This document shows, in pieces, positions 1 through 64,000 of a DNA stretch of 64,000 nucleotides. The DNA is taken from contig JBHLQH010000001.1 of assembly GCA_048884965.1 (NCBI GenBank), positions 1 to 64,000 of the forward strand, in the 5' to 3' direction. Made by a program: the position numbers and the translations under genes. Position 1 is the stretch's first letter. Each line of letters starts with the position of its first letter. This stretch comes from Candidatus Thorarchaeota archaeon (GTDB taxonomy: Archaea > Asgardarchaeota > Thorarchaeia > Thorarchaeales > Thorarchaeaceae). A model generated the notes under the pieces. The model worked only from the letters and a program-made list of their open reading frames with translations, searched no databases and was not told the origin of the DNA.

Positions 1-1767
1 GTGCTATCACTCACGAGCACTGCTCATCGAAATCTCGCATCTGTTGAGATGGAGAATTCTGGTCCTATTGTTGATAATCTGACGTTCAAGTTAATCGGAC
101 ATGATGATCTCGAAATTGATGCGCTACTTGACAATGAAGTTGACATGATATCTCATAGGGTTGATCAGGTCTTTGTTGAACAGTTCTCAGAAATTGATGA
201 AGTGGAAGTTAAGGAAATACTTCGAAATGGCTATGGAAAAGTGATTATCAACTGCGAGAAGTATCCTCTAAATGAAACTGCATTGCGTAGGGCAATGGCA
301 TTTGCGATTGACAAGCAGTCCGATTCGATCACATCCTGCATAGGCCCTTATGTTCCTCTAGATTCCTGTATCCCCCGAGGTAATCCTTGGTCCATTGAGG
401 GACAACTTGAATACTCATACTATGATGATGATTTGATCACTGGAAACATACTTCTTGATGAAGCCGGGTTTGCACTTGACCTCGAGTCAGGCTTCCGTAA
501 AGCTCCAAACGGCGAACCATTAACTCTGAATCTTGAAGTGGTTCAATCAGGTTGTCCTCCCTCAGAGGTCATTCATGCAATTTTGGACGGATTAGCGGGA
601 CTCAGTCTTGATGCGCATGTCAGCTATACTGACTATACAGATCTGTTACCTAGAATCTATAATCATCAGTCATTTGATATGGCAATATTGGGTAGTACTT
701 TTGCCGATTACGATGTTGACTGGATGGCTGATTATTATTGGTCCGGGAATGCCTATGAACCATATCTGAATCCGCCAAAATGGCAAAACGAATCATTCGA
801 TAGTTGGCGTGATCAGCTGCTTCACGGAACGAGCTATGAAGAAGTCTATGAAGCAGCGATTGAGATGCAGAGAATATGGGTGTATGAATGTCCAGAGATC
901 ATATTCTATCAGAACATATACTACTATGCCTGCAGGGAGAATATTCCAAATCTAGAGATAGACCCATTGGATGGATTTGCCAGCAGATGGACTGTCTATG
1001 GCGCAAAACTATCCGATTCATCTGGGGGCAATCTGCGAATTGCAGATCAGCTGACTCCTCATTACAACCCGTACCAATCATGTAGTTGCTATCCATCATT
1101 CAGCAGCTATTTGCCCTACGACTCCCTAATCATCCGTGACATTCATGGCAACTATATTCCATGGCTCGCTACGGACTACTCTATTGAAACACATGCGGAT
1201 AATCCGAGCATTCCTGAAGGAAATACTAGATTTATGTTTCAAGTGGTCCAAAATGCGATTTGGTCAGACGGAGTCCCCCTCACGGCGGATGACATAGCTT
1301 GGACCTACAATTTCATTCGCAACGATGTGACAAATCTGTATCGGTCTAGCCTGTCTTCCCTAGCATCTGCCTTCGCACCATCTGAATCATATGTGGTTCT
1401 TGAGTTTACTGGGGAATCTTACTGGTACCTCTCAACGATAGCTGAGATTCTTGTACTACCAAAGCATGAATTCATTCAAAGGAATATTACATCCATCTTG
1501 AGCTGGTCCCCAGATCCCTTTGAAGAGTCAGTAGTCACCTCTGGTCCTTTTAATTTCACATCCTATATCCATAATGAGGATGAGGAGTATTATGAGATGT
1601 CCACCAATCCGTTCTACTTCTATGGAATGCATAATTCTGAAACGACTACTACCAGTGATACTGGTCCAAATGGCTTCTACGAATTCAGTCTGATTAGCTT
1701 GACTATTACATCTGCAAGTATCGCTGTGGTTGTTTGCATTGTCATTCTCTGGAACCGACAGAGATAG
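1..1767 (+). CDS. ABC transporter substrate-binding protein, family 5 (peptide/nickel type), C-terminal TM anchor; probably 5'-truncated by the window edge
   Basis: Motifs INCEKYPLN..LRRAMAFAIDK, WSDGVPLTADDIAWT and VTSGPF; Thr-rich linker, then hydrophobic helix and NRQR tail; ORF is open at base 1. Confidence 0.85.
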   Translation: MLSLTSTAHRNLASVEMENSGPIVDNLTFKLIGHDDLEIDALLDNEVDMISHRVDQVFVEQFSEIDEVEVKEILRNGYGKVIINCEKYPLNETALRRAMAFAIDKQSDSITSCIGPYVPLDSCIPRGNPWSIEGQLEYSYYDDDLITGNILLDEAGFALDLESGFRKAPNGEPLTLNLEVVQSGCPPSEVIHAILDGLAGLSLDAHVSYTDYTDLLPRIYNHQSFDMAILGSTFADYDVDWMADYYWSGNAYEPYLNPPKWQNESFDSWRDQLLHGTSYEEVYEAAIEMQRIWVYECPEIIFYQNIYYYACRENIPNLEIDPLDGFASRWTVYGAKLSDSSGGNLRIADQLTPHYNPYQSCSCYPSFSSYLPYDSLIIRDIHGNYIPWLATDYSIETHADNPSIPEGNTRFMFQVVQNAIWSDGVPLTADDIAWTYNFIRNDVTNLYRSSLSSLASAFAPSESYVVLEFTGESYWYLSTIAEILVLPKHEFIQRNITSILSWSPDPFEESVVTSGPFNFTSYIHNEDEEYYEMSTNPFYFYGMHNSETTTTSDTGPNGFYEFSLISLTITSASIAVVVCIVILWNRQR

Positions 1768-1770
1768 TTG

Positions 1771-2682
1771 CTATCCCTCATTCACATTTCCACATGCTTC
1801 GCAGGTATGTCTATCTCCAGCAACAAGTATTCTTGGCAGAGGCTTGCCGCAATGACGACACTTCTGCATCTTGACTTCATCGGATCTAAGTTCCTTGATA
1901 GTCTGGGTAGCCTCTAGTGAGATGAACTCGTCTGTCTGGGCTTCGTAACGCCCTGCGACCTTACCTTCACCGACCAGGAGAAATACCAACTCTCGAGTTT
2001 CTTCAAGTGTCATGTTTGTATACTGAGTGAGATCCTCCATGCTTATCCTAGGTACAGACTTGAGCACCCCCAAAGCCATGCTTGATGCTCGTCCAGAAGT
2101 AACCGGACCTTGGGTCTGAACTGGTGCTTGGGTTTTCGCTCTATCGATCCAGATGATTGTCTTCTTGTATTTCCTGAGTGTCCCTTGTAACGCATCCTGA
2201 AGATTCCTCGAAGCTTTAATTTTCATATGTCTGTCCAAGCCGACTTCCTTTAGCTTTCGACAAGTTATCAATGCACTAATATCGATTTCAAGGAGTGGAT
2301 TTCCGTCAATCTGGAACTTCTCCAGATTCTGATGATTAGCCAATGGGTCGACATTCAGTGATTGAAGTTGATTTCCTCGCAAATCGATACGTTCTAGATC
2401 CATGTGTTCTGATAGTGGCGAAAGGTCAAGAGATCGAAGTCTGTTATCTCTGAGTACTATTGAGCGAAGCAAATTACACCCACCGAGTGGTGAGAGGTCC
2501 AACTCCACTAATTCATTGTCATAGATAAGCAGGTCTCTAAGCCGCAGACATCGTCGTATTGGTTCAAGGTTGATTGAAGTTATTCCTTTATTAGCAAAAT
2601 CGATTCTCGTTGTTGAATCGTTCACAGAAAGGACCTTGGTATTTCCACGCTTATCGATATACGGGAATTCAACATTAGCCAA
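1771..2682 (-). CDS. Leucine-rich repeat protein with C-terminal PCI-like winged helix and zinc ribbon
   Basis: About 6 LxxLxLxxNxLxxLDL repeats; VLKSVPRISMEDL..LVGEGKVAGRYE is PCI/WH-like; CRHC...CEAC; start set at TTG 2682 after GGAGG (ORF track starts at 2763). Confidence 0.75.
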   Translation of the reverse strand: MANVEFPYIDKRGNTKVLSVNDSTTRIDFANKGITSINLEPIRRCLRLRDLLIYDNELVELDLSPLGGCNLLRSIVLRDNRLRSLDLSPLSEHMDLERIDLRGNQLQSLNVDPLANHQNLEKFQIDGNPLLEIDISALITCRKLKEVGLDRHMKIKASRNLQDALQGTLRKYKKTIIWIDRAKTQAPVQTQGPVTSGRASSMALGVLKSVPRISMEDLTQYTNMTLEETRELVFLLVGEGKVAGRYEAQTDEFISLEATQTIKELRSDEVKMQKCRHCGKPLPRILVAGDRHTCEACGNVNEG

Positions 2683-2821
2683 TTGCGAAGAACCTCCACA
2701 TCTATCTAATTCACTCTCCTTCCTTTGTATAAAGCTATGTTGAATATACTCACTCATACGCAAGAATGAAGATAGCTCACAAAACTGAAGGCTTTTAGAT
2801 ATCCATTCCTGTGTCTAACTG

Positions 2822-3502
2822 ATGTGCGGTCGTTTCTCTCTTCTGACTAATGTCAAGGCGCTTATCGAGCGATTCGGAATCCAGGTTGTGGACAGTCGGC
2901 CTTCACCAAGGTATAACATCGCTCCATCACAGTCTGTATCAGTCATTATTGAGAATGAGGGTCGAAGAATGGTGGAAATGCGTTGGGGACTCATCCCGCA
3001 CTGGGCTAAAGATTCCAAGATAGGCAACAAGATGATCAATGCGCGCGTTGAATCCTTACTTTCTAAAGGGATTTTCAAACCTGCACTCAGGAGCCGCAGA
3101 TGTCTGATACTAGCTGATGGTTTCTATGAGTGGCAAATGATTGGAAAAGTCAAGAAACCAATGCACATTCGGCTCAAGTCCAGAGAGCCCTTTGCTTTTG
3201 CAGGTCTGTTTGAGAATTGGAGATCACCAACAGAGAAGATAATTCAAAGCTGCACCATCATCACTACGACGTCAAATGATTTGATGGCTCCGATTCATGA
3301 TCGAATGCCTGTGATACTTGAACGAACGGATGAAGCAGATTGGTTGACAGCAGAAAGCACAGACCCAACTACACTTGTGGAACTTCTCAAACCCTATGAG
3401 TCAGCGCCACTAGAGGCATACGAAGTATCGACCTTTGTGAACTCGCCTGCAAACGAAGGATCTGAGTGCATCCGTCCGATTGATCAGACATTCATACAAT
3501 AG
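2822..3502 (+). CDS. SOS response-associated peptidase (SRAP/YedK/HMCES family), abasic-site DNA-protein crosslinker
   Basis: N-terminal MCGRF (Cys2), RYNIAP, WGLIP, NARVE, GFYEW, HDRMPVIL. Confidence 0.95.
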   Translation: MCGRFSLLTNVKALIERFGIQVVDSRPSPRYNIAPSQSVSVIIENEGRRMVEMRWGLIPHWAKDSKIGNKMINARVESLLSKGIFKPALRSRRCLILADGFYEWQMIGKVKKPMHIRLKSREPFAFAGLFENWRSPTEKIIQSCTIITTTSNDLMAPIHDRMPVILERTDEADWLTAESTDPTTLVELLKPYESAPLEAYEVSTFVNSPANEGSECIRPIDQTFIQ

Positions 3503-3510
3503 ATACATGT

Positions 3511-3568
3511 GAGTCGAGAGGATATTTACACCTCTCAACTCCTCCTCCTTCAAGATCTGAAGGAAGAG
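3511..3568. terminator. Two adjacent hairpins between convergent genes
   Basis: 3511-3541 forms an 11-bp stem on the minus strand (GAGTTGAGAGG/CCTCTCGACTC, one G-U); 3546-3564 TCCTTCA/TGAAGGA. Confidence 0.45.
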
Positions 3569-3628
3569 CCCCATTCATGTATCTTCAAAGGGATGCCTCG
3601 AACTATGAAATTGGCTCATTCAGTCTGG

Positions 3629-3988
3629 CTAGTAGCTCATGCTCTCTGCATCAATATTACTGATGCAAATGTTGCAGCTGTACAATGTAGAGCCGCGAGG
3701 TGCCTCAAAGAAGGATCCACAATCTTGACATCTCATCCAATAGAAACCCGCCTTCTTTGGTGGGCTAATTTGGATGTATCCATCAGCAAAGGATCCGCGC
3801 ATCTCAAAGCCGCCATCGTCAAGGGCCTTGAAATAAGCCCAAGCTTCTTCGAACCTCGCCACTATATCACTGACTGTCTTACACTCGTCCAGCAGACCCC
3901 TATAGCTCCAGACCCAAGGTCTGCAGTCTAGGCAGTCGCATGTTTCATAGGGTATTCCGGTATTATGACATCTATTCAAGTCAAGCAT
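3629..3988 (-). CDS. Hypothetical Cys-rich (zinc-binding) protein
   Basis: C..CDCLDC at the N-terminus and CQDC...CNIC zinc ribbon at the C-terminus; more protein-like than the opposite-strand ORF. Confidence 0.6.
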   Translation of the reverse strand: MLDLNRCHNTGIPYETCDCLDCRPWVWSYRGLLDECKTVSDIVARFEEAWAYFKALDDGGFEMRGSFADGYIQISPPKKAGFYWMRCQDCGSFFEAPRGSTLYSCNICISNIDAESMSY

Positions 3989-4189
3989 CCCCTTTCATGT
4001 TCTTATATCACCTGAATACAGCTAAAGCCCACTACAATTTGGATGTCTCCCTCATAAAACTCTAAATCATTGTTATGAGTAATTAGATTTCCCTGTAGGC
4101 TGAAAAAAGGATGAATAGAATCTATTACCTTGAATGGAATCATTGAATACCTTCTGCGACACCATTGCTGTTGAGTATGATGCAACACT

Positions 4190-6073
4190 TCATGAAGTTC
4201 TGAACATTTCTGGCTTCTCTAATCTCCACTTGATGAGTACGATGATCATAACAGCTAATGAAGGAATGGTGATCACTAGATTCAGAATTGAAATTCCTGG
4301 AATACCGAATAAATTGTCTGTCAGACCTGGCAATGGAGGGTCTGTTGTGAGTGTGGATCCTGGAATAGAAGAATCTGTAGGATGATCGTCTAGCCCAAAG
4401 AAGTATAATGAATTATACCTTAGATGGACGTAATCTCCATACTCATAATCTGAAATTATGAATGGACCTGATGTCACCATAGCCTCCTCCGGAGGGTCTG
4501 GATTCCAGAGGTTCCAACTATCAATGCCAATGTCAATGAAAACATGCCTTGGTAATATTGGCTTGTAGCCTATAGTACGTAGATGCCAGTAGGACTCGGT
4601 TCTAAATTCAGTGACGATCCGGTAGGTAGAGATCGCATAAGCTGCAGCGAGGTCTTCGAGATCGATGCCATATGGATTTCCTGGAGCATCACGATAGTAG
4701 TTGAGTGTAAATGCGATATCCTCTGCTGTCAATGGTGTACCGTCTGTCCAAGAGATATCATGTCGAATATCGAAGGTGAATCTTGAATAGCCATCAGGAA
4801 CCGCTTGGTTGTCTTCGTGTGTTTCTGCAACGAACGCTTCTGCCAACCAGAGTACGTCTCGTCCATCAGGAGCCTGACGAATAAGTGAGTCGTACAGATT
4901 ATCCAGAACGTATGTGGATGATTCAGAAGGGATCACCATGAAATTGAACGATTCCACATCTTGGACCATTCCTATTTTCAGAGTTCCTCCAAGTATCTCT
5001 GTTTCATCAATCACATGTGTTCTGAAGTTCGTCCACCAGCTTGGAACTCCTGCCCTTATGGAATTGATGAATCCCTCAAATCTATCTGTTCGATATGCTG
5101 AGAGAATCAGATTCTGATAAGCTATGATTACAGGAGAGTCTTCGACCCATATCCTCTGCATCTCGATAGCAGCCTCATATACGTCCTCAAACTCGGTTGC
5201 ATGGAAGAGCTGATCCCGCCAGCTGTCGAAGGTAGCATTACGCCAATTAGGATAGTTCCGGTAAGGCTCATCCGCATACTCGGTCCAATAGTCGAATGCA
5301 AATTCAACGAGCTCATTGGATCCATAGTCCTTTTCCACCATGACACAATCATAATCTCCGTGGAAATACAATCTATTGAGGTATTCATCGTAATATGCTG
5401 GGATTAGCTCAGCATCAATATGCATCTCGTCAAATGCGTCAAGGAGAATCTCTCCAGTTTGAATATCTATATCACTAATTAGCGACCCCTCAATTTGAAC
5501 ATCAAACTCTGATCCATCTGGAGCTTCCCTAAATCCATCTACATCAACATCTAAGAAACCTGCAATATCCAGCAACTGATTGGCTATTGAGATATTAGCA
5601 TTGTAATAGTTAAAATCCAGCATCCCTTCAGCAGAGAAGATATTATTCGATGGGATGGGGCAGTCTTGAAGATATGCGAGTCCTTCCCATACCTCGCTTA
5701 TGACCCTTTGCTTATCAAAGGCAAAAGCAACCGCACGACGGAATGATGAAATGTTAAAGGGGTACTTTACGCAATTGATACAGAAAATAGAAAACCCATT
5801 CCGAGGGGTTGATTCAACTTGGATATCACCTACAGATTCTAGCATTCTGTAATCTATGGGTGACAACGCCTCACCTACGAGGTCGATATCTCCGTCTTGG
5901 ATTGCCAGTATCATATTATCCATGCTCGGAATTATGTCATAATCCAATCCATTGAGATATGGTCCTTCTTGTAGAGTTTCAGTGGTTTGCCCCGATACAC
6001 ACAGCGGTGATAACTGAAGGAGTATCATAAGAAAAAAGATGACCATAGCTATTCTGAGCTTTGACTTCAACAC
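4190..6073 (-). CDS. ABC transporter substrate-binding protein, family 5, signal peptide and C-terminal TM anchor
   Basis: NCVKYPFN..FRRAVAFAFDK, GGTLKIG, WTDGTPLTAEDIAFT, VTSGPF; paralog of 1..1767; GTG start right after the upstream stop. Confidence 0.88.
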   Translation of the reverse strand: MLKSKLRIAMVIFFLMILLQLSPLCVSGQTTETLQEGPYLNGLDYDIIPSMDNMILAIQDGDIDLVGEALSPIDYRMLESVGDIQVESTPRNGFSIFCINCVKYPFNISSFRRAVAFAFDKQRVISEVWEGLAYLQDCPIPSNNIFSAEGMLDFNYYNANISIANQLLDIAGFLDVDVDGFREAPDGSEFDVQIEGSLISDIDIQTGEILLDAFDEMHIDAELIPAYYDEYLNRLYFHGDYDCVMVEKDYGSNELVEFAFDYWTEYADEPYRNYPNWRNATFDSWRDQLFHATEFEDVYEAAIEMQRIWVEDSPVIIAYQNLILSAYRTDRFEGFINSIRAGVPSWWTNFRTHVIDETEILGGTLKIGMVQDVESFNFMVIPSESSTYVLDNLYDSLIRQAPDGRDVLWLAEAFVAETHEDNQAVPDGYSRFTFDIRHDISWTDGTPLTAEDIAFTLNYYRDAPGNPYGIDLEDLAAAYAISTYRIVTEFRTESYWHLRTIGYKPILPRHVFIDIGIDSWNLWNPDPPEEAMVTSGPFIISDYEYGDYVHLRYNSLYFFGLDDHPTDSSIPGSTLTTDPPLPGLTDNLFGIPGISILNLVITIPSLAVMIIVLIKWRLEKPEMFRTS

Positions 6074-6074
6074 C

Positions 6075-7895
6075 TCATCGATTCCTCCTGCAAACAACCA
6101 GTACTATAACCAGTGCTACAAATCCTACCAGTGCAATTGGTATTAGATTCGTTGTATCCCAGATTCCCGCTGTTTCAGTGGGACTTGTATCAGTTGCTTC
6201 TACTGCATGTGGTTGATAGAAATACGCGGGGTTGCGGGTTAGCTCTACGTACTCATTCTCTACATAATCGCTGATGTTGAAGGGGCCTGATGTGGCAAAT
6301 TCTCCACTCAAAGGATCTGGTTTCCAGTCTTGCCATTCTGACAGACCAATCGTTTCTAGTACTTGCTTGGGCATGATGGGTTTGTAGCCAATTGAATGTA
6401 GATGCCAATAGGAAGTGGTATTGAACTCCACTACGACTCTATAGTCGTTTGGAGCGTAGGTTGTTACTAATCCTACTAGATCTTGACCCAAGGGATTTCC
6501 AACCGAATTCACATAGTATGAAAGACTGTAGCTTATATCTTCAGCTGTAAGTGGTTCTCCATCTGACCATGTCGCATTATCCAATATATCAAAAGTCAAA
6601 CGAGAATGCCCCTCTGATATCGCTACATCATCTTCTGTAGTCGTTATTGTATAGTTTTTAGCCAACCACGGAATCGAACTTCCATCAGGACTTTGTTTCA
6701 ACAAGCTATCATAGAGAATATCAAAGATTTTCAAGGAATAAGTGGATGAGCTAGTCATCAAGTTGTATGTATCTGGATACAAAGGTACTCCTATACGAAG
6801 TGTGCCTCCTATCTGTCCAAGTGGTCCCGAGTCTAGTCGCAGCTTGTAGTTGGTCCAAAAACTTGGCACTCCTTTTAGTACATCATTCACAAATCCCGTG
6901 AATTTATCATTTCGGTGGGCATAAAGTAGTCGGTTTTGATAGCAGACAATATACGGACATTCTTCCAGCCAAATCTTCTGCATCTCTAGCGTAGCTTCAG
7001 CTATATCCGAATATTCTGTGGATGAGAGAAGTTGGCTTGACCATGAGTCGTAGGTAGAATTCGACCAGTTGATGTTGATGTTATAAAGAGGACTTGATGG
7101 CGGGTTTGGACAAGCCATCCAATCTAAGTCAAATGTGGGAAAACTGCGACCTCCGAAGATCATCTCGAAGTTCTCAAAGTAGGATGGATATTGCTGCGGA
7201 TAGATGTAGAAATCATATGGAAATGCGGTTGCATTGATACCGATTCTTTCTAGAGTTTCTTCAAACATCATAGATATTTCCTTTACGATATTCGAAGTAG
7301 TGCCATAGTCTATTCGAACATCAAAGGATGTACCATTTGGAAGTTCTCTATATCCGTCCTCATTGACATCAATGAAGCCCAAGTTGTCTAGAATTGCCAT
7401 TGCCGTTTCATTATCTTGGTCATAGTATGAGAAAGGAACATCCCCTTCGACTGAAAGTGGATTGTTCTGAGGTACAAGAGAATCAAGGGGGACTGCTAAT
7501 CCATTCCAAATAGCTTCTGTAATTTCCATTTTATCAACTGCATATGCAATAGCACGTCTAAATTGTGAGATATTCAATGGATATTTCTCACAATTAAAAG
7601 CCATGTATCCATAGCCATTCCTTAGGCTATTGACAACATCAATGAGCTCCGGATGTAAAGGTCCCAATCCATCTAATAATGACGGATCTAGGATATCCCC
7701 GATAAGGTCAATTTGATTATTATCCAAAGCTGTGAATAGGTAATCATCCTGTGTTATGATGTTGAATAGAATCCTCTCAAGGAACGGGCCTTCATAGATA
7801 CTCTCTTGTGTCACATCAATAGATTGAACTTGAATGATTGGACTTACTAAGAGAATGAGTGAGACCAGACCGATTTGGATTCTTCTGCCCCTCAC
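6075..7895 (-). CDS. ABC transporter substrate-binding protein, family 5, signal peptide and C-terminal TM anchor
   Basis: NCEKYPLN..FRRAIAYAVDK, GGTLRIG, WSDGEPLTAEDI, ATSGPF..LTRNPAYF; TM helix plus CRRNR tail. Confidence 0.88.
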   Translation of the reverse strand: MRGRRIQIGLVSLILLVSPIIQVQSIDVTQESIYEGPFLERILFNIITQDDYLFTALDNNQIDLIGDILDPSLLDGLGPLHPELIDVVNSLRNGYGYMAFNCEKYPLNISQFRRAIAYAVDKMEITEAIWNGLAVPLDSLVPQNNPLSVEGDVPFSYYDQDNETAMAILDNLGFIDVNEDGYRELPNGTSFDVRIDYGTTSNIVKEISMMFEETLERIGINATAFPYDFYIYPQQYPSYFENFEMIFGGRSFPTFDLDWMACPNPPSSPLYNININWSNSTYDSWSSQLLSSTEYSDIAEATLEMQKIWLEECPYIVCYQNRLLYAHRNDKFTGFVNDVLKGVPSFWTNYKLRLDSGPLGQIGGTLRIGVPLYPDTYNLMTSSSTYSLKIFDILYDSLLKQSPDGSSIPWLAKNYTITTTEDDVAISEGHSRLTFDILDNATWSDGEPLTAEDISYSLSYYVNSVGNPLGQDLVGLVTTYAPNDYRVVVEFNTTSYWHLHSIGYKPIMPKQVLETIGLSEWQDWKPDPLSGEFATSGPFNISDYVENEYVELTRNPAYFYQPHAVEATDTSPTETAGIWDTTNLIPIALVGFVALVIVLVVCRRNR

Positions 7896-8006
7896 GAATG
7901 CGCACCTACCTACAATATAGAACTCCCCTGAATATTGGTGTTCTTTTGTTGACTGCCACACATCTATTGGACATATTCCTTATGAAAGAGTCTTTTCAAG
8001 CATACA

Positions 8007-8936
8007 TCATGTGAGCTCAGCATCTATGATTGTCTTCAGTGCTTCACGCAAGGGAAACTTGAAGATCTGAACTGGATAGAGGACCATGTTTCTTACAGAT
8101 ATGACGCCATGCATATTCTTCACCTTGGTCGCCACATCTTGCATGTCTCTGGTATGCTTGACCACGAAGACACTGAACATTACTGGTTCTGTCGCGGAAA
8201 CATAGGAGTACCAGTACTCAACTGGGAGATGCTCTTTCAATTCTGCTTCAAGCGTTTTGGAATTAGTAGATCTAGCGTCAAATTCGACTCTTGCCATGAA
8301 ATATAGTCCCTCCCCCATGTTGACGTTCCAGAACACAGCAAAGTGGATGCTGTCATTCTCATGGATTTCCTCTAGTGTCTTTCGCACTCTTCTAGCAGAA
8401 AGCCCTGATTCTTGGCATATCTCCACAATCTGTTTTCTTGGGTCGTCGATGAGGGTTTTCAGTACTCTAAGTTGCATCTTGGTAAGATCTGAAGTTCTTC
8501 CATCCGGCAGTGGCTGTTCTCCTATGATATGCATCTCCAGCTCTGAAACATGATCAATCCCTCTAAGGTGAATACTCAAGTCGTTGACTTGCTGCAAACC
8601 GATGCATTGAGAGTAGAGAATGTAGCTCTTCTCTATTTGCGGGAATACTCCTAGCGTTGCAGGGTGCTCGTTGATTGCTTCATAGAACACAGATCTATCC
8701 TCTGCGCCATCGGTTGTAATCGCTGATATGACAAGTGTTGCATCAGCCATCCGATTTCTGAGTTGCACTACAAATTCATGTATAACTCCACTCTCTATGA
8801 GATTGGTGATTCGCTTTTTGATAGCATTGGGAGAGATACCTATCCTATCAGCTAGTTCCCGATAGGTGATCCTACAGTTCTCATCAAGTTCAAAGAGCAA
8901 CCTCTTATCTATCTCATCCAAGCGATTCTCCCTCAA
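8007..8936 (-). CDS. Tandem (double) Lrp/AsnC-family transcriptional regulator
   Basis: LDEIDKRLLFELDENCRITYRELADRIGIS HTH plus ligand-binding domain, repeated at LTKMQLRVLKTLIDDPRKQIVEI. Confidence 0.85.
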   Translation of the reverse strand: MRENRLDEIDKRLLFELDENCRITYRELADRIGISPNAIKKRITNLIESGVIHEFVVQLRNRMADATLVISAITTDGAEDRSVFYEAINEHPATLGVFPQIEKSYILYSQCIGLQQVNDLSIHLRGIDHVSELEMHIIGEQPLPDGRTSDLTKMQLRVLKTLIDDPRKQIVEICQESGLSARRVRKTLEEIHENDSIHFAVFWNVNMGEGLYFMARVEFDARSTNSKTLEAELKEHLPVEYWYSYVSATEPVMFSVFVVKHTRDMQDVATKVKNMHGVISVRNMVLYPVQIFKFPLREALKTIIDAELT

Positions 8937-9098
8937 AGGGTTAAGGTACGGGGGAATATATCCTCCAAATGGGGAATAGCTGCCTATAAACTATGGGCAA
9001 ATGTCTGGCTGACTGTTCATTCAATGAGGACGATAATCACTATAAGACGAGAGTTTAAGTCATTCACAATGGAACCTCGTGATCCCTTCTACTAGATA

Positions 9099-9371
9099 TC
9101 AGACAGGTCTATCGCGTGCCATCGCTTTTCGTCGGGCGATAGTAACCACATCCAGCTCCGTCGGTGGTATATGTTTGTCCTTGACCAATCCTTCTAGGCA
9201 CTTCTTGCACGAAACCCACTCCGTGTCCCTTGTTATACGAAGTCGAGATTCAGGACTATTCTTATGATAGAATGGTCTGGTAGCGTCTGGCTCTGGATGC
9301 CAGTGGATTACATTCCCTCGGACATACCGTGGATATCTAATAGTAATTCTCTCAGGTCTTTTCTCGTTCAT
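9099..9371 (-). CDS. Small hypothetical protein, possible His/Cys metal site
   Basis: IHWH...VSCKKC motif; ATG at 9371. Confidence 0.5.
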   Translation of the reverse strand: MNEKRPERITIRYPRYVRGNVIHWHPEPDATRPFYHKNSPESRLRITRDTEWVSCKKCLEGLVKDKHIPPTELDVVTIARRKAMARDRPV

Positions 9372-9482
9372 ATTTGAGTTGTCGATATCCCAGAGCAAAC
9401 GGGTTATTGAGCATTGCTCCCATCAATCCTCTCTCTTCGTAATTGTGGTGCTTGGAGATTGGATATCACCATGAATGCAATT

Positions 9483-9872
9483 TCACGATTTGAACTCTTT
9501 CCACTCTGAACCTAGAGACCATGAACCATTTATCTTCCCATCTTTAATGTGATGAATAATGAGCTCGTCAAGATAGCAGCGCATACCATCTTCCCGTCTT
9601 GTACCTAAAAGCCGAATCCAACTTGCGACCTTATCTCCCTCAGCTAGCATATCAAGTATGTCGATTCGAAAATCGGTAAATGGTTCTCTGTAGTGACTAA
9701 CCGCTTGCTTCACCATCTCTCGTGTAACGAAGACCTCGGTTCTCAATCCATGACAAACATGTTCAGGATCCATGAGCTCATCTACAAGAGATGGATTGTG
9801 ATCATTCCAGACCCTCTCGATGTACCGTCTGATAATCTCCTTGTTCCTCTCTATCATAGATATAGCATCCAA
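9483..9872 (-). CDS. SnoaL-like / ester cyclase (NTF2-fold) protein
   Basis: NKEIIRRYIERVWN...PFTDFRIDILDMLAEGDKVA...HIKDGKI. Confidence 0.85.
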   Translation of the reverse strand: MDAISMIERNKEIIRRYIERVWNDHNPSLVDELMDPEHVCHGLRTEVFVTREMVKQAVSHYREPFTDFRIDILDMLAEGDKVASWIRLLGTRREDGMRCYLDELIIHHIKDGKINGSWSLGSEWKEFKS

Positions 9873-10009
9873 CGGGAATGTATATCTTAACTTGGATAAA
9901 AGTTAGTAACCTGAAATCCGACCTGATTTCTAATGTATCTCTACCAAACAGAACATTCAAAAAACCGAGCGAGTGATGCTCATAGACCTTCACACGGGAA
10001 GTGCGAACC

Positions 10010-11557
10010 ATGACTAACGAGAAATTCGAGGAACTGAAGCGGAAACGAGAAGAGGCAGCTCTTGGCGGTGGCGAAGATCGGATCAAGAAGCAGCACGAGG
10101 CAGGAAAGTATACTGCCCGGGAGCGTATCGAGAAGCTACTCGATCCCGGTTCCTTTGTCGAGATAGATGAGTTCGTCGTTCATCGTGAGCACAATTTCGG
10201 GATGGATGAGAAGAAGATCCTTGGTGATGGAGTAGTCACGGGTTTCGGTACTATCAGCGGTCGCAAGGTCTACATCTTTAGTCAGGACTTCACAGTGTTT
10301 GGAGGTGCGCTTGCAGAGAAATACGGTGAGAAGATATGCAAGGTCATGGATCTTGCTATGGATACTGGTGCTCCAGTCATTGGTCTGAATGACAGTGGCG
10401 GTGCTCGCATCCAAGAAGGAGTAAAATCGCTCGCTAGTTACTGCTGGATATTCAGACGCAACACTCTTGCTAGTGGCGTCGTTCCGCAGATTTCAGCTAT
10501 CATGGGTCCCTGTGCAGGTGGAGCCGTCTACAGCCCTGCGGTCACCGACTTCACATTGATGGTCAAAGGCACATCTCATATGTTCATTACGGGTCCGGAT
10601 GTCATTAAGACAGTAACCGGTGAGGAAGTCACCTTCGAAGAGCTCGGTGGTGCTATGACTCACAACAGCGTGAGCGGAGTCGCCAGCTTTGCGAGTGAGG
10701 ATGAAGATCATTGCTTTGATCAGATCAAGACCCTTCTCAGTTACATCCCTAGCAACAACATGGAGGATCCGCCACGATTCGATACAGGCCATGCACCTGA
10801 TGATGTGGATGAGTCTATTGACGATATAATCCCTGATGACTCAAACAAACCTTATGACATGCGAGATATCGTTCGGAAACTTGTTGATAATGGTGAGTTC
10901 TTCGAGGTTCATGAGCACTGGGCTCAGAATATGATGGCTGGCTTTGCTAGATTCGATGGCCGTTCAGTTGGCATTGTCGGACAGAATCCTGCATTCCTAG
11001 CCGGGACCATTGACATCAATGCCTCTGATAAGTGCTCTCGTTTCGTTAGGTTCTGTGATGCGTTCAATATCCCTGTCATCACGTTCATGGACGTCCCTGG
11101 CTACCTACCCGGTACGAATCAAGAGTGGGGTGGTATCATTCGTCACGGGGCAAAGATCCTTTATGCTTACGCTGAGGCTACTGTTCCTCTCATCACTATC
11201 ATCACTAGGAAAGGCTATGGTGGTGCATACGATGTAATGGCATCTCGCCACATCGGCGCGGACCTCGTCTATGCATGGCCTTCTGCAGAAATCGCAGTGA
11301 TGGGTCCTGATGGTGCTATCAACATCATCTTCCGAAAGGAGATTGCAGAGGCCAAGGACAAGGAGAAGCGACGCAAGGAGCTTGCGAAGGAGTACCGTGA
11401 GAAGTTTGCCAATCCATATATTGCCGCTGAGCTGGGCTACATTGACAAGGTCATCTTTCCACATGAGACTCGCCTATTAATCTGCAAGGGTCTCGATATG
11501 CTTGAGAGCAAGAGACAGAGTAGACCTCCGAAGAAGCATGGTAATATTCCGCTCTGA
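10010..11557 (+). CDS. pccB: Acyl-CoA carboxylase carboxyltransferase beta subunit (propionyl-/methylmalonyl-CoA; 12S-like)
   Basis: [57 protein letters not shown]-terminus. Confidence 0.93.
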
Positions 11558-11569
11558 TTTGCAGGACGA

Positions 11570-12931
11570 TCATTCCTTTCTTGTGCAGGTTTGCTCCCAG
11601 ACAGCTATCAACTGCATAAGATGCTCATCTTTTGGAGCTATCCGACGAGCTTGTTGGATTGCCTCCTGAGCTTCGTTACACCTACCTGTGATAGTTAGGA
11701 AGAGTCCAAGGTTAGTCCAAGATTTTACATCGTGAGGTCCATAATGAGCGGCTTTTCTTAATGCAGGCTCAGCTTCTGTATTTCTTCCCAATTGAATACA
11801 AGTGACTCCGAGATCTGACCAAGCTCGATAGTGTAATGGATCGCATTCTACTGTCTTCTTTAAAGCCGAAAGAGTTTCCTCGAGGCGCTTATTCTGATCA
11901 TAATAGCATGCTAATTGGTACCAGGCATTTGTGTAATCTGGCATCAACTCGATGACCTGTTTCAGGGCCTGTTCGCCTTCCTCACCTTTTCCTTGACCTA
12001 GAAGAGATTTACCCAGATTCATCCATGCAATGTGATTGTTCTTATCCAAATCAAGGACCTTTCGTAGAGCTTCTTCTGCGTTTTCGTATTCTCCTTCATT
12101 GACCAGAACTGCACCTAGATTTACTCTTGCACCAATATGTTCAGGTGAGAGAGCAAGCACCTTTTCATACACTTTCCTTTCTTCAGCATATTTGTTCTGG
12201 ACTGAATATATCAAACCAAGACTATACCAGATATCAGCATCATTTGGATTGATTTCGGAAGCCATCTGATAGCATCTTTCTGCATTGCTTACATCCCCTA
12301 TTCTTTGGTAGATATTTCCCACCTTGGCTAATAACTCCGCATTCGTGCCATCAATTTCAATTATTTTCTCACACGCTTCAGATACACTGTTCACTTTACG
12401 AAGATTATATCTTAGTACAGCAAGTTGGTACCATGCTGAAACAATCGCTTCCTTTGGAAACAAGTTTTCATCAGAGAGTTTCTCAAGTGACATTTGTAGG
12501 ATATTCTCAGCTTCTTGAAATTCGTTTTTTTCTTGGAGAGATGAGCAAAGGTTCAATGCTGCGATGATATTTTCTGGATTATACTGAACTGCTTTTCGAT
12601 ACGCTTCCTCTGCAGCCCCGTCCATTCCAGATAGTCGAATATACAGATTCCCTAAGTTTGACCAAATGAATGAGCTATCTTCTATATGTTCGAGAGCCTG
12701 CTTTGCTAGTGCTATAGCTTGTAGTGTTTCTCCGAAATCCTGATGTATTGCGATCAGATTTAGCCATGCCGCATCGAATTCAGGGTATATCTCAAGAGCT
12801 TTCTCATACATAGCTTTTGCTTCTAATTTCTGACCACTCATTTCATACTTGAGAGCATCCTCAAACAATGCCCATGCTTCAGGTGGTGTGTTCTCCTTTG
12901 CTGATTTTGTCAGTGAGTTACTTGGATTCAT
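11570..12931 (-). CDS. Tetratricopeptide repeat protein (about 11-12 TPRs)
   Basis: Repeated 34-aa W.NLG..Y...G...EA...Y.KA....P pattern throughout. Confidence 0.9.
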   Translation of the reverse strand: MNPSNSLTKSAKENTPPEAWALFEDALKYEMSGQKLEAKAMYEKALEIYPEFDAAWLNLIAIHQDFGETLQAIALAKQALEHIEDSSFIWSNLGNLYIRLSGMDGAAEEAYRKAVQYNPENIIAALNLCSSLQEKNEFQEAENILQMSLEKLSDENLFPKEAIVSAWYQLAVLRYNLRKVNSVSEACEKIIEIDGTNAELLAKVGNIYQRIGDVSNAERCYQMASEINPNDADIWYSLGLIYSVQNKYAEERKVYEKVLALSPEHIGARVNLGAVLVNEGEYENAEEALRKVLDLDKNNHIAWMNLGKSLLGQGKGEEGEQALKQVIELMPDYTNAWYQLACYYDQNKRLEETLSALKKTVECDPLHYRAWSDLGVTCIQLGRNTEAEPALRKAAHYGPHDVKSWTNLGLFLTITGRCNEAQEAIQQARRIAPKDEHLMQLIAVWEQTCTRKE

Positions 12932-13274
12932 CACTCATCCCCCCAAATCGAAAATGTCCTCCTTGAGGTGCTTGTTCAAGTGACCAAACATTACCATACG
13001 GATCTGATTGAGTATAAGTTCCACATAAAACACAGTAGAATATATCGTATGATAATGGTTCAAGTGTCAAACTCCTTGAGTACTGAATAGGTTTTGCGCC
13101 GCATTTTGCACATGAATCTGCCAGGATGCTTATCTCTCCCTCTGGAGCCGATGCTCTGAAATTCGAGTAGCAATCAAGACAAGAAATCAAATTATAGTAG
13201 TGCACATAGGCTTTCCATTGAACGTTCTTCTTACCGCATGTTGGACATGTTGGATCAAAATAATCATATTTCAT
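12918..13274 (-). CDS. Double zinc-ribbon protein
   Basis: Four CxxC motifs (CPTC, CLDC, CAKC, CVLC); overlaps the start of the TPR gene. Confidence 0.7.
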   Translation of the reverse strand: MKYDYFDPTCPTCGKKNVQWKAYVHYYNLISCLDCYSNFRASAPEGEISILADSCAKCGAKPIQYSRSLTLEPLSYDIFYCVLCGTYTQSDPYGNVWSLEQAPQGGHFRFGGMSDESK

Positions 13275-13467
13275 TTGAAATGCCCTCTGAGGTTATTTGG
13301 AAGAAAGGTCCTAATATATCGTATGAGCAAGGTAACAAATGATGGGGTGGTTCCTACGTGTTCACGAGTGCATTCTGATTATTCCCGAGATTATATTGGA
13401 CTTCAAGGCAACATCTTAAAAGCATCCACAGAAATTGATTCACAGGTAATCGTGGAGGAGACCTACA

Positions 13468-15147
13468 GTGAAGCAAAACCAGTTTCATATCATGCTAATC
13501 ATATTCCTATTAGGAACAACCGCAATTCCAATATGGGGCTGCTTTCAGATGCAGTCAAGCGGGTTTATTCCTCTGGATACGGTCAGTAATAATTTGAGAT
13601 TATACTTCCCATCCGATGTTTTCATATCAACTGCAACACTGTGGAACGAAACATTTGCAGGCGAAGGTATGAATGAGGTATGGGATCTTGTTGAAACTCC
13701 GAGTGGGACCTTGTTTGCTGCAGGTTCGACTGAATATGAGTTTGGGGGAGGAGATTATGGGCTTCAGATCTATTGGCTCAGTCAAACCCTTGACGCATCT
13801 TTAAAGACGCAGTCACATACAGGAAGTAATGGTACTGAGGCTGCGTACTCTGTTGCGAGGACATCTGATGGACTCTACCATATGGTAGGTCTTGCAGAGA
13901 CTTGGTATCCAACCTCAGCAGGTGGTACAGATGTATATCTGCAATCAGTAGGCTCTGCGCTATACTCTCCAGACTCCTATTATGGAGGACCTGAGAATGA
14001 TGTCGGATGGTCGATTACTGCAGTGAATGGTGAAGACCTAGCTATCGGAGGATCTACTGAAAGTTTCGGACATGGTATGAAGGATGTATGGTTTCTCTTT
14101 ATTGAATCAGAGAATATTCATACCGGCGAAGAGCTAGGTGCAAAGACACCTCTCTCATGGAATCGGACATACGGCGGTCCAGATGACGACGAAGCCTTCT
14201 CGGTTATTTCCTGCAGTGGTGGTGGATTTGCACTGGCTGGATACACCGAAAGTAATGGTAATGGAAACAAGGATGGATGGTTGCTACGGATCAATCAGGA
14301 TGGAGATCAGCTTTGGAATGTAACTCTTGGCGGAGCCAGTGACGATGTCTTCTACTCTCTGATTGAATGTTCTGAAGGTGGTTTTGCTCTAGTTGGGACG
14401 ACCCTAAGTCTGGGTTCTGGTGCCGAGGATCTCTGGATGGTACGCACTGATGCCACAGGACAGCTACTTTGGCAGCAGACATTTGGAGGGAGCGCTTCAG
14501 ACTTTGGGCGGGATATAATTGAAGCATCTGACGGTCGCTATGCCATGGCAGGTTACACAAAGAGCTCAGGTGCAGGGAATTTTGATGCTTGGTTTCTCTT
14601 GACGGATATCAATGGAACACTAATTCATGAACGCACTCATGGTGGTTCCGCGGCAGATGGAGTTTATGCTGTTATTGAGTCCGATTTCGGAGGGTTTGCA
14701 ATCGCAGGATATACTGAGAGCTATGCTGCAGACAATCGGGACGCGTGGCTGATTCGAATCCCTGAACTATCTCCTCCGGAATGGAGTGAACCACTCACAG
14801 ATCAAACAGGATTCTCTCATGCAAACTTCAGCTATGATTTGAATGTCAGCGATTCATCTGCAATTGCCTCATGGTCGCTGAATGACACATCCATTTTCAG
14901 TATAGATCGCAATGGTATCATCACGAATGCTGTTGACCTCCTTGCTGGTGTCTACGGAATTGAGGTGTCTGTGAGTGATGAATTCGGTAATACCTTGATA
15001 GGAATGCTAACTATCACGATTGTGGATGATCTAACTCATCTCATATTAGGGATTGCAGGTGTGGGAATCGCATCAATCCTAGTTCTCTCGCTCTTCGTCT
15101 GTGTAAGAAAGTCAAAGCTATCTTCACCCTCTTCAAGTAGCATGTAG
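13468..15147 (+). CDS. Cell-surface protein: beta-propeller repeats, cadherin-like domain and C-terminal TM anchor
   Basis: Signal peptide; about 7-8 W.xTYGG..DD....I...DGGF.LAGYT repeats; PPEW..YDLNVSD..FSID.NGII..YGIEVSVSD cadherin-like unit; TM helix plus RKSK. Confidence 0.8.
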   Translation: MKQNQFHIMLIIFLLGTTAIPIWGCFQMQSSGFIPLDTVSNNLRLYFPSDVFISTATLWNETFAGEGMNEVWDLVETPSGTLFAAGSTEYEFGGGDYGLQIYWLSQTLDASLKTQSHTGSNGTEAAYSVARTSDGLYHMVGLAETWYPTSAGGTDVYLQSVGSALYSPDSYYGGPENDVGWSITAVNGEDLAIGGSTESFGHGMKDVWFLFIESENIHTGEELGAKTPLSWNRTYGGPDDDEAFSVISCSGGGFALAGYTESNGNGNKDGWLLRINQDGDQLWNVTLGGASDDVFYSLIECSEGGFALVGTTLSLGSGAEDLWMVRTDATGQLLWQQTFGGSASDFGRDIIEASDGRYAMAGYTKSSGAGNFDAWFLLTDINGTLIHERTHGGSAADGVYAVIESDFGGFAIAGYTESYAADNRDAWLIRIPELSPPEWSEPLTDQTGFSHANFSYDLNVSDSSAIASWSLNDTSIFSIDRNGIITNAVDLLAGVYGIEVSVSDEFGNTLIGMLTITIVDDLTHLILGIAGVGIASILVLSLFVCVRKSKLSSPSSSSM

Positions 15148-15195
15148 GAGCTACTTCAACTCTAGGGAAGGAATGATTACAATGTCATCCCTTTC

Positions 15196-18100
15196 CTATG
15201 AGCCTGTATCATCTACATGTTCATGTGCATCATGAGTGATTTCTTCTCCCTCTTCGTTAACATCAAGATCTGTCTTCTTGGTCATCCCAGGAATGCTCCT
15301 AACGATTCTCGAAGACGCGAATGGAATCAATACCAAGAATACAACAGGAAGCAAGATGATGGCTGCCATAGAGTAATTCTTGAGGAAATCAAGTTGCATG
15401 ATGGTTGTGGCTCCGAGGATTAGCAAGAACATCAAGAACTTAATCCGAATCGATGATCCAGTTCTTCCCACAAGTAGAGCTTGTTCCTCATCGACGATAT
15501 GTTTCGGTGTGCCTGCAACTTTCATATCCTCGATTCTACGCAGTCCTTTCCGAATCTCGCGATAGAAGCTGACGACGACTACAACAATGCTACTCATATA
15601 GGTGACTAGCACTGTCGCAAGCAATGGCGCAATCATTATCTCACCAACGACAATCTGCGGTACAAAGTAGATGTATCGGTCAAACATCTGTACGGAAGCT
15701 CCATAGGTGAATATGAGGAACACAATGAATGGTACGAGAAGGAGATGCCAAACACCAAGGGCAATCCTACGCTTGCTCAGCTGTCCTTGAAGCAGGATAG
15801 AAGAGTATGCATCCCGATAGAGCCAAAGCCCGTACAGAAGCACTGACGCTCCTAGCAGGATGATACTTTCGATAACTGCAAGTCCAAAGTTTCCTTCTGA
15901 GGATATTAACCAAGAGTGCAGGAACAGCAGTCCCGAGGAAGCAATGATAACCGCATAGATCTTGTCCAATTGGTTAATGCTCCTAGTGACTTCTTCGATC
16001 TTTCTTGGGGATGTTGTCACAACTGAGGATACTTTGACAAATAATATCATGCCAATAAGGCTCAGGAGAAGTGCGAATCCTGCGGCCATTGATACTTGTT
16101 CTATGCTCAATGAGTCCATGCCCGGAATGAACACCTCTACGAAGATTTCTTTCCAGCTACTTCCTGGTCCAGAAAGACTTCCGCTTATGGTGACTGATAT
16201 ATTGTAGTATCCATAGGGTGTATTCCCGATATCGAATGCGATAGAATAAGTACCTGGTATTTCTGTTTCTTCTGCGACACCACTCATTTCTGCAAAATCA
16301 ACCAATACCATTAGGTCTATCACAGGAATCTCGTATTGATCAGAAACATCGATCATGATTACCAACGTTGAGAACTGGACCGGCTCCAGAGATGACGGCT
16401 TGATTTCGATAATGGGGTCAGCTATTACAGTCAAATTGCTGCTCCACTGACCTTGATGCAGAAACTCATGTTCGACGGTGACAGTGTAAGGATGAACTCC
16501 ATATGGCCAGCCCATGGTTGAGATTTCAGTCTGATACAGCCCTTCACTGATGTGCTCAAGAGCATAGGATGTCCCTCGTATTCGCAAAGAAACAGTTGCA
16601 TCTACTATATCTGTGCCCAGCCAATCCTCCACGTGAATTTCTATAGTAGTAGTGTTTCCCTGTCCAACGCTCCAACCATCTGGCGGATCCACCATGAACA
16701 TCGCATCGGACAGAACACGTAAATCATAGATGCCCTTGCCAGCATAGCTGAATCCTGAACCGTAGTAGACGGTGAAATTCCATGTCCCGACTTTATAGGT
16801 CGCGTTTAGTGTTGCCGCAAATCTCCCAATCGAGAGTTGAGTTGCAGTCACATTCCTACCATCTATCTCTAGAATAACCCATGTATCACTAGGTGCTGTG
16901 CCATGTACATCGCTGATGAATACTACAACCACGAAATCTTCACCCCCTTCTACAGGAGGTATGTCTGGAACCTCAAGGATAAGATCTCCCCAGGTGGCAA
17001 TCTGGATTTCTCCAAAATCTGTTCCTTGCAGATAATCTTGCTCTACAAATATCTCGAATGTGTGGTTCCCTGTCCTGAATGTTGCACTCGAATTCAAGTA
17101 ATAGCATCCTGGAGCCAATTCACTAAGAGTCAACTCATAGCTTCCACTTACCATCATCACATACGCGTTCTCTAGGGGATTGCCAAACATGTCGGTTATG
17201 TTCAACCAGCCCCTGAGCGCTTCATCTTGTTCTATCATTGTGGGTATATCTTGATTGATTTGGAGCTCACCTGTTTCTATCCTAAAGACTGTTGCAGCAG
17301 AGGATTCAGCTGCGGCAAATGGATGGCTGGCTGTCGCATTCACCGAATATTGTCCGGGAATCAGATTCACATTCGGAATGATTAATCGGTATTGTGGATC
17401 CAGATAGGTAGTAAGGTAGGAATCTCCATCTAGTAAAACAGTAACAGACGCATCAGGAACCCTTGATCCTAGACTATCAGTTACGGTGATGTCTGCAGAA
17501 AATGTATTATTTTGCAATACAACTTCTCTAGTATAGACTATCACATCTAATTCGCTTCTCACCGTTAGTGCATTTGGATAGTATGCTTCCCATTGATCGT
17601 AAAGGTCATGGTCCACTCTCAGACTGAAGTTGACAATGCCCATGGGCCAGTTCGCAGCGACAGCTGTAGAGTAGTTGGAGGTCCCATAGATTAGTGCCTT
17701 CGTTTGATTGATGATCGAACTCCCTGATTGAAAGTGTATTGTGAGATAGACCTCAGCATCGCTGATCACCTCGGAATAGATATTGGTGACATCCACGAAT
17801 AATGGCAATGAATCTCCTTGTTGAAGGTCATCAGGATTGTAAGAAAGAGAAGCATTCAAGCGTCGAATCAGCACGATATCTCGTATCACTCCAATCTTAG
17901 TCACTCCATTTTGCACCAGTGGGTAGACCACAATCTCTTCTCCGTAGCCGAGATCGATGTTACTCAATCGCATGGAACCGTAGCCTTGACCTACGACCAT
18001 TGTGCGTTCAACAATGCCATCTAGTGATACGATGGTCAGTTTTTCATCCTGCTTTGTGAAGACTCCAACTTCATCTTCACCATCACCATCGAAGTCTACA

Positions 18101-20721
18101 ACTACTGAGCTGAGGAAATCTGCTGTGCTGATGGGGGCGTCCCACTCTATCACAACAGGAGCATCCAACCTGAACAGCGTAAGATCTCCAGTTAGATAAT
18201 CGATTCCATATGCTTCATCGGTTCCATCGTTTTCTACATCAATCAAATCCAGATAGAAATAGAGATGATTCGGATTCGTTATCAGTGTCGTTTCATTTAT
18301 TCTAGGAGTATTCGCATCGAACATATGGAATCCACAGGAGAATCCAATTGGATCCACTAAGAACAGATACACCATGAATTTGACTCGTGGTTCTGAGGCA
18401 TTATGATAGGAGTACATGCCTGCAGGAATCGTCATCAAGTGGTCGGCGCTAGTGACATTATGCGTCGAGATTCTACTCATGCTTGTCGCATTTATGATAT
18501 CTACAGGTCCAGTACTGATTGACACACATGCTTCTACAGACTGATCGTTAATCGTACTTGCTAGACTCAATCCATAATATTCAGCATGACCTCCAGACAG
18601 TTTCGTTTCAGTCCATGAGCCATCCATTCGCATTCGCAAGAGGAATCCATCATGTGTAGTGCTATTCTCAGCAACAAGGAACACCTCGTCTATATCATCA
18701 TTATCACAATCATAGGTTTGAGCGGATTGTGGGCTTCTGAAATCCAGATGTGGATACTGACTTGAGAACCAAGGCGTCCCAGATGACCCATGATAGATTG
18801 ACACATTGATTTTTCCTATAGAAGCATTATAGAGAATAACAACTGGATCCAGGATATTATCTCCATCCATCATTCCTGTATAGAGCCAGAAGTCGCTGAA
18901 AGTTCCATTCGCAACTATTGCTAGCGATTGATTCTCTCCCCGAGGAGAATATCGTTCCAAGCGCACTTCATCGATATCCGAATCAAGGATATAGATCACC
19001 TCGCTACCATCTGATGTATTTCCAATATCCATCAAGTGATGCTCAAGGGCTGTAGCTTGATTCTTCGTTTCTGACCATGCGATATGACCTGCAACTGTGA
19101 AATTAACAGGATGTGTTTCATTGCCCAAGGTACCAATGTTTAGGTATGTATCTTGGAATAGTAAATAGTACTCATAGAATCCTTCTGGCAATCCAACAAG
19201 GAATGCAAAGTATTGAGTTCCAGCGTTTTGAAGTTCGTCTGGTTGACTCCAATTCCCAAATTCATATCGCATATAGATCTCTGCCAAGATGATTGCCGTA
19301 TCATCTTCTATTCCTACTTCGATCTCAATGTAGGGGTCTCGAAGAGTTGGATGTGGAGGTGATAGAGGTTCAGGGATAATGATAGGTGCTTGGACATCGC
19401 TGAGCAAGATATAGACAAACTGGCCCTCTATTACAGCGATATCATCTCTTCCATTATTGTTGATATCATATATTCGGATCTGACCTGGTTTACTTGATAT
19501 TGTTGGGTCCTCATAGCCTATGGAACCATCTACTCCACGGAGAAAGCCTACATTGCCGTCTACGGCGGTAAGGATTGCAAAATCCGTGAGATTATCAGCA
19601 TCGATATATCCATAGTCCAAGATCGGGCTTGGAGGGTCTCCAACTATTGGTCCTTGCGGGGCTCCTTGGATTTCTACCGTGTAGCGAATAATTGAACCAT
19701 TGGTCCCATCAATGTACACAGATCGATTTGGTACTGTTGGAGCAACTATGAGATCCTCTTGAGTATCATGATTGAGGAATCCCCTGGTGACAACGCTTCG
19801 ACTGGGGAGTCCATTAGTGGTGTAAATTGTACTCATTGTAGAGGGTGTAATTGTTGTCAGATTGCCATCAAAGATCATGACTGCAACATCGTCAAGTCCT
19901 GAACCAAACTGGAATCTTGCCAATCCATTGATTTGATCGTGAAAGATTATGCTATCAATCAGAGAACCATTTCCAGCAATCATACTCATGTTCGCTATCT
20001 TCGAGCCTGGCCAGACACCTAATGCAATCGAATCTTGAGAGGGTTCCAGAAAACGACCGATTGCATAACCAGAGATACTATCTCCAACTTCTAGGGAGTA
20101 ATTACCTAGGAGTTGATCCGTTTGGATGTCTAACATTATGACTCCATAGCGGACAAATATCGCCACATCTAGATTCGAGTCATCATTGAAGGTGCCCGTA
20201 GCGATTCCAGTTGGATCGTTTATTGAAACGTTGTATGAGGTGGTATATCCGTCATTAAAGTCAACCAGCAGCAAATTAAATGCAGTTCCATTGTCGTTCA
20301 ATATCAGGAACTCGGTGCTACCATCATCGTCCATATCAGCTCCAGTAATGGTCTTCTCTTGGAGAGTTCCTGACTCAACAGATTGGTTCAATGTTACATC
20401 ATTTATGGGGTCTACAAATCTCAAGTAATCGGCATTGTCATCCGAATATGCAAATCCCCTATAGCTACTCACATTGCCCATCGCTATATAATCCGACTGA
20501 GCAGTAAGCTGAACTGTAAGACGTGTATCATCTGCCGCAATCAATGCTGTGTGCCCTGGATCAATAGATGCAGAGTCTGCATAGGTGCAGGATACATCAC
20601 CGGACATGATAGGGAAAATCACGAAGGCAACCAAGAAACCTATGAGTATGCACTTGATTGAATCAAGTTCATAGTTCCTCAACTGACGTGCTTGAATTCT
20701 AGACGCAGCATCTCTAACCAT
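15196..20721 (-). CDS. Giant surface protein: two FG-GAP/VCBS beta-propellers, about 7 Ig-like domains, C-terminal seven-TM domain
   Basis: DxDxDG blade loops (DMDDDG, DINNNG, DFDGDG and others), six V.D..G..V.DA.V Ig-like repeats, seven hydrophobic helices in the last ~300 aa; ATG 20721 after GGAG (ORF track starts at 20826). Confidence 0.8.
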   Translation of the reverse strand: MVRDAASRIQARQLRNYELDSIKCILIGFLVAFVIFPIMSGDVSCTYADSASIDPGHTALIAADDTRLTVQLTAQSDYIAMGNVSSYRGFAYSDDNADYLRFVDPINDVTLNQSVESGTLQEKTITGADMDDDGSTEFLILNDNGTAFNLLLVDFNDGYTTSYNVSINDPTGIATGTFNDDSNLDVAIFVRYGVIMLDIQTDQLLGNYSLEVGDSISGYAIGRFLEPSQDSIALGVWPGSKIANMSMIAGNGSLIDSIIFHDQINGLARFQFGSGLDDVAVMIFDGNLTTITPSTMSTIYTTNGLPSRSVVTRGFLNHDTQEDLIVAPTVPNRSVYIDGTNGSIIRYTVEIQGAPQGPIVGDPPSPILDYGYIDADNLTDFAILTAVDGNVGFLRGVDGSIGYEDPTISSKPGQIRIYDINNNGRDDIAVIEGQFVYILLSDVQAPIIIPEPLSPPHPTLRDPYIEIEVGIEDDTAIILAEIYMRYEFGNWSQPDELQNAGTQYFAFLVGLPEGFYEYYLLFQDTYLNIGTLGNETHPVNFTVAGHIAWSETKNQATALEHHLMDIGNTSDGSEVIYILDSDIDEVRLERYSPRGENQSLAIVANGTFSDFWLYTGMMDGDNILDPVVILYNASIGKINVSIYHGSSGTPWFSSQYPHLDFRSPQSAQTYDCDNDDIDEVFLVAENSTTHDGFLLRMRMDGSWTETKLSGGHAEYYGLSLASTINDQSVEACVSISTGPVDIINATSMSRISTHNVTSADHLMTIPAGMYSYHNASEPRVKFMVYLFLVDPIGFSCGFHMFDANTPRINETTLITNPNHLYFYLDLIDVENDGTDEAYGIDYLTGDLTLFRLDAPVVIEWDAPISTADFLSSVVVDFDGDGEDEVGVFTKQDEKLTIVSLDGIVERTMVVGQGYGSMRLSNIDLGYGEEIVVYPLVQNGVTKIGVIRDIVLIRRLNASLSYNPDDLQQGDSLPLFVDVTNIYSEVISDAEVYLTIHFQSGSSIINQTKALIYGTSNYSTAVAANWPMGIVNFSLRVDHDLYDQWEAYYPNALTVRSELDVIVYTREVVLQNNTFSADITVTDSLGSRVPDASVTVLLDGDSYLTTYLDPQYRLIIPNVNLIPGQYSVNATASHPFAAAESSAATVFRIETGELQINQDIPTMIEQDEALRGWLNITDMFGNPLENAYVMMVSGSYELTLSELAPGCYYLNSSATFRTGNHTFEIFVEQDYLQGTDFGEIQIATWGDLILEVPDIPPVEGGEDFVVVVFISDVHGTAPSDTWVILEIDGRNVTATQLSIGRFAATLNATYKVGTWNFTVYYGSGFSYAGKGIYDLRVLSDAMFMVDPPDGWSVGQGNTTTIEIHVEDWLGTDIVDATVSLRIRGTSYALEHISEGLYQTEISTMGWPYGVHPYTVTVEHEFLHQGQWSSNLTVIADPIIEIKPSSLEPVQFSTLVIMIDVSDQYEIPVIDLMVLVDFAEMSGVAEETEIPGTYSIAFDIGNTPYGYYNISVTISGSLSGPGSSWKEIFVEVFIPGMDSLSIEQVSMAAGFALLLSLIGMILFVKVSSVVTTSPRKIEEVTRSINQLDKIYAVIIASSGLLFLHSWLISSEGNFGLAVIESIILLGASVLLYGLWLYRDAYSSILLQGQLSKRRIALGVWHLLLVPFIVFLIFTYGASVQMFDRYIYFVPQIVVGEIMIAPLLATVLVTYMSSIVVVVVSFYREIRKGLRRIEDMKVAGTPKHIVDEEQALLVGRTGSSIRIKFLMFLLILGATTIMQLDFLKNYSMAAIILLPVVFLVLIPFASSRIVRSIPGMTKKTDLDVNEEGEEITHDAHEHVDDTGS

Positions 20722-20812
20722 TGCTACTCCATCCCTTGCGAATACATTCTGTAGTAGCAAATGGGGCATTTTTATGTTTCCGAAGCCATTATAGATTAAC
20801 ACTAGAAAGTCT

Positions 20813-21481
20813 TCATTCGTTTTCATGATAGGTGTAAGTTTTTCGTAATTCCTGCGACCCGAGATGAGCTTGACGAAGAGGCTCTGGGATTCTATGTTGT
20901 GAGACCTTTCCTACAATATCAATGGCTGTTTTCAATGAGATCCCGTGTCCTATTGATACATAGACTGGTCTTTTTCCTTTGGTGGACCAAAATGCTACTC
21001 CAAGCTGTTCAGAATCGTTGATTATAGGAGCAACATTGTCTTTCCGCACACCTACTATTCCGAGCATCAACTTCTTAGCTACTCCAATAGTTGGGATATT
21101 CATTTTCACTCCTACATAAGAGGCGAGACCCATTCGTCTAGGATGCAGGATGCCGTTCCCATCAATCAAGACCGGTCCTTGATGCTTAAGTTCCTTCAGA
21201 ATCTCTATGATCAATGGAGCCTCTCGAAGATAGAAGAATCCTGACCGATATGGGACATCGCAAATAGATTTCCTTTTCTCAATTTCAACAATCTCCATTG
21301 ATTCACCATCTTGGACGACTGCACATGCAAATGCATTGGTATCTTGATAGGCAACATCAACTCCTATGATATACTTGCTACCAACCATGGGACTATCTAT
21401 GTTTGAAACCTGTTTCGCCAGCTTCAGTTGCTCTTCCTCTGCGCCTTGGAACGTATGCTCAGTTCCCATCATATCCTTCAT
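20813..21481 (-). CDS. nfi: Endonuclease V
   Basis: IGVDVAY, PYRSGFFYLREAP, LIDGNGILHPRRMGLAS, PTIGVAK, PVYVSIGH, RIPEPLRQAH. Confidence 0.93.
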   Translation of the reverse strand: MKDMMGTEHTFQGAEEEQLKLAKQVSNIDSPMVGSKYIIGVDVAYQDTNAFACAVVQDGESMEIVEIEKRKSICDVPYRSGFFYLREAPLIIEILKELKHQGPVLIDGNGILHPRRMGLASYVGVKMNIPTIGVAKKLMLGIVGVRKDNVAPIINDSEQLGVAFWSTKGKRPVYVSIGHGISLKTAIDIVGKVSQHRIPEPLRQAHLGSQELRKTYTYHENE

Positions 21482-21546
21482 CAGATAATCTGATTACCTC
21501 TCTATAATATTTAATTGCTGAGGAGCATCACTCAGATTGAGGTTTA

Positions 21547-22827
21547 TTGTTGCAGGGATTCACTGATCTGATGGGCGCTGCATCTGCTGGACATATCGAG
21601 AATGTACGACGCCTTCTTGCATTAGGTGAGGATGTCAACGCTCGAGCAGGAAATGGACGAACCCCGCTTATGTATGCAGCGACTACAGGAAGATCGGAAG
21701 AGGTGGTAGCAGCTCTATTAGATGCTGGAGCTGACATCGATGCACAGGACGTAGAAGGCTGGACTGCTCTTATGGGTGCTATCAGCTTTGACTTGGACGC
21801 CATTGCACGTCTTCTCATCATCCGGGGGACGAATGTCAATCTTGCGACAAAAAGAGGTCAGGTAGCACTTCAGCTCGCTTCCGCGATGGGTAACTCTGAG
21901 ATGGCTCGCTTTCTGATTGCATCTGGAGCGGATGTAGGTGCTGAACGTGTCGATGGCTTCACCGTACTTATGGCTGCAGCTCAAGGCAACCAACTGAAAT
22001 TGGTGCAAGAGCTTGTAGAGGTTCATGGGCTCGACTCTCATCAGAAAGATGACCATCAATGGGATGCATTATCCTATGCACTTGAGTATGGTGATCTTGA
22101 TTTGATAGAATACCTTCTCAAAGCGGGTTGCGACCCCACCACAATCGATGGAGATGGATTATCGCCTCTCATGAGGATGTCGAAAAGCGGTAAGGTAAGG
22201 AATGCTGAGGTACTTATCGAGTATGGGGCAGATGTAGATCAACGGACCTATGACAACATGACCTCCTTACTCTTCGCCATTGATGAGGGTAAGACTGAGG
22301 TAGTTGATTTACTTATCACGCAAAATGCGAACTTGGATCTTTCACGTTCAGATGGTCTAACTCCCCTCATGTTTGCAACTGCAACAGAAAATCCTACGGC
22401 CGCTCAGCACCTCATGGAAGCGGGTGCGAATATACATCTTTCAGACGAAGATGGATGGAACGCATTATTATCTGCGGCATCATGGGGTCTATCATCTGTT
22501 GTCGACATGCTGCTGACGCAGGGTGCTGATATCAAATCAACAAGGAAGGATGGATATACGCTTCTGATGGCCGCAGCAGTAGGAGGTCTCACAGATATTG
22601 TAAAGATGTGTCTCGACAAAGGAATTGAGATCAATGCGGTAGATGGTGAGAATCTTACTGCACTCATCTATGCTGCTGAGAACGGACACCTCGAAATATG
22701 TGAGATTCTTTTGGAGTCAGGTGCTGATGTTTCCATCTGCGATACAGATGGACGTAATGCCAAGGATTGCGCTAAGGACTTCAATCATACGCAGATAATT
22801 GAGCTTCTTGACAAGTATCTTGAGTGA
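21547..22827 (+). CDS. Ankyrin repeat protein (about 12-13 repeats)
   Basis: Repeated G.TPLM.AA..G...V..LL..GAD.N 33-aa units. Confidence 0.95.
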   Translation: MLQGFTDLMGAASAGHIENVRRLLALGEDVNARAGNGRTPLMYAATTGRSEEVVAALLDAGADIDAQDVEGWTALMGAISFDLDAIARLLIIRGTNVNLATKRGQVALQLASAMGNSEMARFLIASGADVGAERVDGFTVLMAAAQGNQLKLVQELVEVHGLDSHQKDDHQWDALSYALEYGDLDLIEYLLKAGCDPTTIDGDGLSPLMRMSKSGKVRNAEVLIEYGADVDQRTYDNMTSLLFAIDEGKTEVVDLLITQNANLDLSRSDGLTPLMFATATENPTAAQHLMEAGANIHLSDEDGWNALLSAASWGLSSVVDMLLTQGADIKSTRKDGYTLLMAAAVGGLTDIVKMCLDKGIEINAVDGENLTALIYAAENGHLEICEILLESGADVSICDTDGRNAKDCAKDFNHTQIIELLDKYLE

Positions 22828-22897
22828 TTCGCGACTGCATTTCGCTTGAATGGATTGGCTTATTATTCCTCAGCTATCTTGGGCAACTGAATGTGAT

Positions 22898-23449
22898 ATG
22901 AAAATAGGATTGTTGGTTTACGAAGGATTTGTTGACTTTGAGATAACCTTGCTCCTTTTGCTTCTCAGAGATAAGGGGGAATTATATGTCATCTCAGTTG
23001 ATGAATCAGTTGTCACCTCTCATGGTCGACTCAGGGTTCACGCGGATAGAAAGATTGCAGCAGTAGCTCCAAGAGAGATTGATTTGCTGGTCATTCCTGG
23101 TGGAGAACCCCGGATATATGCTGACAGAGTTGACATCCAATCATTCATCTCCCTTGTCAATCAGAATGGTATTCCAATAGCTGCTATCTGCGGAGGTCCT
23201 GAATTTCTCTCACAAGCTGGTATAATCAAAGGAAGACGCATCACTCATGGACATGACCCTGAATATGCCTCAAAGATTTTCTCAGAGAGCATCATCGTAG
23301 ATGAGGATGTTGTCATTGATGGGAATATCATCACTGCAAAAGGACAAGCATACGCTGAGTTTGCTGTTGAGGTGTATGGACATCTAGGCTTTTTTGGCTC
23401 AGAGGCTGAGAAAGATGAAACACTAAGATGGATGAAGAATATTCACTAG
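22898..23449 (+). CDS. DJ-1/PfpI family protein
   Basis: GFVDFE, LLVIPGG, IAAICGGP nucleophile elbow, DVVIDGNIITAKG. Confidence 0.9.
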   Translation: MKIGLLVYEGFVDFEITLLLLLLRDKGELYVISVDESVVTSHGRLRVHADRKIAAVAPREIDLLVIPGGEPRIYADRVDIQSFISLVNQNGIPIAAICGGPEFLSQAGIIKGRRITHGHDPEYASKIFSESIIVDEDVVIDGNIITAKGQAYAEFAVEVYGHLGFFGSEAEKDETLRWMKNIH

Positions 23450-23483
23450 TAGTCTACAACAGAGATTGATTATTCTAGTCAAT

Positions 23484-24131
23484 TTAGGCATCCACGACGA
23501 CTCCTCCCTTTTTGAGATCAGCGAAATATACTTCCGCAGAAGAGATTGGAATCTGAAGCTCCTTCTCGAAGAGTTGAACCAGCTGTTCTCTTGAAAAGGA
23601 ACTGCCCTGTTCATGTCTTTGGATCAGAAGAATGAGCCGTATCTGTCTAGCGTTGGCGGCATGCTGCATCGCGCCTTCTACCAATCGATAACCCGAGGTT
23701 GGAGCAAAGAGGTTCTCAGTAAGTTGATCGAGTGCCCACTCTTGATCAAAGAAGGTCCTATCTCCATGCCAGTTTCGAATTAGGAACTTGTATTCCTCCT
23801 CAAATAGAGCGAGGAATTTCAGGAATCTATTGAGAATCTCTGGATTGACTGTAGAAGATGTCACAACTATTCCTGCGAGGTACTCTCCATGGCATACATT
23901 AGCCGTGTATCTCTCTATCTGAAATTGCTCCTGTAGCACTCTATCCGTCGAAGTTGAGCTGAATTTCTGCTGCATTGATGTAGCGGTAATTAATGCACTG
24001 AAGAGGTCTGGGTCAATCTTCTCATTGACAAACGAGTGATGGAATATTGAGAGTCCACTCTCAAGCAAGGACACAATGACATGCTGTATCTCTTTTTGTT
24101 TCTGTTTGTCTTTGCCTATCTTACCTTTCAT
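23484..24131 (-). CDS. Longin-like domain protein with C-terminal winged helix (putative eukaryotic signature protein)
   Basis: HVIVS..SGLSIFHHSF...IDPDLFSALITA...FLALFEEEY...NWHGD longin-type pattern; C-terminal FSREQL..IPISSAEVYFADLKKGGVV. Confidence 0.65.
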   Translation of the reverse strand: MKGKIGKDKQKQKEIQHVIVSLLESGLSIFHHSFVNEKIDPDLFSALITATSMQQKFSSTSTDRVLQEQFQIERYTANVCHGEYLAGIVVTSSTVNPEILNRFLKFLALFEEEYKFLIRNWHGDRTFFDQEWALDQLTENLFAPTSGYRLVEGAMQHAANARQIRLILLIQRHEQGSSFSREQLVQLFEKELQIPISSAEVYFADLKKGGVVVDA

Positions 24132-24262
24132 TTACGATCCCTTTGGTTCCCAACCTGCTCCAAGCGTACTATGATTTAACTCTGACTATCATATACTCAC
24201 AGAAGTTTAATCTAGGGCTTGATATCCCCCTCTCAAAATCCAGTATGGATTGTGTGCAAATT

Positions 24263-25813
24263 ATGAAAGAGTCCGTATTACTCCTTGGCGCATCTGGATC
24301 AATGGGATTCGAAGCCTTCAAGCAACTGTGGGCAAGAAGGGATGAGATAGGCGCTCGTAAATACGATATTGTACTTCTTCTCCGTCCTTCCAAGAAGAAT
24401 AAAGAGATGTTTGATGAATATCTGAAAGAGTGCAATATCCACGGAATAGAAAGCTCTGGTTGTGTCGAAGGAGATGGACTTCGTATCGTTTGGGGTGATG
24501 CCACAATATATTCTGATATACTTGAGGCCGTACAAGGTGTGGATTGGATTCTCTCTCCCATGGCTTTCATTGCACCCGCGGCAGATCATGACCCAGAAAC
24601 ATCCAAGGCTGTCAATACCACTGCGGTGGAGCACATCATCAAGGCTATCTATGAGGTCGGAGGACAAGATCATATCAAATTAGTCTATGTGGGGTCCGTT
24701 GCGGAAACTGGTGACCGTCTCCAGGAAATTCACATGGGTCGAGTTGGCGATCCCTTGAAACCCAGTATCTTCGACTTCTATGCTACATGCAAAATTGCAG
24801 GCGAACGTGCAGTCATCGAATCAGGGCTAAAGTATTGGGTATCACTTCGTCAAACGTATATCGCCATCCCTGATACAATGAGCTTGCAAGACCCGATAAT
24901 GTTTCATCAACCATTGGATACCTGCATTGAGTTCAACACAAGTAGAGATGCTGGACGTGGTCTAATCAATTGTCTTGGTGTTCCTGAATCCTCTGACTTC
25001 TGGCGACATGTGTACAATATGGGCGGAGGTCCTTCCTGCAGGATCACCTATTATGAGTATATGAGGGATATTTACAATCTACTCGGATTGGGTGACTTTC
25101 GAGAGGTTATGGATCGAAATTGGTTTGCATTACGTAACTTTCATTGCCAATATTTCGAGGACAGCCATATACTGAACAAGTACATTCACAATTGGGGCGA
25201 CACTCTAGAAATCTACTATCAGCAGGTCTTGGATCATCTACCCGCGAAACTAAAGGCCGCAAAAATCCTTGCCAAGATTCCTGGACTTTCAGGTCAAATA
25301 AAGAAGACAACTCGCAAGACCATGGAGGCGATGGTGGATGGAAAGGACGGAACGCGATACTGGTATGAGAGCGGGAATATTCCTCGAATCAATGCCTTCT
25401 ATGGCTCAATGGAGGCCTACGAGTCTATTGGGCATTGGGATGATTTTGATGAGTCATACTTGCGTGCAGAGTGGCGAAGGTTGGATCATGGATATGACGA
25501 ATCAAAGAACACGATCGAGTTGTCTGACCTCAAGCAAGCTGCAAAATTCAGGGGCGGCACCTTGGAGTCGGGTTCATGGAATGGTGACCTATATAGCAAA
25601 CTCAGTTGGAGATGTGCTTTCGACCATTCATTCGATGCCTCCCCGTATCTTGTACTAAAGACTGGTCATTGGTGCCCGACATGTGCAGCACCTCCGTGGA
25701 ATTACGATGAAATCGCCAAGAAGAACCCATTCTTTGCTCAGGTCTGGTACACGAACCATACCAAAGACGAGGAAAACTTCTATCCAGCTGACTGTTACAA
25801 GGATATTCTCTAA
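24263..25813 (+). CDS. Extended SDR / NAD-dependent epimerase-dehydratase with C-terminal zinc finger
   Basis: GASGSMG Rossmann motif, YATCK catalytic motif, WRC..H...WCPTC tail. Confidence 0.85.
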   Translation: MKESVLLLGASGSMGFEAFKQLWARRDEIGARKYDIVLLLRPSKKNKEMFDEYLKECNIHGIESSGCVEGDGLRIVWGDATIYSDILEAVQGVDWILSPMAFIAPAADHDPETSKAVNTTAVEHIIKAIYEVGGQDHIKLVYVGSVAETGDRLQEIHMGRVGDPLKPSIFDFYATCKIAGERAVIESGLKYWVSLRQTYIAIPDTMSLQDPIMFHQPLDTCIEFNTSRDAGRGLINCLGVPESSDFWRHVYNMGGGPSCRITYYEYMRDIYNLLGLGDFREVMDRNWFALRNFHCQYFEDSHILNKYIHNWGDTLEIYYQQVLDHLPAKLKAAKILAKIPGLSGQIKKTTRKTMEAMVDGKDGTRYWYESGNIPRINAFYGSMEAYESIGHWDDFDESYLRAEWRRLDHGYDESKNTIELSDLKQAAKFRGGTLESGSWNGDLYSKLSWRCAFDHSFDASPYLVLKTGHWCPTCAAPPWNYDEIAKKNPFFAQVWYTNHTKDEENFYPADCYKDIL

Positions 25814-25817
25814 GCAA

Positions 25818-26066
25818 CTACTCAGACCACGTGGTATTCGAGAACTCTATCGCATGCAACACAGGCACTCGAAAATCCTCGTCCTCACAGTCAAAGCAAT
25901 ACATGACGAATCCGTCGTATGCAAAGAAGTGGATACGGTGGCTTCTGTATATGATATTTGGTTCGGCAATATGAATGAGTCTAAGGAACTCATCTCTTCT
26001 GAATTTCACACGATACGAGCTTGTATGTGCTGCTTCAGCTGCTGCAGCACCTCCTGCGTAGGCCAT
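25818..26066 (-). CDS. Small hypothetical protein
   Basis: ATG preceded by GGTGA; plausible globular composition; convergent with the SDR gene. Confidence 0.6.
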   Translation of the reverse strand: MAYAGGAAAAEAAHTSSYRVKFRRDEFLRLIHIAEPNIIYRSHRIHFFAYDGFVMYCFDCEDEDFRVPVLHAIEFSNTTWSE

Positions 26067-26191
26067 TTCTGGTTTCACCTAAGAGCTATGGCGTTTGAAC
26101 ACATATCAATTATTGGAGGAATGCAATACGTTTCCAATGGCATATTAGGATGGCTCCCCAGCTATTGGGAGAGGGACAATTCGGTGGAAAA

Positions 26192-26314
26192 ATGAAGAGA
26201 ATGACCATAGTGGCTTCACTTGAGCTAATCGTAGTAGTTGGCTCTATTCTGGCTCTTGGTACAGCATGGAAAGGAAGAGTCAATATCCTTCAGAAGATTT
26301 GTTCTGGAGTGTAG
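26192..26314 (+). CDS. Possible 40-aa single-pass membrane peptide (below the ORF-track cutoff)
   Basis: MKRMTIVASLELIVVVGSILALGTAWKGRVNILQKICSGV; GGTGG just upstream; fills the intergenic gap. Confidence 0.3.
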   Translation: MKRMTIVASLELIVVVGSILALGTAWKGRVNILQKICSGV

Positions 26315-26317
26315 ATA

Positions 26318-27823
26318 CTACCGTTTCCTCTGAAGTGCAAACAACAGAACTATGACCAAAATAGCTCCCCCCAAGAAGAGAGGGAGATCGACTGGACTAT
26401 TCTTGAAGATGTCTACATCGTCACGGAGGAAATCCCCGTCCGAATTCTCGTTCAATGGATCTGAACCATAGAGCATTATTTCATCGAAATCAGAAACATT
26501 GTCATTATCTGAATCCATTTGGTTCGGGAATGTTCCGTATTCGTGCTCTTCGATATTCAGTAATCCATCTCCATCCAGATCTCCTTCCCTATCATCGACC
26601 AATGGATCCAGACCAAAATAAATCTCGTATGCATCATTCATTGTGTCAGAATCTGAATCTGCTCTTAGTGGATTAGTATGGTAGATGTTGACTTCTGCTG
26701 AATCTGTAAGAGAATCAAGATCAGTGTCAATTGAGTTGAAGTCTGTGCCAATGGAATATTCGATGGCATCAGAAAGTGAGTCTCCGTCGGAATCAGCAGA
26801 ATTCCTATCGCTTCCTATCACAATTTCAACTATGTCCACCAATGTATCAGCATCTAAATCTGCATTGAAGATTTCAGGGAATCCTATCGCCAATGCGATT
26901 GCTCCTGCAGTTGCCGCAGTGAATTCAGCTCCAACATCATAATGATACATCTCTTTGTCATAAGTGTCATCTGGAGTGTGCCAATACATATGAGTTCCAT
27001 CAAATGCGGTCGTTGCATTGTATCCGAAGTAATGGAAATAGTAGTGATCGCTATTACCACCAAACCTCCACCCATCGATTGGGTCTACAACATCCGTTCC
27101 AAACAACTCGCTCAAGAGCTGAATGCATGCTGGCCACACAAAGCTATTTGCTGTATCTGAAAAGTAGTATATCGGGAGTCTGATGTTACTCAATATCATA
27201 TCTGCATTCAAGGCGCACATTAGGTCCAATCCCTCATGTTCAATGTATAGGGCTACATCTCGAGACCCACCTAAGCCATATTCCTCATTGTTGAAACCAA
27301 CGAACCAAATCTGTGTGTTCCATTCATACTTGGAAAGGACTCTTGCAAGCTCAAGCATATAGGCTATTCCCGAACCATTATCATCTGCCCCTGGACTTAC
27401 ATGGACCGTATCAAAATGACCTCCAACTAGGACTACTTGATTGGAGCCTCCTTCTGGGATGTATCTGCCAACGACACTTCTCCATTCACCAAAGACCTCG
27501 ACATCAAGCACGCCTTCAGAAACCTCATTCAATTTGTCAACAAGCCAATCAATTGTTTCGTTGTTCGCTTCGGTATGAATTGGCCTCGGTCCTATGTCTT
27601 CGGAAAGATACTGGACATGGGCTCTGAAATTCTGCTCTGAAACGGCATTGAATATCTCCTCTATTTGTTCTGGCAAATCGAGACCTTGCTCATCTTGTGC
27701 AAGAGCAACCCTTTCTTGAGAATCTACTGATGCGATACTAGCTGGATAGAAAATGCTTGATGCGATTAGAAAAGTGAAGGTGACCATGACACCTATTGTC
27801 TGCCATCTCAAGTGACCCACCAA
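26318..27823 (-). CDS. M28 family metallo-aminopeptidase with Ca-binding DxDxD (TSP3-like) repeats and TM anchor
   Basis: GGHFD, GADDNGSG, NEEYGL.GS, NADM, NSDH, YWHTPDD; about 7 D.D.D.L.D repeats; C-terminal TM plus RKR. Confidence 0.9.
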   Translation of the reverse strand: MVGHLRWQTIGVMVTFTFLIASSIFYPASIASVDSQERVALAQDEQGLDLPEQIEEIFNAVSEQNFRAHVQYLSEDIGPRPIHTEANNETIDWLVDKLNEVSEGVLDVEVFGEWRSVVGRYIPEGGSNQVVLVGGHFDTVHVSPGADDNGSGIAYMLELARVLSKYEWNTQIWFVGFNNEEYGLGGSRDVALYIEHEGLDLMCALNADMILSNIRLPIYYFSDTANSFVWPACIQLLSELFGTDVVDPIDGWRFGGNSDHYYFHYFGYNATTAFDGTHMYWHTPDDTYDKEMYHYDVGAEFTAATAGAIALAIGFPEIFNADLDADTLVDIVEIVIGSDRNSADSDGDSLSDAIEYSIGTDFNSIDTDLDSLTDSAEVNIYHTNPLRADSDSDTMNDAYEIYFGLDPLVDDREGDLDGDGLLNIEEHEYGTFPNQMDSDNDNVSDFDEIMLYGSDPLNENSDGDFLRDDVDIFKNSPVDLPLFLGGAILVIVLLFALQRKR

Positions 27824-27941
27824 TCACTTTTGTAGTATAGGTAGATACTCTCTCTTTCGGTCTGCGCATTGGGGTTTCCACCAACAATTATATGGTTGAT
27901 TGCTATACTCTGCTTCTTACGTAGACATTGTGGTGGAATTG

Positions 27942-28382
27942 ATGCAGGGATCAAAGAATGCGGCACTTCTTTTCCTACTTAGTTCGATTATGCTCTTCGT
28001 TCAGGCAAGTGTAAGCTCAATTGTTCTCGATGATTGGTTGGGAGCATTTGTTGCTGGATCATTTGGATTTGTGATGTTACTTGCATTGGGCATGGCATAC
28101 AAGGGAGGGCTTTCTGCTGTGGTACAATCAACCACCGTTGACGGTCCTGGCTATAGGACCACGTATTATCGCGATACCGGTCAAAGGATTCAGGCTACGC
28201 CTTGCTGTGGCATATGTGGAGGAATCGGTATCTTCATCGCTATCCTAATGCTTGCGGGAGATGTTTTCGGTGATCTATTTCTTGCTCTTATCCCAGGTAT
28301 TTTGGCTGGCATTCTCTCCATACTTGCAGGAATCGTCTTCGCGATTGAATATAAAGGACCTTGGACTGGGCAGGTATACTAA
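27942..28382 (+). CDS. Hypothetical membrane protein (about 4 TM) with PCCGICG motif
   Basis: Four hydrophobic segments; Cys cluster before TM3. Confidence 0.65.
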   Translation: MQGSKNAALLFLLSSIMLFVQASVSSIVLDDWLGAFVAGSFGFVMLLALGMAYKGGLSAVVQSTTVDGPGYRTTYYRDTGQRIQATPCCGICGGIGIFIAILMLAGDVFGDLFLALIPGILAGILSILAGIVFAIEYKGPWTGQVY

Positions 28383-28696
28383 GACAGGTCATATCCACAC
28401 TCTGTGCATTTTATCATTCCCGGACGAACTGGGGTCCCACACAATGGACATGAAGCTCTTGATTGCTGTGTTTGGTTTCTTGTCTGTAGAAACCTCCCTG
28501 AGCTCCTGATGTTGTTCAGACCCATCTGATCTGCATACATTTCAGTATAGCCACAATTACCACAAGTATAGGCATCAAGCGTCGCAGTCGAGAGTCCTGG
28601 AAGATCTATCTTTGCCCATCCTTCTCCTCCGTGAACCCTATGAGGTCCTGCAATGCGAGTATCTCCACATTTTGGGCATGAACCTGAATTCCTCAT
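28379..28696 (-). CDS. Double zinc-ribbon protein (putative nucleic-acid binding)
   Basis: CPKCG...CGNCGYTEMY and CPLCG...CTECGY. Confidence 0.8.
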   Translation of the reverse strand: MRNSGSCPKCGDTRIAGPHRVHGGEGWAKIDLPGLSTATLDAYTCGNCGYTEMYADQMGLNNIRSSGRFLQTRNQTQQSRASCPLCGTPVRPGMIKCTECGYDLS

Positions 28697-28820
28697 TTTC
28701 CTCACGGAACTCTATGAATGAAATAAGATAACCCTTCGCTGCCACTGAGTTCAATCTTCTACACATCTTCTTTGGATGCATTCTTCTAATTCCAGAACAT
28801 TAATTGCGCATTGTTACCGC

Positions 28821-30461
28821 ATGGAACATAAGATGTTTCGAGATTCGTGGGCTGGTCTAATCACTGGTACTTGGGAAAAAATAGCCAACCGTGTAAATGA
28901 TGATTTCGGATTGGACTACATCAGTGCACCAGATGATATGCGGCCATCTTATGATTCTCGTCCAAGGGATTTTGGCGGGTGGATCGAAGGCAATCAACTT
29001 GTCCTGTCGAATGAGTGTCTGCGCGGAAAGATCCCTCATATCGGTGTTCTTGCTAGAGGGTATATGAGAAAGGCGTTGGCTACAGAAGGATTTGAGGAAA
29101 CAGTGCTAGAGGATTTCTCCTATGCGTTTGGTGCCCTCTGGTTGCCAATTAAAAACCTAAAGTATTGGTATGATAAGTGGAGAGAATTCCGTGAGTTCAA
29201 AGGAGATGAAGTCACTGGTCTCTATTACCCCGCCGCTGCATTCAATCTCTTCCAGAGCTTTTCGGGTTCTGATTACTTCAACAAATTGCTCAACGAGTAC
29301 ATCTTGATGAAACGGAATGGTCTAGTGCTTGAAGAGAACGACTATGTCCTACACATGCTTGAGCGAGTTCGCCGATTCTCTGTACAGCTGACCCAAACAG
29401 ACTTCAATCTCATCCGACGGCTTTTGGAATTTCCGGACACCAAGCGTGCTGATCTAGCAGCGGAAACAGGCAAGACAATATCATGGGTCTCTCGTAGACT
29501 TGTATCATTACAGGAGTATGGTGTGTTAAGAAAGACCTGTGAGGTGTTCTATCCCCGACTGGGCTTGAAGCAGCTTATCCTACTGATGAACAGCCAGGAC
29601 GAATCCTCTATCTTGGATTATATCAGCGAGTCACCCTTTCTATATTTTGCAAACCGCATCGTCGCTGGAGAATTTGATGTTGTTGCCATGCTTCAAATCC
29701 CCCAGAACTCGAATAACTTTCAATCTTTGAATACCTATCTCAGGATTCTTGCAGATCATGATATCCACACTGAATTATTCGATGTTTCTGCTATGCATTC
29801 CAACAGATGTTTCGATCACTATTCTGCCAAACGAAATAGCTGGGAGATGCCTTGGGAGCTCTTTGGACCACATTTGAGGCGAATCCATGATGAGAATTTG
29901 AGCACGCTCATGGCCCCCGAAATGCGTGCTTGTTCAAGAGCTGATTTGGTACTGAAACATCTTGATTTTCAGATTATCAGTGAGTACCAACGAGGACACT
30001 CTATGCGAGATCTTCGGTCTCACTTGGGAATTAAATATCAGCGACTGGTGCATCGTTTGAATCAGCTAAAGGCTTCTGATATCCTCCGTGATAGGTATGA
30101 CTTAGAACACTGTGGTTTACATGAGGCACTGCTTGTAAAGATTCCAGATCCTGCTCATGGTGCAGCGATCACTTCTTGGGCCCAACGACTACCATACACA
30201 CGCATCATTAAAGGGAGTAATGATGAGTATCTACTCTTCCTTCAGCTTCCTGATGGTGGACTTCAAGGCATGGCCATTGTTCTGCAGACACTTTCTCCGA
30301 ATTTGAAACCAATGCTACTCGATTCTCAACCAATCATCGGGAAATGGTATATCACTCCAGGGTCCTGGAATGATGCGGTCAATGGTCTATGGGATGAGAA
30401 AAAGCAGACATGGATGGGTTCTGAGGAAGAGGTTTCGGATTGGCTAAGGAACCTTCCATAG
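28821..30461 (+). CDS. Large transcriptional regulator: unknown N-terminal domain plus two HTH/AsnC-like modules
   Basis: LTQTDFNLIRRL..KRADLAAETGKTISWVSRRLVSLQEYGVL and LKHLDFQII..SMRDLRSHLGIKYQRLVHRLNQL. Confidence 0.7.
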   Translation: MEHKMFRDSWAGLITGTWEKIANRVNDDFGLDYISAPDDMRPSYDSRPRDFGGWIEGNQLVLSNECLRGKIPHIGVLARGYMRKALATEGFEETVLEDFSYAFGALWLPIKNLKYWYDKWREFREFKGDEVTGLYYPAAAFNLFQSFSGSDYFNKLLNEYILMKRNGLVLEENDYVLHMLERVRRFSVQLTQTDFNLIRRLLEFPDTKRADLAAETGKTISWVSRRLVSLQEYGVLRKTCEVFYPRLGLKQLILLMNSQDESSILDYISESPFLYFANRIVAGEFDVVAMLQIPQNSNNFQSLNTYLRILADHDIHTELFDVSAMHSNRCFDHYSAKRNSWEMPWELFGPHLRRIHDENLSTLMAPEMRACSRADLVLKHLDFQIISEYQRGHSMRDLRSHLGIKYQRLVHRLNQLKASDILRDRYDLEHCGLHEALLVKIPDPAHGAAITSWAQRLPYTRIIKGSNDEYLLFLQLPDGGLQGMAIVLQTLSPNLKPMLLDSQPIIGKWYITPGSWNDAVNGLWDEKKQTWMGSEEEVSDWLRNLP

Positions 30462-30514
30462 GGAAACAATATTGCTCAAAGAATGGAATTAGAGCTCACA
30501 ATCGTTACCATGTC

Positions 30515-30845
30515 TGGAAGAATCGTTGCGGGTTTCGTAATCTCCCCTTCTAAATGCTCTTTAGACTTCAATCCTTGGGCATTTCAAGGGGGGCTCGTTT
30601 TGGAGTATTCTATTATATACTGGATTTCACTTACATTGCATACGCCAGAGAGTTCCGAGTGATTGGAACTATCGCATATCTAGCGCCCCACGGCCGTGGT
30701 TGGGGGGGACCTAGAGCCCCCGTAATCACGATTGCATTTGGGAATGTAGAGGGGGGTTTCCTCAATCTCGAAAAGCCCGATTGCGATTCTCTTCACCGGC
30801 TCTTGATCCATTCGGGGGAACAGGATCAGGAGCCACTCTCTTCTC
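30515..30845 (+). ncRNA. Unidentified highly structured RNA candidate (about 330 nt)
   Basis: Nested helices 30519-25/30784-90, 30529-35/30773-79, 30543-52/30747-56 and 30589-96/30714-21; GUGA (GNRA) hairpin 30651-30670; 12-bp hairpin 30798-30834 followed by pyrimidine/U tracts; G-U pairs favour the plus strand. Confidence 0.55.
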
Positions 30846-30925
30846 TCTAACTTTTCTTGCGTTGTTTGCCATCTTTTTTTATGAATGCTACTTACATCAA
30901 GGCAAGAAGTATCCTTGTGATCACT

Positions 30926-31030
30926 ATGAAGAAGCTGATGGAAATTATCAAACGTATCCTAGATTGGTTTGAAGGAACTGGTGATGAACTGGATTTCATG
31001 ACTCTGAAAGCTCATCGCCCCTCAGAGTAA
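30926..31030 (+). CDS. Small 34-aa protein with N-terminal amphipathic helix (below the ORF-track cutoff)
   Basis: MKKLMEIIKRILDWFEGTGDELDFMTLKAHRPSE; GTGAT RBS-like motif just upstream. Confidence 0.45.
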   Translation: MKKLMEIIKRILDWFEGTGDELDFMTLKAHRPSE

Positions 31031-31058
31031 CACACATGTATCATTGTTGACTGTGGGC

Positions 31059-31898
31059 CTACTCATTCAGGGCTCTAGGCAATATGTCATTCAGGATAAC
31101 AGATTCTCTTTTTGAGAGAGATTTGATTTTGAACAATAGAATGATTGCCAATGCGATAATGCCATTGATGAGCAGTGTGTACTGTTCCGGAATAATCAAC
31201 CCTCCCAGAAGTATTAACCCCCCCATGGCGTTGCTAGCCGCATGATAGAATGTGACTGTGAGTGGATTTCCATTTGAGGAATTGAACAACCATGTGTAGA
31301 TGATTGACACAGCTATCGTGTGCCCTATGAACAGGATAAATGATCCGTATATCTGTAGCATCTGACTCTCGTATACCAGAAAGTGTGGTATATGCCATAC
31401 TGACCAGATGATTCCCACTATGATGGAAGAAATGAATGCATTATATTTGGCTTGTAATGTCGATTGCGCATAACTTCTCCATCCTATTTCCTCCCACACA
31501 TTCAAGATGAACATCTGAAACAGGTATAGAACAAGTAGCATACCGTCTAAGAGCGGAAGCGAATCTGACATAGTTACTAGATTCATGACAATTATTGCTG
31601 AGTAGAATGTGAGAACGACAATGAGTATTGCGATAAGAATCCAGATTGGCGAGAATCTGCGCTTGAATGACCCAAAGAGTGCTTTTGGTCCATCTCCTCC
31701 GAACTGCAAATACATTATGATCACTGCTGCGATAGTGGGAGAACCACCACCTATGAGCATGAAGATACCAACTGCCTCTTGAGGAAACAAGCCATACGAT
31801 GAAAACACCCATGGCAGGTTTCCAATGACACCAATTCCAAGAGATAAGATGATGTAGCCAAGAAACGCCTTCGTGGATGTTATTCTTGCTTCTGCCAT
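31059..31898 (-). CDS. CPBP family intramembrane metalloprotease (CAAX protease/Abi)
   Basis: EEIGWR, WSVWH, HAASN motifs; multiple TM helices. Confidence 0.92.
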   Translation of the reverse strand: MAEARITSTKAFLGYIILSLGIGVIGNLPWVFSSYGLFPQEAVGIFMLIGGGSPTIAAVIIMYLQFGGDGPKALFGSFKRRFSPIWILIAILIVVLTFYSAIIVMNLVTMSDSLPLLDGMLLVLYLFQMFILNVWEEIGWRSYAQSTLQAKYNAFISSIIVGIIWSVWHIPHFLVYESQMLQIYGSFILFIGHTIAVSIIYTWLFNSSNGNPLTVTFYHAASNAMGGLILLGGLIIPEQYTLLINGIIALAIILLFKIKSLSKRESVILNDILPRALNE

Positions 31899-31973
31899 TA
31901 GGGACTATCCTCCATGAATGCAACTCAAGCTAGAATCTTGGAATATTTTAACCGGATGCCTACTATCGATTTC

Positions 31974-33470
31974 TTAGTGAAGGAATGACCGTACTCCTGA
32001 CCAAATCATTGCGATACCTGCATCGTCCGCCGCAGTAATCGATTCCGCATCTCGAATTGATCCTCCTGGAGCAATGATAGCTGTTACTCCTTTGGATGTT
32101 GCCGCATCAATCGAATCGCGATAAGGAAAGAAAGCGTCTGAAGCCATCACAGCTCCTTTGGCTCGTTCTCCAGCTCTTTGTAATGCTAGCTCTACTGCTG
32201 CGATTCTAGAGGATTGTCCCATGCCAACTCCAAGAGTCTTTGTACCCTTAGAAACGACAGCAGCATTAGACTTTGCATACTTTACAACTTTCCATGCAAA
32301 TAGCAGACTTGCTAACTCGTCGTCTGTTGGTTGACGCTTTGATACAACGGTCAGGTCCTCAAGGGTTAGAGTACGTAGATCTGATGGTTGCACAAGGATA
32401 CCATTCGGTACTAGCTTGATTGAATGCTCTGGAATTGAATACTCTTGAAACTTGCAGAGAATGATATTCTTCTTTTTCGTAAGAATCTCAAGGGCAACAT
32501 TATCGTACTCAGGCGCGATGATTGCATCAACGAACATGGCGTTGAGCTTTGCTGCCAGGCTCGCTGTGATTGTGCGATTGAATCCCATTGCCGATCCAAA
32601 TGCTGATAGGTTATCCGTCGCGAATGCATCATCGAATGCTTGTTCGATGTCTGATGCAGAGGCAAAACCGCAGGGGCTGGTATGCTTGATGATTGCGCAA
32701 GATGGCTCCCTATTCTCCGATAATATTCCGATTGCTGCATTGAAATCGACAAGGTTGTTGAAGGACACCTCTTTTCCATGGATTTGCTGGTAGAATGGGG
32801 CAGAGCCCGGATTCAGATAGTAACTCGCAGGTTGGTGCCAGTTCTCTCCATAACGTAGCTCTTGGGGTCTTTCAAATCCCAAGAGGAAATTCTCTGGGAC
32901 CTCAATCCCCATCGAGAGATATCTACTGATAGCAATGTCATACTTTGCGGTATGAAAGAATGCTTTCCTAGCCAATTCCTTCCTCAATTCAATTGAGATG
33001 GTATCTGTCACTATTGCTTCTGAAACTCTCAAATAATCCTCCGGCGAGCTGACCACTAGGACCTCGTGATAGTTCTTGGCCGCTGCCCGAAGGAGGGTCA
33101 CTCCTCCTATGTCTATATTCTCGATGGCTTCCATGAGATCGTGTTGCTCTGATATGACCTTCTCAAATGGGTATAGATTGACCACGACAAGTCCAACGGG
33201 CTTGATGTTCAGTGACGAAAGCTCTTCCATATGACTCTCAGTTCCTAGGATTCCTCCCATAATAGCTGGATGCAAGGTCTTGACCCGGCCATCCAAAATT
33301 TCTGGGAATTGCGTGACGCTTGAAACGGTACTGACAGGTATGCTTGAGGTCTCAAGAATCTCAGCTGTCTTTCCTGTGCTTACGAACTCAAAATGAGAGG
33401 AGATGCTCTTACACAAGTCAACGATTCCTGTCTTATCAAAGACACTGATTATTGCCTTTCTTCTCTCCAA
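31974..33470 (-). CDS. purH: Bifunctional AICAR transformylase / IMP cyclohydrolase
   Basis: ISVFDKTG, GRVKTLHP, ENIDIGG, LRYGENWHQ, KHTSPCG, SAFG, ASDAFFP, PGGSIRD; TTG start at 33470. Confidence 0.95.
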   Translation of the reverse strand: MERRKAIISVFDKTGIVDLCKSISSHFEFVSTGKTAEILETSSIPVSTVSSVTQFPEILDGRVKTLHPAIMGGILGTESHMEELSSLNIKPVGLVVVNLYPFEKVISEQHDLMEAIENIDIGGVTLLRAAAKNYHEVLVVSSPEDYLRVSEAIVTDTISIELRKELARKAFFHTAKYDIAISRYLSMGIEVPENFLLGFERPQELRYGENWHQPASYYLNPGSAPFYQQIHGKEVSFNNLVDFNAAIGILSENREPSCAIIKHTSPCGFASASDIEQAFDDAFATDNLSAFGSAMGFNRTITASLAAKLNAMFVDAIIAPEYDNVALEILTKKKNIILCKFQEYSIPEHSIKLVPNGILVQPSDLRTLTLEDLTVVSKRQPTDDELASLLFAWKVVKYAKSNAAVVSKGTKTLGVGMGQSSRIAAVELALQRAGERAKGAVMASDAFFPYRDSIDAATSKGVTAIIAPGGSIRDAESITAADDAGIAMIWSGVRSFLH

Positions 33471-33585
33471 TATGAAACACCATCGATAGGTGGAATCCTT
33501 TTGCATTCCGAGAGTGTCTCTCCTCATGCAACCCCTTTCTCGCTCGCTTGGATGCCTAAATAAATTGATTGCTCCATAAGCAGTA

Positions 33586-33888
33586 TCATGTATCCCATTG
33601 AGCATCGTCTAGGACATATTGAGAGCCAATCGCTCCTTGACTAATTGCACCATCAGAAGACACTTCTGGATCTGGAATATACTTCTCGTACCTAACAACA
33701 CCCTTCACTGAAATCCGCATGCCTCTTATTACATCATCCCATGATCCAAGGTGGCGGATGTATATGACCTCATTTTGAGGAAGGACGATGAGGGCCCCGC
33801 CCTTTCCGTTCTCTGCGATGCCTTCCAGAACTACCTCTTCACCTATCATGTCACGCAACGATTTTTGATTCATTTGTAATCGATTCAT
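33586..33888 (-). CDS. Hypothetical protein (possible OB-like fold)
   Basis: GEEVVLEGIAENGKGGA...ISVKG pattern; lies in the minus-strand run with the GNAT and purH genes. Confidence 0.65.
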   Translation of the reverse strand: MNRLQMNQKSLRDMIGEEVVLEGIAENGKGGALIVLPQNEVIYIRHLGSWDDVIRGMRISVKGVVRYEKYIPDPEVSSDGAISQGAIGSQYVLDDAQWDT

Positions 33889-33913
33889 ATCTCTACCTTA
33901 TCAGATTACTTGT

Positions 33914-34834
33914 TCATCTGTCAGTCCCTACATAAACGATTGCTGAGAATTCTTCCTTTACTTCAAATCCAGTTTTTTCATAGAGGAACTTGGCTGGATT
34001 TGATAGGGTAACAGCAAGATGTATCGATCGTATCGACTCATCCGAACCCAAGTATGAAAGTAATGTATTTACAAAGAGTGCCTTTCCTAAACCTCTCCCT
34101 TGATAGGTTGGCAATAGACCGATATCGGAAACAGTAACTGTGTCTCCTCCTTTTACGAGCATGCAATATCCAATAATCTCGTTATCCTTCATAAGTACTC
34201 GAGAGGTTCCTTCTATGTATTCACCAAAGGCGTTCTCCTCTACCTTCTTGAGATATTCTACGCCCATTTCCTTTGAGCTGAAGAACTCAGGATAGATTAT
34301 GGCATCGACGTGATCGGTGTTTGCTTTTGCTAGAACCCCGGCCACCTTCCCTCTTTCATCTGGATGATATGGTCTTAGTGCAAATCCTTGAGGTAATGTT
34401 ATCTCTTGATTCCGTAGGAATACTTCCCTACTGACATCCATAGCGGCTCGCTGGTATTCCCTGTAACCTCGAGCTAGAATATCGTTTTTTAGATTCTCCG
34501 TCATCTTCGGAAAATCTACTCTTGTAGGAGGATTATTCACCTCGTTGTAGCACCAGTCAATGATCTTCTTCTCGAGCAGCTTGACGATTTCTTGGTCGAG
34601 CTCTCCATTCATATCATCGACAAAGACTGCAATGATTCTGCCACTAACTTGACCAATGACTCCAAATCCATTGGGGCTTGAATCCTTCGATTCTGTTAGG
34701 CAAACCTTGACATTGCCAGCTTGAACTGCTTCTGAAAGTATATCGAAGAAAGGCTTTGGGAAGTCAATGCCCTCTTGGTATCTTGAAACAATGCTCTCGA
34801 TAGAGCTCAAATCATCCAATGTCAGAACTCTCAT
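33914..34834 (-). CDS. GNAT family N-acetyltransferase (tandem GNAT)
   Basis: IGLLPTYQGRGLGKAL acetyl-CoA motif; NPAKFLYEKTGF. Confidence 0.9.
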   Translation of the reverse strand: MRVLTLDDLSSIESIVSRYQEGIDFPKPFFDILSEAVQAGNVKVCLTESKDSSPNGFGVIGQVSGRIIAVFVDDMNGELDQEIVKLLEKKIIDWCYNEVNNPPTRVDFPKMTENLKNDILARGYREYQRAAMDVSREVFLRNQEITLPQGFALRPYHPDERGKVAGVLAKANTDHVDAIIYPEFFSSKEMGVEYLKKVEENAFGEYIEGTSRVLMKDNEIIGYCMLVKGGDTVTVSDIGLLPTYQGRGLGKALFVNTLLSYLGSDESIRSIHLAVTLSNPAKFLYEKTGFEVKEEFSAIVYVGTDR

Positions 34835-34984
34835 GGTTCTTCGGATTCAGAATTTGATTATAAGCTCGATAGTTCAAAGCAAAAACTACTCACATCAAGG
34901 GCCAATAACTCTTAGATGCTTATGCACTATGCAAAGTTTCAATACTTGCCGTGCCATATCACTAATGCTGGAGGATAGAGAATA

Positions 34985-35374
34985 GTGAAAGAACCCATCG
35001 GCTATAACATCGTGACCTACGGATTGTTTCTACAGAATGAGCAGAAGGATTTCGGAAAGCTACTAGATAAGCCAATCCATGTGAGTGCGATAATCACATG
35101 CCACCCCTCTGACACCAAGGACTTCAAAAAAGCGTATTTCATCTTCGTTGATGGGAAGCACATTCCTGAATTCAAATATCCTGACCATATCCGGGACGAT
35201 GAGAGTGGTGATAGATGCGTCTACATATTCCGTTCCTCTCAATTCTATAGAGAACATGTTGACCTACTAAGGAATGAGAAGCCCATAGCTCTTTGGTGGT
35301 CACAGAAGAATAACACTTGGCAACTGGCAACGGGAAAGAGTGAGCCAGTAGGTGAAGGCGCTGGAGAGCACTAG
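34985..35374 (+). CDS. Hypothetical protein
   Basis: GGAGG upstream; VDLLRNEKPI..W...LATGKSEPVGEG protein-like C-terminus. Confidence 0.65.
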   Translation: MKEPIGYNIVTYGLFLQNEQKDFGKLLDKPIHVSAIITCHPSDTKDFKKAYFIFVDGKHIPEFKYPDHIRDDESGDRCVYIFRSSQFYREHVDLLRNEKPIALWWSQKNNTWQLATGKSEPVGEGAGEH

Positions 35375-35455
35375 GTTCCGGTTATTTGGATCCATTGATG
35401 TTTGAAAAGACTAATCTGCACTCAGAACATATCATAGCCGGAAGGTTGCCTTGCA

Positions 35456-35830
35456 GTGAGTGATTGGGATATAGATGATATCTTTGATGAACTATTCAAG
35501 AACATGAGGCGCTTCATGCAGGACGGAGCCTTGTTCAGGCCGCCTGAGAAATTCAGACACTCTGGTAGCGCTCCTAAATCAGAGGAGATCATCCAATATG
35601 ATGATCATGTTCTATTAGTGATGGAACTCGGGCCCCAGTTCAGCCAAGAGAACACGACTATAGAAATGATACAGCGGGATGAACGTCGGATTTTGGAGAT
35701 CAAATCATTCGTTAATGGTTTGGTCCGGCGATATGGGATGAGCAGCGACATGACTGGTGACTTCGATTGGGATATCCGGAATGGCATGCTAGAAGTCATT
35801 CTGAAGAGAGTACCTCCTGTAAAACATTGA
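35456..35830 (+). CDS. Small heat shock protein (Hsp20/alpha-crystallin-like), divergent
   Basis: DDIFDELFKNMRR N-terminus; LVMELG; NGMLEVILKR. Confidence 0.75.
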   Translation: MSDWDIDDIFDELFKNMRRFMQDGALFRPPEKFRHSGSAPKSEEIIQYDDHVLLVMELGPQFSQENTTIEMIQRDERRILEIKSFVNGLVRRYGMSSDMTGDFDWDIRNGMLEVILKRVPPVKH

Positions 35831-35928
35831 GATCTGGATTCTCTTCTTTTTGGTTGGAAGGGTAAATAGGGATTACTCCAAGAGATATCTTATTCTGGAT
35901 CCTTACTTCATCCTTTCGTGATTGCGAG

Positions 35929-36759
35929 ATGATATATCAAATCGATGATTTAGAGATGTACTATGAGGTTATAGGATCAGGTACTCCAATCGTGATAATC
36001 CACGGATTTACATTGGACCATCGATCAATGAAGGAGTGTATGGAGCCTATCTTCAATAAGCGCCAAGCCTGGCAACGAATCTATCTTGACTTACCGGGAC
36101 ATGGAAAGACCAAAGGGGTTGAATGGATCAAGAATTCAGATGATATGTTGCATGTGCTGATTGATTTCATTGAAGCCACTATCCCCCGCGAGCGTTTTCT
36201 TGTTGCAGGATTGTCTTATGGAGGCTATCTAGCTCGGGGGTTGATATACAAGAAGATGGATTTGATTGATGGATTACTATTGATTGTTCCAAGGATTGTA
36301 TCGCATCCTTTGAAACGCATACTTCCTCCTCGTATAGTATTTGAGAAGGATGAAAGGTTTCTGTCATCACTTTCCACAATAGAAAGAGAGGGCTTCGAGG
36401 AGATCTCAGTGATTCTGAACGATAGGGTGTTTAATCGGTATTCAAAAGAGATAACCCCTGCAGTGCAGGTCGCAGACAATACCTTCCTGCAACGTTTGGA
36501 CAACACGAAGGACTCTTTCTCATTTGATGTGGATCAGCTGCCTGCCAAATTCGAAAAACCTACTTTGTTTCTGTTGGGGCGGCAGGACCATATTGTAGGA
36601 TACGAGGATGCCTGGAATCTCATCGAGCAATACCCAAGAGCGACCCTTGTAGTTCTAGACAAGGCTGGACATGGACTCCAGATGGAGCAAGTCAATCTCT
36701 TTGAGGTATTAGTAGAGAATTGGCTGGATCGCACTCTTGAGGCAGACTCTATCAAATGA
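35929..36759 (+). CDS. Alpha/beta fold hydrolase
   Basis: HGFT, DLPGHG, GLSYGG nucleophile, GRQD, AGH. Confidence 0.92.
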   Translation: MIYQIDDLEMYYEVIGSGTPIVIIHGFTLDHRSMKECMEPIFNKRQAWQRIYLDLPGHGKTKGVEWIKNSDDMLHVLIDFIEATIPRERFLVAGLSYGGYLARGLIYKKMDLIDGLLLIVPRIVSHPLKRILPPRIVFEKDERFLSSLSTIEREGFEEISVILNDRVFNRYSKEITPAVQVADNTFLQRLDNTKDSFSFDVDQLPAKFEKPTLFLLGRQDHIVGYEDAWNLIEQYPRATLVVLDKAGHGLQMEQVNLFEVLVENWLDRTLEADSIK

Positions 36760-36832
36760 AATCCATTCTGAGCGTGCAACGACCAAACAGAACGACTAAA
36801 TACACATTCCTCAATGCAGAAGATGGCTTACC

Positions 36833-38404
36833 ATGGCAAAAGTGAAGATTACTGACACTGTTCTCAGGGATGCACATCAATCCCTCCTTGCTACACGGAT
36901 GAAGACAGAGGATATGATCCCTATATGTGAGAAATTGAACAAGGTCGGATATCACTCATTGGAGATGTTTGGTGGCGCGACCTTCGATTCAATGATGCGT
37001 TTCCTCGACGAGGATCCGTGGGAACGTGTAGAAACCCTCAGCACAGCTATGCCTGACACCAAGATGCAGATGCTCTTGAGAGGACAGAATGTGGTTGGCT
37101 ATCGCAATTATCCTGATGATGTTCTTGAGGCATTCGTCGTTGAAGCAGTCAAGGTTGGCATAGATATCTTCAGAATATTCGACGCTTTAAATGACGTCAG
37201 GAATATGGAAGCCGCAATGAAGTTCGTGAAGCGTGAGGGCGGTCACGTTCAAGCAAGTATCAGCTATACCATAAGCCCTGTGCACACCATTCAGAATTTC
37301 ATTGAAACCTCGAAGACGTTATACGATATGGGTGCAGACTCAATCTGCATCAAGGATATGGCTGGGCTAATATCTCCTCAGGCTGCGTATGATCTTGTAA
37401 AGGGCCTCAAGGAAGAAATCGATATACCTATCCAGCTTCACTCACATTATACAAGCGGTATGGCTGCCATGGCATACCTAAAGGCTGCGGAGGCTGGTGT
37501 AGATGTGGTTGATTGCGCTATCTCTGCCCTATCTATGGCGACCTCCCAACCTGCGACAGAGTCTATCGTTGAAGCCCTTAAGGGCACTCCATACGATACA
37601 GGACTCAATCTCAATCTTTTATCTGAGATCGCAGATTACTTCCGAAAGGTTCGCAGGAAGTACTCCCAATTCGAAGGAGCCCTGAAGGGAGTGGACCCTC
37701 AAGTTCTAGTGTTCCAGATTCCCGGGGGTATGCTCTCAAACTTGGACAACCAGCTGAAGGAACAAGGTGCTTTAGATCGCTATGATGAAGTTCTGGCAGA
37801 AGTTCCACGTGTTCGAGCGGAATTCGGCTATCCTCCTCTTGTTACACCTTCAAGCCAGATTGTTGGCACACAGGCAACCCTCAATGTGATCACGGGAGAA
37901 CGCTATAGCATCATACCTCATGAAGTAAAGCAATACTTCCGTGGATACTATGGAAGACCTCCTGCTCCCGTCGATGAGGAGGTCAAGAAGAAGGCTATTG
38001 GTGATGAGGAACCCCTTTCTGTTCGCCCAGCAGACCTACTCGAACCTGAACTACCCGCAGCAAGAGAGGCTCTCAAAGATATTCCTCATCATTCCCGCGA
38101 CCTCGTATCTTATGCTCTCTTTCCTCAATACGCGTTAGATTTCCTGAAGCGCAAGGCAAAGAAGATCAATCGTGGCACTATGACTCCTGAGCTTGAAGTC
38201 GCACTAATCGCCTCGATACTTCATGTAAGCAACAAGTCATCAGGCGGCCCCATGAGCATTACTATGGCTGGGGACAGCTGGAGTAAGAGTGGTCGTGAGG
38301 CTCTACATGCCGCACGTGCTGGAAGCTGGGAGAAAAATCCATCTGCATGGTCTGTGTCTGGTAGAAAGCATCAGATGCGTCCTCGTACTCAGGGGGGTCC
38401 ATGA
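36833..38404 (+). CDS. Pyruvate/oxaloacetate carboxyltransferase subunit (PycB/OadA/5S-like), no biotin domain, with epsilon/delta-like C-terminal tail
   Basis: LRDAHQSL.ATR, GGATFD, EDPWER, LLRGQN, IKDMAG, LHSHYTSG, PGGMLSN, PPLVTPSSQIVG. Confidence 0.9.
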   Translation: MAKVKITDTVLRDAHQSLLATRMKTEDMIPICEKLNKVGYHSLEMFGGATFDSMMRFLDEDPWERVETLSTAMPDTKMQMLLRGQNVVGYRNYPDDVLEAFVVEAVKVGIDIFRIFDALNDVRNMEAAMKFVKREGGHVQASISYTISPVHTIQNFIETSKTLYDMGADSICIKDMAGLISPQAAYDLVKGLKEEIDIPIQLHSHYTSGMAAMAYLKAAEAGVDVVDCAISALSMATSQPATESIVEALKGTPYDTGLNLNLLSEIADYFRKVRRKYSQFEGALKGVDPQVLVFQIPGGMLSNLDNQLKEQGALDRYDEVLAEVPRVRAEFGYPPLVTPSSQIVGTQATLNVITGERYSIIPHEVKQYFRGYYGRPPAPVDEEVKKKAIGDEEPLSVRPADLLEPELPAAREALKDIPHHSRDLVSYALFPQYALDFLKRKAKKINRGTMTPELEVALIASILHVSNKSSGGPMSITMAGDSWSKSGREALHAARAGSWEKNPSAWSVSGRKHQMRPRTQGGP

Positions 38405-38928
38405 TGAGTTCTGATTACGAAATCACACTTGATGACACCAAGTACAAGGTGTCAGTTGAACGTCTTGATGAAGGTGGAATTCTGATTGTAAAGGTCGCTG
38501 ATGAGTGCTATACCATCAAGACTCTGCAAACTGACGAAGGTACGTTCATTGTTAATGATACAACGAACGATTTTTCCATTAGGCTGGTCAAGAAGACTGG
38601 GTCCAAGCTACAACTTGAGTTGGATGACCATCCGCTTGAGGTAGAATGGCAGCGAATCGTCAAGAATCAAGTTACTGCAGCTCCTAAGGCAACGGGTGGA
38701 GGAGGTCCCAAGGTCGCTGGAGGAGTGTATCCTCCAATGCCCGGCAAGATCAGTGAAGTCACCGTGTCCGTCGGGGATGTGGTGAAGCAAGGTCAGACAG
38801 TGTGCATCCTTGAGGCTATGAAGATGTTCAATGAGTTGAAGTCCTCAAAGGCTGGAACCGTCAAGGAAGTCAACGTAGAGCAAGGTTCTGCTGTCACGCC
38901 AAATGACCTTCTGATTCTAATCGAATAG
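38401..38928 (+). CDS. Biotin carboxyl carrier protein
   Basis: PMPGKI...LEAMKMFNEL biotinylation motif; start overlaps the upstream stop (ATGA). Confidence 0.93.
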   Translation: MMSSDYEITLDDTKYKVSVERLDEGGILIVKVADECYTIKTLQTDEGTFIVNDTTNDFSIRLVKKTGSKLQLELDDHPLEVEWQRIVKNQVTAAPKATGGGGPKVAGGVYPPMPGKISEVTVSVGDVVKQGQTVCILEAMKMFNELKSSKAGTVKEVNVEQGSAVTPNDLLILIE

Positions 38929-38939
38929 GATGTGATCTT

Positions 38940-40106
38940 GTGAAGCCGGTTCATATCATTGGTGCAGGCATGACCCGCTTTGGCGTCTTGGAAGAATCAA
39001 TCATGAAATTGGTTGAGCAGGCCTCAATGGAAGCGATAAGCACCTCTGGTACTGCTGGAGAGACATTCAATCATGTCCTTGTTTCGTGTCAGAATTCTGA
39101 TGAGTTCACAGGAGTAGGCCATCTTTCAACTCTGACTGCAGATAGACTTGGTCTGATTCCGGCTGGTGCGACACGAATTGAGAGCGGACCATCTTCTGGT
39201 TCAAGCGCTTTTGAGGTGGGTTGTGCAATGATTGCCTCGTCAATGGCAGACCTCGTGCTTGTCGTTGGTGTTGAGAAGATGTCCGAGGTAGAGCGAGGGA
39301 TTGCGTCTCGGATACTTGCCAAGATGATGTCGAACGAGAACGAGACCCAGTATGGTGCGACACCTACTGCGCTAGCAGCTATGATTACGCGACGATATAT
39401 GCACGAGTATGGATTGACTCGTGATGAGCTTTCACTGGTTCCAGTAAAAGCCCACAAGAATGGAACAAAGAACCCTCTGGCACACTTTCAGAAGGAAATT
39501 GATGTTGAGAAGGTTAGCAATGCTAGAATTGTCGCGGATCCCTTGACCCTTTATGATTGTTGCCCGACCTCAGATGGAGCAGCTGCCGTCGTTCTTGCTT
39601 CGCAGAAGATGACAGAAACTCTAGGAGCACACGATGACTCAGTCAAAGTTCTTGGTATTGGTCATGCAACAGATTATCACGCGGTACAACATAGGCGTTC
39701 AATGACTTCCTTCAATGCAACGGTCGAAGCTGCGAAGAGAGCATTTGATATGGCGAACTTGACTCCAGATAGAATCAATGTTTGTGAGATACATGATGCG
39801 TTCTCCATCTTGGAGATTGTGGACATGGAGGACATAGGACTAGTTGATCGAGGAACTGCAATCCAAGCGATAAAGGATGGACGGACTTCTGTTGATGGAG
39901 ATCTTCCTATCAATACGACAGGAGGTCTAAAAGCGCGAGGTCATCCTACTGGAGCTACCGGACTAGCTCAGATTCATGATATCTTTCAACAGCTGACGGG
40001 TACTGCTCCAAAGGAATTGCAGGTAGCGGACCCAGAAATTGGTTTGACCCACAATATTGGTGGATTTGGGAACAATATGGTTGTCGCCATTTTTGCTAAT
40101 CACTAA
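38940..40106 (+). CDS. Thiolase-like protein (SCP-x/archaeal type) lacking the nucleophilic Cys
   Basis: GMTRFG, GVEKMS, DCCPTSDGAAAV, EIHDAF, GGLKARGHPTGATG; ESGPSSG in place of ExACAS. Confidence 0.9.
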   Translation: MKPVHIIGAGMTRFGVLEESIMKLVEQASMEAISTSGTAGETFNHVLVSCQNSDEFTGVGHLSTLTADRLGLIPAGATRIESGPSSGSSAFEVGCAMIASSMADLVLVVGVEKMSEVERGIASRILAKMMSNENETQYGATPTALAAMITRRYMHEYGLTRDELSLVPVKAHKNGTKNPLAHFQKEIDVEKVSNARIVADPLTLYDCCPTSDGAAAVVLASQKMTETLGAHDDSVKVLGIGHATDYHAVQHRRSMTSFNATVEAAKRAFDMANLTPDRINVCEIHDAFSILEIVDMEDIGLVDRGTAIQAIKDGRTSVDGDLPINTTGGLKARGHPTGATGLAQIHDIFQQLTGTAPKELQVADPEIGLTHNIGGFGNNMVVAIFANH

Positions 40107-40178
40107 ACTGATGTAGTACATCAGATCGAGAGCAAGCTTTTTCAAACATCCTGCCCCTCAATAAACCAGGTTATTGCA

Positions 40179-40502
40179 GTGGAGATTGCAGCTTCGAAAT
40201 GTATGTATTGTGAGAATGTCATCATACCTCCAAGAAGCATTTGTCCCTATTGTGGCCCAGAATCGCAAGAATTGGTTGAGATATCTGTTGAGCCCACTGG
40301 CGAGGTTGTAAGCTATACTTCTCTTGAACGACCTCCGGAGGGATTTGACCCGCCTGTTGTGCTAGCACTAGTACAGACAAATTCTGGAGCAACAATTCTC
40401 TGCCTTGGATCGAAGGATGAGATCGAAGGCACAAAGATTGGAAGTCAAGTTTCTATAACGAAAGATTCCCAAGGACGCTTCCTCTACAAACTTGAGAAAT
40501 AG
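40179..40502 (+). CDS. DUF35 family zinc-ribbon/OB-fold acyl-CoA-binding protein
   Basis: CMYC...PPRSICPYC, GEVVSYT...PPEGF..PVVLALV. Confidence 0.88.
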   Translation: MEIAASKCMYCENVIIPPRSICPYCGPESQELVEISVEPTGEVVSYTSLERPPEGFDPPVVLALVQTNSGATILCLGSKDEIEGTKIGSQVSITKDSQGRFLYKLEK

Positions 40503-40505
40503 AAG

Positions 40506-40598
40506 GAACACCACGGGAAGGGGCAAGTCCGAAGAATGCCCCTTGTTTTCACACGAGTTTCGGGGACCGAAAAAGCCAAACTCGTAACCGTGATGTGT
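40506..40598 (-). ncRNA. Three-way-junction structured element (about 90 nt), candidate sRNA or regulatory RNA
   Basis: Minus strand: closing stem ACATCACGG/CCGTGGTGT, stem ACGAGTTT/AAACTCGT, stem AAGGGGCA/TGCCCCTT capped by c(UUCG)g; TTATATTA about 25 nt upstream; U-rich 3' end. Confidence 0.4.
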
Positions 40599-40684
40599 AA
40601 TAGTATTACATGGAAAGTAATATAATACTTACGTGTTCTACCATACCTGAAGTGTAGCGGATTTCGACGATTGGAAGTGTGTCT

Positions 40685-41035
40685 ATGTCTGAAAAAGAGG
40701 GAGAAGTGAACGAGCTCCAGATGAGTATTCGCGAGGAATTACTGGGCAGAGCCTCAGAAGAGAAATTCGGTCTCAAGAAACGCGAGATCTCTGTAATGAC
40801 AAGAATGAACGCAGAAATTGTGGAGATACTAGATGCCCTTGTTGAGTTAGAGATTTTCAAGAGCCGTTCTGAAGCAGTTGCTGCTCTGATTGAGAATGCA
40901 ATTCACTCAAAGAAGCGTCTCTTCGGCGAGATACGAAGCCAAGCAGTAGACATCCGAAAGAAACGAGAAGCTGCTAGGCACCTTGCTGTTCAGACTATTC
41001 AAATCATGAGAAAAGAAGCAGAGGAAGAAGAATAG
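40685..41035 (+). CDS. Ribbon-helix-helix (CopG/Arc/MetJ-like) DNA-binding protein
   Basis: SVMTRMNAEIVEILDALVELEIFKSRSEAVAALI. Confidence 0.75.
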   Translation: MSEKEGEVNELQMSIREELLGRASEEKFGLKKREISVMTRMNAEIVEILDALVELEIFKSRSEAVAALIENAIHSKKRLFGEIRSQAVDIRKKREAARHLAVQTIQIMRKEAEEEE

Positions 41036-41090
41036 GGTAGTTCGTTAGGAATTTAAGGGCCAGTTTTCTGTGGAACTTCAGGGTTTGACA

Positions 41091-42254
41091 ATGGTTGACT
41101 ATCTTAGCAATGTTCTATGGACTGAAGAAGAGATTGAGTTCAGAAAGAAGGTCCGCGAATTCTGTGACAAGGAAATCTATCCGATTGCGGATGAGATTGA
41201 CAAAGGACCCTATCCACGTGAGCTGATCAGGAAAATTGGTCAAGCTGGTTTCATGGGTGTACACCATGACAAAGAGTCAGGTGGAACTGCAAAGGGTCTC
41301 TCCTTCGAAATAATCGTGGCTGAGGAGATATCTGCTGCCAATGGTGGTCTGGATATGGCTAGAATGGCATCAACCACGCTCTACGGAATGCCTCTCAAGG
41401 TCTTTGGCACACCTGAGCAGAAGAAGAAGTATCTTGAGCCTGTGGTCAGAGGTGATAAGATCGGATGCATCGGTATCACAGAGCCTGAAGTTGGTTCAGA
41501 TACTGCAGGAATGAAGACACGCGCCGAGAAGGATGGCGATGAATGGGTCCTCAATGGTGAGAAACGATTCATTACCAATGGCAGTCAAGCAGACTATATG
41601 TGTGCATTCGCTATTACAGATCCATCCGTAAAGTCCAAGGATGGAATGTCTGCCTTCATTGTACCTACAGACACAAAAGGATTCAGTGTCGTACAAGACC
41701 ATGACTTGCTGGGCATGAAATCAGCAAGGGTATCTTGGTTGAAACTTGAGGATGTACGACTTGGTTCTGAGATGTTGCTTGGTAAGGAAGGACAGGGTTT
41801 CCACATACTTATGGACGAGTTGGACAGCGAGCGAACTGCAATAGCAGCCGAAGCTATCGGATATGGTAGAACCCCCTATGAGGTTGCAGTGAAGTACTCG
41901 AATGAACGAAAGCAATTTGGCCGAGAGATTAGACAATTCGAAGGTGTTAGCTTCAAGATAGCAGACATGGCGATGCGACTTGAGGCAGGACGTGCCTTGA
42001 CCTTGACTGCGGCACGAATGTACGACAAGGGAATGAAAATCACAAAGCAGGCGTCTATCGCCAAGTTGTACACAACTGAAGCAGCGATAGCGATCGCGAA
42101 CGATGCATTGCAGATTCTTGGAGGGATGGGTTACACTACTGATTATCCTGTCGAGAGATTCTTGCGTGATGCTCGGCTTATGACCATCGGTGGCGGAACT
42201 GCTGAGATCCTCAGATTCCTTATCCAACGTGAAGTCTACAAAGAGATGCTATAA
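41091..42254 (+). CDS. Acyl-CoA dehydrogenase
   Basis: GITEPEVGSD, LNGEKRFITNG, RKQFG, ALQILGGMGY, ERFLRDAR..TIGGGTAEI. Confidence 0.95.
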   Translation: MVDYLSNVLWTEEEIEFRKKVREFCDKEIYPIADEIDKGPYPRELIRKIGQAGFMGVHHDKESGGTAKGLSFEIIVAEEISAANGGLDMARMASTTLYGMPLKVFGTPEQKKKYLEPVVRGDKIGCIGITEPEVGSDTAGMKTRAEKDGDEWVLNGEKRFITNGSQADYMCAFAITDPSVKSKDGMSAFIVPTDTKGFSVVQDHDLLGMKSARVSWLKLEDVRLGSEMLLGKEGQGFHILMDELDSERTAIAAEAIGYGRTPYEVAVKYSNERKQFGREIRQFEGVSFKIADMAMRLEAGRALTLTAARMYDKGMKITKQASIAKLYTTEAAIAIANDALQILGGMGYTTDYPVERFLRDARLMTIGGGTAEILRFLIQREVYKEML

Positions 42255-42258
42255 AATC

Positions 42259-42325
42259 AATGGGGGCTGTAAACCCCCATTCTTTCATTCTAAAAGAAAA
42301 AGTGAGAGTTGGGTTATCCCAACTC
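42259..42325. terminator. Paired hairpin terminators between convergent genes
   Basis: AATGGGGG-ctgtaaa-CCCCCATT (42259-42281) followed by CTTT; GAGTTGGG-ttat-CCCAACTC (42306-42325) followed by a T-run on the minus strand. Confidence 0.6.
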
Positions 42326-44102
42326 AAATTTTCACAATTGCTATGATTCTGAATTCATCACCAATCATTTCAAGGGTTGCTGTGAATTCATCACCAATCT
42401 GCAAATTGAGCAATGTGTACCAATCTGTAAGATTCATCCATGCCTTAGCACCGACGATGTACTCGTATGTTGAGTTATCGGTACCGAGGACAATATGGGT
42501 GTCTCCATTGTCGACGTAGGAAGTGATACCCGTTACATTTGCGCTAAGAATGAAGTTATCAGTTGGCTCCACAATTACCTCACCGCCGACTTCGCCGATG
42601 TAGCCCTCTCTCACAGTCTTGACCAGATTCGCTCCTGTCAATGGTCCTGATCGCTCAAGTGTATATGAGATGGTAACATCTGCGGCGTCAGCCATAGCAA
42701 ATGCATGAAGACGAATATCTGATATGTAGAATTCCTCACTATCAGAATCATAGTATCCATCGTACCAATAGATTGGGCAATACCATGCGAATCTGTATGT
42801 TGTAGCATCGACCTGTACTGGGTAGAGGAGGGGCATTGCGCCAAAGTAGCTGCCTGATACAGGATCTGGAAATTGCTTGATCACTTCATTTATGGCTGCA
42901 TCACCACTCGAGAAGCCCGCGGCACTAAGATCATGATAGAATATTCCATCATTCGTTCCTCTGATAAAACCGCTAAGAGCAAGGTTGGAAGCACCAGGAG
43001 GATTAATGGCTATCAGTGCCTCAACACGATCTGTGTCTGGATTGATGATATATCGAGTATCCTCAGTCATCTCAAGACGATCATTCGAAGGTGGGATTAC
43101 CCAGAGGAAGCCGCCTGCAAAGAGGTCGAATCCTTCTCCACGACGATATCCTCCCCAACGCATGATATCTCGTTCAAGCCACTCTTCACTATACACTTGG
43201 GTTACCCAATTTGGCGTTGTATCTACTGTATCATATGTGACAATAGTACCATTCTGGCAGTATACTATTGGTCCCAAAGGTCTCTCGACGAAATCCCATC
43301 CTAACTGAGTTCGAGTCTGGATATACACGAGATTACCAAGTGGATCCCAAGTCGGGTATGCATACTCATAGGAATTGGTCATGTCATTGAGATAATTGCC
43401 AAACTGGATGTTCTTATCCCAGAAGAGGCCTTCTCCTACTGGTATCTGTACATCCGTGATTAACTCAATCAAAGAAGGATCATTTGCATCAACAACTATC
43501 AATGCCTTAACAAAGTTCTCGGAAAGCACGTTCGTCGAGACCACCACACATACCCATACCAACCTGTCATTCCGTGTAGTGATATGTGCATTTGCGATCT
43601 CAATATTCGAACCAATGGACGCGAACTGCTGCCTCGCTACAAATTGGGCATACTCTGATGTCACAAGTCTGACATGGTTGTCTTCGATTGGAGACTCAAA
43701 TAATGGATCTGAACTCTGAGAGATCATGTCATCGACATATTCAGCATTAGCGACATCAGCTGTCCAACCAATTATCCCTGAGAATATTGGCATGACTATG
43801 ATGATTATTAGCCCAAAGCAAATGAATGGAACTCGAGCTCCTTCCATAATATCTTCTATCTGGTTTGGTCTGAAGCCTCCGGAGAATAGCATCAGAAGTG
43901 CGAAGCTCATAATCAAACTGATTAATGCCCATGGGAGGACCATCATGCTAAGGACACATATTATCGCCCATGCGCCAGTTCCCCAGATCAATCTGAGAGG
44001 AAGCCACTTCAATAGGCGATTGAACCTAAGCATACCTGGTTCATATGGAACCGGGATTGCATGTACAATTAGTGAAATCAATAGAAACAGCATTACATTC
44101 AT
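42324..44102 (-). CDS. Hypothetical membrane protein, N-terminal TM helices plus large soluble domain
   Basis: 3-4 N-terminal hydrophobic helices followed by a ~470-aa beta-rich acidic domain. Confidence 0.7.
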   Translation of the reverse strand: MNVMLFLLISLIVHAIPVPYEPGMLRFNRLLKWLPLRLIWGTGAWAIICVLSMMVLPWALISLIMSFALLMLFSGGFRPNQIEDIMEGARVPFICFGLIIIIVMPIFSGIIGWTADVANAEYVDDMISQSSDPLFESPIEDNHVRLVTSEYAQFVARQQFASIGSNIEIANAHITTRNDRLVWVCVVVSTNVLSENFVKALIVVDANDPSLIELITDVQIPVGEGLFWDKNIQFGNYLNDMTNSYEYAYPTWDPLGNLVYIQTRTQLGWDFVERPLGPIVYCQNGTIVTYDTVDTTPNWVTQVYSEEWLERDIMRWGGYRRGEGFDLFAGGFLWVIPPSNDRLEMTEDTRYIINPDTDRVEALIAINPPGASNLALSGFIRGTNDGIFYHDLSAAGFSSGDAAINEVIKQFPDPVSGSYFGAMPLLYPVQVDATTYRFAWYCPIYWYDGYYDSDSEEFYISDIRLHAFAMADAADVTISYTLERSGPLTGANLVKTVREGYIGEVGGEVIVEPTDNFILSANVTGITSYVDNGDTHIVLGTDNSTYEYIVGAKAWMNLTDWYTLLNLQIGDEFTATLEMIGDEFRIIAIVKI

Positions 44103-44163
44103 GTAGAAACCTCATCGCTGCTAAGACTTATTCTAGCAGATGTAGGGAACCTATTAGCATTTT

Positions 44164-44670
44164 CTACATTGATTTCTGTGCCTTATACCAAGGTACGGCA
44201 CCACCTGCTCGAAGGATTTCCAGCATCTTAACAGGAATCCTTCCCCCAGAAAGGGTGTCCCCTGTAGCGAGATTAATGACAGTACCGCTCTGAAGATCGA
44301 CTCGTATCCTATCACCATCATTCAAGTGTTTGGTCACATCCTTGACCACAAGTGCAGGGATTCCAATATTGAATGCGTTACGATAGAAAATCCTTGCAAA
44401 TGATTCCGCGATGACACACCGAATGCCTACTGTCTGCAGTACCATTGGTGCCTCTTCTCGGGAGGAGCCACTGCCAAAATTTCTCCCTCCCACAATCACA
44501 TCTCCTTCTTCCACATTATTCACAAAATCAGGTCTAATGACCTCGAACGTATGTTTCGCCATTTCCTCGTAATCTAGGAGTTGCAGGTATCTGCCTTGGA
44601 TTATTTGGTCTGTGTTTATATCGTCTCCAAAGAGAATAGCCTTTCCTTCAATGTTATCCGAGAATGACAT
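44164..44670 (-). CDS. leuD: 3-isopropylmalate dehydratase / homoaconitase small subunit
   Basis: DDINTDQII, NFGSGSSRE, ESFARIFYRNAFNIG. Confidence 0.88.
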   Translation of the reverse strand: MSFSDNIEGKAILFGDDINTDQIIQGRYLQLLDYEEMAKHTFEVIRPDFVNNVEEGDVIVGGRNFGSGSSREEAPMVLQTVGIRCVIAESFARIFYRNAFNIGIPALVVKDVTKHLNDGDRIRVDLQSGTVINLATGDTLSGGRIPVKMLEILRAGGAVPWYKAQKSM

Positions 44671-44675
44671 GATTC

Positions 44676-45941
44676 CTACACCTCCCTGGGGTCAGTGATT
44701 CTTCCGGTGATTGCACTTGCAGCAACTGTCGCTGGTGACGCAAGATACACAATTGAAGTAGGATCACCCATCCTTCCTTGGAAGTTTCTATTTGTGCTAG
44801 AGATGCACACCTCGTTAGGTCCAAGCACTCCTAGGTGCCCACCAATACATGCACCACATGTACTATTGGTAACGATCGCTCCTGATTCCAGTAGTATCTC
44901 AATAATGCCGTCCTTAAGGGCTGCTATGTAAGTCGCTCTACTTGCGGGTGTAATGATAAGTCGTGTATCTTGATGAACTTGGTTTCCTCTCAATATCTGA
45001 GCTGCAATCGATAGGTCTTCGAGTCTCCCATTTGTACAGGAACCGATGAATGCCTGATCTATCTCAATATCTCCTATCTCCGGGATTGGTCTACTGTTCG
45101 CCGGACTATGTGGTTTAGCTACCATTGGTTCTAATGAATTCTTATTCACTTCATATGATAGAGATTCGATATATTCAGCTCCTACATCTGGCATTGTGGC
45201 CTTCCATCTCTTCTCGGGTGCGTACCGCTTAATCCATTCCTCAACATGCCTATTGACTGGCATAATGCCACATTTGGCTCCAGATTCTACCGTCATGTTG
45301 CACATCGTCATCCTGGATCCGACCGATAAGTTGTCTATCAAAGATCCAAAGAATTCCATAGATTGATAGTTTGCTCCATCTGTACCTAGGTCGGTCACAA
45401 TCTTCAGCATGAGGTCCTTGCTCATAACCCTCTTTGGAAGCTCTCCATTGATATCGATTCTTAGCGCTTCTGGAACCCTTAGCCATATCTTCCCCGTTGC
45501 CAGTATCATTGCGCTATCTGTCGCAGCAAGACCTGCTGAGAATGCATTAAAGGCACCATAGGTGGTTGAATGGGAGTCACTACCAATGATTAGCATCCCC
45601 GGCAACGCAAGACCTTCCTCTGCTAGAACCTGATGACAGATTCCACACTCGACATCACAGAAGTGCTTGATTCCTTGCTCTTTAACGAATTGTCTATTTC
45701 TGATGTGAATCTGAGCACTCTCAGTATCTGGGGGCGGTGCCCAATGATCGTTCACGACTAGGACTCTCTCAGGATCCCATACCTTATCGAATGCCATCTC
45801 CTCTAGGATCGGAATGATTCTAGATCCTAGGACCTCATGGACCATGATGAGGTCGACTGATGCATCTACAATATCTCCCGCACATGCCCTACCATCTTCT
45901 GTGTGTGAAGCAATGATCTTTTCAGCTAGAGTTTGTGGCAT
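44676..45941 (-). CDS. leuC: 3-isopropylmalate dehydratase / homoaconitase large subunit
   Basis: DH, GICHQV, DSHSTTYG, IGSCTNGR, CGACIG, TNRNFQGR, LASPA. Confidence 0.88.
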   Translation of the reverse strand: MPQTLAEKIIASHTEDGRACAGDIVDASVDLIMVHEVLGSRIIPILEEMAFDKVWDPERVLVVNDHWAPPPDTESAQIHIRNRQFVKEQGIKHFCDVECGICHQVLAEEGLALPGMLIIGSDSHSTTYGAFNAFSAGLAATDSAMILATGKIWLRVPEALRIDINGELPKRVMSKDLMLKIVTDLGTDGANYQSMEFFGSLIDNLSVGSRMTMCNMTVESGAKCGIMPVNRHVEEWIKRYAPEKRWKATMPDVGAEYIESLSYEVNKNSLEPMVAKPHSPANSRPIPEIGDIEIDQAFIGSCTNGRLEDLSIAAQILRGNQVHQDTRLIITPASRATYIAALKDGIIEILLESGAIVTNSTCGACIGGHLGVLGPNEVCISSTNRNFQGRMGDPTSIVYLASPATVAASAITGRITDPREV

Positions 45942-45947
45942 TACCTA

Positions 45948-47111
45948 TCATCCTCTTGATCTCTCTTCAATTATTCTGATGATATCATTAGTGACATCTA
46001 AGGTTGAAGCAGGAGTGACATTACTCCATCTATCCGTACAGATGTCATAGGTTCTCACTTTTCCTTCTCTGAGAACGGAGGCAACAGCAACATCTATGAT
46101 TCGAGAAGCTTGAAGCATGCTTTGATCATTATATTGTGAACCCAACCATTCCAACATCATCATACATGAAAGGATGGCTGCTATTGGATTTGATATCATC
46201 TTTCCATAGTGCTTTGGTGCTGAACCGTGAACAGGTTCGAACACAGCCTTGTCGTAGCCAATACTTCCCGCTGGGGCCATTCCCAATCCTCCCTGAATGG
46301 CAGCACCTAGGTCTGTGATGATATCCCCAAATGCATTTGGTGCCACTACGACATTGTAGAACTCTGGCTTGCGAATTAGCCATTGCGTGAAGGCATCAAT
46401 ATAGGCATAGTCCCTGGTGATTTCTGGATAGCCTTCCCCCACTTCGTTGAAGCATCTTCTAAAGAGCTGACATCCTGCAAGTAGATTACTCTTATCTACA
46501 CAAGTCACTCGCTTTACGGAATCTACTGGAGCTCCAGTGCTCTTCATAGCTAGGTCGAATGCATACTTACTCACACGTATGCTCGCCTTTCTTGATATCA
46601 CTCGTTTGTCTATTACGACCTCTGCATCCTCAAATCTTGAAGGAGCTTCTTGAGGAGCATAGAGCCCTTCGGTGTTCTCTCTGACCATTATCATATTTAC
46701 ATGACGATGATCTTTTCCCGCAAGAGGTGTTGGTACGCCTTCATAGAGCTTGACTGGTCTGACGTTCGCAAATAGCTCAAGTTCTATCCTGAGACCTATC
46801 ACAACACTGTATCCTGCAAGATGTCCATCAGGTCTACGCACTGAGTTTCCTTCTGGTGTTGTAGCTCCCACTGCACCTAGCAAAATGGCATCTGCTTCAT
46901 TCTTTGTGAAGTCCTCTGCTTCTTGAGACCACTCTCGTTTATTCCTAAGGAAATATTCTCCTCCACACTCAAACTCGTGAACTTCAAGTTGAATACCTGG
47001 AACTTCATTCTCCAAAGTCTTGAGGACTCTCAATGCTTCCGGTATTACTTCCCGTCCAATCCCGTCCCCTGGAAGAGCTGCAATCTTGTATGATCTTGGC
47101 AAAAGAATCAC
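45948..47111 (-). CDS. leuB: Isopropylmalate/homoisocitrate/tartrate family beta-decarboxylating dehydrogenase
   Basis: PGDGIGREV, FANVRP, VRENTEGLY, VDKSN, NAFGDIITD, FEPVHGSAP; true start may be TTG 47102. Confidence 0.8.
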   Translation of the reverse strand: MILLPRSYKIAALPGDGIGREVIPEALRVLKTLENEVPGIQLEVHEFECGGEYFLRNKREWSQEAEDFTKNEADAILLGAVGATTPEGNSVRRPDGHLAGYSVVIGLRIELELFANVRPVKLYEGVPTPLAGKDHRHVNMIMVRENTEGLYAPQEAPSRFEDAEVVIDKRVISRKASIRVSKYAFDLAMKSTGAPVDSVKRVTCVDKSNLLAGCQLFRRCFNEVGEGYPEITRDYAYIDAFTQWLIRKPEFYNVVVAPNAFGDIITDLGAAIQGGLGMAPAGSIGYDKAVFEPVHGSAPKHYGKMISNPIAAILSCMMMLEWLGSQYNDQSMLQASRIIDVAVASVLREGKVRTYDICTDRWSNVTPASTLDVTNDIIRIIEERSRG

Positions 47112-47471
47112 CTAGTAGCTGCCGAGCCATCCTAAATTCTTCCCTTTGTCATCGAATAGACTGACCATTGTATCCATTCTCTCTCCATCATGATACCTAA
47201 TTCGACAACTGATGGTGAAATCCTTCCTACATTTCTCGCATTTGACTTTCCAATTCTCTGTCACTTCTTCTGTTCCATTCCTGGTAATCTCTGCTGGATT
47301 TGACGATACATCTAGAAGTGTTAACTCATTTCCATCACAGTCATATGTGCACTCCTTGAGGGGGATACTTTCCATTCCCCTTCTTCCCAAAGCTACAAAC
47401 ACAGTATTTGGTAGCTCGTCAAGTGTTCTATCTTCAATCAAAGATTTCACCAGCTGATACTCAATCACCAT
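47112..47471 (-). CDS. Hypothetical Cys-containing protein heading the leuBCD-like operon
   Basis: CTYDC...CEKC; its stop directly abuts the dehydrogenase ORF. Confidence 0.7.
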   Translation of the reverse strand: MVIEYQLVKSLIEDRTLDELPNTVFVALGRRGMESIPLKECTYDCDGNELTLLDVSSNPAEITRNGTEEVTENWKVKCEKCRKDFTISCRIRYHDGERMDTMVSLFDDKGKNLGWLGSY

Positions 47472-47505
47472 TACGGATAAATGAACCTGTCTACAATGGT
47501 ATACT

Positions 47506-48411
47506 ATGCGATTGGTTACGTATTCCAGGTTAGGAGTTCCTTCAATCGGAGTCGAGCTTGAGGAAGGTATCTTGGATATTCCTGAGGCCGCTTCACGTTT
47601 CGGTCGTATGCATCATGTGCATGGGAAGCTATTTCCAAGCACCATGATGGATCTACTCCAATGGCCTGCAGGGGTCGAAGTCGTTCAGCAGATTCTGGAT
47701 ACATATAATGAATCTGAGCCAGAAGAGAAACCTCTTCTTTACAGACTTTCATCTGTAAGGCTTCTCGCACCAATTGAACGTCCTGGCAAGATTGTAGCCT
47801 TAGGTTTGAACTATAAGGATCACATCGAGGAAACTGAACGGGAGATTCCCAAGGTTCCTGTCATGTTCGCAAAATTTCCGAGCTCAGTCATTGGACCTGA
47901 TGATGAGATTATTATCCCATTAGTAAGTAAGAAGATCGATTGGGAGGTCGAGCTTGGAATAGTAATAGGTCGCAATTGTAAGGCTGTTTCCGAGGAAGAT
48001 GCTCTGGATTACATTGCTGGATACACTATTCTCAATGATGTGACTGCAAGAGACATACAGAAGCACGATGGGGGACAGTGGGTCAGAGGTAAATCAATAG
48101 ACACCTTTTGTCCCATGGGACCCTGCATTGTGACTGCTGATGAGCTTGGAGATGGCTCAGGACTAAGACTACAAACAAAGGTGAATGGAGTGATTAAGCA
48201 AGACTCTAGTACTTCAGAGCTGCTGTTCAATGTCCCTCAAATCATCGCCTATCTCTCACAATCATTCTCATTTGAACCAGGAGATGTCATTGCGACAGGA
48301 ACCCCCTCTGGTGTTGGTTTTGCACGAAATCCTCCGGAGTATCTAAAGCATGGCGATGTTGTGGAGCTTTCAATTGAGAAGATTGGGATTCTTCGTAACA
48401 CAGTTGTCTAG
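47506..48411 (+). CDS. Fumarylacetoacetate hydrolase family protein
   Basis: KIVALGLNY.DH, DWEVEL, NDVTARD, GKSIDTFCPMGP, GDVIATGTPSGVG. Confidence 0.93.
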   Translation: MRLVTYSRLGVPSIGVELEEGILDIPEAASRFGRMHHVHGKLFPSTMMDLLQWPAGVEVVQQILDTYNESEPEEKPLLYRLSSVRLLAPIERPGKIVALGLNYKDHIEETEREIPKVPVMFAKFPSSVIGPDDEIIIPLVSKKIDWEVELGIVIGRNCKAVSEEDALDYIAGYTILNDVTARDIQKHDGGQWVRGKSIDTFCPMGPCIVTADELGDGSGLRLQTKVNGVIKQDSSTSELLFNVPQIIAYLSQSFSFEPGDVIATGTPSGVGFARNPPEYLKHGDVVELSIEKIGILRNTVV

Positions 48412-48417
48412 GATTCT

Positions 48418-50706
48418 TTACTGTTTGAATACCACTCTCAGAATTTGTCCTTTCTTGAATTTGTGCTTCACAGCTACAACTTCTGGAGCTATCTCTTCAA
48501 AACCAATTTTCTCATCATCAACATATGCGCGTGATGGTATCCATTGATCACTGAACACGAAGAAGATTGACTCTTCTTGTCTGGAGTTCTTCTTGATTTT
48601 CATACTCAGCTCTTTGCCTCCATCGTTCCAATCCACATCGCTAAGCTCGACTGCGCCTTGGGTGAAATGGATGCTGGTGCTAAGGATTGAGGGGATCTCA
48701 CTCTCTGGTCGTATCACAAGTAGCTTGCTGGTGTGCGGCTTGAGGCCAAATATCGCAATCTGCTCCTCTGAGAGTCCATGGTACTCCTGATTCCAGAAGT
48801 CGAACACATGATGAGGAACACTAGGGTCTAATCCTATTGTTTCAAGTAGAACAGAAATATCGATTGGTGTTTCATTCAGATTGATGAGTCCTAGAACCAC
48901 CCACTTCCCACTAGGATTCTCGAGAGTTAGTGCAAATATCGATGGGTTCTCCTTCTCAAATGCATCAATTGCTCTTGCAGTCTTTCGATAGGGTGGTAGT
49001 ACCTTATCAATGAATGCTAGTCGTTCTTCGGAAACCTCCATCATTCTATCACTAAGCAGGATAGCTCCGCCACTAAGAGCAACGACGTTTAACCAGAGCT
49101 TGACCTCTTCTTCAGTTAACTCATTATCATCCTGCCTTACAAGTACACAATCGGGATCGTTTACCCAGAGTCGGTCATGCATGACTGCCCGTGTCATAGT
49201 ATTCACCGAGCACTCATAGACCCCGCCTCCCCAGTCATACCTCCAGTGAGTGGCGATGTCCGTTCCAATTCTCATCATATTGACCATACCAATACATGGA
49301 CCTAAGGGTGCTCCACATCCTAATATCATATCGTCACCTACGGCCTCTCTGATAACTTCAAGCCCCCTACGGATTGCTTGCGCCCGTGTTATCTTGGAAT
49401 CATGTCGTTGCCCAAGAAGTGCCGCATGATATAGGAAGTCTATCTTGAAATACTCAAATCCATCCTGTTTGAGCTTAGTGAATATGCCTTTGATATGCTT
49501 GAGCACCTTAGGATTGGTTAGGTCAAGTGCGTGATAGTTTCCAAGCCAGAGGGGATTCTCTCCCACAACAATGGGGTTGTTATCATGGTCCCGGACGAAC
49601 CAGTCTCGCTTATCTTTGAAAATCTCGGAGTGCTCAGAAGCAACAAAGGGTGCTGTCCAGACTCCCGCGCGGTATCCTTTCTCTTTTATTTTCTTGACAA
49701 GAGCAGCAAGACCGCTCCCAAATCTAGAATTCTCATCCCAATCTCCAACCTTCATTTGATAGCCATCATCGATCTGTATCCATTCAATTTCCTTGCCAAA
49801 TCGATTAGCTAGGAAGTCAGTATTCTCAATAATCTCTCCCTCGTCTGGCATGGTGTAGTAGAAATACCAGCTGCACCATCCAGCAGGAACATTCTTCCAT
49901 TTTATTGCATTCATCCGTTGTGATACGAAATCCATGTACTCCTCCAAGCTCTGATACGCATTTTTGCTGTAGAGAACAAGTGTTTCTTCTGACACGATTG
50001 TATCCTTCTCGGTGACGGGAAGATTATCGGCATGGGATGTTGCTGCAATAAGTGCCAATCTCGACTTCTCCTCATTCCTTCCCCGTGCTGATACTGTGGA
50101 TAACTGATCCGCCATTGTAGTAAAGCCAATTACCAAAGCATCCTCTGTAGCAGTATTCTTCAGGATTGAGTAGTAATGACTCAAATTCTCTCCTACATCT
50201 ATTGGATGCGATTGGCTCAGTTCCCATGAATGAAATCCATTCCTGAAGAATCGTAGGTCGCTCTTTTTCCAACCTGTCACTATTCGAGATGCATCATCGA
50301 CATCTATTACTAGAGTATCTATTGATTTTACGAGAACCTCATTAGCTCTATTTCGATATTGAACCACTATCGAGAAACCAGAGACCTTGTCATAGACTGA
50401 GAGTTTGATGCTAAGATCGGCAGTCTTCTCAACATCTTGAACTTTAAGTACGACCGACTTTCCCTTGATTCTTTCTTCCTGAAAATCGAGCGCGCTGAAT
50501 GATTTGTAGACCATCTTCCGTGAATCGAAGACCTCCCTATCAGTATGGATCAGTACATAACCCTTTGAGAAACAAATAACATTCTCATTGTTAGAAGTGA
50601 GAGAGATGTATCCTAGACGTGTATCATAAATCACTGTGACGATTCCATTGGTAAGATGGATTGAATTTTCACCCACGTCGACCTTGCATGCTTGGTCTTC
50701 ATTCAT
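48418..50706 (-). CDS. Glycoside hydrolase family 36 (alpha-galactosidase-like)
   Basis: GWCSWY, IQIDDGYQ, GVWTAPF, YFKIDF nucleophile, LGCGAP, MRIGTD, NDPDC. Confidence 0.88.
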   Translation of the reverse strand: MNEDQACKVDVGENSIHLTNGIVTVIYDTRLGYISLTSNNENVICFSKGYVLIHTDREVFDSRKMVYKSFSALDFQEERIKGKSVVLKVQDVEKTADLSIKLSVYDKVSGFSIVVQYRNRANEVLVKSIDTLVIDVDDASRIVTGWKKSDLRFFRNGFHSWELSQSHPIDVGENLSHYYSILKNTATEDALVIGFTTMADQLSTVSARGRNEEKSRLALIAATSHADNLPVTEKDTIVSEETLVLYSKNAYQSLEEYMDFVSQRMNAIKWKNVPAGWCSWYFYYTMPDEGEIIENTDFLANRFGKEIEWIQIDDGYQMKVGDWDENSRFGSGLAALVKKIKEKGYRAGVWTAPFVASEHSEIFKDKRDWFVRDHDNNPIVVGENPLWLGNYHALDLTNPKVLKHIKGIFTKLKQDGFEYFKIDFLYHAALLGQRHDSKITRAQAIRRGLEVIREAVGDDMILGCGAPLGPCIGMVNMMRIGTDIATHWRYDWGGGVYECSVNTMTRAVMHDRLWVNDPDCVLVRQDDNELTEEEVKLWLNVVALSGGAILLSDRMMEVSEERLAFIDKVLPPYRKTARAIDAFEKENPSIFALTLENPSGKWVVLGLINLNETPIDISVLLETIGLDPSVPHHVFDFWNQEYHGLSEEQIAIFGLKPHTSKLLVIRPESEIPSILSTSIHFTQGAVELSDVDWNDGGKELSMKIKKNSRQEESIFFVFSDQWIPSRAYVDDEKIGFEEIAPEVVAVKHKFKKGQILRVVFKQ

Positions 50707-50777
50707 TCAAAGATGCCTCCAGTCTACAATTTGGCGGACCAGAGTCCTCTTATGCTTTACCCGAGGTCAAGGCAGGC

Positions 50778-51329
50778 TTATTCAAGCTGTTGTGCTCTCT
50801 GCATAGCCACATCTGCTTCAGAATACTCGAAAAGCTTCTTGTGAGCATTAGCCAGCATCTCCCAAGCTTCTCTATCCTTTGACTGCATTTTCATGTAATA
50901 GCTAAGGTACATCTTCACTCCTTCATAATCATCAAGCTTCTCACTACATTTCGCAGCATAGAACAGTGCACGTTTGTGATTCATCTCAGAGCCCATGACC
51001 TTCCTAAAAACCTGCAGGGCTTCCTTCCATTCTTCGTTGCTATAGAAGTCCAACCCCTCTTCAAATACAATCTCCAATTCTCCGTATTCTGGAATCTTCA
51101 TAGCTACTGACATAGTGAATAGGGAGGATGTGCAGCATATCAATATCATACCGATGATAACTCCAAGTCCTAGAATTGTCGCTGGCGGAGCAAAATACGG
51201 TAAGTATCCCCAGCCAACTGCCCAAGCTGTAATCACTGATCCCAGAATAATAAGTAATCCTGCCAAACCCACACGTTTGGCTTTTCTGGTTCCTCCTTGT
51301 TCAGGAGTGCCATTTGGTTCAGGCATCAT
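50778..51329 (-). CDS. Membrane protein (2 TM) with C-terminal TPRs
   Basis: Two hydrophobic helices, then about 3 TPR-like units; the ORF-track N-terminal extension overlaps the upstream gene. Confidence 0.75.
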   Translation of the reverse strand: MMPEPNGTPEQGGTRKAKRVGLAGLLIILGSVITAWAVGWGYLPYFAPPATILGLGVIIGMILICCTSSLFTMSVAMKIPEYGELEIVFEEGLDFYSNEEWKEALQVFRKVMGSEMNHKRALFYAAKCSEKLDDYEGVKMYLSYYMKMQSKDREAWEMLANAHKKLFEYSEADVAMQRAQQLE

Positions 51330-51381
51330 AAATGAACACATCCAATGTCTCCTGCGAGATTCGCCTTTTAGATGTAATGAA

Positions 51382-52041
51382 TCAATCAATCTTCTTCTTT
51401 TCATCGACAAAATCCTTGTCGAAATCCTCTTTGATTTTCTGAATCTTCTTGAGATGCTCTTCTTCTGCCTTCTTTGCTTCCAATCTATCTCGTGCAACAT
51501 CAATCCATTGTAACACTCTATGTGCCAGCTGAGGTTTCAACTGCATAGCGAGTTCCGCATACGCTATAGCCCTCTCATCATCTTCTTCAATGAAGTGACA
51601 ATTAGCCTTATTATAGAAAGCCTCCGCATATGTAGGATGCAGCGCTACTGCTCGTGTATATGCTTCCAGAGCCTTTTGTCCTTGTGTAAGTCGGGAGTAG
51701 CAGTTGCCCAGGTTATTCCATCCTTCTGGATCCTCTGGGTTGATTTCGAGCGCTTTCTCATAGCATACTTGTGCTGCCTTGAAATCTGCTAGATTATAAA
51801 GTGAATTCGCTTTGTTGAACCATATCTCGAAAATTCCATTATCGATTGAGAGAGCTTCATCATATGCAATAACGGCTTCTTCGTCCCTATTCAATTCACT
51901 CAAAACATATCCCAAGTTATACCATCCTTCAAGAGACTCAGGATGTGACTCGAGGAAGTCTTTGAGTACTTTCTCTGCCTCTTTATGCTCTCCTTTCTCT
52001 ATCAGAAGAATAGCATTATCAATGGGATTATTGTCAATCAT
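51382..52041 (-). CDS. Tetratricopeptide repeat protein
   Basis: WYNLG, WFNKA, WNNLG, FYNKA repeats at 34-aa spacing. Confidence 0.9.
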   Translation of the reverse strand: MIDNNPIDNAILLIEKGEHKEAEKVLKDFLESHPESLEGWYNLGYVLSELNRDEEAVIAYDEALSIDNGIFEIWFNKANSLYNLADFKAAQVCYEKALEINPEDPEGWNNLGNCYSRLTQGQKALEAYTRAVALHPTYAEAFYNKANCHFIEEDDERAIAYAELAMQLKPQLAHRVLQWIDVARDRLEAKKAEEEHLKKIQKIKEDFDKDFVDEKKKID

Positions 52042-52086
52042 TAGGCACCCCCCTCTTTCTGAGGGGATAAGCCTTTGGAATCGTAC

Positions 52087-52524
52087 CTAATCTGTCTTTG
52101 CAGTTCTACGGGCAGCAATAGTGAGGAAAATTCCTATCCAACCCATCGTTTGAGCGGCGATAACAAGAAAGTCCCATGCTGCTGTAGCTCCTGAGAGCCA
52201 TATGAGCTCGACCAATTTGATTATCAATCCGATTAAGCTCATCCCAACTGCGATTCCAATAATGAACCTTCCAGTCCCAATTCTATCAGTCGTTAGCATA
52301 TAGCCTCCAATTATGGCTCCTATGCCTCCACTCAATGCTAGAATAGTTAGAATCCAGATCAATCCATTGACAATTGGAGTCATCGCTAGAAGCTCGGGGA
52401 TTTCTGTAATCAAATCCAAATATGCAAAGAATCCTATGCTTCCTGTTATTCCCTCTAAGAAGAGGATGATACCTCCAATCATTGCCAAGGCAAACGAGTG
52501 TTTATTCTTCAAATCAAATGCCAC
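52087..52524 (-). CDS. Hypothetical 4-TM membrane protein
   Basis: Four Gly-rich hydrophobic helices. Confidence 0.75.
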   Translation of the reverse strand: MAFDLKNKHSFALAMIGGIILFLEGITGSIGFFAYLDLITEIPELLAMTPIVNGLIWILTILALSGGIGAIIGGYMLTTDRIGTGRFIIGIAVGMSLIGLIIKLVELIWLSGATAAWDFLVIAAQTMGWIGIFLTIAARRTAKTD

Positions 52525-52547
52525 CGCAGAGAAATATTGGAGCTACC

Positions 52548-53429
52548 TTATCTTTCTGGCGCCATATCATCAAACTTGCTGTACGCCTTGCCTCTTCTGA
52601 ATGTCGATGGAACCAAGTTACAGCAATCGCGTAGCAATGTAATCGCGTTGTCAATTCCATCTCCGATCATCTGTGGAGAATGTGCATCAGATCCAACGGT
52701 AATAGTATCTATACCCCTTGAAACCAGACTTTGAATGAGGTCTTTCGATGGATGTGGCTCAACTTGTCCTTTTCTCCAAGAAGAAGTATTGACCTCGAAA
52801 CCTACATTATACTTCAGCATTTTCTTCGCGAGATCGTCGATGTGTGGTTTCCATAAATCAAAGATAGGCCTGCCATACGAATCTTCACCATATCTCCTGT
52901 AAAGGTCTAGATGTCCAAGGACATTGACCATTGAGGTTTCAACTGTGTCTTGTAGTATTGAGAAGTAAAGATTTCCCATCTCTTCAAGGGTATATCGAGA
53001 GTAGATTACCTCTGCATCTTCTTTCTTGGATATGGCTAAGTGATCAATTAGATGCATCGAACCAATAACAAGATCCCATTCCGCCCGCATGAAACTTTCT
53101 GATAGATTGTCAATGACCCCTGGGTAGATATCCAACTCTGCACCCATCAATACGACTAGCCCAATTTCCGAGTACTTGTCTCCTGCAGTTCGTATTGCAT
53201 TTTCATAATCCTCAATCCACTCTTGAGAATGGACATCTATTGCTCTACCATTGACCGAAATGACACAATCTTCTGTTACTGGATCCGTATCGACGTGAGT
53301 TGTGAATGCGATCTCTTTCAGACCTTTTTTGACCGCCTCACTACAAAACTCCTCGATTGAGCCAATGGCATCAAAGGAATAATTCGGGTGAATATGGTAG
53401 TCGATCATTGGAAGATCAATCCTGTCCAT
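52548..53429 (-). CDS. PHP-family phosphatase (histidinol-phosphatase HisJ/HisK-like)
   Basis: DYHIH, AFTTH, GAELD, IGSMH, LGHLD, FEVNTS, GSDAH. Confidence 0.85.
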   Translation of the reverse strand: MDRIDLPMIDYHIHPNYSFDAIGSIEEFCSEAVKKGLKEIAFTTHVDTDPVTEDCVISVNGRAIDVHSQEWIEDYENAIRTAGDKYSEIGLVVLMGAELDIYPGVIDNLSESFMRAEWDLVIGSMHLIDHLAISKKEDAEVIYSRYTLEEMGNLYFSILQDTVETSMVNVLGHLDLYRRYGEDSYGRPIFDLWKPHIDDLAKKMLKYNVGFEVNTSSWRKGQVEPHPSKDLIQSLVSRGIDTITVGSDAHSPQMIGDGIDNAITLLRDCCNLVPSTFRRGKAYSKFDDMAPER

Positions 53430-53462
53430 TTACTTTATTCTACTTATTGTTCGGGGAATGTA

Positions 53463-54683
53463 CTACTCTTCAATCGCTAGGACAACAGGGGATTCACTTG
53501 TCTTGGGAGCGTCCTTCAGAAATAGTGCTGTAATGGCTGCTAGACCTGATACAACAACCAGGAATACTATTGAGGTAGCTAGTCCATAGACATCTCCAAT
53601 CCATCCAAAAACTGCTGGAGACACTGCTCCAGGAATGGCACCGATTGAGAAGAGGAGTCCGAAAGCAAGTCCTTGCTTTTCAGTTGGAGAAACCTCGGTT
53701 TCAAATGCTTGCCCCGGAGGAACACCAAAGAAGTAGATGAACCCTATTCCGACCAGTACTAGAATGAGAGGTAACGGATCAAGTGAGAGGTTTAGCAATA
53801 AGAACAGAGGGACCATGCTTAGTACTGACAGGAACATATATGGTACTCTACTTCCAGACCTGTCAGAAATTGGAGCAGATACAAGCTCTCCAAAGAGACC
53901 TGCTGTCAACATGATTGCTGTAAGAGACCCTGCCCATACAGGCTCATAGCCATAACTATCAACAAGATAGATTGGCATCATGAGCGTAGTGCATCTGAAT
54001 GGAATACCTCTCAGGCCCATGAATAATATTACGACGAAGAAGTTACGCGTCCAGCCAACCTGTTCCTTTTGCTCATTGTCATTTCCATTGGCGATATCAA
54101 TTCGTGTTTGATTATCGGCGTATCTCATGAGTACGAGAATTGGGAAGAATATGGCAATGCCCATCAGACCAAGTGTGAAGAGAGGTTCTCGCCATCCGCC
54201 AAAGAGAACGAGAAGGGAAACACCAAGGAAGGGGATGATTGCCATTCCAATCAGTCCACCTGCTGCATTGAAGCCAACGGCTTTCGCTCGTGCTGTCTTT
54301 GGGAATTTCGCTGAGATTGCAGGGAATGCGGATGGATGGTAGCCCGAAACTGCCAAACCAAGAGCTATTTGCGTACCTAGAAGGAACACGAAGCTAGTGG
54401 CGAAGCTTTCAACAAGCATCACCAAGCCTGATAGAATGACGCTAACGGATATGAAGAGATCTCGTAGACCTTTATCTCCAAGATATCCTACAATTAGGTG
54501 TGCAGAGGTCATAGTAACGATAACAGCACTAGTAAGAGTGCCTACCTCTGTCAGGGTGAGTGACAACTCATCTCGAATCAGTGGGAGAAATGGAGAGAGA
54601 GCTCCCGTGTACATGTGATTAATTAGATGTGACAATGTACATGCGATGAGCACACCATAGGAAGCCTTGGTTATCTTGGACAA
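53463..54683 (-). CDS. Major facilitator superfamily transporter (Fsr-like)
   Basis: HLINH..PFLPLI, GYLGDKG, GYHP, ISDRSG; about 12 TM helices; TTG start after AGGAG. Confidence 0.9.
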   Translation of the reverse strand: MSKITKASYGVLIACTLSHLINHMYTGALSPFLPLIRDELSLTLTEVGTLTSAVIVTMTSAHLIVGYLGDKGLRDLFISVSVILSGLVMLVESFATSFVFLLGTQIALGLAVSGYHPSAFPAISAKFPKTARAKAVGFNAAGGLIGMAIIPFLGVSLLVLFGGWREPLFTLGLMGIAIFFPILVLMRYADNQTRIDIANGNDNEQKEQVGWTRNFFVVILFMGLRGIPFRCTTLMMPIYLVDSYGYEPVWAGSLTAIMLTAGLFGELVSAPISDRSGSRVPYMFLSVLSMVPLFLLLNLSLDPLPLILVLVGIGFIYFFGVPPGQAFETEVSPTEKQGLAFGLLFSIGAIPGAVSPAVFGWIGDVYGLATSIVFLVVVSGLAAITALFLKDAPKTSESPVVLAIEE

Positions 54684-54788
54684 ATCACAATAGTCTCCTG
54701 TGTTGGAGCCAGAGCCAGCACCTGAGATATGTAAATGTGATGATAAGGTCCATATCGAAGACGAATAGGGAAAAAGAAGGAAATATGC

Positions 54789-54846
54789 GGAAAGCTGATG
54801 ACTAGGTAAACCCAATCATCAGCACATCCGACTTCGACTCGGTTTT
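54789..54846 (-). promoter_or_regulatory. Long hairpin between the subtilase and MFS genes (terminator, attenuator or sRNA)
   Basis: Minus strand GCTGATGATTGGG-ttta-CCTAGTCATCAGC forms a 13-bp stem with two G-U pairs, followed by a U-rich tract. Confidence 0.45.
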
Positions 54847-54927
54847 TTGTATGTTAGGCTTGTACATCCTCCCTTTTAAACTTCCGAAACAAAGCAATCA
54901 AAGTGTGCAGGGAAGCACAATGGCACT

Positions 54928-56901
54928 CTAGAGAATATCAGAGAGCCAAAGACCAATTCTAAGCGCCAATAAGTCATCATCCAATGAGGCATAATTACCT
55001 CGAATTCCCCAATTATCAATGAAGAAATTGGTTCCAGTTATGACAAGTCTACCTCCTGCATTTCCTTCATAGCATGCAAGTACGGTATGTCCTGAGTAAC
55101 TTGCCAATCGGGTATAGCTTGCATTCGTTATCACAGAAGCACCCAGATAGTCGAAGGAATTTACTCCCGCCGTAATTGCGTGTGCATCTATTGAGGTTAC
55201 TTCGATTACGTTGCCTGTTGCTGGAATCGTGTTCGTAGTCATGGATGCTCCAGTCCACATCAGAAACTCGTTCAGTGATGATATATCCAAGGTTCGGTTG
55301 CTTAGTGCTGTGACAAAGATACCTCCACCATTCATGAAGTACTCTTCGTAAGCGTCTATCTCATCTGGAGTGAAGGGAATTGAGAATCTTGTTGGATTGG
55401 TATAATCAGTCTCATTTGTATCCCATGCGCATGGGTCCAAGAGAAATACTGCATCGAAATTAGACAAGTAGTCACTTGTAAGGTAACTTCTATCTCTAAT
55501 CTCTGTCACAGAAATATCGTTCTCAGAAAAATGAATGTAGAGTTCCTTGAACTGTCCATAGACAGTATCAATTGTCCAAGGAGTATGAGTGATATCAAAG
55601 GCGATTCGTGCTTCTGGACTTCGTGGAGATATATTGATTGCCAAAGAATCGCTTGAGTACTGATCAGCGAAGGTGATGGTTCCAATAATAAGATCTGATG
55701 CTGCAGGAACATGGATAGTGATAGGAACTAGTGCCGTTTGGTTTATCACCATACTTGTTGGCACCTCGACAATATCCTCTGAAATCCCTGATATGGAGAT
55801 ATCAAATATCGCAATGGTCGATGTTGTTATCTCTACCTCAAATGTATAGTTATCACCCAAGAATAGAGTTTCAAAATCCAGTGGTAGGGACTCAACATCG
55901 AGATATGTAAGACGTGGCAGATCATCGTGAATTGCTGCATCATCCAGAACGTTCTTTGATTCTTGTAGATTCGCCTTTCCAGCTCCCACAACATATTCGG
56001 GTTCATCAAGAGGTGTAGCTCCAGCCAGAAGAGCTGCTGTTATCGATCCCGGTGTGTATGAATAATCATTGGCAATGCAATGCTCAATGAGTTCTACAAC
56101 ATATGCTGCAATCTTGGGCGAAGCGAAGCTTGTACCGTAGTATATCGCACTTGTCGTTTCGACATAACCCTCTATTGCGATGTCTGGTTTCATGTACCTT
56201 TCCGCTGTTGGACCCCAACTTGAATAATAGGCTGCGACTCCGTTCTCATCCAAAGCTCCTACTGAGATTACCTTGGAGTAGACGCTTGGAGAGCTTATGC
56301 TTGTTCCTGGAAGGCCAGAATCGCCCTCATTGCCTGCCGCAGATACTACAATAACCCCTCTCGACCAAGCGTACTCAGCAACCGACTCAAGTGGGTCTCC
56401 TACAGTTGGCGAGGAACCAAGGCTAAGATTAATGATGCTGCAGTTTTGCTCAATCGCCCAATAGATTGCCGCGATCAGCGCCTCTGCAGTAGCGTATCCC
56501 GATGAGTCGATGACCTTTGCGACAACGATCCTTGCGCTATCACTATTTTGAACTAATGCACGAGTCACCATGGTGCCATGTCTGACATTATTCCCAGCTC
56601 CATCATCAGGATTCGAATCCGCAGTAGAAGTATCCGTGGTTTCATAGCCATACTGTGGAAGAATGAAACTCCGTTCAGCAACTACTCTCCCTGAAGTGGA
56701 GAAATCTTGGTCAAGTCCTGAATCAACAATTGCGACTCGAATGTTTCCATCAGTTGTAGGATTGATATTGAATGGAATGAGCTGGAAAATCGCAACTATT
56801 CCTGTTGAGATGACGATCAGTAAAATGATAATTACTGCAGCAATCTTTGTTCCAGTAGATTTAGTGGATTGCTCAGGTGGTGTATCCCAGTATAAGGCCA
56901 T
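54928..56901 (-). CDS. Membrane-anchored S8 subtilisin-like serine protease with Ig-like and GATase-like C-terminal domains
   Basis: Catalytic triad motifs VAIVDSG, HGTMV, GTSFASP; AAGNEG oxyanion motif; N-terminal TM; RIAFDITH...EYFMNGGGIFV domain. Confidence 0.88.
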   Translation of the reverse strand: MALYWDTPPEQSTKSTGTKIAAVIIILLIVISTGIVAIFQLIPFNINPTTDGNIRVAIVDSGLDQDFSTSGRVVAERSFILPQYGYETTDTSTADSNPDDGAGNNVRHGTMVTRALVQNSDSARIVVAKVIDSSGYATAEALIAAIYWAIEQNCSIINLSLGSSPTVGDPLESVAEYAWSRGVIVVSAAGNEGDSGLPGTSISSPSVYSKVISVGALDENGVAAYYSSWGPTAERYMKPDIAIEGYVETTSAIYYGTSFASPKIAAYVVELIEHCIANDYSYTPGSITAALLAGATPLDEPEYVVGAGKANLQESKNVLDDAAIHDDLPRLTYLDVESLPLDFETLFLGDNYTFEVEITTSTIAIFDISISGISEDIVEVPTSMVINQTALVPITIHVPAASDLIIGTITFADQYSSDSLAINISPRSPEARIAFDITHTPWTIDTVYGQFKELYIHFSENDISVTEIRDRSYLTSDYLSNFDAVFLLDPCAWDTNETDYTNPTRFSIPFTPDEIDAYEEYFMNGGGIFVTALSNRTLDISSLNEFLMWTGASMTTNTIPATGNVIEVTSIDAHAITAGVNSFDYLGASVITNASYTRLASYSGHTVLACYEGNAGGRLVITGTNFFIDNWGIRGNYASLDDDLLALRIGLWLSDIL

Positions 56902-57121
56902 GGTGATTCCTCAATGAATTGTCTATCCCGTCAAGGAGCCCAATCTAGGAAGATTGATGAACTTGTCGAACACGGAATTCGTACTCTTGAAGACTTATTA
57001 AGAAGCTTCAAAAGGTATTCCATCCATTCATCTAGTAGCTAGTGGTACGGAAGGGTTGATTACAAGATTATTTATCAATGCCAAATCATGCAAGCATAGT
57101 ATACTTTGTGAGGTACTGACA

Positions 57122-60073
57122 TTGTCTGAACAGCATTCCACCATTGTTGATGAATCAAAGATTATGAAATATCATGCGATGACTTCAGACGAAGTTCTTC
57201 AGGCTTTGTCAGTGAATCCTGAAATAGGTCTCACAGATGAAGAGATTCGGTCACGACAGGCGCAATACGGTCCTAATCAGATTCCGAAAATCAAAGGATC
57301 AATTTGGAAGATCTATATAGCTCCTATTCTTAACTGGCTGATTACAATCTACCTGCTCAGCTCTTTCGCCCTTGTTTTCCTAGCCCTCGCCTTTCCTACA
57401 GATCAATCACAGCTTGGTCAGGCGATATTCTGGCTGGCAATTGTTGCAGTGAATGCTATTGTCGCCATTTTCCAGCAGTATCGCGCACAGAAGAAATTAG
57501 AAGCTTTGGAAAAACTCTCTGCAGGTGATGCAAGAGTACTTCGAAATGGTGAGGAAACAACCATCGACCCTGTAGAAATCGTGCCTGGTGATGTCCTGAA
57601 ACTTGAGCAAGGGGATCGAATCCCTGCGGATGGCAGGATTATTACAAGTTCAAATCTATCAGCAAATGAAGCTTCTCTCACTGGTGAGAGTGTTCCGGTT
57701 GTCAAGAGTGCCTCATCACTTGCAGAAGATGGTGCTCCACTGACAGATATGCATAATATGCTCTTCTTTGGCACATACATTTCCACAGGAGTCGCAAAGG
57801 TTGTTGCCACTACTATTGGTGGATCAACCGAGATAGGGAAGATACAGGGCACCCTTGAGGAGCTAAATACTGGTGATATTCCCTTGAGAAAGAAGGTCAA
57901 TCTACTTGCAAAATATCTAGGGATTGCCGCTTTGGTTTTGATGTTTATTTCCATAACATGGGCAATTTTCTTTAGTCCATTGTTTACGGGTTCTGCAGGC
58001 ATTTCTGAATTCGACGCAATTATTGATACCATTGCAGCAGGGATAACAAAAGCAATGACCATCATGCCAATTAACATCCCTCTCCTAACAACAATTGTTC
58101 TCCTAACTGGCGTTCTGGCAATGGCAAAACGTGGTGTGATTATTCGTGATCTATCGGCAGTAGAAAGTCTAGGTCGGGTTAGTGTGATTTGCTCAGACAA
58201 GACTGGCACAATGACGAAGAATGAGATGATGGTTGAATATATCTGGGATACTGAGCGTCTTTACACTATTACTGGTGATGGATACGAACCTCGTGGGGAA
58301 ATATTGAAGCTGAAAGCAAATGCAAATAGTGAGGATTTGAGCTTGGAAAACGCTTCGCCCCTAGTTGGAGTCGAATCATATGATAATTTGAGGTTACTCC
58401 TTCTTTGTGGAGGGATCAATAATGATTCCGCACTTAGTGTAAAGGAGATTCCCGGTCAGGGCTTATCATATATCCCAATAGGTGATCCAACTGATGCAGC
58501 TCTTCTTACGTTATTCAGAAAGAGTGGTATTGATGAGGTAGAAGCAAAGGAGAAGTATCCCATAGTAATGGACTTTCCATTCGATTCTCAATTGAAGCGG
58601 ATGTCGAAAATCACTGGGTCTGAAACAAAGTATGTTCTATTCACTAAAGGCGCAACAGAGGTAGTGTTACCTCGTTGCACGCATTTCAATAATTCTGGAA
58701 AATCTGCAATCATAAACGATCCCATGATTAAGCAGATCACCACGCTCACTGAAGGTTTTGCATCCAAGGGATATCGAGTAATCTCACTTGCATATCGCTC
58801 GATGGATGATTTGCCATCAACTCATCATTTACGGGATGAGGTGGAGAAGAATCTTGTCTATCTAGGGTTTGCATGCATTGTTGACCCACCCAGAGATGGA
58901 GTCAAGGAAGCTGTGGATGAATGTCACAGTGCGGGAATTAATGTTATTATGATCACTGGTGATGCAGCTGCGACAGCGCAGACGATTGCGAAGAATTTGA
59001 ATATCTATGAGGAAAATTCTATTGCTGTCGAAGGTGGCGAAATTGGTACGCTTTCTGATGATGATTTCGCACGAGTCAATGTATTTGCCCGAGTCAATCC
59101 TGAGCACAAGCAGATAATCGTTGAACGATATCAGGATCAGCGAAAGGTTGTCGCAATGACAGGCGACGGCGTGAATGACGCTCTAGCTCTTGCAATGAGT
59201 GATGCAGGGATTGCGATGGGTATCACAGGGACCGATGTAGCGAAGGAAGCTGCTGATCTTGTAATCACAGATGATAGCTTCTCATCCATCGTCACTGGGG
59301 TTCATGAAGGTCGTGGTCTTTTCAACAAAATTAGAATGATGGTCTTCTTCTATATTGCCATCAACCTTTTCGAATCAGTGATTTTCTTTGGTGCACTTTT
59401 CCTCTTACCAGCAGGGTTCAATATGCTCACATCGTGGCAAAGTCTGCTTCTAGTAGCGACGACCCATTCTTTCCCCGGACTCGCGCTTGTCTTTGACAAA
59501 ACCTCACCAAGGGCAATGGAAGAGAAACCTCGTGATAGTGAGGATATAATAACGCGAAAACTCGCTAAGTTCATGGCAATTGGTGTTTTCCTAATGGTCA
59601 TTGGTGCTGCTATCGTTTACACTCTTGCTTTCAACGCTCAGCCTGGTGACCTCCTCTATGCTGTGCCTGAGAACCTCACTGGGTGGTATAATGAAGCATC
59701 AACTACTTTACCTGATGATTGGACCATTCAAACTGCAAAAGCTACGACTATGTTACTTACAATCATACTGATTTTTGAAAGCACTTTGGTGCTTATTATC
59801 AGAAGAATAAATCTGCCCTTCCACAAGTCAGTTTCTGAACCTGGTATAATCAGGTATGTTGTCTTGCTGGGTTTGATAGTCCTTGCATTCCTACTCTTAA
59901 TGTACGTCCCAGTGGCTCAGGAGATACTTGTAGGAGCCTTACCTGGATTTGAATTCTACTTCCTCCCCCTCACCACACTTGATTGGACGATTTGCATTCT
60001 CGCTACGCTTCCTGCGTTGATTGCACTTGAGGCATACAAAGCATCGTATCGAAGACGAGGAGAGCCACTATAG
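57122..60073 (+). CDS. P-type ATPase (P2-like) with non-canonical ion-binding residues
   Basis: LTGES, CSDKTGT, GDPTD, KGATE, MITGD, TGDGVND; TM4 reads PINIP and TM6 reads TTHSFP; TTG start after GAGGT. Confidence 0.92.
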   Translation: MSEQHSTIVDESKIMKYHAMTSDEVLQALSVNPEIGLTDEEIRSRQAQYGPNQIPKIKGSIWKIYIAPILNWLITIYLLSSFALVFLALAFPTDQSQLGQAIFWLAIVAVNAIVAIFQQYRAQKKLEALEKLSAGDARVLRNGEETTIDPVEIVPGDVLKLEQGDRIPADGRIITSSNLSANEASLTGESVPVVKSASSLAEDGAPLTDMHNMLFFGTYISTGVAKVVATTIGGSTEIGKIQGTLEELNTGDIPLRKKVNLLAKYLGIAALVLMFISITWAIFFSPLFTGSAGISEFDAIIDTIAAGITKAMTIMPINIPLLTTIVLLTGVLAMAKRGVIIRDLSAVESLGRVSVICSDKTGTMTKNEMMVEYIWDTERLYTITGDGYEPRGEILKLKANANSEDLSLENASPLVGVESYDNLRLLLLCGGINNDSALSVKEIPGQGLSYIPIGDPTDAALLTLFRKSGIDEVEAKEKYPIVMDFPFDSQLKRMSKITGSETKYVLFTKGATEVVLPRCTHFNNSGKSAIINDPMIKQITTLTEGFASKGYRVISLAYRSMDDLPSTHHLRDEVEKNLVYLGFACIVDPPRDGVKEAVDECHSAGINVIMITGDAAATAQTIAKNLNIYEENSIAVEGGEIGTLSDDDFARVNVFARVNPEHKQIIVERYQDQRKVVAMTGDGVNDALALAMSDAGIAMGITGTDVAKEAADLVITDDSFSSIVTGVHEGRGLFNKIRMMVFFYIAINLFESVIFFGALFLLPAGFNMLTSWQSLLLVATTHSFPGLALVFDKTSPRAMEEKPRDSEDIITRKLAKFMAIGVFLMVIGAAIVYTLAFNAQPGDLLYAVPENLTGWYNEASTTLPDDWTIQTAKATTMLLTIILIFESTLVLIIRRINLPFHKSVSEPGIIRYVVLLGLIVLAFLLLMYVPVAQEILVGALPGFEFYFLPLTTLDWTICILATLPALIALEAYKASYRRRGEPL

Positions 60074-60090
60074 AGCATTTCAAGGGTAGT

Positions 60091-62046
60091 GTGATGATTC
60101 TGCAATTTGTTCTTCTAGATGATCCATTCTGGCCCCTTCTCATAGCATTGGCAATATTCCTACTTGTCGTTGGAAGCTTCATCAAGCTTCAGACTCGGAA
60201 ACGGGATGGAATGGTCGAGCAAATCAATCAACTACTGCTATCAAGACCATCTGTGTCCTTAACGGAGCTTATTCACCACCTTGACACAAAACGCATGGAC
60301 CGAAAAACTCTGACTGGGCTCATTCAAAGATCCAATGCCGCAATTATGAGTTTCTCGAAGACTTCAGTCATATCTTCAATTCTTCTGAGTGCACGATTAA
60401 AGGAGAATCTCGTGAACAATTCGATTATTTATGTTGACAAGGAAGCCAACCGCTGGGATGTTGCTCCAAATGAGATTGAACGAATTGTGGGGGATATCAG
60501 CCAGCGAGAGGGTCTTGATGTTCTTCTTACTAAAGATGGCGATTATCTACTAGTTCCGGATTTGAAAGATCGAATACGTGAGTCTCTGGAATTACAGGGG
60601 CGAGCTGACATTATCGCTGAATCTCAGAGATTGCGTGTTGATGTTGATGAGTTGGTTCAACTTGTTAGGAGTTGGGGTTGGTATGTTTGGCAATCTTCAG
60701 CAGGTTCCCTCTACTCAGTAAAATGGCTTCTTGATACTCTTGAAAGAAGTGTTGCACGAACCGGATACCTGGATCTTGATACAGAATCCACACGGTTAGA
60801 TTTGACGCCAAATGATATCATGAGGGTTGTTAGTCTCTACAAGTGGGATTTTGTAGAAGCATTTGACAATCGAATAATCCCTGCGCATCTACTTCAAGAG
60901 CAATTGCTATCACGTCTTGAACGATTCGGATCTTTGAACATAAATGAAGAAGCTAACAGATTAAAGATCTCTCCTGAGGGATTACAGCGAGTACTAAAGA
61001 AGCTGGGACTCACTCTTATTACCACGCATGATGGATCCGTTATGACACTTGAGCAGATTAGGCAGGAATTGCTTGATGATGCTGATCTTGCAGGTATTAT
61101 CTCTGCTGAGGAATCTGCTGGAAGACTTGGAATCGAGGAGGGCCTAGCGAGTAGAATTCTTGGGAATCATTCAGGTGTGAGAAAACTAAAGGACGGCCGA
61201 TATGCTTCCTATCGCGCTCTCAGGAGCTACATCTTGGAAGAAGTAAGGAAGACTGGAATCATCTATACAGATAAAATGGAGAAAGATTGGCTAGTGAATC
61301 GAATTGAGCTGGCTGCTCTTTTAAAACGATTTGGACTTAAGATCACTCTTACAAAGTCAGGGAACTACCTCTCGATATCGTGGCTTCGGAGAAGGTTGGG
61401 AGATTCATTACAGGTCGGAGAGGCACTCAATCCAAGTGAGCTGGCACAACGATACGATACTGAGATTAATGTCATCGAATCAATTGTCGCAACCATCCAG
61501 ACAGACACACTGATCGATGGAGAGGGAATGATGATATCTCGGAATGCTCTATACAATGAATTGGAATCCCAATTCCACAATATGGGAATTCTTCGTCCAT
61601 ATACTATTGCATCAGAGAGGGGATTAGACATTGCAGATATCCAGAAGACCCTCCAACCTCTTACATCTGCATCATTTAGGACCGAAGAAGATGCAATGGT
61701 AAGCAAGATTTGGCTTCTGAGGAAGATACAGGAAGCATTGAAGCAGAAAGGTATCTTTGACCTTACGACTCTGTGTGAAGGCATGCAACTGAATTATGAC
61801 ATAGTCCATTCTGAGATTGAATCTCGTTTGTCTGAAGACGACAGGCTACTGGAGAGCTGTGGTGTGATTGTTGCAGCAAAGTGGATCGCTATTCTAAAGA
61901 ATCTCGCAAAGGAGGAGGGCTCTATAGATGTGACAAAGTTTGCCGCCTCTCAAGACATTCCCAAAAAATCTGCACTCTGTGTTCTTCGAGCACTCCTACA
62001 GGGGGTATATCTTCCATCTAATGATAGCTATTTCACAAAGACCTAA
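60091..62046 (+). CDS. N-terminally membrane-anchored protein with about 11 tandem winged-helix repeats (UFL1/DDRGK1-like)
   Basis: TM helix FWPLLIALAIFLLVVGSFI plus KLQTRKR; ~55-aa repeat L...L...G.I.....A.RL.I....I...L......T.DG...S. Confidence 0.7.
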   Translation: MMILQFVLLDDPFWPLLIALAIFLLVVGSFIKLQTRKRDGMVEQINQLLLSRPSVSLTELIHHLDTKRMDRKTLTGLIQRSNAAIMSFSKTSVISSILLSARLKENLVNNSIIYVDKEANRWDVAPNEIERIVGDISQREGLDVLLTKDGDYLLVPDLKDRIRESLELQGRADIIAESQRLRVDVDELVQLVRSWGWYVWQSSAGSLYSVKWLLDTLERSVARTGYLDLDTESTRLDLTPNDIMRVVSLYKWDFVEAFDNRIIPAHLLQEQLLSRLERFGSLNINEEANRLKISPEGLQRVLKKLGLTLITTHDGSVMTLEQIRQELLDDADLAGIISAEESAGRLGIEEGLASRILGNHSGVRKLKDGRYASYRALRSYILEEVRKTGIIYTDKMEKDWLVNRIELAALLKRFGLKITLTKSGNYLSISWLRRRLGDSLQVGEALNPSELAQRYDTEINVIESIVATIQTDTLIDGEGMMISRNALYNELESQFHNMGILRPYTIASERGLDIADIQKTLQPLTSASFRTEEDAMVSKIWLLRKIQEALKQKGIFDLTTLCEGMQLNYDIVHSEIESRLSEDDRLLESCGVIVAAKWIAILKNLAKEEGSIDVTKFAASQDIPKKSALCVLRALLQGVYLPSNDSYFTKT

Positions 62047-62136
62047 TCCGACATATATAATATATATTGATTCAAATTGATATTGGAATCCTATATATTG
62101 TGATGAATATATCTATCAAACTGGAGAGATCCATCA

Positions 62137-62991
62137 TTGGTTAGAACAACAACCTTCAAGATTCGTCAGATGAAAGAGAAAGGCAAAAAGATAGTCATGC
62201 TTACTGCTTATGATACTCCGACCGCTAAAATTCTAAGTGATGTAGGTGTAGACATCATCCTAGTTGGGGATTCAGTAGGCAACTCTTTGTTAGGATATGA
62301 AAGTACCGTCCCTGTTACTCTTGATGACATTATCCATCATTGTGCTGCTGTTTCAAGAGCAAAGCCAAGTAGTCTCATTGTGGGAGATATGCCTTTCATG
62401 AGCTACAAGGTAAGCGTCGAGCAGGCTCTGGCGAACTGCGCCATGATGTTGCAGAAAGGAGGTGCGGAAGCTGTCAAGATCGAAGGTGCAGGGCGAGTTG
62501 TTGATATTGTTTCAGCTGTTGTTGATTCAGGAATTCCTGTGATGGGGCATATCGGTCTTACACCTCAATCCATCTATGAACTAGGAGGATATCGTGTTCA
62601 AGGAAGAACAGCTGATGCAACTGAGAAGCTTGTCGAACAAGCTCTTGCCTTGCAAAATGCAGGTGCATTCTCTCTTGTGATAGAACTGGTTCCAACAGAA
62701 ACAGCAAAAGCAATCACAGAAGCTATTGATATTCCCACTATAGGCATCGGAGCCGGACCTCATTGTGATGGACAGGTGCTAGTTCTTTGGGATATGCTAG
62801 GACTTTTTGAGGACTTCAAGCCTAAGTTTCTCAAGAAATATGCGAATGTAGGAGAGGTCATCCGTACCGCTGTTGCGGATTATTCAAGTGAGGTACGAGA
62901 TGGGACTTTTCCTGCAAAGGAACACAGCTTTGAGATGTCAGAAGAAGAGTCTGGTCGTCTCTACGGACGCGTAAAGCCAAATAAAGAGTAG
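62137..62991 (+). CDS. panB: 3-methyl-2-oxobutanoate hydroxymethyltransferase
   Basis: MLTAYD, ILVGDS, GDMPFMSY, AVKIEG, GHIGLTPQ, IGIGAG..CDGQVLV. Confidence 0.96.
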   Translation: MVRTTTFKIRQMKEKGKKIVMLTAYDTPTAKILSDVGVDIILVGDSVGNSLLGYESTVPVTLDDIIHHCAAVSRAKPSSLIVGDMPFMSYKVSVEQALANCAMMLQKGGAEAVKIEGAGRVVDIVSAVVDSGIPVMGHIGLTPQSIYELGGYRVQGRTADATEKLVEQALALQNAGAFSLVIELVPTETAKAITEAIDIPTIGIGAGPHCDGQVLVLWDMLGLFEDFKPKFLKKYANVGEVIRTAVADYSSEVRDGTFPAKEHSFEMSEEESGRLYGRVKPNKE

Positions 62992-62993
62992 AG

Positions 62994-63013
62994 AGAGTCC
63001 CAAAAAGGACTCT
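62994..63013. terminator. Hairpin between convergent panB and DUF1858 genes
   Basis: AGAGTCC-caaaaa-GGACTCT. Confidence 0.45.
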
Positions 63014-63015
63014 AC

Positions 63016-63222
63016 TTAATTCTCTTTAATGGACTCATTGAGTGCTTCTACAAGCTTATCGGGATCAATACCGTGTGCCAATGCACCTTGCTCAATGTTC
63101 TCATATCTGGCAACTGCGCAGCCATAGCAATGCAAGCCCCATTCCATGAAGGTGCCAGCAGTTTCAGGCCACTTCATTACCACTTCTGCAATCGTATCAG
63201 ATTTCTTAATCGCTTCAGCCAT
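63016..63222 (-). CDS. DUF1858 domain protein (hybrid-cluster-protein-associated redox disulfide domain)
   Basis: TIAEVV..WPET...F...GLHCYGC....ENIEQGA..HGID. Confidence 0.88.
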   Translation of the reverse strand: MAEAIKKSDTIAEVVMKWPETAGTFMEWGLHCYGCAVARYENIEQGALAHGIDPDKLVEALNESIKEN

Positions 63223-63290
63223 AGTAATCAACCTTATTCGGCTTAACTATGTTAAATCGGATATTCTAATCTTTTATACTTTAGGTTGTG

Positions 63291-64000
63291 TCAACCAGCT
63301 TTGATACTATACCGATTGCCTACGCTCCCTTCAACATAGGCTTCTTTCATCTGCACACTCATTTCATGACGCGCTCTCCATCCAGTACAGTGGCATGGGA
63401 CGAGAAGGCTGGGTTCCATGAGTTTCAGGTCACTCACAGTCCTCGAAAGTTTACTTATACCACCGTCCTTTGAAACCTCTGAACCTGCAAGATGAAAACC
63501 ACCAATGATAGCATGAATCCTGTTTTCCCCTGTCAATCGTGATGCTTCTTTTGCTATATTGACGATTCCAGCGTGGCTGCATCCTGATATCACAACTAGT
63601 CCTCTTCCTTTCACCTTTGCGACTAGACTAACGTCTTCCAGGACTTTGCTATCATCTTCCCATTTGCCATCGATCATCATCAGATGTCCCGGTCTTCCTT
63701 CTTCATAGTCTGTAACTCTGGGGATTTCACCTGTTCGTAGAAGCATCCCCCCAGATAGAAGAATAGGATTCGGATTCGAGATAATTATGCCACCAAGCTT
63801 GGAAATCTCCTCTATAGGGAGTATAGGTCTATTCTCGATTATTCTCTCACCTTCCTTCGTCTTCATAGTAGCACCTTTCTTGTAGATCATTCTAGGATGC
63901 AGATACAAAAGTACAGGATGGTGGCAATTCTCTAACACCCATCTTAGTCCTCCATAATGATCATCATGTCCATGTGAGAGGACAATCCCATCAAGTTCAT
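63291..64000 (-). CDS. Metallo-beta-lactamase fold hydrolase, 5'-truncated by the window edge
   Basis: Frame continues to the edge with IVLSHGHDDHYGG (HxHxDH); SGCSHAG, IGGFHL, PCHCTG. Confidence 0.88.
   Translation of the reverse strand, partial: ELDGIVLSHGHDDHYGGLRWVLENCHHPVLLYLHPRMIYKKGATMKTKEGERIIENRPILPIEEISKLGGIIISNPNPILLSGGMLLRTGEIPRVTDYEEGRPGHLMMIDGKWEDDSKVLEDVSLVAKVKGRGLVVISGCSHAGIVNIAKEASRLTGENRIHAIIGGFHLAGSEVSKDGGISKLSRTVSDLKLMEPSLLVPCHCTGWRARHEMSVQMKEAYVEGSVGNRYSIKAG

Follow-up and report, generated by a model that had tools for sequence, protein, structure and literature searches.

Seven membrane helices with the N terminus outside and the C terminus in the cytoplasm are found not only in GPCRs, but also in SWEET/PQ-loop proteins, the KDEL receptor and the microbial rhodopsins. 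Outside the cell, eight-bladed propellers of the VCBS/FG-GAP type can act as adhesins, as in Vibrio Bap1, a secreted matrix protein with a related propeller that binds glycans or proteins on particles, matrix or partner cells. A different order of elements characterises the Oxa1 superfamily, in which an outer amphipathic helix is followed by a transmembrane helix (TM), a cytoplasmic hairpin and a further TM (PMC8675477, Table 1). In cultured Lokiarchaeia a single membrane bears numerous complex surface proteins, and many of the surface structures of cultured Asgard cells are unidentified (PMC9834061). Asgard 7TM clusters appear in a recent structural survey, in detail insufficient to identify the family described here (10.64898/2026.10.28.762692), and literature searches for this family of seven-helix giants found no description of it.

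The gene and its ectodomain

The window, a 64,000-nucleotide stretch of a Candidatus Thorarchaeota genome, contains an intact open frame at 15196..20826 (-), 1876 aa counted from the first ATG. The start codon is likely M36 at 20721, which gives a gene at 15196..20721 (-) and a protein of 1841 aa. The starts of homologs and a GGAG upstream favour this codon, and the endonuclease V gene, which overlaps the start of the long frame, also supports a later start. M36 opens a signal peptide (residues 36-75; 20602..20721 (-)) with a basic n-region and a hydrophobic core, and hydropathy places the signal segment at residues 56-75, with seven further peaks at the C terminus. The start and signal peptide proposed in the earlier note therefore agree with homolog starts, the upstream motif and hydropathy. 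Counts of sigma-70-type promoters and terminators were at chance. The nearest homologs carry the Thorarchaeota label. The same genome (G000) encodes a second copy on contig C6, a protein of 2967 aa with a module 45% identical, and module profiles match two proteins strongly in this genome and no more.

The first beta-propeller (residues ~100-477; 19396..20529 (-)) has eight blades with calcium loops of the VCBS/FG-GAP DxDxDG type. It is separated by an Ig-like unit (residues ~478-580; 19087..19395 (-)) from a second eight-bladed propeller (residues ~581-985; 17872..19086 (-)). A stalk follows (residues 991-1567; 16126..17856 (-)), which repeat alignment divides into six Ig-like repeats of ~95 aa each, of the invasin/Big_1 type; the structure model of this stalk covers its first Ig unit only. 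Stalks of homologs match Big_1 and Invasin_D3, and those of paralogs are two to three times longer. The arrangement of one plus six Ig units and a second propeller, as first noticed, is borne out by the repeat alignment and by a model of the inter-propeller unit. Two propellers had also been noticed and are present, with calcium loops, but not in the seven-bladed integrin form: each has ~32 strands, equal to eight blades, and the top-ranked structural matches are eight-bladed. The last Ig repeat passes directly into a hinge proline, P1568 (16123..16125 (-)), present in 100% of 108 non-redundant sequences.

The seven-helix membrane module

Hydropathy and an AF2 model place TM1, which runs from outside to inside, at 16027..16104 (-) and TM2 at 15898..15972 (-). 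TM3 (15811..15888 (-)) ends in an RD motif, the D of which is found in 73% of the family, while TM4 (15700..15768 (-)) ends at the conserved G1709. The outer TM4-TM5 loop (15628..15699 (-)) comprises an amphipathic helix and a beta-hairpin and carries a W (86% of the family) and a P (92%); the 15196-20721 copy deviates here, with M replacing W and P one position off. TM5 (15559..15627 (-)) is Ser/Thr-rich and includes S1746 (86%). A cytoplasmic helical hairpin that extends TM5 and TM6 (15451..15558 (-)) leads to TM6 (15391..15450 (-)), which carries K1796 (90%) and F1800 (98%), and then to TM7 (15301..15372 (-)) with P1827 (99%). The protein ends in a disordered tail, basic and then acidic (15196..15300 (-), including the stop codon), in place of which Lokiarchaeia-type members have a double zinc ribbon.

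The AF2 model, built on a 63-sequence alignment, consists of seven long helices (mean pLDDT 79, pTM 0.72). There a short turn connects TM5 and TM6, each a 37-residue helix that reaches into the cytoplasm, and TM4 and TM5 are separated by a short outer helix and a beta-hairpin. Across 133 relatives TM1, TM3, TM5 and TM7 are each followed by basic residues, so the N-out/C-in orientation originally read from this one protein holds, as does the count of seven helices. The cytoplasmic TM5-TM6 loop, first estimated at ~40 aa, measures 42 +/- 0.7 aa throughout the family, while the length of the TM1-TM2 loop is free (18 to 107 aa). This fixed length implies that the geometry of the hairpin is constrained, though its sequence is clade-dependent. 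A homodimer co-fold of the module scored 0.19, covariation (241 sequences, ~144 effective) amounted to noise with many pairs crossing the membrane, and the sole sign of an internal repeat is a weak likeness of TM3 to TM5 (18-36%).

Near-invariant positions across the family are P1568 in the hinge, G1709, W1714, P1733, S1746, K1796, F1800 and P1827. At this depth, conservation is highest at positions that are for the most part structural or outward-facing, among them the hinge proline and, in the TM4-TM5 loop, G, W and P, and not in the cytoplasmic loops. The family-wide alignment contains no conserved intramembrane charged residue. Among Thorarchaeia members the cytoplasmic face is strongly conserved, and the sequence of its loops diverges between the Thor and Loki clades; the expected conservation of these loops is thus seen in the length of the TM5-TM6 loop and not in its residues family-wide. 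A gated channel or transporter subunit whose propellers capture substrate is a very unlikely identity for the protein.

The earlier note took the seven N-out/C-in helices as GPCR topology. The topology stands, although it is not specific to GPCRs. A true remote GPCR homolog, a proto-adhesion GPCR, would account for the N-out bundle, for the aromatic-R-D motif at the end of TM3, for 7tm_1 matches in 2 of 108 members (best E 0.003), and for the top PDB sequence match to the TM5-TM7 profile, which is TM5-ICL3-TM6 of the beta1-adrenergic receptor, in register (E 0.03). However, a de novo designed helix bundle is on a par with it (E 0.036), the beta1-adrenergic alignment spans a single helix pair, and a nociceptin-receptor match is out of register. 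The beta1-adrenergic construct matched is an engineered, loop-shortened one. The GPCRs that Foldseek lists align poorly with the module (CXCR3, TM 0.17, rmsd 21; a herpesvirus GPCR, TM 0.28, rmsd 11), and the structural matches found are generic three- and four-helix bundles that barely cover TM1 and TM7. Among 133 modules CWxP is found in none, NPxxY in two and a DRY-like motif in 12, and with 0.65 Cys per module there is no TM3-ECL2 disulfide. GAIN/GPS, which the first reading had not seen either, is absent from all 173 proteins searched. Descent from GPCRs is highly improbable, and these tests agree with the original suggestion that the module may be an analogue, and not a homologue, of adhesion GPCRs.

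A second possible origin is the Oxa1 superfamily (archaeal DUF106/MJ0480, TMCO1, EMC3, GET1), with which the module, from the outer amphipathic helix to TM6, shares element order and topology (PMC8675477). TM5-hairpin-TM6-TM7 would then be a diverged insertase, chaperone or scramblase core of DUF106/TMCO1/EMC3/GET1-like type, placed under a double propeller like that of EMC1, which has two in the lumen, to make a single-chain EMC-like machine. HHalign places Asgard DUF106 profiles on TM5-hairpin-TM6 in a single register and at borderline strength: two non-overlapping sets give 52% and 54%, and by clade the figures are 70% for Loki and 16% for the remainder, with reversed profiles at 2-4%. DUF106 sequences are also enriched over a background of ~780 membrane proteins. 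Nevertheless, the DUF106 of this genome comes no higher than 119 of 778, and is 93rd or absent by hmmsearch, PF01956 is not one of the 25 best-scoring families for this segment, and TM2-4 compared with Asgard EMC6 are at background despite the same topology. Any TM with a basic helical hairpin may score similarly. Neither the long h4h5 loop of Oxa1 proteins nor the WY motif of their TM3 is present in the module: the TM6-TM7 loop has 9 aa, against ~35 aa in DUF106, TM7 has no WY motif, and the hairpin is shorter than in the Oxa1 superfamily. Standard DUF106 is present in every host group tested (59 of 61 genomes), whereas the seven-helix family is patchy. We consider an Oxa1-type origin unlikely. 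Separately, in three genomes of family f10 (G053, G055, G056) DUF106/EMC3-TMCO1 homologs occupy frames of 485-495 aa (L089:1474-2937, L108) and seem to be joined to a signal peptide and an N-terminal ectodomain of ~280 aa, and a normal short copy is encoded at another site.

Distribution and genomic neighbourhood

By three profile searches, about 93 of 400 Asgard genomes, from 15 of 33 families, encode the module, and an exhaustive search gives 138 clusters at 50% identity. Identity between modules across classes is 15-45%. In complete genes the module is always C-terminal in a protein of 1,400-3,000 aa and has seven helices; short matches appear to be gene fragments. Pfam matches of the module to DUF2178 and DUF2207_C are below cut-off. 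Named members and neighbours are labelled Thorarchaeota, Lokiarchaeota/Promethearchaeota, Sigynarchaeum, Asgardarchaeum, Njordarchaeia and Heimdallarchaeota, labels that are sometimes wrong: three genomes of near-identical family (L146-L148) carry three NCBI phylum labels (Hodarchaeota, Promethearchaeota, Hermodarchaeota), so the source labels of such MAGs are unreliable. A single-protein scan of all prokaryote genomes returned three close relatives only. The family is probably Asgard-specific, to judge from the Asgard label of every named match.

Occurrence is uneven. The host family has the module in 57 of 85 genomes and the largest Loki family in 13-14 of 135, while several other families have none. 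Among high-quality genomes 17 of 90 encode a member and several near-complete genomes do not, which marks the family as accessory. A quick maximum-likelihood (ML) tree of the module roughly tracks host groups, with paralog expansions, and suggests old vertical descent with frequent loss. The ectodomain is exchanged over a constant module, with FG-GAP propellers and invasin-type Ig repeats in some members and BNR/Asp-box propellers in others, and the stalk varies in length. The proposal to look for the module under other ectodomains was thus fruitful, the BNR/Asp-box propellers being found in scanned Loki-clade members. The cytoplasmic double zinc ribbon is C-terminal in 15 of 17 Loki-clade rows of the tree. 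One Thorarchaeia clade (P0136, P0048, P0139, P0147, P0166) instead carries, after an acidic linker, a small conserved helical unit with the pattern TKxELI..LP / ELKKLSK..LEAL and no Pfam match. An ArsR-HTH fusion to a family member (L084:6213-10649) spans a run of N and is probably an assembly artefact.

No conserved partner gene was found beside the module at loci across the family. The convergent neighbour at 13468-15147 (+) encodes a signal peptide, Gly-rich propeller-like repeats and one Ig-like unit and has no Pfam match; as had been remarked of surface proteins here, it has a single anchor helix. Genes for a TPR protein (11570-12934), endonuclease V (20813-21481) and an ankyrin-repeat protein (21547-22827) also lie in the window, and they accompany relatives no further than the same genus. 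A longin-like partner was considered and set aside: one lies within 3 kb of both paralogs in this genome, but at 5 of 49 loci, against a background of ~5%. These proteins, longin-like and winged-helix-like (23484-24131 (-) and L001:4638-5684), number 39 in the genome, and their adjacency is not conserved.

A second candidate, membrane protein X (L064:915-2570, on contig C6 of the same genome; L002-L028), is ~520-550 aa long and belongs to no Pfam family. It consists of a signal peptide, a beta-rich ectodomain, a TM, an amphipathic helix, a CxxC..CxxC ribbon, a winged-helix-like part, two TMs and an acidic tail, and is present in 84 of 85 host-family genomes together with a shorter second paralog. 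Its gene lies tail-to-tail with one Thorarchaeia paralog clade only (27 of 27 loci), and not with the 15196-20721 copy. Because it occurs in genomes that lack the module, adjoins a single clade and is hardly found outside the family, its position is read as synteny and not as a sign of partnership. In two related Lokiarchaeia-type genomes a small protein without a Pfam hit, which we take to resemble profilin/roadblock, is encoded two genes downstream of the giant (L043:1-487, L047:12363-13022). Two tandem TFIIB-like paralogs (L001:15999-18023) lie upstream of the 2967-aa paralog.

Proposed function and comparison with known systems

The reading that we prefer, at evenly balanced confidence, is that of an Asgard-specific cell-surface contact or adhesion receptor that relays its signal through the TM5-TM6 hairpin to a cytoplasmic partner. 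Of the original receptor proposal, the conserved, receptor-like multi-pass module survives and the seven-bladed integrin type does not. The receptor reading draws on the retention of the module, C-terminal in complete proteins, in so many Asgard genomes, on exchange of the ectodomain and variation of the stalk over a constant module, as in receptor families, on a TM5-TM6 loop fixed in length beside a free TM1-TM2 loop, and on the zinc ribbon of the Loki clade. The single helix that suffices to anchor the neighbour at 13468-15147 and the wealth of complex surface proteins in cultured Lokiarchaeia (PMC9834061) point the same way. It is weakened by the lack of a fused enzymatic output domain and of a conserved neighbour gene, by clade-dependent cytoplasmic-loop sequence, by conserved residues that are mostly structural, and by the patchiness of the family.

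By analogy with Bap1, the propellers would bind glycans or proteins on particles, matrix or partner cells in a calcium-dependent manner, with the stalk setting their reach. Binding, or load on the stalk, would pass through the hinge to TM1 and the bundle, the conserved outer helix and hairpin of which may seat the stalk. The TM5-TM6 hairpin, with the zinc-ribbon tail in Lokiarchaeia, would then dock a cytoplasmic partner encoded elsewhere, conceivably one linked to the cytoskeleton or to small GTPases. Were the protein instead a non-signalling adhesin or tether, its bundle would be a strong anchor or cytoskeleton link that holds a long adhesive stalk and gives no regulated output. Other surface proteins need one anchor helix, and an anchor would not need 290 residues with loops of fixed length, retained at 15-45% identity between classes, or a zinc ribbon throughout one clade; we regard a tether as rather unlikely.

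The receptor-like proteins form an unnamed multi-pass family that, to go by source labels, extends over five or more Asgard classes. Their 290-residue membrane unit is compact, expressible and solvable, and offers two surfaces for tests, the TM5-TM6 hairpin and the zinc-ribbon tail. Somewhat unlikely, yet of wider consequence, is an ancient Asgard seven-helix signalling or insertase-derived unit, extending up to Heimdallarchaeia and linked to a eukaryotic system, either as an Oxa1/EMC-type core under EMC1-like propellers or as a pre-GPCR adhesion receptor. If true, this would make the family a new eukaryotic-signature candidate for cell-contact sensing; contact between cells has a central place in models of eukaryogenesis.

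Compared with known systems, the giant resembles adhesion GPCRs (class B2) in its large modular adhesive ectodomain over a seven-helix N-out/C-in bundle, in the prolongation of TM5 and TM6 into the cytoplasm and in having no fused enzyme. It differs in lacking GAIN/GPS, the GPCR motifs and the disulfide, and in its poor alignment with the GPCR structures listed. Like integrin alpha it has calcium-loop propellers followed by Ig-like legs, but its propellers are eight-bladed rather than seven-bladed FG-GAP, and seven helices replace the single TM with a GFFKR tail. VCBS/FG-GAP eight-bladed adhesins (Vibrio Bap1; FAM234-type) lack its two propellers, Ig stalk and seven-helix base. Unlike microbial rhodopsins it has no retinal-binding Lys in TM7, in the query or in the family consensus, and unlike SWEET/PQ-loop proteins it has no 3+1+3 repeat (HHalign gives TM1-3 against TM5-7 a probability of 5%, over 15 columns). 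Asgard 7TM-longin fusions and prokaryotic 7TMR-DISM/HD receptors are likewise receptor-like, with seven helices in the same genomes, but bear a fused longin, kinase or cyclase output. As judged from sequence, the giant has the layout of an adhesion receptor, yet in the sequence features tested it does not qualify as a GPCR, adhesion GPCR, integrin, rhodopsin or SWEET: an archaeal adhesion-receptor-like layout without evidence for GPCR ancestry.

Follow-up and report, generated by a model that had tools for sequence, protein, structure and literature searches.

Archaeal trans-acting small RNAs transcribed from their own promoters include sRNA154 and sRNA162 of Methanosarcina mazei and the sRNAs of Haloferax. 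In bacteria, a regulator gene and an adjacent small RNA gene form modules such as OxyR/OxyS, GcvA/GcvB and SgrR/SgrS, in which the two genes are usually divergent. Lineage-specific small RNAs of such a sort are expected in most archaeal genomes, and in Asgard archaea hardly any non-coding RNAs have been charted. The RNA gene described here is found in a 64,000-nt stretch of DNA from a member of the Thorarchaeota (hereafter the window), in a non-coding gap (30462-31058) between a 561-codon ORF on the plus strand (28776-30461) and a convergent CAAX-protease gene on the minus strand (31059-31898), with purH farther on. Comparison with related loci makes it very likely that an independent structured non-coding RNA is encoded at 30640-30857. 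The broader reading, of a stand-alone, structured, plus-strand RNA of ~215 nt with its own TATA promoter that would act in trans as a riboregulator, appears reasonably probable when its identity is weighted most. The RNA represents a new family of a well-known kind of RNA and was found only in a single genus of Thorarchaeota.

The upstream ORF encodes a regulator whose true start is probably Met20 at 28833, where its orthologues begin, giving a protein of ~542 aa (28833-30461, plus strand). A TTAATTG box ~30 nt upstream of this start suggests a leaderless mRNA. The protein consists of a ~180-aa uncharacterised N-terminal region rich in invariant Trp and of two tandem Lrp/AsnC modules, with PDB profile matches to the full-length Lrp/AsnC proteins PH0061 (at 185-316) and LrpC (at 372-480) and weak Pfam matches to HTH_24 and MarR_2; its AlphaFold model (mean pLDDT 56) is too poor to use. 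Genomes of the archaeal family each encode 1-4 paralogues of the regulator family. Orthologues (50-77% identity) occur only in the genus of the window, the paralogues of other genera being ~25-30% identical. In another genus of the same family (L068, at ~1500-1730 of contig C52 in G011; L069-L076 and L031), a conserved CAGCTTATATACTAAGAA promoter and a conserved, structured element, UUGGGACC...UGUAACGAAAAACC...GGUCCCAGGGGUCUGG...CAGACCCC, come after a paralogous regulator gene. The element precedes a 230-aa wHTH gene and is present in 10 out of 28 genomes. This element has neither a match in Rfam nor detectable homology to the RNA described here.

Twelve loci (11 distinct sequences), taken from genome representatives and from contigs encoding orthologues of the regulator, were compared. 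All share one layout on the same strand, namely the regulator gene, a hairpin, a spacer, a TATA box and a conserved AYACGCC, and the RNA directly follows the regulator gene in each. The outer neighbours vary between loci, with purH, a CAAX protease, an AP endonuclease or Fe-ADH downstream, and a Zn-ribbon protein, a redoxin, NMO or flavodoxin upstream. The two closest relatives, whose regulator protein is 77% identical, served as the baseline for identity. Their DNA is 90 and 80% identical to the window at 30640-30729, 91 and 85% at 30730-30797 and 95 and 89% at 30798-30834, against 54 and 55% in the spacer (30515-30597). The coding sequence of the regulator is 71-73% identical overall and 41-47% identical at third codon positions. 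Hence, with 80-95% identity, the RNA is under much stronger constraint than the spacer or the third codon positions. Its indels, located in loops, comprise 1, 2 and 5 nt as well as whole hairpins; these sizes are not multiples of three and fit neither a coding sequence nor a DNA site of fixed spacing. All of this support comes from 11 distinct but related, non-independent sequences of one genus, whose core was aligned by fitting to the model.

A covariance model was seeded on the simplest orthologues and rebuilt once (R1 to R2). The R2 model finds the core of the RNA on the plus strand and at the orthologous place in 11 of the 12 loci at E<1e-3, L051 being found weakly. Of the six remaining genomes of the genus, five gave one match each; the assembly of the sixth reaches 60% completeness and lacks the regulator orthologue as well. 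Outside the genus, R2 matched none of the 80 other genomes of the family and none of a 151-genome sample of the phylum (with stricter Infernal filters, under which weak matches may be lost). The RNA is single-copy in the 4.09-Mb assembly, and each relative carries one copy, always at the orthologous place. When a collection of metagenome contigs was scanned, a protein pattern retrieved no relatives, and a conserved 19-mer of the RNA (see below) retrieved five unrelated coding sequences, none of which matches the core.

The promoter (30602-30619, plus strand) consists of a TATA box, ATTATATAC, at 30611-30619, preceded by a conserved GGARCCAYTSY block. In the alignment of orthologous loci, TTATATA is identical in all twelve and the full 9-mer in ten. 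Counted from the first T of TTATATA, the conserved AYACGCC (30640) begins 27 nt further on, with a gap-free alignment across the twelve loci. Such a distance lies within the ~25-30 nt looked for between the TATA box and the 5′ end of an archaeal non-coding RNA gene. In the same genome, T-rich boxes also stand ~30 nt upstream of the genes for RNase P RNA and SRP RNA. The RNA would be transcribed from the TATA promoter at 30611-30619, with a start, and therefore a 5′ end, predicted at 30640-30642. At the other extremity, the 3′ end would fall in the U-rich tract at 30851-30857 or, at the latest, in the run of seven T at 30874-30880. The limits of the ~215-nt RNA (30640-30857) are predicted ones; the segment itself is supported by its identity to relatives and by the z-score of the fold. 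Two observations count against this explanation, which are that the block 5′ of the TATA box is unlike a textbook purine-rich BRE and that some relatives have a weak U-tract, or none, behind the terminal hairpin.

An inverted repeat of ~48 nt (30462-30512, plus strand) immediately follows the stop codon of the regulator, ~100 nt 5′ of the RNA promoter, and is aligned in all twelve loci. Its stem, GGWAACRA/UYGUUWCC, carries a loop that contains AUUGY and GUUCAC. The outer stem folds in 10-11 of the 12 loci, where the pairs differ between species and the pairing is mostly kept. It may serve the regulator mRNA as a 3′-UTR or terminator hairpin, or else be used as an operator by the RNA promoter. 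The spacer of ~80 nt that separates it from the TATA box is poorly conserved and close to neutral.

The universal core of the RNA (30640-30729, plus strand) is ~75 nt long and forms three hairpins, as defined by the R2 model and the paired cells of its alignment. H1 (CGC 30643-45/GCG 30683-85) encloses the conserved loop CAGARAGUWCC, H2 is formed by CCAC 30688-91 and GUGG 30696-99, and H3 pairs a G-run (30704-08) with CCCCC (30717-21), a G-run facing a C/U-run across loci. In the core helices, 98.2% of the cells are paired and four pairs are changed on both sides, while sliding the partners by 1-3 columns leaves 47-64% paired; because this alignment follows the model and is made of related sequences, these figures are supportive and do not amount to a formal test. 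The loop of H2 varies from 3 to ~40 nt between species, which fits an RNA hairpin and is unlike a DNA site of fixed spacing. In a subset of loci the core also carries an inserted hairpin, GUUCC/GGAAC (30652-30669, plus strand). Its stem is kept in the window and in L046, L044 and G004 with differing loops, and the other loci lack the hairpin.

Downstream from the core, a long internal hairpin (30731-30787, plus strand) with an apical branch is predicted from the minimum free energy (MFE) fold and a three-sequence alifold, and is built on AUUGCA/UGCGAU and UUGGG/CCCGA. All five pairs of UUGGG/CCCGA are kept in the three closest sequences, although with little variation, so that covariation support is weak; in the G001 group, two shorter hairpins stand in place of the long one. 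The 19-mer CCGAUUGCGAUUCUCUUCA (30777-30795, plus strand) is identical in all seven clade-A sequences. In folds, its 5′ half pairs within the long hairpin here, and in the G001 group within a short one (UCGCAAU/GAUUGCGA), while its 3′ half, UUCUCUUCA, is a C/U-rich linker left unpaired and is a candidate seed. The 19-mer could also be conserved partly as a DNA site, given that it has TTGCG in common with the promoter motif of a small ORF further downstream. The terminal hairpin (30798-30834, plus strand), which is clade-specific, has 12 bp and a conserved G-rich loop, UUCGGGGGAAC (30811-30821), invariant in clade A; a C/U-rich tail comes after it. In a plain MAFFT alignment of the seven clade-A sequences, all 77 cells of this stem are paired, with four pairs and 11 cells doubly changed, compared to 20-56% for slid controls. 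Several of its wobbles (U-G and G-U) would read as A-C mismatches if the minus strand were the RNA and are hence compatible with the plus strand only. Together with the core, a one-strand structure supported by covariation, as looked for in an archaeal non-coding RNA gene, is therefore found in 11 related sequences, with a fitted alignment for the core. An RNAalifold pairing of the G-run with the tail was discarded, since it involves purine and pyrimidine tracts in shifting registers and is uninformative.

A preliminary description of the locus, made from the window alone, had proposed a ~330-nt multi-branched RNA at 30515-30880 built on nested helices. The complementary segments are all present, the outer helices being AGAATCG 30519-25/CGATTCT 30784-90, CGGGTTT 30529-35/AAGCCCG 30773-79, TCCCCTTCTA 30543-52/TAGAGGGGGG 30747-56 and GGGGGCTC 30589-96/GAGCCCCC 30714-21, and so are TTATATA (30613-19), the CCAC-GGCC-GTGG hairpin (30688-99) and the 12-bp hairpin. 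The inner helices keep every pair in the two closest relatives, whereas the outer ones mostly break: among the four outer helices and a further one that spans the TATA box, four of the five retain only 3-8 of 7-11 pairs, and CGGGUUU/AAGCCCG retains 6 of 7. Two proposed loop features did not survive comparison. The GUGA tetraloop, which was taken for a GNRA loop, caps the clade-specific inserted hairpin with its variable loop, and the self-complementary GGCC of a supposed kissing loop is not conserved across loci. The plus strand, to which that description pointed, is supported by the wobbles of the 12-bp hairpin and by the fold scores. The fold of 30640-30857 has a z-score of -3.41, with none of 200 shuffles as good, against -1.83 on the minus strand. 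The whole 366-nt stretch reaches -2.98 on the plus strand and -2.14 on the minus strand, a signal that comes from 30640-30857, as 30515-30639 alone is unremarkable (z -1.0). The description had also mentioned a shorter transcript of ~200 nt starting after TTATATA at 30613, and this is the reading that the comparative data favour. The AGAGAG/CUCUCU closing stem suggested for it is possible in most clade-A sequences, in shifting purine/pyrimidine registers, and is uninformative.

A search of Rfam 15, which had been set beforehand as a check, returned no match at the gathering score in the 64-kb window or in seven orthologous or related loci. A relaxed scan of 30300-31100 and of the orthologous loci gave scattered chance matches, none of them recurring at the RNA; those to blv_FSE and lncRNA models fell by chance on the G-run hairpin. 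That the RNA lacks SRP and RNase P features was likewise borne out: neither archaeal model matches the window, and the genome encodes its RNase P RNA (RF00373) at C16:41010-41342 (157 bits) and its SRP RNA (RF01857) at C50:11887-12197 (84.5 bits, E 3e-19). The latter match (L002) is full-length and is below the gathering score of 96.5, and the archaeal SRP model of Rfam seems to fit this lineage poorly. Both RNAs resemble the one described here in size class, multi-helix architecture, G/C-rich stems and possession of a promoter, and differ from it in that their models leave the window unmatched. MITEs and other structured repeats are similarly non-coding, hairpin-rich and intergenic, and are ruled out by the presence of a single copy in the genome and of orthologous places in each relative. 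The aligned sequences, upon inspection, have no conserved C box (RUGAUGA) or D box (CUGA) of a C/D-box sRNA, and the GUGAUUG at 30659-65 lies in the clade-specific insertion and is not conserved. An H/ACA sRNA was also rejected, the terminal 12-bp stem being uninterrupted and followed by CUC and not ANA, and the middle hairpin being followed by UCUCUUCA. Riboswitch-type leaders have in common with the RNA a compact, conserved multi-hairpin core directly after the promoter. The RNA differs in that most loci have no same-strand gene downstream (the downstream gene is convergent in G004, G003, G006, L051 and G005) and in that the recurrent small ORF is separable, being unlinked in three genomes. 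With no Rfam match, a single copy and compensatory changes among the homologues of relatives, both in the core and in the 12-bp hairpin, the earlier suggestion of a novel Asgard non-coding RNA is upheld.

This small ORF (34 aa, 30926-31030, plus strand) contains the motif DWFEGTGDELD, its translation is conserved in six loci, and it is a neighbour and not a part of the RNA. The protein is genus-specific, 34-45 aa long, with an invariant (L/F)(L/V)(D/E)WF-x-GTG(D/N)ELD, and has no match in Pfam or NCBIfam. In its promoter region (30856-30883, plus strand), a CTTGCGTYG motif precedes a T-rich run that resembles a TATA box. In G003, G006 and G005 the ORF is found on other contigs with the same CTTGCGTYG and T-rich box and nothing RNA-like upstream, and the RNA core occurs without the ORF in six of the twelve loci (G004, G003, G006, L051, G005 and L049). 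Since it is unlinked and has its own promoter motif, the ORF is a separate gene of which the RNA is not an obligate leader, and this in turn bounds the 3′ end of the RNA to ~30851-30857 (at the latest 30874-30880). In this genome and in one related contig, an inserted CAAX-protease (Rce1-like) gene separates the small ORF from purH; in the other clade-A relatives, purH follows directly.

Several other explanations of the conserved region can be weighed against an independent RNA. The most serious of these is that the region belongs to the regulator mRNA, as its structured 3′ UTR or as a piece derived from that UTR, and is co-transcribed through read-through; the RNA is always directly downstream of the regulator on the same strand, no run of at least five T separates the stop codon from 30640, and the conserved hairpin at 30462-30512 makes the 3′ region of the mRNA itself structured. 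However, a TATA box that is invariant and keeps the same distance to the conserved 5′ end, and a near-neutral spacer between hairpin and box, are hard to reconcile with this origin, which is considered improbable. Similarly, the preliminary description had offered a leader for the downstream peptide as one of its two interpretations, and the ORF does lie 3′ of the RNA on the same strand in six loci, with a T-rich run in between that could permit read-through. A cis-regulatory 5′ leader of this kind is nevertheless quite unlikely, given the relatives in which the ORF, with its own promoter motif, stands on another contig and the six loci that hold the RNA core alone. Even less credit can be given to the ~330-nt multi-branched molecule as the functional RNA, although its outer helices all exist in this genome and the whole stretch folds better than shuffled sequences: besides the loss of pairs in relatives, the 5′ strands of the outer and TATA-spanning helices (30519-30608) belong to the least conserved segment, upstream of the promoter, the invariance of their 3′ partners has other causes, and the MFE fold uses none of these helices. 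The ends and the outer architecture of that fold are hence unsupported. Finally, the CCAC..GTGG dyad and the G-run resemble archaeal origin recognition boxes, and TTGCG-type motifs are repeated at 30526, 30732, 30782 and 30856, so that a DNA-level element, either an array of regulator sites or an ORB-like origin box, has to be considered. Such an element is the least likely of all, as the dyad spacer varies from 3 to ~40 nt, the G-U wobbles and compensatory changes point to RNA, and neither an AT-rich unwinding region (GC 0.48-0.50), a skew turn nor an orc1/cdc6 neighbour is present; the G-runs, moreover, are all on one strand and the neighbours are not Orc1.

For an independent RNA, the question becomes what it does. 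In the proposed mechanism, the RNA would act in trans, its exposed C/U-rich segments (UUCUCUUCA and the tail) pairing with purine-rich sites, for instance those of ribosome binding; the invariant C/U-rich linker and tail, lying between stable helices, resemble a base-pairing seed. A role as trans-acting base-pairing regulator is put forward tentatively on these grounds. A search of the genome for antisense targets gave matches of 12-14 nt, the best being 13-14 nt, which is the chance level, and complementarity of the RNA to the start of the small ORF is not conserved when judged by eye. The regulator mRNA, being apparently leaderless, offers no ribosome-binding site to target. The alternative is an RNA that mainly binds protein or serves as a scaffold in an RNP by means of the invariant loops CAGARAGUWCC, GGGGGGGAC and UUCGGGGGAAC, in which case the partner may be the adjacent winged-helix protein. 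This role is doubtful but nearly as likely as that of a base-pairing regulator. Loop sequences are kept more strictly than stems, the RNA is co-inherited with the regulator gene at all twelve loci despite changed neighbours, and the antisense search found no target, all of which would suit a protein-binding RNA; on the other side, the recognisable domains of the neighbour are DNA-binding Lrp/AsnC modules, and its N-terminal domain is too poorly modelled to judge by (mean pLDDT 56).

By analogy with the bacterial modules, the adjacent regulator would probably control the RNA promoter, with two candidate operators, the inverted repeat (30462-30512) and the conserved block just 5′ of the TATA box (30602-30610). 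The locus might be a two-component module, in which the RNA is the single output of a ligand-sensing regulator, as in an archaeal version of OxyR/OxyS, or, alternatively, forms an RNP with it, the invariant G-rich loops being held by its N-terminal domain; this proposal is speculative and on balance unlikely. If true, it would represent a dedicated, co-inherited module of an RNA and a tandem-Lrp protein, so far from one genus of Thorarchaeota. The linkage between RNA and regulator offers a concrete, testable circuit of a factor plus an RNA in a lineage that, to our knowledge, lacks a genetic system. The RNA gene is open to direct check in metatranscriptomes, and the RNA, its promoter and the covariance model could seed a new RNA family.

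Among described systems, archaeal trans-acting sRNAs are intergenic, promoter-driven, 100-250 nt long and lineage-restricted, and have stable hairpins flanking an exposed conserved segment. The RNA described here is like them in each of these respects, whereas the Rfam scans revealed no relationship in sequence or model. The bacterial modules differ from the present pair in that their genes are usually divergent and not in tandem, and in the nature of the factor, which here is a tandem Lrp/AsnC protein with an uncharacterised N-terminal domain. The likeness resides in the organisation, the gene of a factor and that of a small RNA being inherited as a unit in both.
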